Below the pieces are notes generated by a model. The model had not been told where the DNA came from, searched no databases, and saw only the letters and a list, made by a program, of their open reading frames with translations. Positions 1-64,000 of a stretch of DNA of 64,000 nucleotides are shown one piece after another. The DNA is from Octopus vulgaris. Lineage: Eukaryota. The stretch spans positions 39,308,001-39,372,000 of the forward strand of contig OX597830.1 in the NCBI GenBank assembly GCA_951406725.2. Direction: 5' to 3'. Each line of letters begins with the position of its first letter. Position 1 is the first letter of the stretch. Both the position numbers and the translations under genes were made by a program.

Positions 1-46
1 TTAATGTTTCGCAGGTTTCTAACAGAAACCCGGTTCATTCAGGCTC
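1..46 (-). ncRNA. Candidate hammerhead-like motif, cut by window edge
   Basis: Minus strand reads CTGAATGA-AC-CGGGTTTCT-GTT-AGAAACCTG-C-GAAAC-ATTAA: core with one extra nt, 9-bp stem II, GAAA; 3' half lies outside the window. Confidence 0.35.
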
Positions 47-270
47 AGATTACCGAATGACTGTCCACGGGAAGTCCATGAAGGCAACTTGAAAATGGGT
101 TGCTATTGGTCAAAGTGTATCACATGGTGTTGTTAGAAATGAGATCGACAAATTCAATGGCACCAAGTGCATTAGAAAAGAAAACATCTCGAACTGTATG
201 ACTGAAAATGAAGCTGGTAGCGCCGAATCGAACTACTTAAAAAAATAATATATTCAACTTCCACTAAGAC

Positions 271-425
271 GGCGGCGAATTGGCAGAATCGCTACCACGC
301 CAGGCAAAATGCCTGATGGCATTTCGTCCGTCATTACATTCTAAGTTCAACTGCCATTTAGGTCGACTTTGTCTTTCATCCTTTGTCTTTCCATTTGCGC
401 ACTGGGTTCGAAGTAATCGAAATTA
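271..425 (+). mobile_element. Degenerate tRNA-derived SINE (family A)
   Basis: GGCGGCGAATTGGCAGAATCG...GGTCGACTTTGTCTTTCATCC matches the copies at 17687-17923 and 30356-30532. Confidence 0.7.
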
Positions 426-1076
426 CTGGTTCTGTGCCAAAATTGGAAACCCCATCTAAATATATTGAGTGCCTTTTTCTTTCGTTTTTCCACTCACTTG
501 AATATATATTAAAGGTTTGGTTTATGCAACATCGCCTGCAACATAGTCGCTGGACAAAAATGGGTGAGTTTATTTTAGATACAAAGAAATGGGATACTCT
601 AGTCACCAGAAGCAATTAGGCAAGTTTATTTTACATACTCAGTTGTGGACATAATGCAGTCACCGGTTGAATGAGAAGTCTATTTTAGATGGAAAGAGAT
701 TTTACCGAAATTTCAGATTCCGTAGGAAGCTGCAATGATGTGGAGTTTTTTATGACTTATAACTTCCTTTCAGTACAGTAATATTTTTAAACCATGAAGA
801 TTATATTTTACTGCCCTATAATTTTTTTTTAACCACATTATTCTTTTATTTCCTTGTTTTTTTTTTTATACAATAATATCAGCTGATATCGTTCCTATTA
901 AGACTGCCTGAGTAAGCTTATACGTCTAAAGTTTTAATATCTTTCGATTTTATTTTAGAAAGAAATTTTGTCCTCGAATTAAGAATGCACCTTACACACC
1001 ATGAAATATGAAATATGGTATATACATATATTTATATATACTTACATTTACACAAGCACATACGCACACATGTATA

Positions 1077-1114
<38 letters not shown>

Positions 1115-1121
<7 letters not shown>

Positions 1122-1388
1122 ATCACGTGACCGACCAGACCATCAGATGTTGCTACGCATCGCTGGTCACAATGCGTTCGTATTGTTTTAGCCTTCGAAT
1201 GACGCCACCCCGCTGTCTAAGGGAGCAGGTCAACAGAAGAAAGGGTGGTGAAAGAGTACAGCCGCAGATCGTGGAGCTCTTAGGTGTTTTCGCTCAATAA
1301 ACACACACAGCGCCCGGTCTGGGAATCGAAACCGCGATCCTACGACCGCGAGTCCGTTGCCCTAACCACTGGGCCATTGCTCCTCCAC
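1115..1388 (-). mobile_element. tRNA-derived SINE (family B)
   Basis: Minus strand has A box TGGCCCAGTGG and B box GTTTCGATTCC; head shared with 39130-39430; flanked by (TA)n. Confidence 0.8.
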
Positions 1389-2426
1389 ATATATATACAC
1401 ATATATATGTTTGTGTGTGCGTGTGTGTGTGTATACCTTAGTGGAGTAGATATAATGTAGATAACGGGTATATAAATATTAATACTTGTCATGTTCAGTT
1501 AATGTCCAAAATTTTTGTTCGGCTAAAATTTCTCGAATCACTATATTTATCAAAATAGATTCAAAGTTGCTGAATTTTACAAATTAGTTAAGAACCAGTT
1601 GAAGGGTCATCGATTCAAATCGCTAATGATGTCTCGGTTATATTCCTGGAGAAATCATTCTACGCTACGTCACTTCATATAACTAGTGATAGCTGGCTGA
1701 CACCATCTCATCTTTTGTAAATGCACTCTACGATAGATTGGCACCAATCAAGACTTAATTCGTCAGGCTTCTGCTTGAAGCTATTTAATAGAACATAAGC
1801 ACAGACTTCTCAAGACAGCCAGCGGAACATAAGAGTAATTTAAATTAAAACGTTACAGTATTTATGAATAGCAGATGCGCCTTCAACCAAACAAGGTTGC
1901 TAAATGATTTATGTCGTTATTTGGATCATTCATTTGAACAGTTAGCAAATGTTTTTAATCATGAATCTTATACATACAGTACACTAATCGTGAAAATATT
2001 CGCTCTCTTTCGAAATAAAAATCATCAAGAGGCTGGTGTAGTACTAAGAGAAGTGGAAACTATTTGAAATTATATATTATACGATGTTCAATGGAGGAAA
2101 ATATCAGATGACGTAGGCACATATCTCAAAGGAGGTAAACATGTGCCCTGAAAGGGTCCCAGAAACGTTCCAATCAAAATATTCTTGTAGCTGTCATATC
2201 GAGCAGAGTTGTCAAAATCAATATTTAGTCAAAGAACTAATGCTTTCTCTAATCAATATATTTCAAATAATTTATTTGAAGATCGCTGCATAATATATAA
2301 GCCAGGCTAAGGGAAAGTAGTGAAGTACATTTCTAAATGACCAAAACTCAGCTATTATTTTCCAAAAAGAATTACGCCTCTGAGAAACTAACATCCGTGG
2401 TTTGGCCGTTTTAAGTAACATGACAC

Positions 2427-2553
2427 AGGCGCAGGAATGGCTGTGTGATAAGAAGCTTGCTTCGCAGCTACGTGGTCCCGGGTCCAGTCCCGCTACGTAG
2501 CATCTTAGACAACTGTGAGTGGATTTGGTAAACGGAAATTGAAAGAATCCCGT
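2427..2553 (+). mobile_element. SINE head (family C)
   Basis: AGGCGCAGGAATGGCTGTGTG...GTGAGTGGATTTGGTAAACGGAAATTGAAAGAA matches 39985-40142 and 34339-34608. Confidence 0.7.
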
Positions 2554-2710
2554 TCTATATTTAAGAGATGAGGAATTATGTACATTATTTACATTCGACG
2601 GATATTTGTCCTCATTTTGTTTGTTGTTAACACAACGTTTCGGCTGATATACCCTCCAGCCTTCTTCAGGTGTCTTGGGAAAATTTCGAACCTGTTTTTT
2701 TATGTTGTTG

Positions 2711-2757
<47 letters not shown>

Positions 2758-3745
2758 GTTGTTGTTCAGGTCACTGCTTTGAATCATCAAACTCGGAATT
2801 TTGGGCTTAGTAGCCCGCGCTCTTAACCACTGCGCCATATGCCCGTGGACAATCATGGAGTTAATTTTAGGGCTTATAAATCTAATATTCTCCTCTCCCT
2901 TAATACCCGTTCCCATATGCTGCTCGGTCTGCTAAGGAGGTTATGGTGTCCTAGCATATGTGCTGCTTCCTTTAGTTTTCTTATTTTCCAGTGGTGTTCT
3001 CTGCCTATTATTTTAACTTAATCCCATAGGGGGAAGTGGTCTCCATTTCTCCATACATGATCAGTTATACCCGGTTTATCAATATCTCCTCGTGTCACAG
3101 CTTTGCGATGTTCGTCTACTCATATTTTGAGAGAGTGGCATGTTTCGCTTTTGTATATCCCACAAAAAGCTGCATGGGATGGAGTACACGGAGTCTTTGG
3201 TCATATTCTCTTCTATTGGTGGTTTTACTCGAATACTGCCATGATGTCATATGGGCCGCATATCTTTTGTATCTTTTCGGAAAGGCCTTTCACATATGGT
3301 AGACAGACTGTGAACAGTTTATTGGCATCATCCTTTCTCTTCTCCATAATTTGAGTGGATAGTATACTTTTGAGGTAGTTGTTGCTTAACAGATCATTAT
3401 TGAGCTTGATCGTTCCTTCGTGGTGTGTATCACGATATTTACTTATATTCTTTGCGCGATGTTTTAGACACTGAGCAATTCATCTCTTTACACTGTATGG
3501 ATGGTGGGAAATGAAGTTGAGGTATCGTCCTGTAAAGGTCGGCTTGCGATATACGGATGTCCTGAATTCATACTTGATGCGTGTTAGTAACACCTCCAGG
3601 ATTGTCTTTTTCCTTTTCCATTGTGAACTGTATGGATGGCTCTATTGAGTTCACATGATCTAACAGCACTAGGGACATCTTCCTGGTGGGGCCAGATTAT
3701 AAAGGTGTCATCAACATATCGTAGCCATAGTGTTGGTTTTTACTA
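2552..3745 (-). mobile_element. 5'-truncated Penelope-like element (RT C-terminus, GIY-YIG relic, terminal repeat with tRNA-like head and HHR)
   Basis: Minus-strand translation gives WLRYVDDTFIIW, IQFTMEKE, SVYRKPTFTGRYLNFISHHP and VYSIPCSFCGIYKSETC..EHRKAV, with stops; 3' repeat at 2552-2850. Confidence 0.85.
2629..2674 (-). ncRNA. Minimal type I hammerhead ribozyme motif
   Basis: GACAC-CTGAAGA-A-GGCTG-gagggtatat-CAGCC-GAAA-C-GTT-GTGTT: stem I GACAC/GTGTT, stem II GGCTG/CAGCC, loopless palindromic stem III (AACGTT), GUU triplet. Confidence 0.75.
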
Positions 3746-3749
3746 CGAT

Positions 3750-3979
3750 ATGTTGATGACATCTTTATACTCTGGTCCCACCAGGAAGATGTCCAAGTGC
3801 ATTTAGATGATGTAAATTCAATAAAGCCAACCATACAGTTCACAGTGGAAAAGGAAAAACGACAATCCTGGTGGTATTACTAACATGCATCAAGTATGAA
3901 TTCAGGACATCCGTATACCGCAAGCCGACCTCTACTGGACGATACCTCAACTTCATTTTCCCACCATCCATACAGTGTA
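3750..3979 (+). mobile_element. Inverted duplicate of the PLE RT segment (fold-back 5' end)
   Basis: Diverged reverse complement of ~3490-3720; encodes VDDIFILW...SVYRKPTSTGRYLNF. Confidence 0.85.
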
Positions 3980-4007
3980 TATATGTAAATATATGTATTT
4001 ATATGAA

Positions 4008-4980
4008 TCCCCCCGACCCCTACTTCTTCAGTCCTTCATCCTTTCACCCCTACTCCCCTTCCCTTCTTCCCTCTTTCTCCCTCCCTCCATCCCTCTTCCC
4101 CTTCCCTCTGCTCCCTCACTCCCTCACTCCCCTTCTCTCTCCCCCTCTCCCTCTTTCCTCCCCTTCCTCCCCCCTCATCCCCATCCTCTCTCTCCCCCAT
4201 CCTCTCCCCCTCCCACCTCTCCTCCCCCTCTTCTTCCCCTCCCCTTCTCTCCCCCACTCTTCTCCCCCTCCCCCTCTTCTCCTCACTACACCACACAACT
4301 TTACACATCACATCATATATGATGTGCCATACTAATACATACACCAACTAATACATACTAATACGTACTAATACATACTAATACATACTAATACATACAC
4401 CAACCCTATACATACACACGTCCAGACCCCTCATACGCACTTATACTCCCTCATACACACACACACTTATACATACTAATACGTACTAATACATACTAAT
4501 ACATACTAATACATACACCAACCCCATACATACGCACGTCCAGACCAATCCTACGCACTAATACTCTCTCATACACACACACACACACCCTTATACATAC
4601 TAATACATACACCAACCCTATACATACACACGTCCAGACCCCTCCTACGCATTATTAGCTGGTCCTTCAACCCTATTATCAACCCTATTATCAACCCTAT
4701 TATCTCCCCTTATTTCGCTCTCGCGTCTCATGTTTGATCTTTGACCTCTGGCCGCAATCAGATCGCCATGTTGATTCGTTAGCTACTGCACGCATTTTTT
4801 TTCTCTCCTTCTTTCTGCGTTTTTTTTATCTCTGTGTATCTTTCTGTTGAAGAGCGTAGGCTCGAAACGTTAAAGACTTGTTTTATTTATATTTCCTGAG
4901 CGCCATACTAATACAATTGTTCGTTTGTTTTCCACCTGCCTTCGTCTTTTGTCTATTTTCATAAAGCTTCCCGTTATATA
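4008..4980 (+). repeat. 5' pseudo-LTR of the Neptune PLE
   Basis: Near-identical to 8490-9433; C/T-rich tract, (CTAATACATA)n-type and (CAACCCTATTAT)n minisatellites, HHR motif. Confidence 0.9.
4839..4876 (+). ncRNA. Minimal hammerhead motif with variant core CUGUUGA (5' pLTR)
   Basis: TCTTT-CTGTTGA-A-GAGC-gtag-GCTC-GAAA-C-GTT-AAAGA; stems I and II pair perfectly. Confidence 0.7.
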
Positions 4981-5595
4981 TTATGCGCTCACGTGGTCTC
5001 ACTTTCATCCTATATTCTACCAATACCACTATCAACACTTACCTCTACCTTGGATTTTCTTTACCTCTTGGATACTTACCATTGGCTGCACCTCTCTTTC
5101 GCGGATCAAAGTGACTTTGCATTGATGTGAAATCCTTAAAAAATATACCACGACGTCTACACATTTCTCACCTTGAACTTTCAACCTTGAACTTGTTCGC
5201 ATAAACTGTCCCGTTTGTTGTATTTTTATTTTCTCTTATATTACCACTTTTTTTACATTCATTTCATGCTTTCCACATTTTCCTGCATTTTTGTTCTCCT
5301 TTCCGTCTTTCTTCCCTCTCTGGATGTCCATACTCCGTTTCCTCTGCCTGCACCCCCCTTTTTTGCCTCCCCCTCTCTCTGCTTCCCTTCTTTCTTTCCC
5401 TTTTCCGTTTGCCCCGTCTTTTCTGCCCCTATCGCTTACTTATCTAGTTTTTTCATACGATTATTATTTTTTTGTTTTTTTGAACGTTTGTTTTTTCCCC
5501 TTTTTTCGCTATCCTTTTTTTCTATTTTTTTCATACGATAATTTTTGTTTTTTGTTTTTTTTGTTTTTTCGAACGTTTTTTTCCGCTATCCCATC

Positions 5596-8463
5596 ATGCC
5601 GGATCCTAGGTCCTACCTCCTCACCCTCCATCACCGTTTGAAGGATCATCTCCGTTCTCTTCCTGTATATTGCCTTCAGCCGTCCGTTAATCTCTCTCTA
5701 CTTCTTTTTAAAAAAACCGCTTCTCTAGCCATGTCTCTTTCCTAAGCCGCTGCCTACATCACCGACTCATCCCTAAAGGTTTCCGCCTCCACTTCCACCC
5801 TGCTCTCCACTCGGATTCTTCCATCTTACCCATACTCCGCACCACATCTTACCGCCTTATGCGGGCCACCATTCGCTCCAATCTCTCCAAACTACATGCC
5901 ATCAACCGCCTTCTTCCTCCTGCTTTCTCCACCTTCTTCTCCTCTCTGCCGCCTCTCTATGCTCCAAACACGCTACGCTTCATTATCCATTTGAATCAAC
6001 TCTTCCATCAATTTCTTTCTGATACCAAACTTCGTAAACTCCAATCACTCTTCCATTCCACCCTACCCGACGCCACTACCCCAACTCCTCCACCACCCTT
6101 CTCCCCTCCCGATAGGCTCCATCCACCCACACCTAACCCCACTGCCCCTCCCTACAACCCCTTCTCCCCTCCCGATAGGCTCCATCCACCTACACCTAAC
6201 CCTACTGCCCCGCCCAACCACCCCCCACACACCTCCCCAATCCCTCCCCCTCAGACCTCCACGAGACCTACCACCCCTCCTACTTCTATTCCACCCACCC
6301 CTTCTCCACTTCCGTCTGTTGTTACCATTCCCCCCGATCTTCCCCTCTCTGCGGCTGAACGCTCCGTCCTTGGTAGGGGTCTGCGTTTCATCCCCTTCAC
6401 TCCATCCTGTAAGGAATTCCAGACGCGAGTTGATGTCCACAGCTTTGTGCGCCGTGTCCGGTTGGGTGCGCATTACCACGACTCGCCACCCACACCCAAC
6501 GAAGAGGACTGCTTCACTGGCCTGGGCCGCCGACCATCCCCGTGGACGCCTGCCCCTGGCCAGATCCTAGCAGTGGATCTTTTCGCGGGCGCTTGTCAGC
6601 GTGCATTCGAGCGGTTCAACTTCTCCAGGCGCCAACGCCGCCTCAACATCTCCCCGGCTGAGCTCTTGGCTCTTCGTTCCCTCCAACGGCGCGCTGACAT
6701 TATCATCAAACCGGCTGACAAGGGTGGAGCTGTAGTGGTGTGGCGCGCGGACCTCTATAGGGCCGAGGCTTTCCGCCAACTCAATGACACCTCCTTCTAT
6801 TCCCCTCTGCCCTCTAACCCCACACGTAGCTACCAACAGACGGTATCCTCTACTGTCCACGACCTCATCTCGTCCTCCCGTCTCCCCCGCACCGCATCCA
6901 ACCTAATTGTGCGAACCCCACGTACCCCCACCATTTACTTCCTCCCCAAAATCCACAAACCCAACAACCCTGGCCGCCCCATCGTCTCCGCCTGTAACTG
7001 CCCCACGGAGCTCATCTCTAAATACCTCGACCGTGTCCTTGCCCCCTAGTGGCATCTCTTCCCTCCCACATCCACGATACCAACCATGCTCTCCGGCTTT
7101 TCAACTCTTTCTCCTTTCCTCCCGGCTCCTCCAAAATCCTTTTTACTATGGACATCCAAAGCCTCTATACTGTTATCCCTCACCACGAAGGACTGCAGGC
7201 CCTTCGACACTTTCTTGACCTCCGCTCTAACCCTGTACCTGACACCTCCACACTCATTCGTCTGGCCGAACTTGTCCTTACTCTGAACTGCTTCTCGTTC
7301 GCGGGCGAGTTCTACCATCAGGTCTCGGGAGTGGCCATGGGAACGCGAATGGGCCCCAACTATGCGAACCTGTTCGTTGGCTATGTTGAGGCCCAATTAT
7401 TCTCTAATTTCACTGGTCCCACTCCTGAACTATATGGTCGTTACATCGACGACATTATCGGTGCCACCTCACTCTCCCGCGAACATCTAGATTCCTTCCT
7501 CTCTTTCGTCCAATCTTTCCATCCAGCCCTCCACTTCACTTTCACTATCTCCAACACCTCTGTCTCCTTCCTCGACATTTCGGTTAGCATTCTTCACTCC
7601 ACTCTTACCACCTCCATTCACTACAAACACACAGACTCACACTCATACCTCAACTTCTCTTCCTCCCACCCAGAACACACCAAGCTTTCCATCCCCTATT
7701 CCCAATTCCTCCGTCTACGTAGGCTCTGTAGTGACGACCATGACTTTGAGACTCAGTCTCAACGTATGGCTCACAACTTCACCCTACGTGGATACCCCCC
7801 CCCCACCACTATCCACACCGCCCTTGCCAGAGCACGGTCCGTGGACCGTGTATCTGCTCTCTCTCCCCGAACCCGCCCTGTAGTCTCCCGCCTCCCTTTT
7901 CCCCTCACTTACCACCCCACGACCCTACGTCTCCAACGCACCATTCTTCGAGCTTTCCGTCATCTCCAGTCCGACCCGTCCACCTCTTCCCTAACCGACC
8001 CCTCCCTCTTTCAAACGAGCCCACAACCTTCGAGACCTTTTGGTCCAAGCTCCTTCCCTGACCCTACCTCCCAACCCGGCTCGTTCCCTGCTCCCGTCCA
8101 CGTTGCCGCACTTGCCCTTACCTCTCCAACACCACCCGCCTCACTAGCACCCACCATCGACCCTATCCCATCATCCACTCCTTCACCTGCACCTCCAGCA
8201 ATATTATCTATTGCATCTCTTGCTCTCTCTGCAATTCCTTGTACATCGGACAAACGGGACGCCGCTTGGCTGACCGGTTCGCGGAACACCCGTGACATCC
8301 ACCTTGCGAACGACACACCGGTCTCACGCCACCCGGCTCGCAACACCTTCTGTGTTCGGTTTGTCCTTGCCATCCGGATTCCCGTTTGCGCCGTGAACAG
8401 AATTAATCTTCTCTCTTCGCTCTTATACGCCATTTGGTCTCAACTCTCCCCCTCCTCATCTAA
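5596..8463 (+). pseudogene. PLE polyprotein (RT + GIY-YIG endonuclease), frameshifted in this sequence
   Basis: N-terminal HVSFLSRCLHHRLIPKGF; IIKPADKGGAVVVW; YFLPKIHKPNNPGRPIVS; TMDIQSLYTVIPH; QVSGVAMGTRMGPNYANLF; RYIDDI; FLDI; HYKHTDSHSYLNFSSSHP; RCRTCPY linker; FTCTSSNIIYCISCSLCNSLYIGQTGRRLADRFAEH; PFGLN. Frame breaks near 5710, 7047 and 7980-8400. Confidence 0.9.
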
Positions 8464-8489
8464 CCCCCTCTCCCCCTCCACCTATCCTT

Positions 8490-9426
8490 TCCCCCCGACC
8501 CCTACTTCTTCAGTCCTTCATCCTTTCATCCCTACTCCCCTTCCTTCTTCCCTCTTTCTCCCTCCCTCCTTCCCTCTTCCCCTTCCCTCTGCTCCCTCAC
8601 TCCCTCACTCCCCTTCTCTCTCCCCCTCTCCTCTTTCCTCCCCCTCCTCCCCTTCCTTCTCCCCTCCTCTCTCTCCCCATCCTCTCCCCCTCCCACCTCT
8701 CCTCCCCTCTTCTTCCCCTCCCCTTCTCTCCCCACTCTTCTCCCCCTCCCCTCTTCTCCTCACTACACCACACACTTTACACATCACATCATATATGATG
8801 TGCCATACTAATACATACACCAACTAATACATACTAATACGTACTAATACATACAAATACATACTAATACATACACCAACCCTATACATACACACGTCCA
8901 GACCCCCATACCACTTATACTCCCTCATACACACACACACTATACATACTAATACGTACTAATACATACTAATACATACTAATACATACACCAACCCTAT
9001 ACATACGCACGTCCAGACCAATCCTACGCACTAATACTCTCTCATACACACACACACACACACACTATACATACTAATACATCCTATACATACACACGTC
9101 CAACCCTACTACGCACTATTAGCTGGTCCTTCAACCCTATTATCAACCCTATTATCTCCCCTTATTTCGCTCTCGCGTCTCATGTTTGATCTTTGACCTC
9201 TGGCCGCAATCAGATCGCCATGTTGATTCGTTAGCTACTGCACGCATTTTTTTTCTCTCCTTCTTTCTGTGTTTTTTTTTCTTTCTGTGTATCTTTCTGT
9301 TGAAGAGCGTAGGCTCGAAACGTTAAAGACTTGTTTTATTTATATTTCCTGAGCGCCATACTAATACAATTGTTCGTTTGTTTTCCACCTGCCTTCGTCT
9401 TTTGTCAATTTTCATAAAGCTTCCCG

Positions 9427-9433
<7 letters not shown>
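8490..9433 (+). repeat. 3' pseudo-LTR of the Neptune PLE
   Basis: Direct repeat of 4008-4980; ends AAAGCTTCCCGTT followed by (TA)n. Confidence 0.9.
9292..9329 (+). ncRNA. Minimal hammerhead motif with variant core CUGUUGA (3' pLTR)
   Basis: Identical to 4839-4876. Confidence 0.7.
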
Positions 9434-9510
<77 letters not shown>

Positions 9511-9525
9511 TTATGTATGTATATG

Positions 9526-9572
<47 letters not shown>

Positions 9573-9680
9573 TATAGAGGGTAAATATTTTCAAATTGGA
9601 AAAAATTTACAGGTTTTTTCTCTTACGAGGTTTTTCACGCTAACTACTGATAATTTCTTATAAAGATTTTATCCTTAATT

Positions 9681-9738
<58 letters not shown>

Positions 9739-10134
9739 TGTATGTATGTATGTACGTATGTATGTATGTATGTATGTATGTATGTATGTATGTATGTATG
9801 TATGTATGTATTTATAGGAACTAGTACCTGCACACACATTTATATTTTTGCTCATTTGTCCCTATATACTTGTCTATATTCACACCCTTGCTTATGCAGT
9901 TACCAGATTTTTTCCACTCGCCAATCTCTGCCACTCATACATGTGTGAGTATTCATCCAATACAATTGAAAGTTTAATGGCTGATGTCTGTCGATTTTAT
10001 ATCCTCTCCGTTTTCTTACTTAACGTGTGTGTGTGCGTGTGTGTGTATCTGTGTGTGTGAATATGCATGTATATATGTATGTATGTATGTGTGTATCTAT
10101 ATATATGTATATATATATATCTGTATGTGTGTGT

Positions 10135-10370
10135 GTCCTTCTCGAGGCATGCCAGGTTCAAAAGGGCTGGTTTCTCGGTTTGAGTGGCGTATATATTCGC
10201 CACCTGAACGGGACGCTTGTCCGTTGCAGAATTACTCAGAGTCGACAGGAGCAACGTGAAATGAAGTATTTTACTTAAGAACACAACGCATCGCCCGGTC
10301 CAGGAATCGAAACCATAATCTTACGATCATCACTCCAAAACCGTTACCACTAAGCCACGCGCCTCCACGT
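10135..10370 (-). mobile_element. tRNA-derived SINE
   Basis: Minus strand GTGGAGGCGCGTGGCTTAGTGG...GTTTCGATTCCTGGACCGGGCG; tail AAACCGAGAAACC shared with 39130-39430. Confidence 0.75.
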
Positions 10371-10496
10371 TGATTCGAGTAAGTCGTATCCTCATTAGGG
10401 ATTATATATAATCCAGGGTATTCCAATGTTTAAATCTGTATCATATAATGGTAAAGTCATTGGTATATGTATAGCATTATTGAAATTGTCAATATT

Positions 10497-10892
10497 CGGG
10501 GAAAAAACGAGGGAATGGAGAATAATTGGATGTAATTACAGATTTATTTGCATGTTGTAAAAACATGACATTTTTTAAAAAAACATTACAAATAAATAAA
10601 TTGAATGGAAATTGAAAGCTCAAAAAAATAAGATAAAAAACAGAAAAAAGAAACTACATATATGTTTCTGTCTTACCACCTAGTTGATGGGAATTTCCAA
10701 GCATATTGTTTAATGCCAAGGAATTTGCCACATTCAGGCTCATTTTTTTTGTGATCTTAATTTTTGTTTAGCTTTCCACTTGAAATTAATTTATTTATTT
10801 GTAATGTTTTTTAAAAGACGTCATCTTTATACAACATGCAAATAAATCACGAATTACAACCATTTATTCTCCATTTTCTTCTCCCTCATTTT

Positions 10893-10896
<4 letters not shown>
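10497..10896. repeat. Diverged inverted repeat (MITE/fold-back), arms ~150 bp
   Basis: GGAGAATAATTGGATGTAATT...CATTACAAATAAATAAATT mirrors AATTTATTTATTTGTAATG...CCATTTATTCTCC. Confidence 0.8.
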
Positions 10897-10952
<56 letters not shown>

Positions 10953-10959
<7 letters not shown>

Positions 10960-11146
10960 ACAAGATAAGGGCAGAAGAAAAATTCTAATGCCAAATATGC
11001 ATATTTGGGATATTTGGCATATTTGGCATTAGAATTTTTCTTCTGCCCTTATCTTGTAAATTATGTATAAATTGTACCTTTAAAGGCATTTTTTGATATG
11101 CTGGCCATTGATAAAAATTTTTTCCCGAAATAAATTTTATCCTATA

Positions 11147-11152
<6 letters not shown>
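10953..11152. repeat. (TA)n-embedded short module with ~48-bp perfect hairpin
   Basis: ATAATTTACAAGATAAGGGCAGAAGAAAAATTCTAATGCCAAATATGC and its reverse complement, separated by a short spacer; (TA)n on both sides. Confidence 0.8.
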
Positions 11153-11211
<59 letters not shown>

Positions 11212-11264
11212 GTATATAGGGAAAACAAGAAGAAAATGGAGACTAAATGGATGCATATATATAT

Positions 11265-11362
<98 letters not shown>

Positions 11363-11537
11363 CTATATAAAGAGCTACAGGTATATATTAATTCACACGC
11401 ATCCATATTCCTTTGTATGTGTGTATGTATGTATACGTGCAGATTTGTATGCTTTGTTTTGTGTATGTATTCTCATGCATATTGTTGCGTATCTAGACGT
11501 GCACATATATGCCTAAATAATAAACTTCTTGAAAGTA

Positions 11538-12570
11538 TTACAAATTATTACAGTTCCTTGGTGATTCTGGGAAGCCTAACTTCTCAAGATTGGTATTTAG
11601 GCAGTGTGTTACATATCCCAATGCCCCAATAATTACTGGTATAAACCTGAACTTGTAATCCGGATAGAGTAACAGCAAATTTCTCAATAGTTCAGCGAAG
11701 GTACTTTCTTTTTCACTGATCTTTAGCTTTATGTTAACATCCACTGGGCAGCTGATTTCCACAACTCTACACAGTTTTTCTACTCTATCCCAAATCACTA
11801 TATTAGGTCTACTATGATTGATCTTGTTATACAGTGTCCAAGCTACAACATCGTGTCACAATGGTAGATAATACCGTAATGACACTTTCAAACAACTGCT
11901 TATGATGTGGGTGATATCTTCGGTGTTAACTACACAAAGTCTGCATCGGTTGTCCCATTTTGCTGCTCTCCTGCATTTCTGGCCCCTTTAGTGCATCTGG
12001 TATTTGGTTTATATTTCCTGTACCTCGATTGCAAACGCATACCCTTCAAAGTAGGAAGTGATCCATGCTAGACTGCTTTGATGATCAATGTTATTATCAC
12101 GTCGGAGCTTCCTATCAACATATCTATGCATGGCCTTCTGCTGCTATACGCTCATCTGATGATACATTGCTATACAATCGTATAACTTCTTTGGGCACGT
12201 ATTTAAAGTTATAAGACAAAGAATGCTTCTCAAGGAACTACTTTGCATGTCTTATGATGTTATCAGTCACGTGTGTGAAACGCTTTGACACTCGATGGTT
12301 AATAGATCCTGTCGAATGGATATGATACGACATTCAAAGACAGTCTGCCGCCTTGTTTTCGTTTTAGGTAGAGACGATCTAAGTCACTGTAGATGTGGAA
12401 ATTATGCGCTGATTAGTGTCTTCTGGGTTTTCACGTCAATATCTCGGATCCCATGAAGCGTCCAATCAAGCAGCTCTAATTTTGGTGTGAGTACTGGCAA
12501 TGCAAACACGTTGTGGGCCACTATTTTATTGAATGCAGAGTTCGAGGCCCAAATTTTCATTATTCGACTG
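11538..12570 (-). mobile_element. R4/Dong-like non-LTR retrotransposon 3' fragment (CCHC + restriction-like endonuclease)
   Basis: Minus strand CRLCVVNTEDITHIISSC, (R)HDVVA, VVEISCP...YKFRFIPVIIGALG. Confidence 0.75.
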
Positions 12571-12659
12571 TTGTATGTATGTATGTATGTATGTTTGTAT
12601 GTATGTATGTATGTATGTATATATGAATGTATGTATATCGATGATTCATAACATACGGT

Positions 12660-12708
12660 CGAAAGTTTCGCTCCTACGATCTTTTTAATCGAACGATCGA
12701 TCGATAGC

Positions 12709-12747
<39 letters not shown>

Positions 12748-13930
12748 CACAGTATTTCAAGGGAGTAAGCAATGTGGGCAGTAAACAAATAAAAACGAAA
12801 GGCTTTTAAAAGATAAACTAAAACGGATGGCACACGAATATTAGGTTATAGTGTAAAACTCACAGAGAAATAGAGTTCATTTTTGAAAACATTTAGTGAT
12901 AGATAAAGGATAAGTGAGAAAATGAGAGGGAGTAAGCATTACATTTGAAAACATCTCATTTTCTTTCTTTTATTCAAGTAAACTGTAGATAGGGGAGAGG
13001 GGACAGAGAAGATGAGTTAAAAAGTGAAAATTGAGCTCAAAAGAGATTAAATTTTTATTTAAGGCAAATGCATTCTTCATTGGGATATAAAAATGAATAA
13101 TTCATAAGGCGATAATGTTCAGAAAAAAAGTATTGTTATGAATATAATCGATCCATAATACACAGTATATCAAAGTTAAGATATTAAATATTAAATCGGT
13201 AAACAAAGTGGAATGCTGCGTTATGCACTGACATACGAAGGAATACATAAACAATTCAAGCATACACGTAAATTACACACACACACATATTTATGTATGT
13301 ATGTATATATATGTGTGTGTGTGTGTGTGTGCGTGTGTGTGTGTGTGTGTGCGTGTGCGTGTGTGTGTGTGTGTATGCGCACCCACCTGCATCTATTTAT
13401 TTATATTTTGGTATGCATGAGTATAACGATCTGTTTTCCTTCGCTTATTAATATTTATCATAACTTTGATATACTGTGTATTATAGATCGATTTTGTTCA
13501 TAATATTTTTTCTTGAACTTATTTTACCTCTTATTAACTATTCATTATTGTTATAATTTACATTTTTATCAGTTGTTTTCCTTCCCCTTTTGATTCTTAT
13601 GCTCCTGTTTTATGGCCTTCCCTTTTCTCTCACCTGTACCTTTTGTTTACTTGTATAAAATATCCCGCTGAGACTTCTGTATTTTCCTCTTTTCTCACCT
13701 TCTCTCTCTCTCTCTCTCCCCTTGATCTTCAAATTACCGCTTTCTATTTATGTATATATTAAAGAAAACGGTATTTTCAGTTACTACTTTTCCACGATCT
13801 TTTTTTACTTAATATTCGATTATCTTCCGTTTCGCCGGAGCTCTTATTTTTAAATACCATAGTTCTGCGCTATTTACTTTTCAAGAGCCTTTTTTCTAAC
13901 GCAAGTCTATACATGGAGCGAAAGCTATTT
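12660..13930. repeat. Old long inverted repeat around a (CA)/(TG) spacer
   Basis: 13138-13195 ATCGATCCATAATACACAGTATATCAAAGTTA mirrors 13461-13500 TAACTTTGATATACTGTGTATTATAGATCGAT; outer matches TTTCGCTCC/GGAGCGAAA and AAAGGCTTTTAAAAG/CTTTTCAAGAGCCTTT. Confidence 0.7.
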
Positions 13931-14029
13931 GAGAACATATTTGGTAATTTAATAAAACGACTCCAATCTAGGAAAGCCAAATATATTTTAATAAACATTT
14001 GTGCACATTTCCCGTAAGGTTTCCTATAC

Positions 14030-15090
14030 GATTATTTTATGAAGACGCATTCAGCTTCGATGAATGCTTCAATGTAGGACTCGAATCGTTGACATGCCTA
14101 CACTAAATGGTCCGTATTCATTTCGGATATCTCCTGGACAATGGAGACCTCCAGTGAAGCTATTGGTACTGTGACGATTCCGATTACCTTCTCTTACAAG
14201 CAACGCTCCAAACGTAGTGGCCCATTGGATCTGAATCGAGCGAGTTTGGAGGTCAGAAGTTTAGTGTTACAAGATAGTACTCGTCAGACATCCATTCTCG
14301 GATTATGTGGCATTTTTAAGGTGAAGAGTCCTGTTGAAATAAAACTCGCTGCCTTCCATTGTGTACTTCATCTATCAAGGGCTTAGAAATTGTCTCATCA
14401 GAGTATCCAGTAGCATTAATTATAAGACTCTGCGGAATGATGTGAAGTGTTGTAATTTGATGTTCCCTACTCACCCCTCCTAAAACATTCACAATTGTTA
14501 GAGACTTAGAGTGCGTTACTCAGAGAATATCAGGAGTTGCACATGGCCTTCTGTCATTTTTCCTGTTAGACTTTAGTTTGGTCGAAGTTTTTAATATCAA
14601 AGAACCAAAGCATGCTACGTTCGTGAAGGCCTTTATACTTCTTATGCAACCGCTTGGCACGGACCAGACGGCCTTCCTGTGTGTTTGAAGGCATGAATCG
14701 GCCTCACCTTAGCTCAATCGATCAGTACATATGACTTGGATCGAAAGACATCGTGCACCATAGTTTTGATAATCTACTCGGGCACCAGAAGTTCTTTTTC
14801 GATGATCTTCATTGAACTTCCGGAATCATCATCGATAATGCATTGACACGGTTGGATGAATTGCAGTTTTGTTATAATATCCGAATGATTTAGATCGTTT
14901 CTTTCTATGCGATACAGTTGAGACATTCCTGCCAGTGGCTTCTAATTCCATCCGAAATTTGTGTGCAAAAGATTTTGCCGTGCGCATTTAGAAAGTAAAC
15001 ACTTTCTAAATCGTTGTATTCAGCTCATATGACAACAATAGCTGTAGGTCTTTTCATTTCTATTGTTAGTATTTTATCTGTCATATGGTA
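14030..15090 (-). mobile_element. Decayed Tc1/mariner (maT/DD37D-like) transposase relic
   Basis: Minus-strand remnants HTGRP, KNFDQ..NRKNDR, PNSLDSDPMGHY (compare PPNSPDLNPLDY), ACQRFESYIEAFIEAECVFIK*. Confidence 0.6.
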
Positions 15091-15387
15091 TCTGAAAGAG
15101 AATAAAAATGTTATTATTATTTTGAAGGGGGCGATATAACGATAATTACGTATCCTCAACTACTCCTCGCATGTTGTATTTAATCACTGTTGACAAATTA
15201 AAGATCGGTAGAAGAGCTCATAAAATCGATACATTTGACCGCCTGTTGTGATTCGTTTCAGCAAATATTTACTCTCTAGGTAGGGTCCTTTATTTGACAT
15301 TTGCTTCCCGTTTGTAACTATTCTTTCATGAGAAACATATACAAGTCGCTGTTAAATATTCTTATGAATCTAGCAAGTTAGCTGACG

Positions 15388-15474
<87 letters not shown>

Positions 15475-15699
15475 CAGACAGATAGATAAATAGACAGACA
15501 AACAGACAGAAGCATGCATACATACATAGAAAGAAAGAGAAATAGACAGACAGAACGGAACAGAGAGACTGTCAGATACCTACATACACGCACACATCTA
15601 CATACATATATACATACATACATACATACATATAGACTCTCTTCTCGGTTTCTACGCTTGAGATTCCACTCAATCATTCACTCCGTTAACTAATGTCTG

Positions 15700-18600
15700 T
15701 ATCTTTTGGGAAATATCAAACCAGCTTTAGATCTATAAACAATGACACGATCTTCATTTATCACAGCGCAATCGGAGAAAACCGGTGACTAGTTTCATTC
15801 AAATTCTAGCTTCTCCATGTTTTCTGTTAGCTTGTCTTACTTTGAAGACTCAAAATCTTTTATTAAATTCTGACGGTTATCTCCCTAATTAGCGATTCTA
15901 CATTATTCTTTTGAAGGATTTCAATCAGATAAATCTAATTTCAGTTTATCGTGTATCTTCAGAGATATCGCCCAACATTTCATGCATCATTTTGAAGTCG
16001 TATGGGAAAACTTTTAGAAAGTATTTATCATCCGAATTTTCAATAAACCCGCAGGTACCACGAAAGCAACATTTATGCAAAGTATCTTATTGATCTAGAA
16101 TGAATCTATATCAGATCCATGAAGTAAATCAGAAAATACAATGGTACGAGAGTAAAATAATTTTTAACTTCAGATAAACTTTCTCATTTTGGATGCGATG
16201 TTGCAATTTAGCAAAGAAGCCACTTCCTTGCTCTTGATGACCTATTCATAATTTCGCCATCTAGTTAAGCTTTTGCAGTAATTCTTCAACAGTTTTAGAT
16301 TTTTAGGATTTGTTCGAAAAGTATGAGTAACCGGCTGAAATTTACTCCATTACTTTGATTGGTGATTTTCTTAGGATAGCGAATTGCTTCTGCTTCCTTT
16401 CAGCTTGTGGTGAGACAAAATATATGAAGAGCATGCGCGGAGCATTCAACAATTAATTGAACTCCTTCAAAAGATGTCATAAGAGCTGCATCGTCAGTAA
16501 CATATCATGATAGAATCTTATTGCATTAAGTATTTTCACCTTGAATCTCTAGTGATTAAACAACCCTCCCTACACTAGCACATGATGCTAATTTTACTCC
16601 CTGACTGCAATCTTTAAAAGTGCAATCAAGTAACTGACAACCCAAGAATAAACAAAAACCAAAAAACAACCTTGCTTACTACTATTTCTGACGCCAAAAT
16701 ATTAAAAGGTTTCTCTCTTGAAATTACTACACTTCTGGTATTCTCATGTAACTGAAATATCTGATAGCATATATTAGTATTTTGCATATTGTCAGCTACT
16801 CCGATTTTCTTTTCATATTTCCAAACAGACTTCGGTTTAGCAGATTAAATTATTTAGTAATGTAAGCAAAACAGTGTACACTTCCCTATTTTTCTATCGT
16901 ACCTTTCCCGCATTTTGTCTCGGAGAGTATTTTATGATAATTAACCTCTACCTTTACCTACAACCACCCTTGAATCTAAAATAACTTGTTTTTCTCTATA
17001 AGAAAGAATGATCGGTTTGTGTAGGATAGGGTTATGCCAGCAACAATTTTACAGGCAGTACAAAGAAGATGGCTATCACAAGTTAATTTACTGCTTTTGT
17101 ATTTGGAAAGATGTTTCAGGGATGCCCCGAGTTCTGAAAGACATACATGTCACTCCATCTTGACGTGCTAAGAATTTATGACTCAGTTTCATATCAATAT
17201 ATTTATCGCCTTCAAGAAGCGTGTCATTTTGAGTTGGAGATTTCCGAAACTCCTATCGCTCAGACGTCGCATGAGCTTCATTAATCATAGGTTTATATGC
17301 AAGTTGCACTAATTATCTTCTTTGAAGATCTTATGAAAGGATATATTCAAAAATTATAAACCTATATGCGAAATAACTTCAATGTGCTTACTTCCGTCTT
17401 TATAACAATTCACATTTTCTTTCCACTCAGCAAATTTGTACTACTAGATGTCAAGATAGGAGAGGAACTACAGGTGTATAACCCATAGATATTATTCAGA
17501 CCTTCATTGAATATCTTTAGTCACGCTATCTGTGCAGGCTGGATCCCACTGGCCTTGCTTTCCTACACCTTAAATGAATTTTATGCTGGTCATTTTAGCT
17601 CAAAGAAAGGTTACGATTTTAGCATTGAACTATTCTAAGTTATCCTGTTCTCGTGAATAGTTTGAAATATTGTATACCATAACCATTCTTATTTCTTTAC
17701 TGCCCACAAGGGGCTTACACACAGAGGGAACAAACAAGGACAGACAAACGGATTAAGTCGATTATATCGACCCCAATCCGTAACTGGTACTTATTTAACC
17801 GACCCCGAAGGGATGAAAGGCAAAGTCGACCTCGGCGGAATTTGAACTCAGAACGTAGCGACAGACGAAATACCGCTAAGCATTTCGCCCGGCGTTCTAA
17901 AGTTTCTGCCAGCTCGCCGCCTTTATACCATAACCATGCTGCCTGGGATACAACCTCCTTAGTGACTCTTGTATACTATGGCCATGTTGCCTGAGGTGCA
18001 CTAGCGCATCAGTTAGAAATCTATCTAAAGAAGACTTAATTACAAGGTCATTCTTGTTCAATGAATTCTGCAGTTTACGATCAGGTCATCTATGCATCTC
18101 AAACAAAGCCGGATATGTTGCTTCTTTGAGATACCTGCAAGATTCTTGCAGTATTTTCTGTAATATTTACATTTGGCAGAGTTGCATCTAAATTATCTAA
18201 GAGGCTAACGCTTCTTATCCTCAACTTTGGTATTTTAATGTCAGTACTTTCTTAAAATCCTGAAAGATACTTTTCTGCGCAACATGTGTAATCTGACAAC
18301 CAATAAATGATATGGAATAAACGAGGGAAAATAACATTTTTATCTTTTTTTTTGCAGATTGTGTAATCAGTTAAATGTCAACCACTGACAGAGGACGTAT
18401 TTATGTTGTTTTATGGTTATTTGATGGTTTCTAGAACATTTTTAGAGGACACTTGTAAAGTGCATTATAAAAGGACAACAGGCTATCTCATTATTAATTA
18501 TATTGCCTTCACCGTGTTTTCTAGTTACACCAGAATGTTTATGTTATCAGAATCTCCCTTGATATTCCAAATGCCCCAGGATTAGGACCTTGTCATCGAT

Positions 18601-19000
18601 ACAACACATTTTCAGAGTTTGGCAGCTTACTAAATATTATGCATTCCACACTCATTCAGACATACCTTTAAGACAGTAATCTCATCCCTTAGACATTATG
18701 GAAGTAATGATAGTTGTTTCGCAATGGTAATTTGTGTTTGTCTTCTATTACAAACAGAACACCAGATTGCATCGATTCATTTCTTCTTCACGTATCCAAT
18801 AAAAACTGTGTCTCCTTGTGTTTTCCAGTTGAGCGTTCCCAACAAAAATGAGTTTCAATAAAAATAGCAATATCAATATGGCATTTGTTTAAATATTTTG
18901 ATTTCAAAAGGCCAACTTCTATAATCCAAACAAAACCACAATCCTGAAGAGTTTGCAGATTCCTTAAGCCAAAATTCAAGATTTCCTCAGCAGCTTTCAA
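15700..19000 (-). mobile_element. Ancient RTE-like LINE relic
   Basis: APE-like N-terminus LNFGLRNLQTLQD...IDIAIFIETH (~18850-18985), RT remnant (V)TDDAAL at ~16483-16500 and DGEIMNR at ~16240-16262; heavily decayed, boundaries approximate. Confidence 0.5.
17687..17923 (-). mobile_element. Full-length young SINE (family A) with 14-bp TSD
   Basis: TATACCATAACCAT at 17673-17686 and 17924-17937; head GGCGGCGAGCTGGCAGAAAC, B-box-like GTTCAAATTCC. Confidence 0.9.
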
Positions 19001-19204
19001 AAACCGTTTGTAAATAATAAATGTTTTCATTACTAAAATTGAATAACTAAAGAGATGCAGCAATGAAGGGCCAGAGAATGAGCGCAAGGGAGTTTTAGAA
19101 CTCCTAGCCATAAAGGAAGTGCTACATCTATAAGTACCTACTTTGTCATTAATATATGTAGAAATATATATTACTCTGTGAATGTGAAGGTATGGGGATG
19201 AACA

Positions 19205-20415
19205 TACCTGTTATATATAAGTTCTGTCCGAATTTAGAATAAAGAAAACAAGTGATCAAACGTTATATTTAATTGAAATTTAATCATCATTGTACTTTCC
19301 CTGATTATCTATGATTTCCTTCCATCTATTTACAAGCTTTTTAATCCCATCAATATAAAACTCTTCTGGTTTCAAAGCGAAGTACTCTGAAATATCAGTT
19401 TCGACCTCCTCCTGGCTTGCGAAAGTTATGTCATCCAAATTATTCTGTAAGCTGCGAAACACATGGTAGTCTGAAGGAGCAAGGTCCAGAGAATAAGGTG
19501 GATGAGCAATTTTTCCCAACCAAGCTCATCGATGTGATCTTTGCAGTGTGGGGTCGCGCATTGTCCTGATGAAACGTCACATCTTTTAGATTCACTAAAG
19601 AGTCTTTTTTTCTTCAACGCTTGGTTCAAACACTCTAATAGCTGACAGTAGACTTCAGTATTGATTGTTACATTAGGTGGTAACAATTCAAAGTGAATTG
19701 CTCCTTTGCAATCCCACCAGATAGAGAGAAGAACCTTTTTCACATGAAGTTCCCTTCTCTGTTGTGGTTGAGCTTTTTCCCTTTTACCAAGCCACTGTTT
19801 ACGACGTTTAACATTTCGATAAAAGATCAATTTTTGTCACCAGTCATAAGTCTATCCAAAAAGGGTGAAATGAACTTGTGAAAATGGAGAGAAGAGCAGA
19901 TGTCAAACCGGGATTTGCGGTTGCTTCCGGAAAATTCATGAGGCACCCATTTCCAAGTTTAGGAACCTTTCCAAGTTGTTGAAGATGACGATAAACAATT
20001 GTATGTTTTGATCTAAGCTTTACTGCCAATTCTTCAACTGATAATGCAGGATCTTCATACTGTTCGATCTTCATCTTCAAGGTTGAAATCTCCACTTCTG
20101 AATTTTGCAAACCATCTTCTGCAAGTTCTTTCATTCTTTTCTATAAACTGAGTGTATGTTTCGAGTAGCTTCGGCTGCAGAGTTTCCTTTTTTGTACTCA
20201 TAAAGCATTGTGTGCCTCAAATGCTCTTGGGATACTTCCATGTTAGAAAGGGTTTTAATCAAAGAAATTTTAATTCTATTATTCTGTAAAATAATGTTTA
20301 ATTAGTTTAGATGTACACAAATACATAAAAATAATTTTTAATTCCATTAGACATTCTATAAATTTCATTCAGTTTTAAAATGGTAAAATTTGACAGAACT
20401 AATAGGATGACCTGA
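19205..20415 (-). mobile_element. Mariner (DD34D) transposon, defective
   Basis: ATG at 20241 gives MEVSQEHLRHTMLYEYKKG; KVLLSIWWDCKG; HPPYSLDLAPSDYHVFRSLQN; RWKEIIDNQGKY; degenerate TIRs containing AGTTCTGTC/GACAGAACT; frameshifts. Confidence 0.88.
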
Positions 20416-20481
20416 TAGACAGACATGTGCATTTCCATATAATGATAAACATGTTTACATGTACATATATATATATATATA

Positions 20482-20732
20482 TTGGGTTGCTGCATAATTA
20501 TTGCGACATTTTTTCAACAAATTTTATTCAACAAAAGCAATAACACCATGTAACAAAAACAGCTTTAAATGATTATTACGGAGCATATTCACCATTTACT
20601 TCAATTACGGCTTCCCATTTGCTTGGCAGAGGGTCAGACTGTCATTTAAAGATGTTTTTGTTAAATATTGTTATTGTTTCTGTTGAATAAAATTTGTTGA
20701 AAAAGAGCCGCAATAATTATACACCAACCCAA
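20482..20732. mobile_element. Mariner-derived MITE
   Basis: TIRs TTGGGTTGCTGCATAATTATTGCG / CGCAATAATTATACACCAACCCAA, TA flanks, ~90-bp inverted arms; internal minus-strand LPSKWEAVIEVNGEYAP* is a transposase C-terminus. Confidence 0.85.
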
Positions 20733-20989
20733 TATATGTATTTATGTATACATGAATGTATGTACGTTACCGATGATGTTGACTTGTTCTTCTTTTCGGA
20801 TTATGGCTGCTGTTGCTTAGTGAGTTGGATTGACTCAGTGCACAGCCTTTCCTCACTTTAAAAAAATCTTTTTGCACAGACATTGCACGATAACAACATT
20901 GATTAAGCTTCGTGCAATGGCCATACTCGATAACGAGGGGCAGCTACCATGTATGTACGTATGTATGCATGTATGTATGTGTATATAAA

Positions 20990-21260
20990 TATATATATAT
21001 AATAGAACAGAAACGCAATTGAGGACAATAAAAAAACGGACAGATAGACGATACACAGGCGGACAGGAAAAACGATAATTTGAGGGATAGGAAAAAAAGG
21101 CCGAGTCATTTGTGGACTTCGTTCATCAGTCAAGTTACCAGATGTCCTTACAGTTTCAGGCAGTTACACTTGAGACTGTTCTATTTGGTTGCTCACAAAA
21201 AATCTAAGCTAAGGGAATTAGATGTTTTATGAGAAAGCTAGCGACTCGTATGTGCAACAA
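20990..21260 (-). mobile_element. Possible decayed PLE terminal-repeat fragment
   Basis: CTGATGAA remnant at ~21122-21129 followed by a T-rich tail running into (TA)n, like other pLTR tails here. Confidence 0.3.
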
Positions 21261-21276
21261 CAAACACAAAAAGCGA

Positions 21277-21602
21277 CTTTTTTTCTGACATCTTGGAAAC
21301 ATCTGAACCACTCGTACACTTCTGTGCACCTCATACATTCCTCTCCATACGCTTTCTACAACTTTGCGTCAGCCTCTGAGCAGGTATCGCTTTGAAAACT
21401 TTCTGTCATTGTCACTGCGACGATCACACGCTACACACCTTCCTTCCAAGCATTGCTGTAAACAGCGGATGTGAGCTAGAACGTTAAAACATATTGCGCA
21501 TGCACAGCACAGTTCAAGTCAATCTTTGCCCAGCGGCTTTACTCTGCGTGCTTTAGCTTCGTTATTATGATAACAGTTAGGATACCGATTGATCAGACCT
21601 CA

Positions 21603-21606
<4 letters not shown>
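21277..21606 (-). mobile_element. Mariner 5' fragment
   Basis: Minus strand (T)EVYEWFRCFQD HTH remnant; terminus GAGGTCTGATCAATCGGTATCC beside TA. Confidence 0.55.
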
Positions 21607-21660
<54 letters not shown>

Positions 21661-21765
21661 AATTCGGGGTGAGTACTTGATAATTATAAGCACCTGTGTA
21701 TACCGTTTGGTGGTGTAGGTGGTGGAGTAAATTGATCAAAATAAAAACATGATGCGAAGGATTCA

Positions 21766-21843
21766 GCGGTACATATGTTTCGGGCCTTTATTAGACAGAT
21801 TTATAACAATGCATAATGTATGTCTGTGGCCTTCTTCAGCCGC
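21766..21843 (-). ncRNA. Type I hammerhead motif (left palindrome arm)
   Basis: Reverse complement of 22070-22147. Confidence 0.75.
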
Positions 21844-22069
21844 GCACAACAGCTTCCACAAGGACATGTGTTACATCAAAAATTCTTGGTTGAGGATGCA
21901 AATCCTCTCATTCGCGTACGACATAATGCGGCAGCAGCATTGAGAGAAGAAAGAGATGGACGCTTCAATTCTATGCTGCTGCCGCATTATGTCGTACGCG
22001 AATGAGAGGATTTGCATCCCCAACCAAGAATTTTTGATGTAACACATGTCCTTGTGGAAGCTGTTGTGC

Positions 22070-22147
22070 GCGGCTGAAGAAGGCCACAGACATACATTAT
22101 GCATTGTTATAAATCTGTCTAATAAAGGCCCGAAACATATGTACCGC
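22070..22147 (+). ncRNA. Type I hammerhead motif (right palindrome arm)
   Basis: GCGG-CTGAAGA-A-GGCC...GGCC-C-GAAA-C-ATAT-GTA-CCGC: stem I GCGG/CCGC, extended stem II, palindromic stem III ACATATGT, GUA triplet. Confidence 0.75.
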
Positions 22148-22179
22148 TGAATCCTTCGCATCATGTTTTTATTTTGATC

Positions 22180-22244
<65 letters not shown>

Positions 22245-22245
<1 letters not shown>

Positions 22246-22433
22246 TTTATTTAAAGCAGCAGAAAATTCAACAAAACCTGTTACTCTGAGTTTCCCGTCG
22301 CCGTTCGTCGGACAGTTTTTGCTAACAAAAACTGTCCGACGAACGGCAACGGCTTTAAATAAAGCATATTACCCTACCACTGGTATTTGAGTACTCTTTT
22401 TTCCACCTTGTTTCGCATTTATGTGTTTACTCC

Positions 22434-22436
<3 letters not shown>
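22245..22436. mobile_element. (TA)n-embedded fold-back module with HHR-like motif
   Basis: Hairpin CCGTCGCCGTTCGTCGGACAGTTTTTG-ctaa-CAAAAACTGTCCGACGAACGGCAACGG plus outer CTTTATTTAAAGC/GCTTTAAATAAAG. Confidence 0.7.
22278..22315 (-). ncRNA. Hammerhead-like motif with CCGACGA core
   Basis: CTGT-CCGACGA-ACG-gcga-CGG-GAAA-CTCAGA-GTA-ACAG; stem I CTGT/ACAG, GNRA-capped stem II, GUA triplet. Confidence 0.55.
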
Positions 22437-22491
<55 letters not shown>

Positions 22492-22495
<4 letters not shown>

Positions 22496-22710
22496 ATCGT
22501 GCTGAAAAGTCCCCGGTTTTAAGGGTATCACAAAAGGCCTAGATTTAGGCCCAACCTTACAAGTTCTTTTACAGGGATTAGAAAAGTGAACGACCGCTGC
22601 AATAAGATTCTGAATCTGTGAGGTGAATATGTTGAATAAAATCATAATTCATTGATCCTCATGTGTTTTCTTTAACCAAAAGCGGGGAACCTTCCGCACA
22701 CGCTCTATAT
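22492..22710 (+). mobile_element. Degenerate mariner-derived MITE
   Basis: GTGCTGAAAAGTCCCCGG...GGGGAACCTTCCGCAC degenerate TIRs; internal RCNK..NL.GEYVE* C-terminal remnant. Confidence 0.55.
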
Positions 22711-22838
22711 TTTTAATTAAGATACCCTTGACCAGAAGAGAAGCCAGCGGTTTACACCACTTCTAAGGTTACGCTCGCATTCCTTAACTCTTATATGTGC
22801 GTGTGTGTGTGTGCTTATGTATGTGTGTAAATGTGCAC

Positions 22839-22918
<80 letters not shown>

Positions 22919-23158
22919 AATAATAAATCTCTGAACGAGTATAAACAGTAGCTGCACGACAACGTGAAGTATATTTGCCACTTAAATGTGGCTAACCACT
23001 AAGGGTTACCCACATTTATATGCATATATATGTATATATGTATATATCTATGTGTTTGCGTTTATGTGATGTGAATGTGTCTGTATGTGTATATATACAT
23101 ATGTATATATAAATACAGAAATGTACATATACGCTCACATACACACACATACACACAC

Positions 23159-23211
<53 letters not shown>

Positions 23212-23674
23212 TATATACTTGCATATTTATGGACAAACACGCATACACACTTGTACATATTCTCATTTATGCGTAAATATATAAATATATGTATGTATGT
23301 ACGTATGTATGTATGTAACTATGTATGTATGTATGTATGCAGGCATGTATGCGTGCATGTATGAAAAACTCTTCCTGCGGCTAGAACGAACTACTTTTTA
23401 TTGAACTTGCTATAGAACTCATTCCAATAGTATTGATCTCGAAATATCAATAGTATTGCCTACCAATTGATGAAACAACTATGTTAGTTGTGTCGTCTTC
23501 TGTGTTCCAGATGTATTGTTGTCAATGGCTAAAGGGTCCTTATCAGCAATTTTATCTATTTATTTGGGTTGATTTTGCAGGACCCCTGACGTAAACAGCT
23601 GCTTCTTTTTATGTCTGAATTCTCAGAAAACTCTTTTTTACTTTCCGTATCGTCTGTCTTTCTCTTCCCCACTC

Positions 23675-23737
<63 letters not shown>

Positions 23738-24503
23738 TTCTTTCTTTCTCTCTCTCTCTCTCTCTCTCTCTGCTTCTTGTGACGTCTTCGGTTTTCGTTC
23801 ATTTCTTCACGACACGCATCTCTAAGAAATATCGTTCATAAAAATTTTCCCAAATAATCTAAGACTTTAAGTACTTCACGAAGAAACATTATGAGTCGAT
23901 GTCTGACCTTCTAAAATATCAATGCTATACTTCAATGGGTGGTCATCCTATTCACATCAGAAGGTCGTTCAATGGGTTTTCTGACGTATATACGTTCTCT
24001 AAGAAATACCAATGTAGATGTTATTGTTTCTTTGTTATAGTAGTATTGTTCTTTAACCTAATATCGGTCCAGTATTCTACCCGAGAACAACATTTTCAGA
24101 CAATTTGATTAATATAAGAATTAAATTTTAATTAATATTCAATGAATCTTTTGTTTTGAAGACAGTCGGGAAATATTTGAATATTTGAGGAAGATTTTGC
24201 TCTTATTTTTACAAGACTCAGCAAACACATAGAGCCACCTCATTGAAGCTTCATTACTTATTCAAGCTAAATAACTACAGTGACATGTGCTGGTAGAGAG
24301 TTTCGATTATACTCCCACCATATACCACCTGCTTTTTGTCCCTTGTCACTTATCACAATTTAACAAAAGTAAACGTTACTAATTATTTCCTATAACTACA
24401 TACGATCCTTTCTTCATATAGCGTTGGAGGATGGCAATAAATTATATAAATCTGTTCCATATACAATCACATGTGTGAGTCGGTATATATATATATATAT
24501 ATA

Positions 24504-25258
24504 TATTTCGGCTGATCTTGAAACGTGAGCGTTCTCAAATAATCTTTGTACATGTGATATTTTACGGTTTTCCCTCCATATCTTCGTGAGTTATTTTTGA
24601 GTAAACACTATCTGGGAGACTTTTTCTTAAAGTAGTGGAAATAGCTAAAAAACTTTTTGGCTGCTATTTCTAATAATTTCAGTATGTGGCAAAGTAATTT
24701 ATTTTACTAAGCCCTAATTATATAACGTAATATTTTGAATACGCCTTAAATGGTCCTTTTACATATTGAACATTACTTGGTGAAATTAATTAATGACTAA
24801 TTGATTTTACCCTTAATTATTGATAATATAATTCGTTTCTCCCTGCTCTTTTACTGCGGTTCTCACCGCATTAGTATGTTTACTCACGTGGGTGGAAGTG
24901 GGAAGAACATGAATCTTCACTTGTACTTTTTGAATTTGCTAGTACTGGCAGTTTGAAGATGCTTGTCTGAGGTGATTCATTATCGGACGGGTATGTTCAT
25001 TTTTTTTAGTGTTTTCAAATCCAAATTTAAGAAATGTTGAGCTGACGAAAGAAATGCTGAGTTTTATTTCGGCTGATCTTGAAACGTACTGTTTTCCCTC
25101 CATATCTTCGTGAGTTATTTTTGAGTAAACACTATCTGGGAGACTTTTTCTTAAGGTAGTGGAAATAGCTAAAAAACTTTTTGGCTGCTATTTCTAATAA
25201 TTTCAGTATGTGGCAAAGTAATTTATTTTACTAAGCCCTAATTATATAACGTAATATT

Positions 25259-25265
<7 letters not shown>
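24504..25265 (+). mobile_element. Retrozyme-like / non-autonomous PLE-like partial tandem (unit ~561 bp)
   Basis: Direct repeats 24504-24741 and 25065-25265, bounded by (TA)n on both sides; no ORF; HHR halves at 25037-25087 and 24504-24538. Confidence 0.7.
25037..25088 (+). ncRNA. Hammerhead motif (3' end deleted in this copy, intact in the upstream repeat)
   Basis: TTGAG-CTGACGA-AAGA..GCTGA..TCGGC..TCTT-GAAACGT; the upstream copy continues GAAA-CG-TGAG-CG-TT-CTCAA. Confidence 0.65.
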
Positions 25266-25309
<44 letters not shown>

Positions 25310-25312
<3 letters not shown>

Positions 25313-25410
25313 TTCCCTAAGCGTTTGCTAGTGCTTTGCATATACCACGTCTACGCGTTGTTGTTCTTTTTTTTTGTATTTCCTCGTTTTGGGGAGACGA
25401 GGATTAACTA
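25310..25410 (+). mobile_element. Solo PLE-type 3' tail between (TA)n runs
   Basis: CCACGTCTACGCGTTGTTG...GGATTAAC(TA)n, related to 34632-34724 and 62665-62853. Confidence 0.55.
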
Positions 25411-25436
25411 TATATATATATATGTGTGTGTGTGTG

Positions 25437-25508
<72 letters not shown>

Positions 25509-25552
25509 CGTATATATATATATGCATACATACATATATATATATATATATA

Positions 25553-27183
25553 CAGTTGCGGCTAAAATGTTCAGAACGGCATTGATTTCGTCAGAAAAGT
25601 AGGTATAAGTTTTTATCAAAGTTGTTTTATATTTTATAATTTTAACAGACAATAAATACAATATTAATTATTATTGTCTGAGATTTTGGTGCAATTTGAG
25701 AGGATAATACAAACGTTATGGATGATTTAGTGATTTACTGCTAAACCCATGGCGGCCAAAATGATCAGAACGGTTGAAAAAAATAACAAAATAATCAAAA
25801 ATAACAGAGAATACTGGAATTATTTAATATTTAGTGTGAAGCCCTTTAGCTTCAATCACACTTCGACATCTTCGACTGCATGAGGAAATTAAATTTTCAA
25901 TTTCTTGCTGGGTGATCTTATTCCATTCTTCCTGAAGGGCATTCCATAATTGCTCGGTTGTTTTAGGATTTCTGGCTTTCGAACGTTCTCCTAGAATATT
26001 CCACACATTTTTAATAGGATTAAGAGCTGGGCTTTGAACAAGCCAATCCATAGCAATAATCTTTTCAGCCTTGAGAAAGTTCATGACCACCTTAGCCTTG
26101 TGACATGGGGCATTGGCCTGCATGAATATGGGTGATCGCTTAGTTGAATTTCTCAGCACAGGCAAGACATGATCTTTTACAAGTTGTTTATAAACTCCTG
26201 CATTTACCTTTCCATGTAATCGCACCAAAGGGCCCACACCATCTCCAGATATCATCTACCAAACCATGACACTTCCTCCACCGAATTTAACGTTAGTCTT
26301 AAGGCATTTAGGCGACAATTTTTCACCTACTTTTTGACAAACGTACCTTTTCCCATCTGATCCCATCTAACATAAACTTAGATTCATCACAGAAATGCAC
26401 CGTTTGCCATTTTTCTTGAGACCACAACACATGTTCGGTTGCAAAGGTAAGACGACACTTTTTATTCTTGGAGCTGATCAGTGGTTTCACTGCAGGTGCT
26501 CTTGCTTGTAGGTCATGTTCAACTAAACAACGAGACACAGTTTTTCGAAATAAAGTTTTCTTCAGTACAATGCTAATTTCCCGAGAAACAACAGCAGCAG
26601 TTTTAAATCTGTCCTTTTTAACCAACTTTACCATAGCACGATCTTCTCTCTTGCTCGTTTTTCTTGGCCTACCTGTAGACTTTCTTGCTTCGCACGAACC
26701 ACAATCATCGTAGACCTTAAGAATACCGTGAACAACACTTTTTCACTTGTTAACAATCTTTGCAATAGACCCAATACTTAAAGTATCCTTCTTTCGGAGC
26801 TTAATAATCTGCTGACGAATTGGTAACGGAGTAAGTGGCATTATATTATCAAAGTACACTGCAGATACTCTTACTAATGTATAGTAAATGAACCGTCAGG
26901 TAAACAAATTCAACACATTAAAGTTCACCGGTTAAATATACTAAAACATGGAGTAAAAGCAACCGTTCTGATCATTTTGGTCGCCATGGATTTGGCAGTA
27001 AATCACTAAATCCTCCATAAATTTTGTATTATCCTCTAAAATTGCACCAAAATCTCAGACAATAACCATTAATATTGTATTTAGTGTCTGTTAAAATTAT
27101 AAAATATAAAACAACTTTGATAAAAACTTATATCTACTTTTCTGACGAAAACAATGCCATTCTGAACATTTTGGTCACAACTG
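25553..27183 (-). mobile_element. Full-length Tc1-family IR/DR transposon, defective
   Basis: ~224-bp TIRs (25553-25776; 26960-27183) starting CAGTTG, each with AAAATG(T/A)TCAGAA direct repeats at both ends; TA TSD. Confidence 0.93.
25824..26841 (-). pseudogene. Tc1 transposase pseudogene
   Basis: MPLTPLPIRQQII...K*..TGRPRKTS..FCDESKF..MQANAPCH..SPALNPIKNVW; second catalytic D and the E are mutated; stops and a frameshift. Confidence 0.9.
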
Positions 27184-27399
27184 TATATATGCATATATAT
27201 ATATTTATATATATAAATATATATGTATATATATATATATGTGTGTGTGTGTATACATATATATATACGTATATATACATATATATATATGTATATATAT
27301 ACATATATTTATACAATTATATATATATGTATATATGCATATATATACATATATATATGTATATATATACATATATATATATATACATATATATATATT

Positions 27400-27431
<32 letters not shown>

Positions 27432-27597
27432 TGTATGTATGTATGTATGTATGTATGTATGTATGTATGTATGTGAACGTGCTCTGCAGGCACACTACAT
27501 GGGACATTAGATAATACTGATTAAAGTTTCCTAGCTAAACTTTAATTTTAAGTACAACTTATATATATATATATATATATATAACGTTGTCCAGTCA

Positions 27598-27835
27598 TTA
27601 TCTATGTAGACTTTTAAAAGACTTTTGATTCCGCGTATAGAGGAATGGGGATGAAGATACTTAAAGATATTACGATGTTCCACCAAGTATTCGGAGACCA
27701 ATAAGTAAGCTGTATGAGAACAGGAGAGCGAAAGTGATCACTCCTAATGGAGAGATGAAACACTTTGAAATCAACGCCAGAGTATTACAAGGCGACACGC
27801 TTGCACCTTATTTCTTCTGGACTATGTAATGCGAA
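27598..27835 (+). mobile_element. RTE-like LINE RT fragment
   Basis: IIYVDF*KTFDS...LYENRRAKVITPNGE..FEINARVLQGDTLAPYF. Confidence 0.7.
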
Positions 27836-27950
27836 GGCAAAGAAGAACTGGAATTCAAATATATAAAGGATGTAAAAAATAATATAAAGTATTTATAAAA
27901 TTATAAAGAATATAAAATATATAAAAGTATAAAAAACTATAAAAAAATTC

Positions 27951-28979
27951 AGCAGAATTGTTGGGCATTCTGGGACTGGATTTAGCCAGCGAAAAATTGC
28001 CGAAAATATTCAAATTCCTCTTGCTACTGTTAACAGAATTGCAGTGCAATTCAAAAGCCAAGGAAAAGAATCAAAAGATTCTCGTCCCGGCCGACCTGAG
28101 CCCTCGGAAAGGAAGCTTCGCTGTTTGAAGAGAATTGTGGAAAACGGACCCCGTTCGAAGACTTCTGACATTGCAAAGCAGCTAAAAGTTAGTCCAAGAA
28201 CGTGTGTTACATATCGGCATAAGCTTGGATATTACGGACGAACAGCTAGAAGAAAACCTCTCCTTCAAACAATTAATATCATGAAAACAAAGAAATGGGC
28301 TAAGGGGATGTCAGAAAAATCTAGTTCATTTTGGGATAGAGTGATTTTCTCAGATGAATCCAGATTTGTATTATTTTCAGACAGTGCACGTGTTTCGGTC
28401 TGGAGGCTTCCTAATCAAGAATTTGATTTGAAACAACTCCAACCAACTGTGAAACATGGCGGTATTTCTGTAATGGTATGGGGAGCTGTCACCAGCAACA
28501 ATCGTTCTGAACTGATTGAATGTGTTGGAACCATAAACTCTGAAAAATACATCGAAATACTTAAGCAAGGACTATTTCCGATGTATTCACACGATAATAT
28601 AACGAAAAATGAGTTTTTATTCATGGAAGATGGGGCTCCATACCACACAGCGAAAAAGAATCAACAATGGCTGACCGAAAATGGGATCAAAAAGCTTCCT
28701 TGGCCGAGCCATTCTCCTAACATGAACCCAATTGAAAATCTTTGGAGCATACTAGATAGAGCTATACGAAAAACTCGACAGAAACCTAAATCTAAAGATG
28801 AATTGTCTCGATTGTTGCGTGAAAAATGGGCAGAAATTCCACAAGAGACAATCACAAAACTCATCAGTTCAATGCCTAAAAGAGTTTCTCAATTAAAAAC
28901 TCCAAATACTAAAGTATGTAGTCCTACCTATCGATTACATTTCAATTATTCGCTTTGCATATTAAATAAAAGATTTTGA
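27951..28979 (+). CDS. Tc1 DD34E transposase (open frame, 5' end/start lost)
   Basis: Frame is open upstream of 28044 (RIVGHSGTGFSQRKIAENIQIPLATVNRI HTH); GRP; VIFSDES; MEDGAPYH with 34 aa between D and the E of SPNMNPIENLW; no left TIR seen. Confidence 0.8.
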   Translation, partial: SRIVGHSGTGFSQRKIAENIQIPLATVNRIAVQFKSQGKESKDSRPGRPEPSERKLRCLKRIVENGPRSKTSDIAKQLKVSPRTCVTYRHKLGYYGRTARRKPLLQTINIMKTKKWAKGMSEKSSSFWDRVIFSDESRFVLFSDSARVSVWRLPNQEFDLKQLQPTVKHGGISVMVWGAVTSNNRSELIECVGTINSEKYIEILKQGLFPMYSHDNITKNEFLFMEDGAPYHTAKKNQQWLTENGIKKLPWPSHSPNMNPIENLWSILDRAIRKTRQKPKSKDELSRLLREKWAEIPQETITKLISSMPKRVSQLKTPNTKVCSPTYRLHFNYSLCILNKRF

Positions 28980-30355
28980 AAATTAAAGGTGTCTATTTAC
29001 TTCTTGCATGTCTGTGAATGTGTATTTCCATTTGGCAAGGTTGTGCACAGCTGTCGACTGAATATTGCTATTTTTGTCGTCACGAGGTTATGCTAGAAGA
29101 CGCTTGATAAATGTACTCTGCATTGAACGAAACTTGAATACACGTGTTTGAGTAAGAAACCACACAGCCATACTCAGTATATCTTTATATTGGTTTCTTA
29201 TAAAAAAATTTTTTAATTTCTATTTGGAAGTTTTGCAGGGTATTAAACCGAAAAATAAATTATAGGTTTCGTAATATATTCTGGAAGTAGAAAATGTGGC
29301 ACAGGTTTTCCAGGAATTGAATCTGCAGCCCAATCGCAAGTTGCTGTATTGTCGGTTATTAAAAACAATACAATATTTTTAAGATCTCTACAATTTTTGT
29401 CGATTAAATTAACCTTTTCTTGGTTTTCTTAAATTTTTTCCCCTATAATCTATATTTAATTTACATTGGAAACAATCTGTGGCCTACTTGAGCTGCTTAT
29501 TTTCGACTTTTTGAAATCAAATTTAATGTTACGTACACACACAGACGCATATATATATATATATATATATATGATGCTAAATACTGAAAAAATAAAATAT
29601 TTATCATTTAATAAATGTTAGAAAGTGAAAATAAAATATCGATTAGTTTATAAATTTCAAAATTGTGGAAGAAAAAAATTAATTTTCAATGATGTTGAAA
29701 TATCTCTATTAAATTCAACAGGAAATGATCGATTCTTAAGAGTAGATATGGAATTTTCTCTTTCAGAAAGAAATAACACTTTATGCAGAAAGTAATTAAA
29801 ATAACATGAAACCAGTTTCACTGATAAATTGATAAATCAGGAAGCCGGTTTTATTTATTTATTTATAATTATTTATTTGTTTATTTATTTATTTATTTAT
29901 TTATTACGCAAAACAAAAATGCAAATCTGGTTTGTTTTCAAGTGTCTTGTGTAATCTGGCCATGAAAATAAAGTGAATGTAGTTATAATGAAAATGAAAG
30001 GTAAATAACTAACGTTATACAACAACAAAAACCAGCAAAAGCTTTCATGTTAGATAAACGAACATGTGAGCACTAAATACTCAAGAACGTTTTGTGTGAT
30101 AAACCACTGCATTAGGGAAGATGCTATTCGGTTTTTCTTGTTGCTTTGATTCAGGTCAGCGACGAAAGACCAAAATTATTATCAAGGACGCTCCAGTCGT
30201 AAAAATCCAATCGAGTTTTGAATTTACTCAGGCGAATAAAATGATCTGTGATGTTTGTTCCAACTATGCATTGTGTGTTCAAACAACACCGACTTTCCGT
30301 TGGATTTTCATCTTATTGAGGCGAAGTCGAAAAATGCAAATACTAATCCACGGTC

Positions 30356-30532
30356 AGGCGGCGAGCTGGTAGAATCATCGTTAGCATGCCGGGCGAAATG
30401 CTTAGCAGTATTTCTTCCGCCCTTACGTTTGAGCTCAAATTCCGCTTCCATCGAGGTCGACTTTGCCTTTCATCTTTCCGGGGTCGAAAAAATAAATACC
30501 TGTTGAGCAATGGAGTTTATATAATCGACTTA
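30356..30532 (+). mobile_element. SINE family A
   Basis: GGCGGCGAGCTGGTAGAATCATCGTTAGC...GAGGTCGACTTTGCCTTTCATC. Confidence 0.8.
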
Positions 30533-33500
30533 ACTACTCTTGGGTATGTGTATAAAAAAATGCATCCAGCTGTTGATCCAGTGTTGCAGAGTAGGATAAT
30601 CAAATTAGTATGTACTCAAGCTCGGGCTCAAATTCATGACCTCCACATCAAACCGTGGTTGGGGAAGAAAACATTCTGAGGCCTTCGTCATGCAGTGGAC
30701 TGCATATGGGTAACCTAATCCAATCCACAGTGTTGGACTGGCGGAACTGTAAAAGCACTGGACAGGATGACTTGCAGTATTTATTCCGAATCTATGCGTT
30801 CTGAGTTCAAATAGCTGCAGGTGTGACACCTTACCCCGCCATCCAGGTTTCCTTCATGGAATTTACTTTATTTTAATGATTCGAGCAAGATCTCCAGTTT
30901 GAGAATAACTTCTTGTCCAACTCCCACTAGTATCTGAGATCCTGTAAATGGTTACGGGTACTGCAAGTGATGTGGTTACTATCTGTAAGTCTAAAAAATC
31001 AAACCTAGGAGCATTTCATTTTGGTGTGTATTAAGCTTGATTATCAAAACCGCTGTATCTCCTGGAACGATGCAACCACGATTCATTATCGAATCTTGAA
31101 ATAATTTAATTTCTTTTGAGAAAAACGCATCCCAACTTATCACGTAAACCGCTTTTATTTTAGTAGAGGACTGGAGTAAATATTTTGCATCTAGTTCAAT
31201 AAATCGCCATCGTAAGTTCAAATCTTGACAAAGTTAACTTTGCATTTCAGCTTTCCGGCGGTTGATTAGATTCGCATCAATTTTTTCTAGTGTAGATATT
31301 AAAATAGAGATCAATGCTTATCGACAGACTTATAATCAAACGTATTACAACACTGACCGTCTTCCCTTTTTAAGAATATATAAGGTGACATTAGACAATG
31401 TACTATTCCTCTGTTTAAAACAGTAAGGTGTTATTTGAGAGATATTTGGCTGTTATTTCTAACGGGTTGAGACTATGCGGTCCCTCTCGTTGGATTGTAA
31501 CTCATACTATACTAATAATGTACTGAGATGGACTAATGAGCATTGTAATGTGTACAGATTCTCTCAGAACCCAGTTTCCCGTAAGCGAAGTTCTTTAAGA
31601 AACACTTTTGATTCTCAGTTGGATCTATTTCACGTTACTCACATCTCTAACACTGATATCGTGAATGTCACACCCCCGGGCACAATGTATTTTTAAAAAT
31701 ATAACATTTTCAAACCAAAAGAGAAAGCTCTCTAAGTGGACGTTCGAAGAGTTTAAAATAGCAGCTAAATAATATTCAGTACATACCTAAACCTCATGAA
31801 ATATGGTTTTAGGTACATACGCTAAAATGAAGATGATATAGTTACAGACGAAATGTCTTTTGATCATAGTTCTTCTTGATCTGAGATGATTCGATGTTAT
31901 ACAATTAACAGTGCCATCAAATATATTTTTGAATGTCGGAAATGTTATTGTTTTAATCGGTTTGATATAATTGTCGTTTTCTTTTCAATGGTTTGGTCAG
32001 AGGAAGTGGTGAAGTACACGTTACACTTTTTCTTGATTTTGTAACTGATGTGAAGAGACTGGGAAGTTATTTTCAGACAATTGGTCGGGTACTCCGAATA
32101 CTTGCAAGTGGGGTTCTCACAAAAGGCCTGCAAAGACTAAGTGTTTGTACTTATTACACAACGGATTAAGTCAAACAGTCAACAAGGCGAGGTTCCTTCA
32201 ACTGTCTTCGGTAAAATTTCTATCTTTGGAATTTCATTCGTAACGCTTCGGATGAACAGGGGCTTTCTATAGAAGGTGATTTCTCAATGCGTTCCACACT
32301 GAGATTGAACTTGGAATTATGAAGTGGTGAAGTGAGCTTCCTTAACACAGACATGTCTATATCCGATTCTCAAAACAAAACGCCTTACTGAAATTATGCT
32401 GTATAAATAATAAGAATTATGCATCTTTTGAGGGGAATCGTAGATAAACAATCAACCGCTTCTCTAAGATGAATAATCAGGTGCAATGTGTCTAATAATA
32501 TTACAATGATACGTTAGAGCACTTGGAAGATTATATGGCATGTTCGTCAAGAATGAAACGCTTGTAGCCTGAGGTATTGATCAAAACTACGCTATCTCTA
32601 TTTCAACTGAAAAGAAAATATTTTCGTGCATCGATATCTGGTTTGTTCTGTTTTCACAGTTGCTACCATTCACTAATCGATAGTCAATTTATCCTTAAAT
32701 TCATTACAAGACCCACAGGTTTGTGAATGTTTTTCTAAATTGGTGAGAGATCGGTTTAATTGCAATGCATTTACTATAAGCTGTATACTGTAGCCGATTC
32801 CCTCTTCTAACTGAAATTATTATTCAATCTAATTCAATGTAATTATCGGATTGTTAGTCAATATACATTGCTACCGGAATTGAGAGTTTGTTATTTTTGT
32901 CAATAAAGCTGCTTCTGAAAGTTCCGAAATTGCTGAAATAACATAGCCAATACCTAACGTAATTCCTGTTTTCAATGTTTTCATCCTACTGGTCATATTA
33001 TTTTACTCTTAGAGCTTAAAATATATTGAATCCAGTAGAATTTCAGAATAAATCTTAAACTTTTAAACGAGATTAATTGTTTCAATTCAAATTTCATCTT
33101 TTTATGTTTTACAATTTTTGATAAAATCTAATAAATTATTTGCCTCATAAGAAACAAATATTGAATGTCTCTTGATAGTCACCATTTATTTTACCATCTT
33201 TTAAACTGACCATATTTTCCGTTCCATAAATCTTTAATTCACTTTTCTTAGATAAATAAATTAATCAAATAAAGTCTTATTTTGAAAGCTTAACATACTT
33301 TACACCTACTGCGTTCTACAGACAAACATCATACTTACCATCCAAAACGAAGACAATCTGTTAGGTTAAGACTCCTTCGCCAACACACTAAAATCTCTAA
33401 TAAATATATGCGTTACTTCTATGAACTAAGTTGTTACATACCACTTCCACTCAAGCCTAACCAGTACACCGGTCTCTCCTCTTTCATCATCATTATTGTG

Positions 33501-34269
33501 TCTAGTCGCTTAACCAAGGACCTACACAAAGCACCATTCCCTCTCCTACATACCCAGAATGTCAACTTCATTGAATTCCTTTACAGTCCGGGTTTTTTTT
33601 TTTCTACAGATGTCCAGCTGCAGATTTTCTATCTGAATATAAACCATATTGATTTCTCCAGGCTTGCTTAGGTCATACGTATTTCCGTTCTTCATCTTCA
33701 ATGAACCGTAAAAAAAAGATATGTCGCAAAGTATCTGTATTTAGATCGACTTCTCACCCGTTTCTCAGAGGATTAAGAATTACGAAAATACTAAGAAGAT
33801 TTGTCATTCTTCTCCTTCCAGTTAATTCTTCATAAACATCGCCCACATTCTCGCTAAATAAGAATAACATCAGCAGCCGTCTCACATTTTAAATTTAATG
33901 TTGATGTAAGAGATTGATAGGAACGATGATTGTACCATCAACAATGCTAGAAACTCTCTAATGACAAGTTATACATATTCATCTGAGAAAGAGAACATTG
34001 ACCACATCCGATTAAAAACTACGCCACCAAGTAACACAGGTTCACTCTTAAACACACAACAACTTCTAGCCCATGTGCGCGTTGTTTTCTCTCTCAACAA
34101 TAGCATCTTAAGCCTGAAGCCTCTGAACATTTAACGCAAGACAGTTACACCCACCATTTCCTGTTGTTTATTCCACTTTCATCACACATTGCAGTTAAGT
34201 GAAGAGGTTCACCTCGAAATGAGTAATCATGTCTTTTGATTGATTGATAAATAGATAGATAGAGGTGTA

Positions 34270-34338
<69 letters not shown>

Positions 34339-34341
<3 letters not shown>

Positions 34342-34608
34342 CGCAGGAGGGGCTTATAGGCGCAGGAGTGGCTGTGTGGTAAGAGGCTTGCTTCCCAATC
34401 ATATGATTCCCGGTTCAGTCACAATGCATTGCACTTTGACAATCGATGTTGGTGCGTTTACGTTTCTGTAACTTAGCGGTTCGGCAAAAAAATCGATTGA
34501 ATAAGCACTAGGCTAACAAAGAATGAATCCTGAGGTCGATTTCTTCGACTAAAGATGGTGTTCCATCACGGCCACAAATGACTGAAACAAGTACAAGAAT
34601 AAAAGAGT
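34339..34608 (+). mobile_element. SINE family C, internally deleted, duplicated head
   Basis: AGGCGCAGGAG occurs twice; tail TAACTTAGCGGTTCGGCAAAA...AATGACTGAAACAAGTA. Confidence 0.8.
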
Positions 34609-34631
34609 ATATATATATATATATATATATA

Positions 34632-34719
34632 TTCTTTTTTTTCCTGAGCGTCCAATAACACTATACTTGTTCCACGTCCCGCGTTGTTGTGTTTTCTCTT
34701 TGTGTTTTCATGTTTGGAT

Positions 34720-34724
<5 letters not shown>
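34632..34724 (+). mobile_element. Solo PLE-type 3' tail between (TA)n runs
   Basis: TTCCTGAGCGTCCAATAACACTATACTTGTTCCACGTC...GTTTGGATTAAC(TA)n; near-identical to ~62772-62853; TTTCCTGAGCG shared with the Neptune pLTR. Confidence 0.65.
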
Positions 34725-34782
<58 letters not shown>

Positions 34783-35043
34783 TACAAAGTACATATATAT
34801 ATATATATAAACCTTCTTTCATTATATATGAAAGAAGGTTTGAAAATGCAATTTTAAACGGTGTTAATTTACTTGACCGGTTTCACTTTTTTAGAAAAAG
34901 ATTGTCAAAAATAACATGTAAAGGCTTGGTTGTGTTAGGTACTGGTTGTCACAAAATATTACAATATGCATGTTATAGATTCTTAACATGTTCTTATGAA
35001 TAATTTATTCTATTTTTAAATCATATGTATGTATGTATGTATG

Positions 35044-35114
<71 letters not shown>

Positions 35115-35296
35115 TTGAAATCTTCTCGTAAATAAGGTTCTGGTTTCTAAATTGCTGGAATTTGGATAGCAAAAGTAAATTGAAATTTTGAGCCAGATTA
35201 CAAATTTCAACAATTCCCCTTACAGACTGTATTTGCAATGTACGTGTTTGATTTCTATTTCTGAAAAACTCCGGTTTTTACAGATTTATTCATAAA

Positions 35297-35970
35297 CTAA
35301 AGTGCACCATATATTACAGGTATGTATGTGAAACTATAATCTGGATATAGTTGCTGGTAGTTTCGAAGCAGTTGGCCGTAGTCATCCTCTTTAATTTCCG
35401 AAGAGATATTCATATCAGAAGGGCAACTCACCTCTTTGATGATATATTTTTTTATATTGTCTGTCCAAAACAATGATGTGAAACCTCTTATATCTGCAGA
35501 GTCTAGGACAATAACCCCAACCAAGGACAATTACACCGAGGACAACAGATGATGATTTGAAACTTCTCGATATATTGGAGAGGGCATAATTAACCAAGGG
35601 GGTAATTTCCTAGGGGGGGGGGAGTTGTCCTATGAGGGTAATTATCCTAGGGGATAATTGTCCTGATACGTACTTGGTAGACGACTTGATGGAATGTTCC
35701 ACCAATATAATTTATGTTGATGGTTATGTGTATACTCAAAAACAGGGTTTCTGTAATTATTCCAGAGCAGTCCCTTTCTTCGGATAGCATTGTATATTAT
35801 TTTTGCAACAGCGTCGTGTTGCATTGGGAGTTACTGCCTAGATGATATTCTTGGGCAGCAGATAATCTACATTTCCGTTGCATCTTAGGGCTTCAAGGGC
35901 TTCATTGACTCTTCTGTGTATTAGGTATTTCGCAGCAATCCCCTGTTTTTCGATTACAAATGCATCCACT
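35297..35970 (-). mobile_element. Second R4/Dong-like LINE 3' fragment
   Basis: QHDAVAKIIYNAI, YWWNIP, KEVSCP...YPDYSFTYIPVIYGAL; homologous to 11538-11800. Confidence 0.7.
35499..35669. mobile_element. Small fold-back MITE nested in the LINE fragment
   Basis: Repeated AGGACAAT(T/A)A units on the left, GGG(G)TAATT.TCCT units on the right. Confidence 0.6.
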
Positions 35971-37244
35971 ACGTAGTGTGATGTGATATATGTATATATG
36001 TGTATGCATAGTATATTCGCATGAATGTATATATTTACAAGTACTTGCACAAGTACGTGACAAGCGGTAATAGTGGCCTGTATGTCCTTTCTTCGTCTCA
36101 CCAAATCAGCACCACATGGAGCAGTAATCATCTGATATGAAAATCGATTTTTTTTACTCTATGTACACAACATTCTAATTTCTAAACAGTCGATATGTGA
36201 TACGCATACAATATTTCCTTAGTCATTTGCATAACAAAATAGGAAAAATTCTCATTTTTATTCTGCCAAGAAATTAATTACATCTTTAAAGACTCGAACA
36301 CATGTTACACTAAAAAAAAAATGTTTTTTTTTTTTATATCTCATTAAACACGCATAACACATGAAAATACTATATTTATCTCTTAACAAGGAAACAGATT
36401 TACAATATTTATTTCTGGAAAAGCGCATAGGGCCAATACAAACACAATTAGATGTTTAAACTGGTTACCAAAAGAAATAGACACAGAAATTTTTAATAAG
36501 TTCGTAGGTCGTGTTGAGGGGGAAATACTGGTGATTCTAGTAAATCCGTTGCTCAGATAAAGAATTTCTTTTAATATTTATCTTAGCACTGAAGAAAATG
36601 TATGGATCGAACCTTTAGAGTTCTTATCTGTTACAGCGTGCAAACCTCTCCGAATTCATGAATTTCAATAATGACTTTTTGCTGACGCATTAGATTTCTC
36701 AGAACCTGGTTTTTAATGGATTGTTATTGAGATTTATTAAAAGTTGTGTAGCGATCCAACACTACTTGTCCCTAGTATCAATATTCTCACAGAACGGAAC
36801 CAAGGTAAATTGACAGAAATCTAGAAATACCGAACAATGTAAAATAAAATAAACAAGAACATTTGTTCTGCTCGTATTAAGGTGATAACTAAGCACGCTA
36901 CCACTAACATTATCAGCGAGAGCTTATTGGGATTCATATCACCTCGATACCTCACACAACTTTGGCCTCCATGGCATGTGATTAGTTCTTCTCTGTAGAA
37001 TTGCATCATCAATTAAGTGACTGATGCATGTCTTGGCTCAATAACCAAAGAAATTATGACCATTTCGAGGTATCTAAATAGGCCGTCACTAACGAGATAA
37101 TTTTTTTCTCGATTGAGATCCAAAAGAAACGAACATTTCTTTTTCTAATGGGGCCTGACATATATGGCATATGCATATATATATATATTTATGTATGTAT
37201 GTATGTATGTATATACATATATATTATTTATGTTATTATATGAT

Positions 37245-37880
37245 CGAACGCCACACATCCATTTCCAAGTAAATTTTATCTTAATAATTCCGATGCGACA
37301 CTTATATCACTATCTTATCACTATCTCTATTCTCCCTCCCTTTTTCTTTCTTTCTTCTTTCTCTCCCACCATTTCCCTAATTCTTCTCCTCCCCTTCACC
37401 GTTCTCTATCTGCCCTTCTCCCTCACTCTTCCTCACTCTTCATCCCTGACTCTCTCATTGCTCACACGTGACCAGCGACTATCTTTCTTTCTCCTCCTTG
37501 CACTACAAGAGACAACACGCATTTTTGCTTGTTTCTCCAGCATTCACCACTTCACCTTGTTATGGCTTAACAGCCCTTACCGTTTGTCTTTACTGTCCTG
37601 TTTTTGTTATCACTTTAACCCTCCGAAAATCCCAAATTTTATTTAATTTGCTTTGCGGGAACGACTGTTTTGACAAAAACGCATCTTGTCCTAACATTCG
37701 AAATGCGGAGTAGATAAAACAGGGGACAGCTAATGAAGGGATTATTCTTTATGTTGCCTGTCTTGTTTTCTATTTGTTTCTCTCGTTGTTCGAAAAAAAT
37801 GTTCGTTTTACTTGTTTTTGTTTTTTTCATGTTCTCGCTTTTCATGTTGTTCACGTTTTTTGAAGTCCTGTACCCATATA
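37245..37880 (+). mobile_element. Probable PLE terminal-repeat relic
   Basis: C/T-rich tract, GACAG-CTAATGA...CTGTC, T-rich tail into microsatellite; same layout as the Neptune pLTR. Confidence 0.35.
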
Positions 37881-37963
37881 TGCATGTGTATATACATATA
37901 TATGTAGGTATGTGCATGTATGTATATATGCATATATATATTATTTATATACATTATTTATAC

Positions 37964-38010
<47 letters not shown>

Positions 38011-38099
38011 CAAATTGCAAAGGGTGTCTTATTATCATAACCACTATCACTCTTGTGAACGCTATTATATATATATATATATATATATATACGCATGCA

Positions 38100-38290
38100 T
38101 TCTTTCATTCTTCTAATCTTTCACTTGTTTCAGTCATTGGACTGCGTCCATCCTTGAGCACCATCTTAAAAGGTTTTAGTGAAACAGATTATTCTTTGTA
38201 AGCCTAGTGCTTATTCACTCTTTTGCCGAACCGCTAAGTTAGGGGGACATAAACACACTAACATCAGTTTTCGACCGATTGCGGAGGAAT
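38100..38290 (-). mobile_element. SINE family C 3' part
   Basis: CTTGTTTCAGTCATT...TTTTGCCGAACCGCTAAGTTA. Confidence 0.7.
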
Positions 38291-38569
38291 AGACACAGAC
38301 AGAGAGGGAGAGAATGAGAGATAGACAGAGACAGGCATACAGACAGACTGATAGAGAGCCGGCCATTCGTTATTCTTTTACAAGGCTGACTCTTGTGAAT
38401 TACAGTTACAACTCACTTTTACCAGCTGAGTGGACTGGAGGAGTACCGTGTAACAATGCGCCGCTAGTTTTCGAATTCACGATCGGGAGTGAGCCGAATA
38501 CCCTAACTTCTAAGCCACGTGCCAGCAGAAACACACCCAAAAACTGTCACATATTCTTACGTACACATA

Positions 38570-38990
38570 CACACAGTCTATTCGCTTTATACATACACAC
38601 ATACATACATTCATAAACACACATATGCACAGATATCAGCAGACAATTGCAGTCTTATATTGTTACACAAATGTACACAGATGAGAACTCACACACACAC
38701 ACACGCGCGCAGTCTGTATGTTAAACATACAGATACCAACATATACATTCAGTTATTGTTTCACACACACACACACACACACACATCATCGCATACAGTT
38801 ATGCACACGCACATAAACACGCAGTCTTATACAGGCACGCACACACGTGCCCACACGCAGTCCTATACAGTTACGAGCGCGCGCACCCACGCACACACAC
38901 ACACGGAGTCTCATACAGTTTCGCTTAGACATACAAACACACTCAAACGCTCTCTCATACAGTTACACGCACACATACACACACAGACAC
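38570..38990 (+). repeat. Compound minisatellite
   Basis: About 8 degenerate CAGTCTTATACAGTTA-like units, each followed by (CA)n. Confidence 0.6.
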
Positions 38991-39129
38991 CAGTAGACAA
39001 TCAGCGTCATATTTTTCATTTATTTATTATTTATTGGAACGCTAAAATCCTTGTAGGGCTAATTGAGGTAGGAGGTGGGTGTAGTGACTATAGCAGACTG
39101 ACACGTCAAACCAATTTTATTAGTATAGT

Positions 39130-39430
39130 ATTTATTTATTTATGCACCCTTTTCAAGCCTAGCCAGGCTCATGGGCCCGGTTTCTCGGTTTCTGTGGCGT
39201 ATGTCCCCCCCCCAGTCCATCGCAGCGTTACTCAAGAAACAGGAAGAGAGTGTGAGAGAAAGTTGGGGCGAAAAAGTACAACAGGGGTCGCCACCACCCC
39301 CTGCCGGAGCATCGTGGAGCTTTAGGTGTTGTCGCTCAATAAACACACACAACGCCCGGTTTGGGAATCGAAACCGCGATCCTCTGACCGCGAGTCCGCT
39401 GCCCTACCCACTACGCCATTGCGCCTCCAC
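39130..39430 (-). mobile_element. tRNA-derived SINE (family B head)
   Basis: A box TGGCGTAGTGG, B box GTTTCGATTCC, (TAAA)n tail. Confidence 0.85.
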
Positions 39431-39433
39431 TTA

Positions 39434-39566
<133 letters not shown>

Positions 39567-39727
39567 GTTTTATAAAGGACATAGAACACCCGAAGCGTTA
39601 GATTCTCACGGCTTTCTTCCTTGCCAGATTATTTCAATGGTACAGATGTTTGACTGTTGCTCTTTTGCTATATACTTCTACGCTTTTTTTGTTACATATT
39701 TCTACACGAGTTTTCGCTTGACTGACT

Positions 39728-39949
39728 CTCTTTACTCTTTCATTATTTTACTTGCTTCAGTCATTTGACTGCGGCCATGCTGGTGTACCGCTTTTAGTCG
39801 AGCAAATCGACCCTAGGACTTATTCTTTGGATGCCTAGTACTTATTCTATCGGTCTCTTTAGCCGAACCGCGAAGTTACGGGGACGTAAACACACCAGCT
39901 TCGGTTGTCAAGCGATGTTGGGGGAACAAACACAGACACAGAAACATAT

Positions 39950-39984
<35 letters not shown>

Positions 39985-40142
39985 AAACGGGCTTCTTTCA
40001 GTTTCCGTCTACCAAATCCACTCACGAGGCTATGGTCTGACCGAGGCTATAGTAGAAGACACTTGGCCAAGGCGCCACGCAGTGGGAATGAACACTGAAC
40101 CAGGTAGTTCGTAAGCAAGCTACTTACCACACAGCCACTCCT
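39728..40142 (-). mobile_element. Full-length SINE family C with internal microsatellite
   Basis: Head 40142-39985, internal (TA)/(TG) tract, tail 39945-39728. Confidence 0.8.
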
Positions 40143-40660
40143 ATGCATTAATTGTGTCCTCTTTTTCCTAAATAATGTGTGTGTGCTTGTATGTATGTAT
40201 GTATGTATGTATGTATGTATGTATGTATGTATGTATGTATGTATGTATGTATGAATGAATGTATGTATGTATGTATGTGTGCATATGTATGAATGTCAAT
40301 CTTTATCTATCATAAACGCATGCATGAGGACGAGGGTAATATGTTCACGTCACAACGTCACAAACACGTGGTCTCACATTCAATGCTAATGTGAGGCATT
40401 TTGACCAAGTGTTTTACTTCACTAGACCGAAATATTTAATATGCAATTGAAAAGATGGAAATTATAATGAAGCTTGTCGGATCAACTGTGCCTGTGTTCC
40501 AAATTTCCGCCTTATCATGCTGATTCTATTTGAGAATTACGTAAATGGAACACGTGCCTATATTTATACTGAGCTAACTCTACTACTTGAATAAGTGGGT
40601 AATTCAGTATTCGGTTCCATACGAAACCGTTATGATAGCGCATCAACCATACGTGCATAA

Positions 40661-40707
<47 letters not shown>

Positions 40708-40769
40708 TCTAAATTCACGCATACACACAAAATACACACATATATATATAGGCATACGTATGTTTGTGG

Positions 40770-40832
<63 letters not shown>

Positions 40833-40927
40833 TGCAAACATACAAATATATATACACACACACATATGTATGTATGATTTCCGTTTGTTGTTTTCTACTT
40901 TGATTTATGTATATATGTATATATATA

Positions 40928-41590
<663 letters not shown>

Positions 41591-42349
41591 GTGTATGTGT
41601 GTGTGTAACAGCACATACTGATATACATACATGTGTGTGTATGTGTGTGTTTGTGTGTTTGTCATCGCCATTATTCCAGACATGCAAGTTATGCACTATA
41701 TGACCCTTGGTTCTTTCAAGATCCAAAAACTAATTCAAGCAGTAATTTTCACTAAGTAGGTTGAAGAGTAGTGAAATTCATTGGAAATGGAATTAGTTAA
41801 TTTTTGTGAGAGTAGATCTAAGGAAGGAACTTTCTCTATTCTACAGCGCAATGATGTTCTTTCATCTCAGAAACAACAAATATATTGCATTAGTGCGGCC
41901 ATAGAAAAAAATTCTCCGTAATGACGTCATTTATATTTCCGTAAAATATCGTCGAATGGCACACAATTCTGAAAATGCACGTAGCTCCTCTCTGCAGTAA
42001 ACACAAAGATTTTATATTCTGCTCGATGAAAAAATAGTGTTATTTTCCCTTCCGTTGCTGTCTTTATCTAATAAACTTTACAGGTTTACTTGGTTTATCT
42101 TCCGTTTAACTCAAGTTGACTTTTAGCGTACCCCGTTTCAATTCGCGGAAAATATACACATGCACACTAAATCATTCACACATACACCCGCACAAAAACG
42201 TTCATGGCGTCGCTCACACTCAAATAACTTCACTCACAGACACATAGGGACACTCAACCAGACAATATGGCGCATGTGCGCTTCCACTTTTATTTGCTTC
42301 TCGTATATTTTTTAAACTTTCGAAATATTATTCCAAATTACTAGAATGA

Positions 42350-44560
42350 ATGTTCCACAGGACTTTTCGAAAGATATTTTTTCAGAAAAAGTCATTTTAG
42401 GGTAACATATAATTATACATTACGATAGACAAAGAACAAATTGTCTAATTTGCAAGGCTCTTGCAAGAAATGTATTAGATATTTTCTAATATATTCGAGA
42501 TAGAAAAATGGTTAACTTCATGTGCTAGCTAAAATCATTTCTTTTGCTAGTAATGCCTGCCATTTTGTTTAGGAAAAAAAATTGTTCGAATTGACAAAGG
42601 TTATAACGATTTAAATAATCTACATAAGGCCATGCTAAAATATGAAGGCCTTCAAAGACATACAAAATTCTTAAAATGGTTAGCAATACTTGCATAGATT
42701 TACACTTTGATGTGTTAGAATAATGGTAGAGCATATAGCAGCATAACAAAGCAGTTTATCGAAGTAGAGCCATTTTACAGGAATTGGCTGATGTAGTTAT
42801 CGTTGTAGGTTACCATGAATTATCATTTCGGAGTCATTTGAATCCGAAGCATTCAATGATGGCTGGAATTTATAAATAACTTACATTTAACCAGAAATTA
42901 TAATAGTAAAAATAGGTATGCCATCTAGAAATACTTTCTGTTTTCTCGGGCCTCAAAGAGAATTCAAAATGACTCGATCAATGCGATTGAAAATGTTACG
43001 TGGAATAAAATAGAAAATTAACTTAAGCAGGGTAAATGTTCTGCTATTTCTACGGAGGAAACGTCGAAAGTGTCAGACTATTCACGGCTGTGTGATAAGA
43101 AATTTGGTTCTCAATCATATGGTTCCAGGTTCAGTCCCGCGGCGTCGCACCTTGAGCAAGTATCTTCTGCTATAGACCCGGAAGCATAGGGTAAGACCAC
43201 TTTAAATTCTGCAATTAGATTTTTCCATAATTTAACAGAACCCAAAATCATGGTTTTCTTGAAAGTATTAACCAATATTTTTTTTCTTTTTTGCTGATGT
43301 CTTATTTAACATTTTTCAGATTAAAATACTTCTCATTGTGTATTGCTAAGGACGAATATGTAACACTTGAACCTGGCTTCAAAACAAGGTGAACTACTTA
43401 TCAGTGTTTTACGACAAGACGAAGAAAAACTGGTATTGATGCAGCAATTCAAATTAAACGATATTAGAATAAATAAATCTATTAACTCAAAACATCATAA
43501 TTTCTTTACAATAGAATTACTGGCCCAATAGCTGACCAATTAAAAGTAAAATATTTATTACTAGAACAGCTGAAAGATAATGCAAAACACTTTTTTAATA
43601 GGTGGTTTAATTTTTTTTAGAACAACTATTGGTAATCATTTTTCTATCTTTACATTCCTTCACAGAGTGAAAGAAATGATTGCTATATATTCAGTAGCAT
43701 ATTTTGAAATATTCATGTAATCTAATGCATTGCATTTATATCAAAACATGCATCATACCGCTTTAGATAAAGGAAGGAGACATTAGAAAATGCAGTTTGC
43801 AACTTGTAAAAAAACAGGCGAAGTAACCATTGGTTGGAATATCTTCGATCTGTTTAAACCGAATTTGCCAAATCTTACAGAAGAAGAAGAAGAAGAAGAA
43901 GAAGAAGAAGAACGTTGCATCATCTATAGGACCAACAGTTTACTTCTGAAGCGAAACCATTGCTTAAAGGAATCAATTAGGTTATGATGTGATCTCACGC
44001 GGGAACGTCCTTGTTTGCAAAACAATTTGTGTTGTAATTTAGCCGAACGTTTACGCCATCTTCAACAAGATGCAATCACTTGGATGATTATTGAGTTGTT
44101 AGAGCATTGGATAGAATTCGTTGAAATATTTGCTAATCAAAAGGATACTTAGAAAGACAACAAGAAGCATACTATTTATGTTATAACGATTTTAAAAATT
44201 GTAAGAAATGAAATATTGTAATACGAAAATCTTTTAATGAATTAGCATATAATTATTGCTGAAAATATAACAATAATTTTTCTAAAGAAAATTAAAAGTT
44301 TGCCTACGATTAATGCACAGAAGCAAATCAGGATACTAATAACGAAATCTGAAAGAAATAAATGGTTTTTACATGCGCTCATCCAAATGATATTTTCAGT
44401 TCACATTTCTGTTTAGTTATGCTGTATAGATATTTTGTTTTTGACATAGAAAGATTCGTGAAATTAGTGGTGATTTATGGATTAAAAATAACTAGATTTT
44501 ATATATTCACTTGTGCAAATTCCCAAAGCAATATCTTCGTTTTCATTTCAATATTTTAAT
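42350..44560 (+). mobile_element. Decayed hAT-type transposase relic
   Basis: Remnants HELSFRSH, SKRIQND..NAI and AISTEETSKVS (compare LAFRGH, S..IQNELI, DET.DVS); interrupted by a SINE head at ~43085-43180. Confidence 0.5.
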
Positions 44561-45429
44561 TAATTCTAATTTTCTAATAGTTTTGTTGGAATTTATTACA
44601 CTTCGTATGGTTTCCTACAGGGTATTTTTCCTCTCAAGTGCGTTCTTTTTCAGCTAAAGACATAAATAATTTCCTATTTCACTAATGACAAGTTTCCATT
44701 TAAAAAAATATTCTTGTAAAATTTTTCTTTTAATCATGCTTGTGGAAATTTTAATGTGTTACGAACAGTTCACCATTTTTGCTATGCAACTTTGGAACAT
44801 ACTTTAATTGCCTATAGTAAAACAAATTTCTTTAAATATCGATCAGATTTGCTCTCATTCTGTATTTAGCAATTACATGGTTCAGCAGTAAGATCCTTTA
44901 GTACAGCCCTTTAGAGGAAATGTTTTTTTTTTTATAACTTTAGATCGAACCAAACTGTGTCAGTGAAATTGAATAGCAGGAAAGAACACAGAAGCCCCTT
45001 GGATAAACTATACCCGTTTTTGAATTATAAACTTAATCCGTTACAAAGATTAACACCGCAAACTACTTCTTAGGTATTTAGATACTTTGACTTTTCTTTT
45101 TTGCAAATATTCAGAACTGGCCCACGGTGTGAAAATAGCAAAATATGTTTCTCCACCGATTAAGGAAAGCAACATAGTGACTAGGATAATGGTATCATGA
45201 TCATTAGGTAATAGAGTCTATACCGGTAAGTAGTTATCTTGAGCAAGTCACTTCATTTCACATAATTTCAGTATATTCAACTAAAACTAAGTAGTGCCTT
45301 GGCTTTAACCCTACAAGAGTCTGGCGTTCCTGTCACTGGAGATGGGTAAGCTATAACGAAAAACCTATAATAATTTTAACAACGATTCTTCGTTCATGCG
45401 AATAACTATTTCTTATTTCGGCTACAAAT

Positions 45430-45640
45430 TTTGGCACATGGTCAGCAATTTCGAGGGAGGAGGTACGTCGATTATATCGACCTCCAGTACTCAACTGGTG
45501 GTGCTTATTTTATCTACCTTGAAAGGATGAAAGGTAAAGTTGACCCCGCTAACATTTGAATTCAGAGCATAAAGTCGTACGAAATGCCACTAAATACTTT
45601 GCCCAGCCTACGAAAGAATCTGCCATCTCACCACCTTAAC
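45430..45640 (-). mobile_element. Degenerate SINE family A
   Basis: GTCGATTATATCGACC...AAGGATGAAAGGTAAAGTTGACC...ATTTGAATTCAGA. Confidence 0.65.
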
Positions 45641-47559
45641 CCTTTAGCATTCAGATTACTCTGTTCAATATAATGCTTATTTATTCTCATTGTTTTGGAT
45701 TAACCATGCATTATCTTTGCTTCGAGGACATATGTCTCACTTCATCCTTCTCTAAATTTATCATCTTCGATAATCCAGAACTCACAACTTTTCATGTTTC
45801 TCCCACTGTTGCCATCTCTCTGAAAACCAACTCTCCTATAACAATCAAGGAATTTTTCGAAAGCAGTGCTGTTGCTCTCGCGTTAGTAAAACTTTCGGAT
45901 ATGCCTGTAATGCTAATCTACAAAACGCACATAAAGATTCCTTTTTTTTTCAGTAAATTCATTTTCTTAAGCTAAATTGAAAAATCAATATAATCCTTTG
46001 GCTAAAAAACGTGAAGTACAAAATCAGCAGAACGTCACACAAAAATAGCTGGGGATACTTAGGCTTGCTTCTCAGCGTTCTGAAGTTAAATCCACCAGAA
46101 TTAACTTTGTATTATCTCCTTGAAATTTATGTATTGACCTTTGCATCAATCTTGGTGGAATATTTATGTTGTCTGTTTGCAGCTAGGTTAACTGTACTTT
46201 TCATATAGTTAACGCTAAAAAAGTGCAGCAATTTCACTGATAAAGGTTACTCCTGTAACCCTATTTATAGCATAACCGTGACAGCTATTAAACTAGCAGA
46301 ATTTACCATTACTGTCTTCAGTTTTACTAAAATCTATTTATCAAGGGGACATTTCTAACAATGGTCACATTGAAATCTTGGTTTCCCTATTTAGAATCGA
46401 GTATCATAGAGTAAGAGTTACATTTGTTTCATTTCGGCTAATATTTCATTTCATGTACAAAGCTATATCTACTTGAAATCGGCGCCATTGAAAATGAAAT
46501 ATGTATACTAACCACCGCAATCATTTCATTCTACTGACAAGATACGAACTTTCTAAAACTAGAATAGTTGACTCGGTCTGCTATTGATTCATTTATTGCG
46601 ACTTCAGAAAATCATAAAATCAGGAAAATTTAATTAGCTTGTCCAATACATTTTCTTTTAACTCGGCATTTTCAAACAGTTCTTTACAAAAGAGCATCAG
46701 CCTAATACAACTCAGCTTTCTTAATTTACGTCTGAGATTTCTTTTCATACTGGGGAAAGTTTCAACTAAGTTCTGTGACTATTTTTGCATAACGTATATT
46801 ATTTATTTTAATTTAGTTTCATTATGCTGTGGGAACACTGATATACAATGGCGAAAGAAATACGCGCATAAACACTCTCCACATACATACACACATACAT
46901 ATACACAGGCATGTATATATATATATATATATATATATGCATATAAATATGTGTGTTTGTGTGCGCGTGTGTGCGTAAAATATGAGTTAATAAAAACAAA
47001 CTGACGAAAAATACTAATTATATGTGCCGACTAGTTTTAGCTACACGAGGTTACGGTTTATGAGTGTGAGAGTTTATGTGCGTATATAACGAGGACTGGG
47101 GTACAGAATGAGCGAATATATACAACGGCAATTACGCAGAAGTATAAGATAGAATTTGAACAAGCGTTTAATTATTGTTCGGTTTATTGGTTATTTGACA
47201 ATCATATATTATTTGTATCTACTTAATGTCTAATCCACATATTCTGTTTGCTAACATCTACGATATACAAAGATATTTGTAGACAGCAATGCGCTTCAGG
47301 TACATAACTATTTTCTATTAGTTGCATTGAATGATGAAGGCGCCATAAATATGGATACAAGAAAGCGAGTTGTATGAAATAATGTACCAATCAGTTAAGT
47401 TATATCTTTGTATTTTGCTCTCACAATTCTAACAGTTATACTACTAACCAGTATGTGACTTATGTCATTCTTATCACCAAACTTTGTCTTTAATTTTTTT
47501 TTCATTATATTGATTTAAATATTAAATCTCAACACCTCATGAGAGATATTCCTTATTTT

Positions 47560-47766
47560 ACGTTGCTCCAGTCGTAATGAGCTGTACCTGTATTTCAAAG
47601 TGCCGGCCCTGTCACGCTCTGTGTCACGCTGAATCTCCCTGAGAACTACGTTAGGGGTACGCGTATCTGTGGATTGCTCAGTCACTTGCACGTTAATTTC
47701 ACGAACAGGCTGTTCCGTTGATCGAATCAGTTGGGACCCTCGTCGTTGTAACCGACGGAGTGCTCC
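47560..47766 (+). mobile_element. SINE family D, 3' part
   Basis: CTGAATCTCCCTGAGAACTACGTTA...GTAACCGACGGAGTGC, matches 58342-58662. Confidence 0.8.
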
Positions 47767-47824
47767 TTATACATATACATATATACATACATATACATAC
47801 ACACACATATACACATATACATAC

Positions 47825-47885
<61 letters not shown>

Positions 47886-50530
47886 CACACTGGAACTACG
47901 TAGATGCGAACCGATGTTCTTAAACAAGACTTCGTCGAGTTTGCAATACCTTCCAGCGAGACACAGATATGCTGACATATGCTAATATTCCATTTATTTG
48001 TTCTCTTCTCTCTCCCTCACACACACACACACACTGTCTCTCTCTTTATTTATCTATCTGTCTACCTCTCAAACACACAAGCACGCACACACACACACAG
48101 CACACACATGCACACAAATATAGAAAAGGTGAACTCTGCATTGTGAGCTGAACAAATTCATAACGCCACAATTGCCTAGAGCAGTGACTTCTTCCTACCT
48201 TACATTACATACAGCTAAATGAACCGGACCATTTGACAGCCGTGTATTTCGTTTGTAAATGCAAATTTGCTTAAATAAAGTTTATAAAACATCAACTTAA
48301 TCAAAAGATGTTTTGAATAAATATGCTCTTTTTTTAATCTGATAAAATTACTTTAAGCATAGTGCAACGTGGAACTGGTTTAGCAACGAATAGAATTTCC
48401 ATACGATTTAAGTTCTGACTTCAACTCCTACCGAAGCAGATTTTTTATCACGGGAACTGATTGAGAATTTCCGATACTGTGATCTATATATACTCATCTT
48501 CGAAACGTATGTGCTTGTGAATATATTAAAACCTTTCCTGGAGTAGTTTACTTGCAGAACGAGTAAAACACCGCATAAAAATACCTTGAAAATATTTAGT
48601 TATGTTTCTGTATATTTTTACGTTCAGATTTTGTTGAGTCAGCTTTGTTTTTCATTTCCGAACGTCAAAGTTAAGTAGCAAGTAAGTATGGTAGTCGATT
48701 TAATCAACATTTGTTTTTCTTTTCCCTCTAAAATCAGTGTTATTGCTCTAATGTTAGAAGTTCATAATTTTAAACGTTTTAGGATTAATCTAAGAATGAA
48801 CAAAAAATAATTGTAAAAAGCTAAACGTTGTATAGATGTCTCTACAAATGACTTAATGGAAAGTCCTCCAACAATATATAATAATTAGAAAATAGTCTGC
48901 CCTGGGTTACCTCTTCTGATTCTCTTTCATGCGTGTCCTTTGTGTCGTCTGTAGCCACCTTTAGGTTGACATTATAAATATGTACCCATTACAAATAAAA
49001 AATTAAGAGTTGTTGCATTATTTTTCGCATAAATTGCCAATCTTTTCCTGAAGCCAGGGTATGGAAATTAGACAAAAATCAAAATGTTATTACTATTTAT
49101 AAAATACACGTGCAAAAGCATGGAGAATAGGGTGAAGCTTCTCTCAAACTGTCTGTGAAACAGATTCCATTCTTTTAAACCCACATAAACAGCAATTTTC
49201 AGTCTTTGTCGGTATTCAAATTTAACTTATCTTTAGCAGGAAGCACCGAAAATCTCATATTTAAGTTAAGGCTAGTTTTATTTCGCAAGAGATTTTGTAA
49301 ACTTTAAGAAAAAGAAAAAAAAAAGAGATTTTGTAAACTTGAAATCTAATGATTCATATTAACGTATGCATGATTCGATTCATCCAAACATTATGTTTGA
49401 AATAATCGTCACTTTACTTTAAGCCTAAGTAATTTGTTTTTCTCTCCTCTAAAGTAATTCAAATACAAAACTATCTTCTGGCAAGTATTTGTTTTTCTTC
49501 ATTTAATGGATTTAAGATTTGACTTGCCATAATATTCATTTTATCTCTTGTAGGGTTACTAACACTGACTCTTATCTGTCTATTTCCATTTGAATAAATT
49601 TACTTGCCTAAATTGCGATAACCCTCCTCATTTATTAATCCGGAATTCTTTAACTAAGCATTACTTGATCCTTTGTTCGAAAACAACATTGCTCTTGATA
49701 GAACTTCATTCTTTACAGAACATTCTCAAATATCTATTTTCATCTTTGTATTATTTCACATTAGAAACAAAATGATTACGACATTTATTCTCTGACCTGA
49801 AATACACCTACAGTAAGCGATGGATGTTATGTGTTGTGAAACAACAATCAAAACGTAACCATATGTATATCTATTTCACAATGGTGTTTACATAGATGTG
49901 TGCATCGCAGTGTCTCAGCATTTTATATATGTGTGGGTGTGCGTAACAAAACAAAGTATGAGAGATCGTTTATAAAATATTTAATAACACCATATTACGT
50001 ATGTTTCCTTAAGAATCATTATTAGTTATTTAATGCAAATTTTCATAATCAAAATTCATTATCAAATCTTCAGAGATATGTGACCTTCATACACAGCATT
50101 AAAAGATTATTAACAGAAGTCGCCATCATGAAGATAGAACCTTCGTCAGTCAAAGTTGATTATACCTTTGCGCATGTACGTGCAGGGCTGTATAAGATAT
50201 TTTTGGTGGACCCAGGAAGTTGTCCATACATACACCCTTCTTCATGCAATCGATGTTCAACGTAGGGAAAGGTCGCCGACTTAAGCCAATGCATCTTGTT
50301 ACAAGTTTTGTTGCAGGTGTTGCTGTCAAAATTAAAAAAGATATAACAACTACCACAAAGAATTTTGCTTGACTTCTAAAATTTCTAGCAATCCACAGCC
50401 CATGATTGGCAAACATTTTATTAATTCCGAAAAGAAAAGGTAAGTTGACTTCGGTGACACTAGAACTCAGATCGCAAAGTGTAGGAGGAGAAAAAAATAG
50501 CAAAGCGCGCTATTCCATATTCCAACGACT

Positions 50531-50750
50531 ATTAAGTCGTTGCCTCGACTATCGCGGGAGTTACGTTCCAAAATCTCACGCGATAGGTGAAAATCCACGA
50601 AGGAGAAAAAGTACTGTACTGTATATTTTTTGTTTATAAATGTTATATATTTATTTTATTATAAATGCCTAACAACACCATGGAGGAATCGACGTAAGCT
50701 TAAATAATAAACCGTGATAGGTGAAACACGATATGGAGACGGATTACTAT
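50531..50750. mobile_element. Degenerate pogo/Tigger-like MITE
   Basis: CCTCGACTATCGCGG left end, CGATATGGAGACGGATTACT right end, internal repeated GATAGGTGAAA. Confidence 0.5.
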
Positions 50751-51117
50751 ATTTAAGACGTTAAAGATGTAGATTTGCAATAACAAAAGTATGATGCTAT
50801 AATTAAATAGGTATATTTTATGCACATCGAACTACCAGGAAGTCAGAATGTAAGTGAGCGGATTTCAAGATTAAAATAGATATCATTAACTCAGTGCACA
50901 CATTTGTAAGTATTACAATTAATCAAGTTCCAGTCTCCTGCACAATCAGCATTGTGAGTCGTCTTCGATTCACGTTTAATACTACTTCCCTTTGTTTTTC
51001 CAGTTAATGGTATTGAAACAAGATTATCACGATATCTCATTGCATCTAGCTAAACTTATACAGACGGACACGGATATATCCTTATACACGCAAACATGTT
51101 GAAAGAAAGAAGGATCG

Positions 51118-51281
51118 ACAGACAGACAGACAGACATGCAGACAGACAGACATGCAGACAGACAGACATGCAGACAGACAGACATGCAGACAGACAGACA
51201 TGCAGACAGACAGACATGCAGACAGACAGACATGCAGACAGACAGACAGATTGATAGATAGATAGATAGATAGATAGATAG
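51118..51281 (+). repeat. Compound (CAGACAGACAGACATG)n + (GATA)n repeat
   Basis: About 7 copies of a 16-mer followed by GATA repeats. Confidence 0.9.
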
Positions 51282-51682
51282 TCTACATGTAATGCTGAAA
51301 TGTAATTCCAAAATCTAAAATACACATGTAAGACGATGAAAGGACATTACTATAAATATTCTAATCATTTTGGAAATATGGGAGACAACTTCTAGACATG
51401 TTTTAACTTTTTAGCATTCTTCATTTTAGGTATGCGCTTCTATTCTATGAAAAACATTGATATATATTTGGTTAACTATCACAAATGCATTATATTTTAG
51501 ACGGAAATAGATAGTGACATATTGTCTCATTTATACATTTCCGAAAGTCATGAGCAATCTAAATAAAGTGGTAATCCCCGAGAATCGAAAGCTTTTCGTA
51601 GCCTCAAATTTCCTAAGTCTTATTCAGTCTTATTCCGATATCGCATAAAGCACCGTGCGTCTTATTTGAAATTTTGAAATAT

Positions 51683-52330
51683 AAAATTTCATGTTGCTGT
51701 CAAATGAAAAAAAGTTGTAACAAGTTGAAACGGTGATTTTGAAATAAACATTAAAAAATATTAACCAAAACAAAAAAGATTATTCACTGTCAATTTGACT
51801 CACGCAAGAGATTTAAACATTAAATATGTTACCAGGCTATAAGATAACAACGAAAAACAAGAAGTAGAAAATATTGAAAATAGAAACTGTCTGAAAAATA
51901 AAGATAAATAATAAATGAAAATGAAAATACAATTTAAACTCATGAAATTATTCGCCTAAAGGTTGATTTGTTGATGTAAGAAAAAAAAGAATGCTTAAAC
52001 ACGGACATTTTACACAAAATTGATAAATTAGTTGAAACAGCGTTTCTATGAAATAGATTTCGTGAATGTCAAAGTGATGTTTAGGTATCTGCCTACATAA
52101 TCCTAAGTCAATTAATCATTTGGTTGAAAGGAATCGGATGAATACTGTAATAGTAGAAGACATGCTCCCTACCATCAGTTACGGTTTGGTTTCGACTCCT
52201 TGTCAAATGCTTACTTCACTGACATTAATAATTCCAAATGGCTATGAACTTATTACTGTTTATTTCGTTTGACTCCTTTGTTACTTTTTCTGCTCTCGGT
52301 ATTCCTTCACTCCTCTCTCAATATTCTTTT
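51683..52330 (+). repeat. Diverged direct repeat, copy 1
   Basis: Colinear with 54798-55400 (GTTGAAACGGTGATT, AATATTAACCAAAACA, CACGCAAGAGATTTAAACAT, TTCGCCTAAAGGT). Confidence 0.8.
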
Positions 52331-52392
52331 TCTCTTTCTCGCACATTCTACTAGACTATTATACTAAACTATACAAGTATAGTATAGTAAAT

Positions 52393-52473
52393 ATATGCCC
52401 GCGGCTATATAGCGTAATAGTTAAGAGCGCGGGCTACTAACCCTAAGATTCCGAGTCCAATTCCACTTGAATA

Positions 52474-52514
<41 letters not shown>

Positions 52515-52705
52515 CATCAGCAAAAAATACCTTAGGAATGAGAACCCAGGGTTTGGTTCAAAATTACACCAGGACACCTGATGAAGGCTGGAGAGTAAAT
52601 CAGCCGAAACAAACAAAATGAGGACACACATCTGTCCAATGTAAATAATGTACAGAATTCTTCATCTCTAAAATATAGAACAGTAAACAAGTACTATACT
52701 ATACT
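52393..52705 (+). mobile_element. Solo tRNA-head + (AAT)n + HHR module (PLE terminal repeat)
   Basis: Homologous to 2552-2850; HHR GACAC-CTGATGA-A-GGCTG..CAGCC-GAAAC at 52573-52610 lacks its 3' strand. Confidence 0.8.
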
Positions 52706-53229
52706 AGCTTATAGCAAAATGAAACTATTATCTTAGTATGTTTATAAGGAAAAGCAACGGAAAGTAACTTCTGAGAAATATACATCATATTGGTAAATGC
52801 TTTGCGGCATTTATTCCGGCCCCTTCCATTCGGAGTTCAAATCCCGCTGTTGTCAACTTTGCCTTTCATCCTATCAGGGTCGATGTAATTATCCTGTCCT
52901 ATTCTCCCGTCAAAATGTCTGGGCTTGTGCAAAAGGTAGAAAGCATAGTTCTCTCATTGGCGCAAAGCTACAACTTTGTTAAGCGAAATATAATCGATTT
53001 AAACAATTCTAGATATTTGACTGATACAGAACTTATCGAATCCAAAAGGATGGAATAAATTCCAAGTCAGCCAATCATGAATTTGAAGACTGAATTAAAG
53101 CAAGAACTTGAATACTACCAGGTATTCTGTTCGGTTTTCTACAGAATTTGCCGCCGACTACAATTTATCTGATGGGCAATATCGGTTTCAAATTCTGGCA
53201 CACGGTCATTAATTTCAGGAGGGTAAGGA

Positions 53230-53401
53230 GATAATTTGATCTCATTGATCCCAGTGTTCAACTAGAGTTTATGTTATCGTGCCCGAAAGGAGTAAAAGGC
53301 AAAGTCAGCCTCAGCAGAATTTGAACTCAGAACGTAACGACGGGCGAAATGCTACTAAGCATTTTTCCGGGCGTGCTAACGATTCTGCCAGCTCACCGCC
53401 T
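53230..53401 (-). mobile_element. SINE family A
   Basis: AATTTGAACTCAGAACGTAACGACGGGCGAAATGC...TTCTGCCAGCTCACCGCC. Confidence 0.8.
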
Positions 53402-54267
53402 TTTATCTGATGGACAATATTGATTTCAAATGCTCGTATAAAACTGAACGATCTTCTACAATTACTAATACCGCTACTACTACAATCACTAATACTATTA
53501 GCACTACTGCTACTGCTGCTACTACAATTTCTACTATCACTATACTACTATATTATTGCAAGCATTTTGGTATAGTGGTGTAGCAAAGTAAGATGAGATA
53601 GTGGAACTATTACTATTTACACTATTAGATCGTGATGTTATTTAACTTCAGGTCGTCTCTGAACAGACAGACATGGTCGAATACATTCCAACTGTGCCTA
53701 TCTCATTTGTTTAGAAGTATGTAGGACTACTTGCATTAATTTAAGAATTTGCTGTTTCCTGCAAGTTTTTGTGCTATAAAATCTGAAACCAGGCGCACAA
53801 AAGCACAGCACAAAACTAAGCTGTCTTTTTTAAAACCACTTTTTTCATATACAAAACAGTCAGTTAAGTGTGAACAGAGTCAGTTACAACAGAGCAATAT
53901 ATTTGGTCTTGCCACGGTGGCCTATCTTCATTATTTCCTTGGATCTGTTTCACCTTTAAGTACGTCGTTAATGGTCAAGTAGGAAAGCAGTCATGGCTCA
54001 ACGGTTAAAAAACGGTTCTAAGATCTATTTCGCTGTGAAGCATCTTGGGAAAAAGTTTCATTGCATAAGCACGTGCTGACCATTATCTTTTCAGTGACAT
54101 TATTTAGACAGAAACACAGTTATGCAGAAGCCTGTACACAGTATTCTGTCCCTTGTTAAGGATACTGGAAGCATGCATTAAGCTTACATAAGTTGATGAA
54201 GTGCAAAATTCATTGCACTGTTAGCACAGAAACGCAAAGTCCTGAATGTTTTTCATACCTGTGTCAT

Positions 54268-54336
<69 letters not shown>

Positions 54337-54797
54337 GAAGGATTAAACTTCAATCATATACCAGTATTCATGAAACGAAGTCGACAATATCGATTACACA
54401 CTTTCTTAATACTTTTTCAACGCATTTGTTGCGTCAGATTTAGATACCCACATCAAACAGTCGTGAGAAAAGTGTCATAACTAATGGCTGACTAAAAGTC
54501 ATTAAGCAATAATACATTTGGCCAATCCGCAAAAGACCAAAATTTGCATTAAAGTAATTTACTAGGTTAAATTGTGACTATTATATGCTATGCTGTTTAT
54601 TTTATCGGTTGAGAAGGCTAATATGAATTCAAATTCAGAAATGTAAAGGGTGCGTATCTATAGACTGTAATACATTTAGCCCGGATTTCTAAAGTCTGCC
54701 TATTCCATAATAATTCTTTGGGTAACAATGTCGCCCCATATAGAAATATTAGTGACATAGTGTATTGTACAAAGTAAGTGGTCGTCATACTGCAATG

Positions 54798-55400
54798 CAA
54801 AATTCATGCTGCTGTCAACTGAAAGAAAGTGCTAAGATGTTGAAACGGTGATTATTAAGCAAAATATAAAAATATTAACCAAAACATGGAATAAAAATTA
54901 TCGCCATCAATTTGACACACGCAAGAGATTTAAACATCAAAAATGTTACCAAGGTATAAGATAACTAGTAAAAAATAATAAAGTAAAAAGAAATAGAAAA
55001 TGTCCAAAGTGTAACTATTCTAAAACTGACAAGTAAAAAACCACATCCAATTGCAACTCAAGAAATGATTCGCCTAAAGGTCGATTTTCTTGATAAATCA
55101 GGTGATGTGAGTGTTTCATGTGAAACAGATTTCATGAATGCCAAGATGATGTTTAGTTATCTGCCCACAAAATAATTAATCTCAATTAATCATGTTATAG
55201 AAGTGAATAAAATGAATTCTGTGATTGCAGAAAGTAAGAACCCGATCAATCTTTGAGTCCTGGCTTCGATTCCTGGTTGCAATGAATTCCTTTAACTTAG
55301 GTCACTAATGTCCCTTACAAACATATAAACTTCGTTGAGCGCATTTGCTCTCCCTGTCTCAGTATTTCTCTCTTTCTTTCTATTTCTCTCTCTTTCTCTT
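54798..55400 (+). repeat. Diverged direct repeat, copy 2
   Basis: See 51683-52330. Confidence 0.8.
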
Positions 55401-58125
55401 TAAATTTCAAGCTTCTGTTTCATACCTATCATCGGAGAGAGATATTTAATCGACCTTGAGTAATCTCCATTAGCCAGAGTGGTAAAAGTGCTAAGCCTGG
55501 TTATTTTGACCTAATCGACTTCGGTAATGACTTATATTTGCTTTCGCTCATCACTTTCTTTGTTCCATATGAAGAAATCATCAAAGAACATGAGGGACTT
55601 CTTGATGCATGTTATTACATCGATATCGATGTCATTATTAGTGGTGAATTCCTCACTGGAATCGTAATTAATGGTCAGAATTTTACTTTATCCAACCTTA
55701 TAAATTATCTGGGAACAGGCATACTTTGCTAAACCACCTGATTAGATCAATATAGTTATGAGGAAAACATTGCCACCTGGCGAGTAATAAAACTAAATAC
55801 TCTCTTAGGAACAAATCAAACCGGCCACCAGAAAGCAGCATCAATCATACTCTGATGTGTCAATTCACTGATAACTACCTCATATAAGCCCGAGTGGGCC
55901 GAAATAGATCCAGTAAAAACACCTACCTCAATATAGCCATACATTTTGGGTTGAAAATGATTGGGTAATTCTAAAAGAAGCTATTTCGAAGTTGAAATCG
56001 CAATATCTTATGTTAACGGTCAAAGAGACATCTCTTTTGTGTGACCGAGAAGTACAATAATATTATACCTATATTTGATATTCTCAACAAAACTTAAGAT
56101 GTAGTGTTAAAGTGTAGGCATAAGAACAAAGATCTTTTAATGAATCATTCCAGCTACGGACAGAAACGATTGCTGTAGCTGCATAGAAACCATTTTGTAA
56201 GACAACATCTGATTATACAAGTGCATGACCTGCTCGATATAGCAGGGCTTCGAGATCCAATTCCAAGAAAGAAAATTCCTAATGGTATATAATAACTGCA
56301 TACAATAAGTACTTGGGCCAAACCAACTGCATATGTTTTAATTTCTTGTGTTAATATTTTATCAAAAGAAATAGAAAAAAATTGGTTTGAAGAGAGTAAT
56401 ATACTGTCGTTACATTATGAATTGTTTAGCACGAGGTCAGACAAACCTAATATCAAAAGCCTGTTCCAGACATGACCTACTGTATTTTCTTTTACGTTTT
56501 TCTATGACTTATAATAACACCCTACACTCATTACTGCAACTGTGTCATCTACAGTTGAATGTTATTGATGTTATCTACCTCTAAGGCTGGACCTATGATC
56601 AAATGTCATTTTCGTAATAATTTTAACTTTTACTCAAATGTAGCATAACAAGGATTATGCAATCCAATTGTTGTTCGCACGTTTTTGAGTGTTTGGGAAT
56701 TTTTTAATGATAGCGTGTGAGACAATTTTAGCTACTATTTCTATCGGGCCGAGTTATGGTATATGAGCTCCTGCTTTATTTAATGTATCTGAAAGTAAAT
56801 TGTGTGTCTAGAAGCTATTATAACCGCCTATATCTGAAATATATTATGTAGCAATATATCTATATATGTAAACGCATTTTTATAGTTTTGTTTTCGGTAA
56901 TTGTCTCAATGGTATGTGTTTTTCATATAACTCATAGCCCAGCAAACACGAGACCAAGAATGTAAAGATTTTGTCGCTTAATATAAACTCAAATAATATC
57001 ATTAACGACCCAAAGTTGTTGAAATTTGCACGATAGCTGTAGAAACCATTTTAAGTATTTATGAATACATAAAAAATGTGATATTCTCTTTTCGTTTATT
57101 TCTTAATAGATGTGACAACGATGGAAAAATTCAATAGAATTGTAACGCAGGGGAATGAACGAAATACATACATACGTATGTACATACATACATACATACA
57201 TACATACATACATACATACATACATACATACAAACATACATACATACATACATACATACATACATACATACATACATACATACATACATACATACAAATT
57301 GAACATATAAATACATACAAAGTTATCCTGTTAATGTTGAAATTCCTATGAAGGAGCCTTGGATCTATGTTAGAAAAAGTCTCTTTCTCTAATGGTAAGA
57401 AATCTTGAAATAAAACTGATAATGACATACATATATACATACGTTCATTCATTCATAACCTAAAGACGGACGAAATACCGCAAAGCGTTTTGACCGACGT
57501 GCTAGTGATTCTGCCAGTTCGCCGACTTCATATATGTATATATATATATATTAACATATACAATGTACGCATGTGTGTGTATTTGTATGTGTCTGTGCTT
57601 GTGTGTGTGTGTGTGTATGTGTGTGTGTTGATTTTGACCATACTGCAATACGTGATTTTTATAATATCTTAGAGGCGGCAATCGTTGATAATTCGGTCAA
57701 ATTGCCAGTTAAAGTTGCTTAAGTCTATTTCTGGTATTTCGTTTCCTCTCAAATATATGGTTTCATCATTTGAAACGTTTGTCATTTTAAGACAGGTTAA
57801 TAACTACGAACATCTCGATTGCTAATTGCGTACTGACGTCTTCACAACTCTCCTAAATAGTGACAAAGTTTAACTAACTAAAGGGAAGGGGAAGGTAAAT
57901 AAAGAGAGCAAATCTCACACATCGTCTGAAACACTGGCTTCAGCCTCCAATTCTATTTGCGTCATCGATATTCTTCAGAACACTTAAACCCGTCATCAAC
58001 AAATAAGAAAACTTTTATAAACACTTTTCAAACTTTATATAAGCTCCACCACATTCTCACATATTTTGTTCCCCACTCAGTACTCGGCCTTTCATCTCTC
58101 TCCAACTCCATATGTCTCTCCCACC

Positions 58126-58200
<75 letters not shown>

Positions 58201-58258
58201 CAACGTACTTATGTCTATACTCACATACATAGACATATGCATATATGTGTGTATACAC

Positions 58259-58310
<52 letters not shown>

Positions 58311-58341
58311 ATATATATATATATATAATATGTGTGTGAAT

Positions 58342-58662
58342 GCGCGTGGCTCAGTGGTTAGGTCATTCTGCCTACAATCGTAAGGTCGTGAATTCAATCC
58401 CCAATAGTGCGTTGTGTCCTTGAGCAAGACGCTTTATTTCATGTTGCTCCAGTCCGCTAAGCTGGCAAAAAGGAGTAGTACCTGTATTTCAAAGAGCCAG
58501 CCTTGTCATATTCTGTGTTACGCTGAATCTCCCTGAGAACTACGTTAAGGATACACGTGCCTTTTGAGAGCTCAGCCACTTGCCAGTTAATTTCACGAGC
58601 AAACTCTTCCGTTGATCGTATGAGCTGGGACCCTCGTCGTCGTTGTAACCGACGGAGTGCTT
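58342..58662 (+). mobile_element. Full-length tRNA-derived SINE family D
   Basis: A box TGGCTCAGTGG, B-box-like ATTCAATCC, central TGTGTCCTTGAGCAAGAC, inserted between (TA)n runs. Confidence 0.85.
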
Positions 58663-58663
58663 C

Positions 58664-58695
<32 letters not shown>

Positions 58696-58874
58696 CTAAG
58701 AGAAAACGATAAGGTCAAGTACAATTCGGTAGAACGTCCTGATAAATTCCTGGCCACTGTCCTTCAGATGTGTCAACATCAAATTTAAATCTACGTCTTT
58801 ATCTGTATATCTACCTTCTCTATAATGTTACTACTTGATTTGAAAGCCTTTGTATTATTGGAAAACCTATATAA

Positions 58875-58960
58875 TTGGCTGATGAGCACTCGGCATCTTA
58901 AATCTGCTGTAATACTTACAACTTTTAATAAAATGATGTAGTGCGAAACAATTGTACCAA
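58875..58960 (+). ncRNA. Minimal type I hammerhead ribozyme with canonical core
   Basis: TTGG-CTGATGA-GCACT..GCATC...GATGT-AGTGC-GAAA-C-AATT-GTA-CCAA: all core nucleotides canonical, palindromic ACAATTGT stem III, GUA triplet; (TA)n starts ~40 nt downstream. Confidence 0.85.
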
Positions 58961-58995
58961 ATTACTGGAGTCATTCTTGTTGCTTATTTTTGAGT

Positions 58996-59070
<75 letters not shown>

Positions 59071-59084
59071 CACACACAAATTTA

Positions 59085-60106
59085 AGTGCTGAATCCCTAG
59101 AAGTAAAAGAACAATTATCAGAAAAATAGAAGGAATTAACAAGAAAATTAACAAGCTTAAATACTGCTGGTAGCAAAGCACCCATTTGACTGCCATTGCA
59201 TCATTCAAATCGAAAATACACAACATCCAAAAAAGTATAATGACCACCATTAACAAACAAAGCATAGCTGAGGAAATTTGGGCCATTGAGAAATTAAACC
59301 CCAACCCTAAAGTGCTCTCTTCGTTTGAAAAAAAACATAAGGTCGCAATTTCCACTGTTGGTCCTCTGGTCGATGAGAACAACACTCTACATAATGCAGA
59401 ATCCATGTGTGAGATATTGCAGAGACAGTACTGTTCTGTTTTCAATAGCGCTAATGCGGTTCCTCTGACTAGTAACAGTGATGTAATCCCTCAACTAACT
59501 GACATAACTTTTGGTGCTCCTGATATCCTAAGAGAAATAGATATGGCCAAGTACAATTCGGCAGAAGGTCCTGATAAATTCCCGGCCACTGTCCTTCAGA
59601 TGTGTCAACATCAAATTGCACCCCCTCTAGCTTAGCTCTGGAGGAACTCACTTGACGCAAGCTACATTCCTTATCATCTTCTTTCCCAGTTTGTCGTTCC
59701 AGTCTTCAAAAAGGAAAAACAAATCTCTTGCAGTGAATTACCGTCCGATTTCACTCAGCTCTCATATCATTAAAGTATTTGAGAAGGGAGTGAGATCGCG
59801 AATAACTCGCTCGAATAAAACAATCTGCTGAACCCCAACCAGCATGGTTTCCGTGATGGCAGGGACTGCCTGTCGCAGCTTCTGCAACATTTTGATATCT
59901 TAAAAGCTTTGGGAGAAGGCTTGATTTCAGTAAGGCATTTGACAGAGTGGACCACAAAATCCTGCTGAAGAAACTGTTCAACACTGATGTCCGTGGAAAG
60001 CTGCTGCAGTGAATAAAGTGTTTCCTGACGAGCAGAACCCATCATGTTGTACTTCAGAGAATCCGGTCCAGCTCAGCCACAGTCAGTAGTGGTGTCCCAC
60101 AAGGTA
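59085..60106 (+). mobile_element. CR1/L2-like LINE RT fragment
   Basis: GPDKFPATVL, VVPVFKK, NYRPISLSSHIIKVFE, NPNQHGFRDGRDCLSQL, DFSKAFDRVDHKILL, SGVPQGT; stops and frameshifts. Confidence 0.85.
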
Positions 60107-60217
60107 CAAAATTATCTAAGTTATATATACATATATATATATATATATCTGTGCGTGTGTGTGTATATATATACACACACTAATGTATACATATTTTAGA
60201 TATGTATAGTATGTACG

Positions 60218-60253
<36 letters not shown>

Positions 60254-60702
60254 AGTGTACAAAGCATTAAGTATTTATACACAGAGGTGACCTTTGACAG
60301 GACACCTTACGTGCTAGAAAAGGCAGCCAAAGCCAAACCACGAAAAAAAGTAATTCCAAAGATAATGAAAACAAAAAAATTATTTTTAGTTAATCCCAAA
60401 CTCGAGTTTCTGTATTAATGGAAAAATAAATTCATTTGTCATCGATTTGTACTTCATCGATGTGGTCGCTAAGAAATACACAATTATGTAGCTAATATTA
60501 CCGAAATCACAGGTGTGTGCTGCATAGTTCTACATTATGTTTTCAAATCAACTACGCAAGCGCAGTTACAGTCGTCTGCAAGTGGTATTAAAGTTTTTCT
60601 AAATTTTCTCCCCTTATAATTTTCACAGTACATATATATATATATATACACATATATGTATATATATACATATATATATGTATATATGTATATACGTATA
60701 TG

Positions 60703-60733
<31 letters not shown>

Positions 60734-61084
60734 GTATATATACGTATGTATATATAAGTATATATATAAAAATATACATAAAAGCGTATGAACAATTGTG
60801 TGTACATCAGTGTTTATTTCTTTCCTGTCTTTCACTCTCCATCTTTCTCTCTCTCTCTCTCTTTCTCTCTCTCTGATTGTATGCATCTGTGTATATATGT
60901 ATGTGCATGTGTGCGTGTATCTGTGTGTGTGTGTGTGTGTGTGTGTGAGTTAGTTCATTAATCAAATTTTCTAACCGCCAGATGCAATCATCTGATAGAA
61001 CTCTACCAATAAAATAACAGATATTTTTAACACACTAATACATATATTTGTTTGTGTGTGTATGTATGTTTATATATATATATA

Positions 61085-61206
61085 TATATATGGGGGAGGG
61101 GCCGCATGTGTGTATGTGGGTGTGTACACACACGCACATATATATATATATATATATATATATGGGGGAGGGGCCGCATGTGTGTATGTGGATGTGTACA
61201 CACACG

Positions 61207-61246
<40 letters not shown>

Positions 61247-61785
61247 TGTAGTTGTGTGAGTGTCTGTCTCCTACGATTTAGATTCCTAACTCCTCCCACA
61301 TTTTGCGGTGCAGTTTAACCAAATTCGGGTATCTTATAGTCGAGATTAATATCAAGCCCGTCTGGCTATTAGCCCGCGTCTACGATGAGTCTACGATTTC
61401 AAAAATAATTTAACATCATTTTTTATTCCATTTTAATGCATAATTTTTCGTGTGTCGATGGCGGCGGAGTTGGCGTCCACGCTCAAACACCTGCACCTGT
61501 GTTTGCTTCTCCCCCTTCTTCCCTCCCTCGTGAAGCTGTGGGGAAGGGAGTTTAAGGAAATCAACGTCGTAATGCGTTCTTTTAGAACAACGACTTCATG
61601 GCTTGAAGACACCAAAACAGAAATGGCTAAGAAAGCCCGAATTGGCATCTATAAAGGAAGTAACTCTCTAAAAATGCTTATATAGTTATTTCCCTTACAA
61701 ACCCGAGCAACGCCGGGCGATACTGCTAGTATATATATATATGGGGGAGGGGCCGCGTGTGTGTATGTGGATGTGTACACACACG

Positions 61786-61800
<15 letters not shown>
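61085..61800 (+). repeat. Three-copy compound minisatellite GGGGGAGGGGCCGC...(TA)n
   Basis: Units at ~61090, ~61162 and ~61741; the last is separated from the others by the Helitron. Confidence 0.8.
61232..61729 (+). mobile_element. Non-autonomous Helitron
   Basis: 3' hairpin CCCGAGCAACGCCGGG, then CTAG|T at 61726-61730; 5' end TATATATAAAA merges with (TA)n; no TSD. Confidence 0.75.
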
Positions 61801-61820
<20 letters not shown>

Positions 61821-62664
61821 TTATATAACTATGAAATATAAACTGAGAGAGCATTCAATACTTTTAAACAGATTATAAAAAAATATTTTTAGAGGGAAAA
61901 GATTCGAAATATTTTTCACTGACTGTATTCTTCAGAGTGCATGTTTTGTACACTAAGCTACTGGTTAATGCCTTGAAATCCATCTTTGAGATCGAACATG
62001 ATCCCTGTTGTGTAGTGCTGCTCTTTGAAATAAAGAAATGTTGGACAGTATAATTATTCTTGAAAGCAACTAGAATATTTCAGAGAAAGAGAAAAAGGAA
62101 AGAAAGAAAAAGAACTAGATTTATTCTTACCCATGGTGGAACAGGCAGAATTCTATATGAAGTATTTTTACGTGTGTAGCGAAAGATGAAATTCTATATA
62201 AATAATTTGAAAAAGAGAAATTCTATGAGATCAGGTTTGGTGTGTGCCGATATGCGTTATGTTCGTGTTAAATAAAGATTTTTAAAAATACTCTTAAAGT
62301 GCAATGTTGAACTGTATCATTCAAATGTACATGGTATATATATATATATATATACATATATCCATAGAGATACAAACATATACATATACATAAAAGCAAT
62401 ACATACATATAATTATGTGTGTGTGTGTACACATGTACATTAGACAAGGTATACATAATAGTTATGAGATATTCATTTACAATAGTTTCCGACAAACATT
62501 ATAGGCTCCTTTCATTGATCGGTTTACTCAATCGTTCCATTGACTGATTGAGAAAAACTGAATGACCACAAATAATCAATCCACTTGCTCCTCATCAGAT
62601 TTATAATATGTGTGTGTGTCTCTGTGTGTGTCTCTGTGTGTGTGTGTGTGTGTCTGCGTGTGTA

Positions 62665-63033
<369 letters not shown>

Positions 63034-63049
63034 TGAGAGAGAGAGGGGG

Positions 63050-64000
63050 GAGAAATCGAAAATGAAAAATAACAAAAGCCAAAAGGACGCACTCATGCAT
63101 GTATTAGGTTGATGCTCAGTGTAAGATGGGAAAAAGACTGGACATAACATCTCGAGCATTGCTCTTCGTCAGAAGGAGGAGTGAGGAAAGATCCGAAGAG
63201 AAGGAAAAGGTCTAAGAAAAACACGTTTGTGGTTACATGGCTGAAGTGACCATAACTCTGATTTGATGGAATTCCCTGGCCTTTCAACGATCTTAATTGA
63301 GTTTGGTCTCCTTCAGAGCTTTCCTAAATTTTCGGTCTAGTTCTCAATGAGCTGTGACCTCTACAAACATCACTCCTTGATATTTGTCGGCCTTGTACTA
63401 TGTTTTCATCCTGTTTGCTTTATCACAAACTCTTTGTATCCTATTCCAGGCTTTACGTCTGTATCTACAGCAGGCACCACTGGTTTCATTACATATAATG
63501 CTATCTAACTTCTTTCTAGCTCCCCTGTATACACGAATCCTATCTTTCTGATCACATCCAGAGAATTGCATGTGGTGCATGAAGTCCTCTACATGTTTCT
63601 TCGTTTCATAGGGTTCGCATAGTGGGGACATGTTATTCATTATCTTAACCAAGTCGGCTATCAGTTTGTTGAAGTTCATGTTGTGTGACAAAGCTGAGTT
63701 CTTGTAAACAACATATTTAGAATCTATAGATTTCATGTAATAGGAGTGGAGGAGCTGCATTCTTCTTCTACTACTAAGCACTGACCTGTCCGACCACCTA
63801 ATCTATATTCCTAAATTCTTCATTCCATACTATCACCCTCTCTCTGCCCCATCACATGTTGTTCACAGTCTGTAACCAAAATTCAGTATCAAGGACCGGG
63901 AGTCTATTATTAGGATGCTTAGTGGGGTAATCGTTAGTTACATTGATACTTTGGTGAATGGAGTTAGCTACATGCTGGATGCGCTCCATCATGCTCCTCT
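63050..64000 (-). mobile_element. PLE relic (RT thumb-like region + tail with decayed HHR)
   Basis: HSYYMKSIDSKYVVYKNSALS...MQFSGC..KDR resembles the PLE post-RT Y.K..S..S.L..SGY region; 63144-63176 reads CTGACGA-A-GAGC-aat-GCTC-GAGA-TGTT. Confidence 0.55.

Follow-up and report, generated by a model that had tools for sequence, protein, structure and literature searches.

The 762-base insert at 24504–25265 of the window, the 64,000-nucleotide stretch of Octopus vulgaris DNA analysed here, would be best explained as a non-autonomous, Penelope-dependent hammerhead element of the non-LTR retrozyme type that arrived in a single insertion event (probability of about 0.8). The RNA from which it was copied could have been a ligated circle of 561 nt, to which we would give slightly less than even odds; the insert locus by itself fits a circle and an uncut tandem transcript nearly equally well. 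Judged by its sequence, the family would be an addition to a known class, with the characters of an animal non-LTR retrozyme save for the size first reported for that class and the rule of two intact ribozymes.

At the least this enlarges by one the set of animal non-LTR retrozymes or of non-autonomous Penelope families; the new family has a unit larger than usual and very many truncated copies. Whether the partial tandems of Penelope elements originate from circles or from uncut read-through is unsettled, circles having been proposed (PMC4209133; PMC7229834), while the in vitro data reported in PMC11167929 point to an uncut RNA template. If the template was indeed circular, the insert would bear on that origin; and a clustering of the family's deletions at the cut site would mean that partial tandems derive from processed monomers. 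A short, abundant family that targets (TA)n and offers thousands of mappable ends would make the question of the template testable from an assembly alone.

Layout of the insert and its divided hammerhead

The insert consists of a full 561-bp unit and a partial second copy between (TA)n runs, just as the original prediction had described it; the runs are (TA)11 and (TA)23. Positions 24504–24526 return unchanged at 25065–25087 (23/23 nt, at a spacing of 561 bp), and 24563–24741 return at 25087–25265 with 177 of 179 nt alike (99%), the mismatches being 24566/25090 and 24631/25155; the whole amounts to 1.36 units by length, or 1.42 by unit coordinates. Between these two blocks copy 2 is without 37 bp directly after GAAACG (with a 1-nt ambiguity of placement), so that the loss predicted there is real, and its size and position, formerly given as about 38 bp after GAAACGT, are corrected; in an alternative parse, 35 bp would have been lost from a short-loop form found in the family, with a 3-nt microhomology. 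Each end of the insert meets (TA)n through a short microhomology, sharing 2–3 nt with the adjoining run, which makes a target duplication unreadable. The features are as follows.

24484–24505, no strand: (TA)11 on the left, with 3 nt in common with the unit start; likely the 5′ portion of the microsatellite that served as target
24504–25064, +: full 561-bp unit, circularly permuted, starting in the hammerhead stem II loop, non-coding, predicted to be strongly folded
24504–24538, +: 3′ half of the predicted hammerhead; stem II 3′ strands 24507–24512 and 24516–24519, GAAA 24520–24523
24523–24525 with 24530–24532, +: predicted hammerhead stem III, with loop 24526–24529
24533/24534 boundary, +: predicted cut after the GUU triplet; stem I 3′ strand 24534–24538
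25037–25064, +: 5′ half of the predicted hammerhead; stem I 5′ strand 25037–25041, core CUGACGA 25042–25048
25049–25052 and 25056–25061, +: predicted hammerhead stem II 5′ strands
25065–25265, +: partial second copy that closes the insert on its 3′ side, equal to unit 24504–24741 minus 37 bp
25086–25087, +: junction of the 37-bp deletion; loop III, stem III 3′ strand, cleavage site and stem I 3′ strand gone
25264–25309, no strand: (TA)23 on the right, with 2 nt in common with the insert end; likely the 3′ portion of the target

The GC content is 0.32 across 24001–25000. The insert contains no ORF of at least 120 aa, an RT plus GIY-YIG ORF is absent between the two repeats at this locus, and a comparison with 120 Penelope homologues, all from one clade and akin to the Penelope-like element that the window itself carries, gave no significant protein remnant within the insert (best tblastn E 0.08). 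Neither blastn nor nhmmer found a second copy of the family elsewhere in the 64-kb window. A tRNA-derived SINE was considered as well, and was rejected since no tRNA was found in the insert.

A strict descriptor of type I hammerheads (5 bp in stem I, 4 bp in stem II, 3 bp in stem III, and CUGANGA/GAAA/NUH) matched the circularised unit exactly once, with the core at 25042, GAAA at 24520 and a 4-nt loop III; the minus strand of the circle, the linear 64-kb window and 20,000 dinucleotide-shuffled circles gave no match. The halves, once joined, thus give the type I hammerhead that had been foreseen, with a 5-bp stem I, a 3-bp stem III and a GUU site, and the insert does start inside stem II, where 24504 falls in the loop. 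Stem II is prolonged by a second helix of 6 bp (25056–25061 with 24507–24512; mean pair probability 0.97). Rfam gives nothing for the insert at its gathering score, and when relaxed to E 10 it gives 17 weak matches, none of them to a hammerhead model; the motif is split at this locus.

The ribozyme predicted from these letters is atypical, with an A-U pair in place of G10.1-C11.1 and a GUU site. Its first stem II pair is A25049-U24519 and not G10.1-C11.1, treated as a conserved hammerhead feature in PMC4209133, and several relatives carry an A at 24519, so that the position would be unpaired unless its partner changed too; GUU is named among the cleavable hammerhead sites (PMC3138052). In the predicted fold of the circle the pairs of stems I and II have probabilities of 0.7–0.98, with one pair at 0.18, those of stem III remain below 0.01, and forcing the active hammerhead fold costs 5.3 kcal/mol over the minimum. 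A ribozyme assembled in cis from the core of copy 2 and the cut site of copy 1 would need about 10 kcal/mol more than the minimum fold of the linear insert, and is disfavoured. A contiguous ribozyme is absent at the insert locus, and the insert is a derivative copy.

The family in sequencing-run contigs and its strand-specific constraint

Part of the unit is contained in 20 of the 24 public runs listed, under four organism labels, with a maximum share of its words of 0.33; none of these 24 is an RNA run that holds the unit. The contigs of four runs (X1, X2, X4 and X9) were aligned on 24380–25064 at 80% likeness, and serve as sequence evidence and not as evidence of expression, X9 being only guessed to be RNA. 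On that stretch 3264 contigs were placed from X1, 349 from X2, 737 from X4 and 184 from X9, and the left flank was matched without difference in X1, X2 and X4. The unit is therefore multi-copy, contrary to the single-copy local duplication against which the original prediction had asked to be checked, and the idea of a retrozyme-like, non-coding repeat with a hammerhead, which entered the genome as a partial tandem, gains support.

The summed depth over 24679–24701, which is not a copy number, reaches about 64,000 times that of the left flank in X1, 19,000 times in X2 and 3,900 times in X4. The profile is alike in all four runs, with a peak at 24656–24770, a high level across the hammerhead and the 100 nt that follow, and a trough at 24840–24885 (2.8 times the flank in X1, 9.2 in X2 and 0.6 in X4). 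With the middle of the unit at just 0.6–9 times the flank depth, most copies would be fragments or would have other middles. Two further features are defined by these contigs.

24656–24770, +: most abundant part of the family by depth, likely the preferred start of reverse transcription (3′ end of the element)
24817–25023, +: middle of the unit, scarce in the family contigs but structured; a two-sided change from G-C to A-U at 24856/24869 in X9

At least 10 X1 contigs pass 24725 and then enter (TA)n, next to a TATATA-like motif (among the 24 loose ends listed out of 248), and the insert itself enters (TA)n after the equivalent of 24741; an optional tail of 30–40 bp, reflecting two start sites of reverse transcription, is described for Penelope-like elements. 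Depth and ends, as read from the sequence, fit many 5′-truncated copies that have (TA)n as their target and their 3′ region in common.

Three joints (one in X2 and two in X9, among the 12 listed out of 13) lead from 25056/25064 to 24530, with stem II and GAAA complete in between. The hammerhead is thus contiguous in other copies, and 24504 is merely the point at which the insert copy was truncated at its 5′ side; in other words, the claim of a hammerhead complete only across the monomer junction stands for the insert locus and falls for the family. The scarce middle is covered by contigs at 24726–24865 (X2), 24767–24898 (X9) and 24846–24980 (X4), and 24868–24876 is covered without being bridged by 31 letters on each side (among the 32 records listed out of 4589). 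Taken together, the contigs cover the whole 561-nt cycle, the middle being scarce. Loop III is shorter in X2, X4 and X9, and stem III can be a perfect palindrome there, which PMC4209133 presents as a signature of hammerheads that work as dimers; of the Xenopus retrozyme dimers described in 10.64898/2026.07.22.740005, only 1 of 8–9 cleaved in vitro.

Within 24563–24740 the two copies of the insert share the minority letter at 11 of the 12 listed sites where the X1 majority differs, which would point to a single template, or else to sister units that were very close. X1 is without cover at several sites in 24846–24881 despite the exact match of its flank, and the insertion may be absent from the X1 locus, a coverage hole alone proving nothing; an empty site was not seen, and no listed contig crosses the left TA run. 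The 37-bp deletion is absent among the listed joints, which is uninformative given that the alignments break near 24530.

Some other observations concern the diversity of these repeats. Seven X1 and four X4 contigs belong to a subfamily with a 65-bp internal tandem duplication (unit 24544–24608, joint from 24608 to 24544), which sits just downstream of the predicted cleavage site. The segment 24654–24689 has loose ends on both sides, which suggests that this short piece is common to other, more diverged repeat families; it may inflate the depth peak, and it may be a common motif of recognition by reverse transcriptase. The 120 metagenome loci with a 16-nt motif show no likeness beyond 29 nt and were taken as chance, and viral contigs gave no matches to the unit.

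The unit is constrained as a plus-strand RNA. Its plus strand folds with a z of −6.1 when linear (0 of 100 shuffles as low) and of −5.3 to −6.2 when circular, the minus strand with a z of −2.4, and among control segments without long microsatellites 2 of 28 fall below −4, one of these being a long inverted repeat. At 7 of the 40 variant sites listed (66 in all, not mutually independent) a predicted plus-strand pair is broken, against 14.7 expected under random placement of the same substitutions (P 0.0014), and in the middle of the unit at 2 of 19 against 6.4 expected (P 0.008), whereas on the minus strand 15 breaks compare with 16.0 expected (P 0.43). Read by eye, the distal helix of stem II differs at four positions in one X9 contig, and pairing is preserved at each. 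Of the variants in long-range pairs 3 of 6 break them, and as the sites are non-independent, the local helices are better supported than an overall rod.

Template of the insertion and rival explanations

On the reading given at the outset, a tandem master locus would have been transcribed on the plus strand, and its hammerheads, probably as dimers, would have excised monomers that were then ligated into circles. A Penelope RT-endonuclease would have nicked (TA)n and primed inside the RNA, some 190–210 nt downstream of the cut site, and the RT would have copied 1.4 turns before halting in the loop of stem II. Two substitutions and the loss of 37 bp would date from the insertion or from a later time, and they would leave the locus without a contiguous ribozyme. 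Internal starts and A/T-rich cleavage are reported in vitro for an anole Penelope element (PMC11167929), and copying round a circular RNA has been proposed for retrozymes (PMC7229834).

The insert extends 30 nt beyond the predicted cut site, so that the template must have been either uncut or ligated there, and the same Penelope-dependent element could instead have been copied from an uncleaved linear read-through of the tandem master locus, the RT having begun inside a downstream unit and stopped 1.4 units upstream, with no need of a circle; we regard this as a substantial possibility, if one that we would not favour. In its favour, the anole enzyme primes internally and in vitro mainly uses unprocessed RNA, hammerhead mutants of that element still insert (both in PMC11167929), and partial tandems are the standard layout of Penelope elements, the non-autonomous Chlamys MRC1 included (PMC8557442). 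The weakness of the predicted hammerhead favours uncut RNA as well, and copy 2 resembles the short loop III of the family while copy 1 has a loop of 4 nt, so that the copies could be two different units. Repeated 5′ truncation, however, would presumably shorten the masters unless circles or template jumps regenerated them, and the minority letters common to both copies fit one template, yet equally a young homogeneous tandem.

A different origin, which seems unlikely to us, would start from an autonomous Penelope family of which the unit is the pLTR; an internal deletion, suffered by one or a few copies, would have fused that pLTR to itself, and the high-copy part would be no self-standing retrozyme family and would consist of ordinary 5′-truncated 3′ ends of Penelope. 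Retrozymes and pLTRs are held to be related (10.64898/2026.07.22.740005), and the depth, high at about 25024–25064 and 24504–24816 and very low at 24840–24885, is such as a deletion junction would produce; against this, the diverged middle is present in three runs under three organism labels, its variants spare the plus-strand pairs, and the insert has no Penelope protein remnant (within the limits of the one-clade search above). The high-copy family with its closed cycle, the strength of the fold and the sparing of plus-strand pairs, with no such effect on the minus strand, make it unlikely, too, that a single unit was inserted and then gained its extra 0.4 through unequal recombination or a local duplication. 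The copies are 99% identical, one with a deletion, as such an event could have left them; but the adjacencies 24741–24742 and 25064–24504 are both found in other copies of the family, whose cycle a duplication would have had to rebuild exactly, and the microhomology with (TA)n at each end of the insert also tells against this account, which we consider highly improbable.

The preferred reading, of a single insertion by Penelope machinery, admits a more specific and improbable version, in which the insert is the fossil of a Penelope RT that went 1.4 times round a ribozyme-processed RNA and crossed the cut site twice, one crossing being clean and the other losing 37 nt when the enzyme jumped a self-cleaved nick. 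By simple length, a deletion would span the cut site with a chance of about 10–20%, and for this reason the jump is only a lead.

Relation to known systems and other elements of the window

The element has the attributes by which retrozymes are recognised: a multi-copy head-to-tail unit, a type I hammerhead by prediction, a GC content below 45%, the absence of coding sequence, and a fold z of −6.1. It is like the animal non-LTR retrozymes, which the accounts in PMC7229834 and 10.64898/2026.07.22.740005 portray as non-coding, low in GC, self-paired, with a type I hammerhead and a head-to-tail arrangement, and it is also like retrozymes in its co-occurrence with Penelope elements and in the copying round a circle proposed for them. 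Its 561 nt exceed the 170–400 nt given for invertebrate retrozymes (PMC7229834), and fall within the limits of 51–972 bp set by Li et al. 2026 (10.64898/2026.07.22.740005). Unlike the non-LTR retrozymes, it comprises only 1.4 units without a contiguous ribozyme, and most copies of the family look like 3′ fragments; the two consecutive units with complete hammerheads by which Li et al. define an active copy (10.64898/2026.07.22.740005) are not found at the insert.

It is also like the pLTRs of EN+ Penelope elements such as Neptune and Nematis, as these are described in PMC4209133 and PMC8557442, in its 5-bp helix I and long helix II, its short and often palindromic helix III, the position of the hammerhead near the 3′ end, the partial tandem, the 5′ truncation, the microsatellite target, and the lack of a readable target duplication; it differs from them in having no ORF between the repeats and no G10.1-C11.1 pair. 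It resembles, too, the non-autonomous Chlamys MRC1, a derivative of Penelope with pLTRs and head-to-tail insertions (PMC8557442), although Chlamys elements are algal and, according to the same source, belong to a clade mostly without canonical hammerheads. A search that covered few subscription journals found no description of an octopus or cephalopod hammerhead, ribozyme or retrozyme family like that of the insert; 235 hammerhead-1 matches were counted in the giant squid genome (PMC6962438), and the family may already be catalogued in repeat databases.

The window itself, at about 4200–9434 on the plus strand, carries a broken Penelope-like element of the Neptune/Nematis type with two pLTRs, whose RT homologues bear PF00078, PF26215 and the GIY-YIG domain PF01541, and which has the CX4CxxC linker ahead of GIY-YIG, as in Neptune and Nematis (PMC8557442). 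Both of its pLTRs contain a hammerhead-like motif with the variant core CUGUUGA and a palindromic stem III, and the element terminates in (TA)n through a TATATA motif (read by eye), in the same way as the insert. It exemplifies a likely kind of mobiliser, with no significant similarity between its pLTR and the unit: the local alignment of the two is matched in score by 883 of 1000 shuffles, and an alignment anchored at the 3′ side, with ends chosen by hand, by 14 of 1000, a weak hint only.

Other repeats of the window deserve mention. A near-perfect palindrome of 454 bp at 21730–22183, with a CUGANGA...GAAA motif on both strands (22074 on the plus and 21839 on the minus), is possibly an inverted pair of Penelope pLTRs, and long palindromes are also present at 3489–3979 (89% self-complementary) and 20483–20754 (74%). 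The two copies of a repeat at 2552–2692 (minus) and 52555–52681 (plus), in which stem II measures 6 bp and the hammerhead core is minimal, are probably fragments of another Penelope family. As for DNA transposons, a Tc1-like element lies in (TA)n at 25553–27183, 290 bp from the insert, with terminal inverted repeats of 224 bp that are 93% alike and a broken transposase that matches DDE_3; an open Tc1-like transposase frame of 348 aa (DDE_3, HTH) occupies 27933–28979 on the plus strand, and a mariner transposase fragment (Transposase_1), whose best named relative is 62% identical, is found at 19426–19836 on the minus strand.

Follow-up and report, generated by a model that had tools for sequence, protein, structure and literature searches.

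Introduction

Hammerheads of the kind carried by the ends of Penelope-like elements (PLEs) and templated joints of L1 insertions are both already in print. The minimal hammerheads of metazoan PLEs (PMC4209133; PMC6765202) have a helix I of 4 bp, an enlarged helix II, G10.1-C11.1, and a palindrome formed by positions 15.2-16.2 and loop III. They exhibit compensatory changes within families, occur mostly as lone truncated copies, and are predicted to act as dimers. Their cleavage is reported to be weak and dimeric in PMC4209133, where an additional base between positions 9 and 10.1 is called conserved. In PMC11167929, cleavage is reported only with the protein of the element. The PLEs of the Hydra clade, which includes an Octopus member, target (TA)n and carry a canonical hammerhead near the 3' end (PMC8557442). 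The RT and EN of this clade are marked by DKT and CxCX5C motifs and by the lack of CCHH. Several motifs of that clade in File S2 of the same source are without the extra base, and several have a stem I that ends in UGG, a CUGAUGA that runs straight into stem II, a self-complementary helix III of 4 bp, and an A at the cut site.

Animal non-LTR retrozymes are A+T-rich and high-copy and carry a type I hammerhead in tandem units of 150-450 bp (PMC7229834; 10.64898/2026.07.22.740005). Such units have been found in molluscs (PMC7229834), and an origin from PLE terminal repeats has been proposed for them (10.64898/2026.07.22.740005). In the giant squid genome, 235 hammerhead-1 loci have been annotated. 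Templated insertions at the 5' joint of L1 have been reported as 22 cases in 3,611 solo L1 insertions (10.1101/2024.08.27.596794) and as three cases in a second source (PMC11702581). In these sources, the templates are shorter than 250 bp and typically lie within 15 bp of the site, and the joints are those of truncated insertions with microhomology.

The locus described in this work lies in a stretch of 64,000 nucleotides of Octopus vulgaris DNA (hereafter the window). The window is A+T-rich and is rich in microsatellites and decayed mobile elements. The locus carries one hammerhead, which shares the traits of metazoan PLE hammerheads that are given above. It also shares the (TA)n target, the place near the 3' end, and the listed features of stem I, core, helix III, and cut site with several motifs of the Hydra clade. 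Unlike the PLE hammerheads of PMC4209133, it has 59 nt between the core halves, and its link to a PLE ORF is putative; the loop 2 sequences listed for the Hydra clade are only 3-10 nt in length. The A+T-rich, high-copy family with a type I hammerhead is like the non-LTR retrozymes. However, the locus has one unit with a short helix I, and the family seems to be at least 255 nt longer upstream in one contig. The 5' joint of the module resembles the L1 templated insertions in the length of the template (90-95 bp), the joint of a truncated insertion, and the microhomology (5 nt). It differs from them in that the template would lie about 460-620 bp away and in that the element is likely a PLE.

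Organisation of the locus

The order of the features is SINE-like repeat, (TA)n, LINE piece, hammerhead module, (TA)n, LINE fragment of 1 kb, and (TA)n. The features are as follows.

58335..58665 (approximate bounds), forward strand: SINE-like repeat to the left of the site, with a second copy at 47576-47768 (83%)
58667..58695, no strand: left (TA)n array, which would probably be what lies to the left in a microsatellite that served as the target
58696..58785, forward strand: copy of LINE ORF2, 90 bp, or 95 bp if ATAT at 58691-58694, which is common with the TA array, is counted
58781..58785, forward strand: AAATT overlap of 5 nt that is common to the LINE piece and the hammerhead family, from contig ends
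58781..58997, forward strand: end of a member of a high-copy repeat family with a hammerhead, truncated on its 5' side, from contigs of public runs
58875..58960, forward strand: type I hammerhead, predicted to cut after A58956
58948..58955, forward strand: palindromic helix III of 8 nt, the predicted dimer interface, from variants with matching shares and dimer energy
58998..59070, no strand: right (TA)n array at the 3' joint, from repeat annotation
59075..60105, forward strand: decayed internal fragment of LINE ORF2 (endonuclease-RT linker into RT), flanked by TA arrays at both ends
59528..59617, forward strand: likely template of the 90-bp piece, collinear within the LINE fragment, from the BLAST match

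The repeat at 58335..58665 is called SINE-like from its appearance; ARAGORN found no tRNA for this repeat. The LINE fragment at 59075..60105 is 43-45% identical to a protein of Argonauta hians, P0001 (PF14529, PF03372), with 43% over 231 aa, and its RT region matches P0002; stops and frameshifts are present. The 90-bp piece also matches P0001 by tblastn (E 0.002). Protein searches with the LINE ORF gave matches in 2 of 271 and 2 of 17 candidates, which are too distant to polarise the DNA changes. The LINE fragment is without its 5' part and without its 3' end. That a TA array flanks it on either side points to breakage or capture linked to TA.

The hammerhead motif

The core of the hammerhead consists of CUGAUGA (58879-58885), GAAA (58945-58948), and GUA (58954-58956). 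Stem I pairs 58875-58878 with 58957-58960 (4 bp). Stem II pairs 58886-58890 with 58940-58944 (5 bp) and is closed by G10.1-C11.1; the predicted fold extends it beyond a bulge of 2 nt. Helix III consists of A-U and C-G around AAUU, and 58948-58955 is a perfect palindrome of 8 nt. Positions such as 10.1 are given in hammerhead numbering. All features of a type I hammerhead (CUGANGA, GAAA, NUH, three helices, and an open helix I) are present, as are those of the PLE type (helix I of 4-5 bp, helix II of more than 4 bp, and palindromic 15.2-16.2 and loop III). This copy has no additional base between positions 9 and 10.1, but one loose contig end of run X7 hints at a subfamily in which A9 is followed by one.

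When both strands of the 64 kb were scanned with a strict type I pattern, 58875-58960 was the only match, and strict matches arose in two of 200 block-wise shuffles. A looser pattern gave one match against 0.03 expected. Rfam reported no hammerhead at the gathering score in the window, nor at E up to 5 in 58600-59100; the long stem II may be the cause of this miss at 58875-58960. An earlier note, made from the letters of this DNA, had called the motif the best canonical hammerhead, with a canonical core, a stem II that is closed by G-C and has a long extension, a palindromic AAUU loop III, a GUA site, and a module end in (TA)n. Each of these descriptions agrees with what was found here.

An exact 23-base hammerhead pattern was found in none of the metagenome collections searched. 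A degenerate 21-base motif gave three metagenome and four prokaryote loci. None of the seven has the upstream CUGANGA or further likeness, and they were set aside as chance matches.

The module as a member of a high-copy family

The contigs of four of the 24 listed public runs were aligned to 58696-58997 at 80% likeness. Twenty of the 24 listed runs (10 studies, 5 organism codes) contain part of this segment and none contains half of it. No RNA run is listed among those that contain it, although X7 may be one. In the four runs, 1032, 664, 52, and 64 contigs were aligned, and nearly all of the depth falls on 58781-58997. The summed depth over 58795-58992 is 1.3e5-5.5e5 in X1 and 1.9e4-1.9e5 in X2, where depth does not represent copy number. 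The summed depth over the LINE piece (58696-58772) is 150-375 in X1 and 0-86 in X2. In X1 and X2 the depth thus falls about 100- to 1000-fold between the module and the LINE piece, and in X7 and X9 it falls to zero.

Among the loose ends listed, at least 19, 10, 1, and 3 contigs depart before 58781, and they depart into non-LINE sequence; 95 more loose ends exist beyond those listed. Beyond 58990, the family goes on in different sequence in at least 20, 17, and 4 contigs among the loose ends listed, and its 3' ends differ at 58965 and 58990; the locus itself has a single unit. One contig of X7 runs for 255 nt upstream of 58781 without return to the module. Judged from these contigs, 58781-58990 belongs to a high-copy family. 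The earlier note had proposed a search for family members and a check of whether the LINE piece is unique to this locus. The piece lies outside the family, since every loose end listed ahead of 58781-58783 is non-LINE.

The module exhibits dispersed, 5'-truncated, high-copy ends in (TA)n, as is expected of PLEs. It is likely the terminal repeat of a PLE, since PLE hammerheads likewise have a helix I of 4 bp, a long helix II, a palindrome in helix III, and a TA target. With the Hydra clade the agreement is a likeness of hammerhead form and target, and assignment to the clade would need an RT. PLEs of the EN+ type have an ORF for a telomerase-like RT with a GIY-YIG nuclease upstream of the terminal repeat, and a pseudo-LTR or partial-tandem layout in which a tail of 30-40 bp is optional. 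Neither an RT nor a GIY-YIG gene tied to the family was found, and the copy is 5'-truncated. The 30-letter loose ends gave no trustworthy frame when they were read for a PLE C-terminus.

Two described octopus elements were compared by eye as parent families and rejected. Hydra-1_oBim differs from the module in both its hammerhead and its 3' end. Naiad (Naiad_Obim) was set aside since the module has a canonical hammerhead, and its 3' end also differs. Short motifs of the module gave no relevant match in the supplement of PMC8557442, where line breaks can hide matches. Among the results listed in a search of mainly open literature, without Repbase and Dfam, no publication was found that deals with this family or with PLE 5' joints that are templated. 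An entry for the family may therefore exist in a catalogue such as Repbase or Dfam, and cases with a long stem II or from molluscs may be present in the supplementary alignments of PMC4209133.

Covariation among family variants

Variable positions were found at 31 of the 210 positions of the family, and ten of them lie in 13 stem pairs. Both sides have changed to another Watson-Crick pair in four of the 13 (58877/58958, 58887/58943, 58888/58942, and 58950/58953). The shuffle probability of this is about 0.002, which is optimistic because the variant rows are unphased and the copies are related. A fifth stem pair is variable on both sides without keeping the pairing. None of the 12 core positions is listed as variable, which is not significant alone (p 0.22). 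At a CpG, C58944>T is found at 21-43%, where the G-U pair is kept, and G58945 (core G12) has no variant row.

The pair in loop III gives the clearest signal. The shares of 58950 A>G and 58953 T>C are 26 and 22%, 73 and 62%, 44 and 44%, and 54 and 54% in the four runs, and the palindrome is kept, a property of consequence only for a helix III that is made by two molecules. These variants indicate that the hammerhead is under selection in the family. If this is true, the covariation in loop III would back the dimer model of PLE hammerheads with a case from nature.

Predicted folding and activity

In its lowest-energy fold, the monomer does not form the hammerhead; its 5' flank instead binds the palindrome and the cut site is buried (-16.9 versus -11.5 kcal/mol). 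Across six constructs, the active monomer makes up 1e-2 to 5e-7 of the ensemble. The active domain-swapped dimer of 58873-58962 (-32.6 kcal/mol) equals the cofold minimum in energy and is favoured by 8.8 kcal/mol over two monomers (-23.8). With longer flanks, for which the active dimer was scored without flank pairs, other dimers win, and a rival helix that buries the cut site beats both the active monomer and the active dimer. The hammerhead is therefore predicted to cut only as a pair. A predicted misfolded monomer and a favoured dimer agree with the weak, dimeric, or protein-dependent cleavage that has been reported for PLE hammerheads.

The earlier note had proposed the motif as the best candidate for an activity test. 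That proposal calls for a caveat, since the monomer is predicted to misfold; the favoured form is the trimmed dimer. In the active family, the palindromic helix III would allow two transcripts, or two units in tandem, to pair and form two active sites. The lone copy at 58781-58997 is most likely an inert fossil.

The LINE piece and its joints

BLAST aligned 58691-58785 to 59523-59617 on the same strand over 95 bp (91.6%, E 1.5e-34) with an offset of 832 bp. The earlier note had described a LINE copy of 70 bp about 830 bp upstream of its match. The copy and the offset stand, and the length is revised to 90-95 bp at 92%. From 58696 onwards there are seven differences in 90 bp, and three in the 70 bp of 58716-58785; six of the seven fall in the first 40 of the 90 bp (p 0.03). 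No further copy of the 1 kb LINE fragment was found in the 64-kb window.

The piece starts directly after (TA)n at 58667-58695. Two LINE contigs of X1 and one of X2 appear, from the contig-end column, to end at 58785. Since the family starts at 58781 and these contigs end at 58785, the two sides have a microhomology of 5 nt (AAATT) in common. The chance of five or more common letters at the joint is about 0.008. Both joints of the piece have short common letters (AAATT, and ATAT with the TA array). No contig that spans the joint at 58785 was found among the 32 of 1826 pieces listed.

The contigs listed on the LINE piece are three from X1 and two or three from X2. The runs were aligned over 58696-58997, so the letters of the neighbouring LINE were polarised through the piece. 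The letters of the piece at 58730 and 58735 are found in none of the covering contigs, and that at 58751 is private in part. The neighbour would have private changes at 59544 and 59547, as suggested by missing rows, and the piece has the family letter at the corresponding 58712 and 58715. The seven differing sites thus consist of three apparent private changes in the piece, two in the neighbour, and two that are assigned to neither. The A at 58746 (59578 in the neighbour) is common to the piece and the neighbour, where two of three X1 contigs and three of three X2 contigs have G. It is the single site at which the two seem to agree against most other copies, and it may be a mark of a subfamily.

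The piece very probably came from the neighbouring LINE. This is concluded from the direct orientation, the match 832 bp downstream, the rarity of the segment in the runs, the A at 58746, and the low chance of an unrelated copy within 1 kb downstream in this orientation. That chance is 2e-4 at 1000 copies and 2e-3 at 10000 copies, for an assumed 2.3 Gb (a size taken from the contig letters of the runs). Direct orientation with the match downstream is the outcome of strand invasion of the right flank or of a long target duplication. A LINE copy closer to the piece than the neighbour had been named beforehand as evidence against capture, and one exists in the letter: a contig of X1 has three listed differences from the piece, against seven for the neighbour, and also has A at 58746. 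The comparison is weak because two drifting copies each sit nearer to a consensus-like copy.

Proposed mechanism and alternative explanations

The reading that we prefer, to which we give an even chance, is that a cut-short end of a likely PLE was inserted between (TA)n arrays and that the LINE piece was copied from 832 bases downstream while the insertion closed. By analogy with known PLE biology, the element nuclease would nick the (TA)n that follows the SINE-like repeat; reverse transcription would start about 35-40 nt 3' of the hammerhead and stop after about 215 nt. The end of the new strand would then pair with AAATT in the downstream LINE and be extended by 90-95 nt, as the five letters and the orientation suggest. 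The extended strand would join the TA array on the left, perhaps by way of ATAT. The same end state could arise if about 600 bp of target were duplicated and most of the left copy were later lost.

Template capture from nearby DNA or RNA during insertion or repair, as the earlier note had proposed, is favoured by the joints, the geometry, and the non-family piece as far as nearby DNA is concerned, but its timing is less certain. The piece and the neighbour are seven in 90 letters apart (7 in 180 for the pair), versus about two private changes in 210 for the module (p 0.09; 0.03 if there is one such change and 0.56 if there are five). The X1 contig that is nearer to the piece than the neighbour also speaks against capture during insertion, as does the distance of about 460-620 bp from template to site, versus typically within 15 bp in the L1 reports.

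In the first alternative, the LINE piece is a local duplicate from another time. It could be an older short duplication or a second fragment of a complex LINE insertion, to which the PLE end was joined through microhomology while target DNA was lost. It could also be what a later tandem duplication left after a TA-mediated deletion. We regard this as possible and less probable than capture at insertion. It would explain why the LINE pair looks older than the module, and the neighbouring LINE, too, is an internal fragment with a TA array on either side, which implies that the site had been rearranged before. The joints of 5'-truncated insertions also usually show microhomology without capture. 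However, two events are needed and the age gap is not significant, whereas a single insertion into one TA array accounts for both TA flanks and the direct orientation.

The second alternative concerns the identity of the module and not the joint: it could be a non-coding, non-autonomous, retrozyme-like monomer instead of the end of a coding PLE. The very high depth, the lack of a linked ORF, and the mollusc units and proposed PLE ancestry noted in the Introduction would fit such a monomer. The single copy at the locus, the lack of a head-to-tail joint among the five joints listed, the X7 contig that implies a unit longer than 460 nt, and a helix I of 4 bp versus the canonical 6 make it unlikely.

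The third alternative is that the reverse transcriptase switched from PLE RNA to LINE RNA or to a distant LINE copy, with the neighbour being coincidental. Chimeras of two RNAs in the same orientation are known for L1, and the piece has family letters at 58712 and 58715, where the neighbour differs; the closer X1 contig would also fit. This reading is improbable given the rarity of the segment in the runs and the low chance of such a neighbour, and RNA read off the neighbour would still be of local origin.

An assembly error between two TA arrays is very improbable. No spanning contig is present among the 32 pieces listed, and two letters of the piece are in no covering contig. However, the seven differing sites indicate that one stretch of DNA has not been placed at two positions, the joint lies in non-repetitive sequence with the 5-nt overlap, and no run contains half of the sequence words, so the source individual may be missing from the runs. 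That the LINE piece and the module spread as one chimeric family is hardly credible, even with the 95 further loose ends and 1794 further contig pieces beyond those listed, given the fall in depth at the joint in all four runs and the listed non-LINE loose ends.

Returning to capture during insertion, a bolder form of it can be put forward tentatively. To close its insertion, a PLE might have invaded DNA some 600 bp downstream and used it as template. Alternatively, a staggered cut of that length might have ended at an ATT motif, like the one preferred by an anole PLE protein (PMC11167929). The PLE would belong to an uncatalogued and very abundant octopod family with a long-stem-II hammerhead whose dimer palindrome is kept by covariation. 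If true, the locus would be a fossil record of the unresolved second-strand or 5'-joining step of PLEs, and a natural example of a PLE insertion finished by copying local DNA, as in L1 but from unusually far. One locus cannot set a rule, and neither the hammerhead nor the LINE patch represents a new kind of system.

Other mobile elements in the window

A near-full PLE is located at 4008-9434 on the forward strand. It has terminal direct repeats of about 950-980 bp (4008-4981 and 8490-9434, 94.6%), which are C-rich with tandem units. Its RT match (PF00078, E 2.4e-6) is below the Pfam cut-off, and a hammerhead-like core with U for C3 is found at 4847 and 9300. We take the element to be Neptune-like by appearance. 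A broken second PLE consists of 2560-3980 on the reverse strand and 52396-52681, with RT and GIY-YIG-like pieces recognised by eye and a self-inverted part of 490 bp (3489-3979). Its hammerhead cores, at 2637-2669 (reverse strand) and 52578-52610 (forward strand), do have the additional base that follows A9.

A third hammerhead family is located at 24505-25265 on the forward strand as a partial tandem between TA arrays, with a direct repeat of 179 bp (24563-24741 and 25087-25265, 98.9%). Its core at 25042-25085 has a damaged helix III, and an intact-looking half of a palindromic helix III is found at about 24520-24535. A tail motif of 13 bases in this family (24591 and 25115) is common to the 3' end of the module at 58781-58997.

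Two Tc1/mariner-type elements are also present. The first (25409-27333) has inverted repeats of about 370 bp including the TA flanks (86.7%), and the second (27933-28979) has an ORF of 348 aa that matches DDE_3. A self-inverted stretch of 454 bp (21730-22183, 95% identity) adjoins TA arrays.
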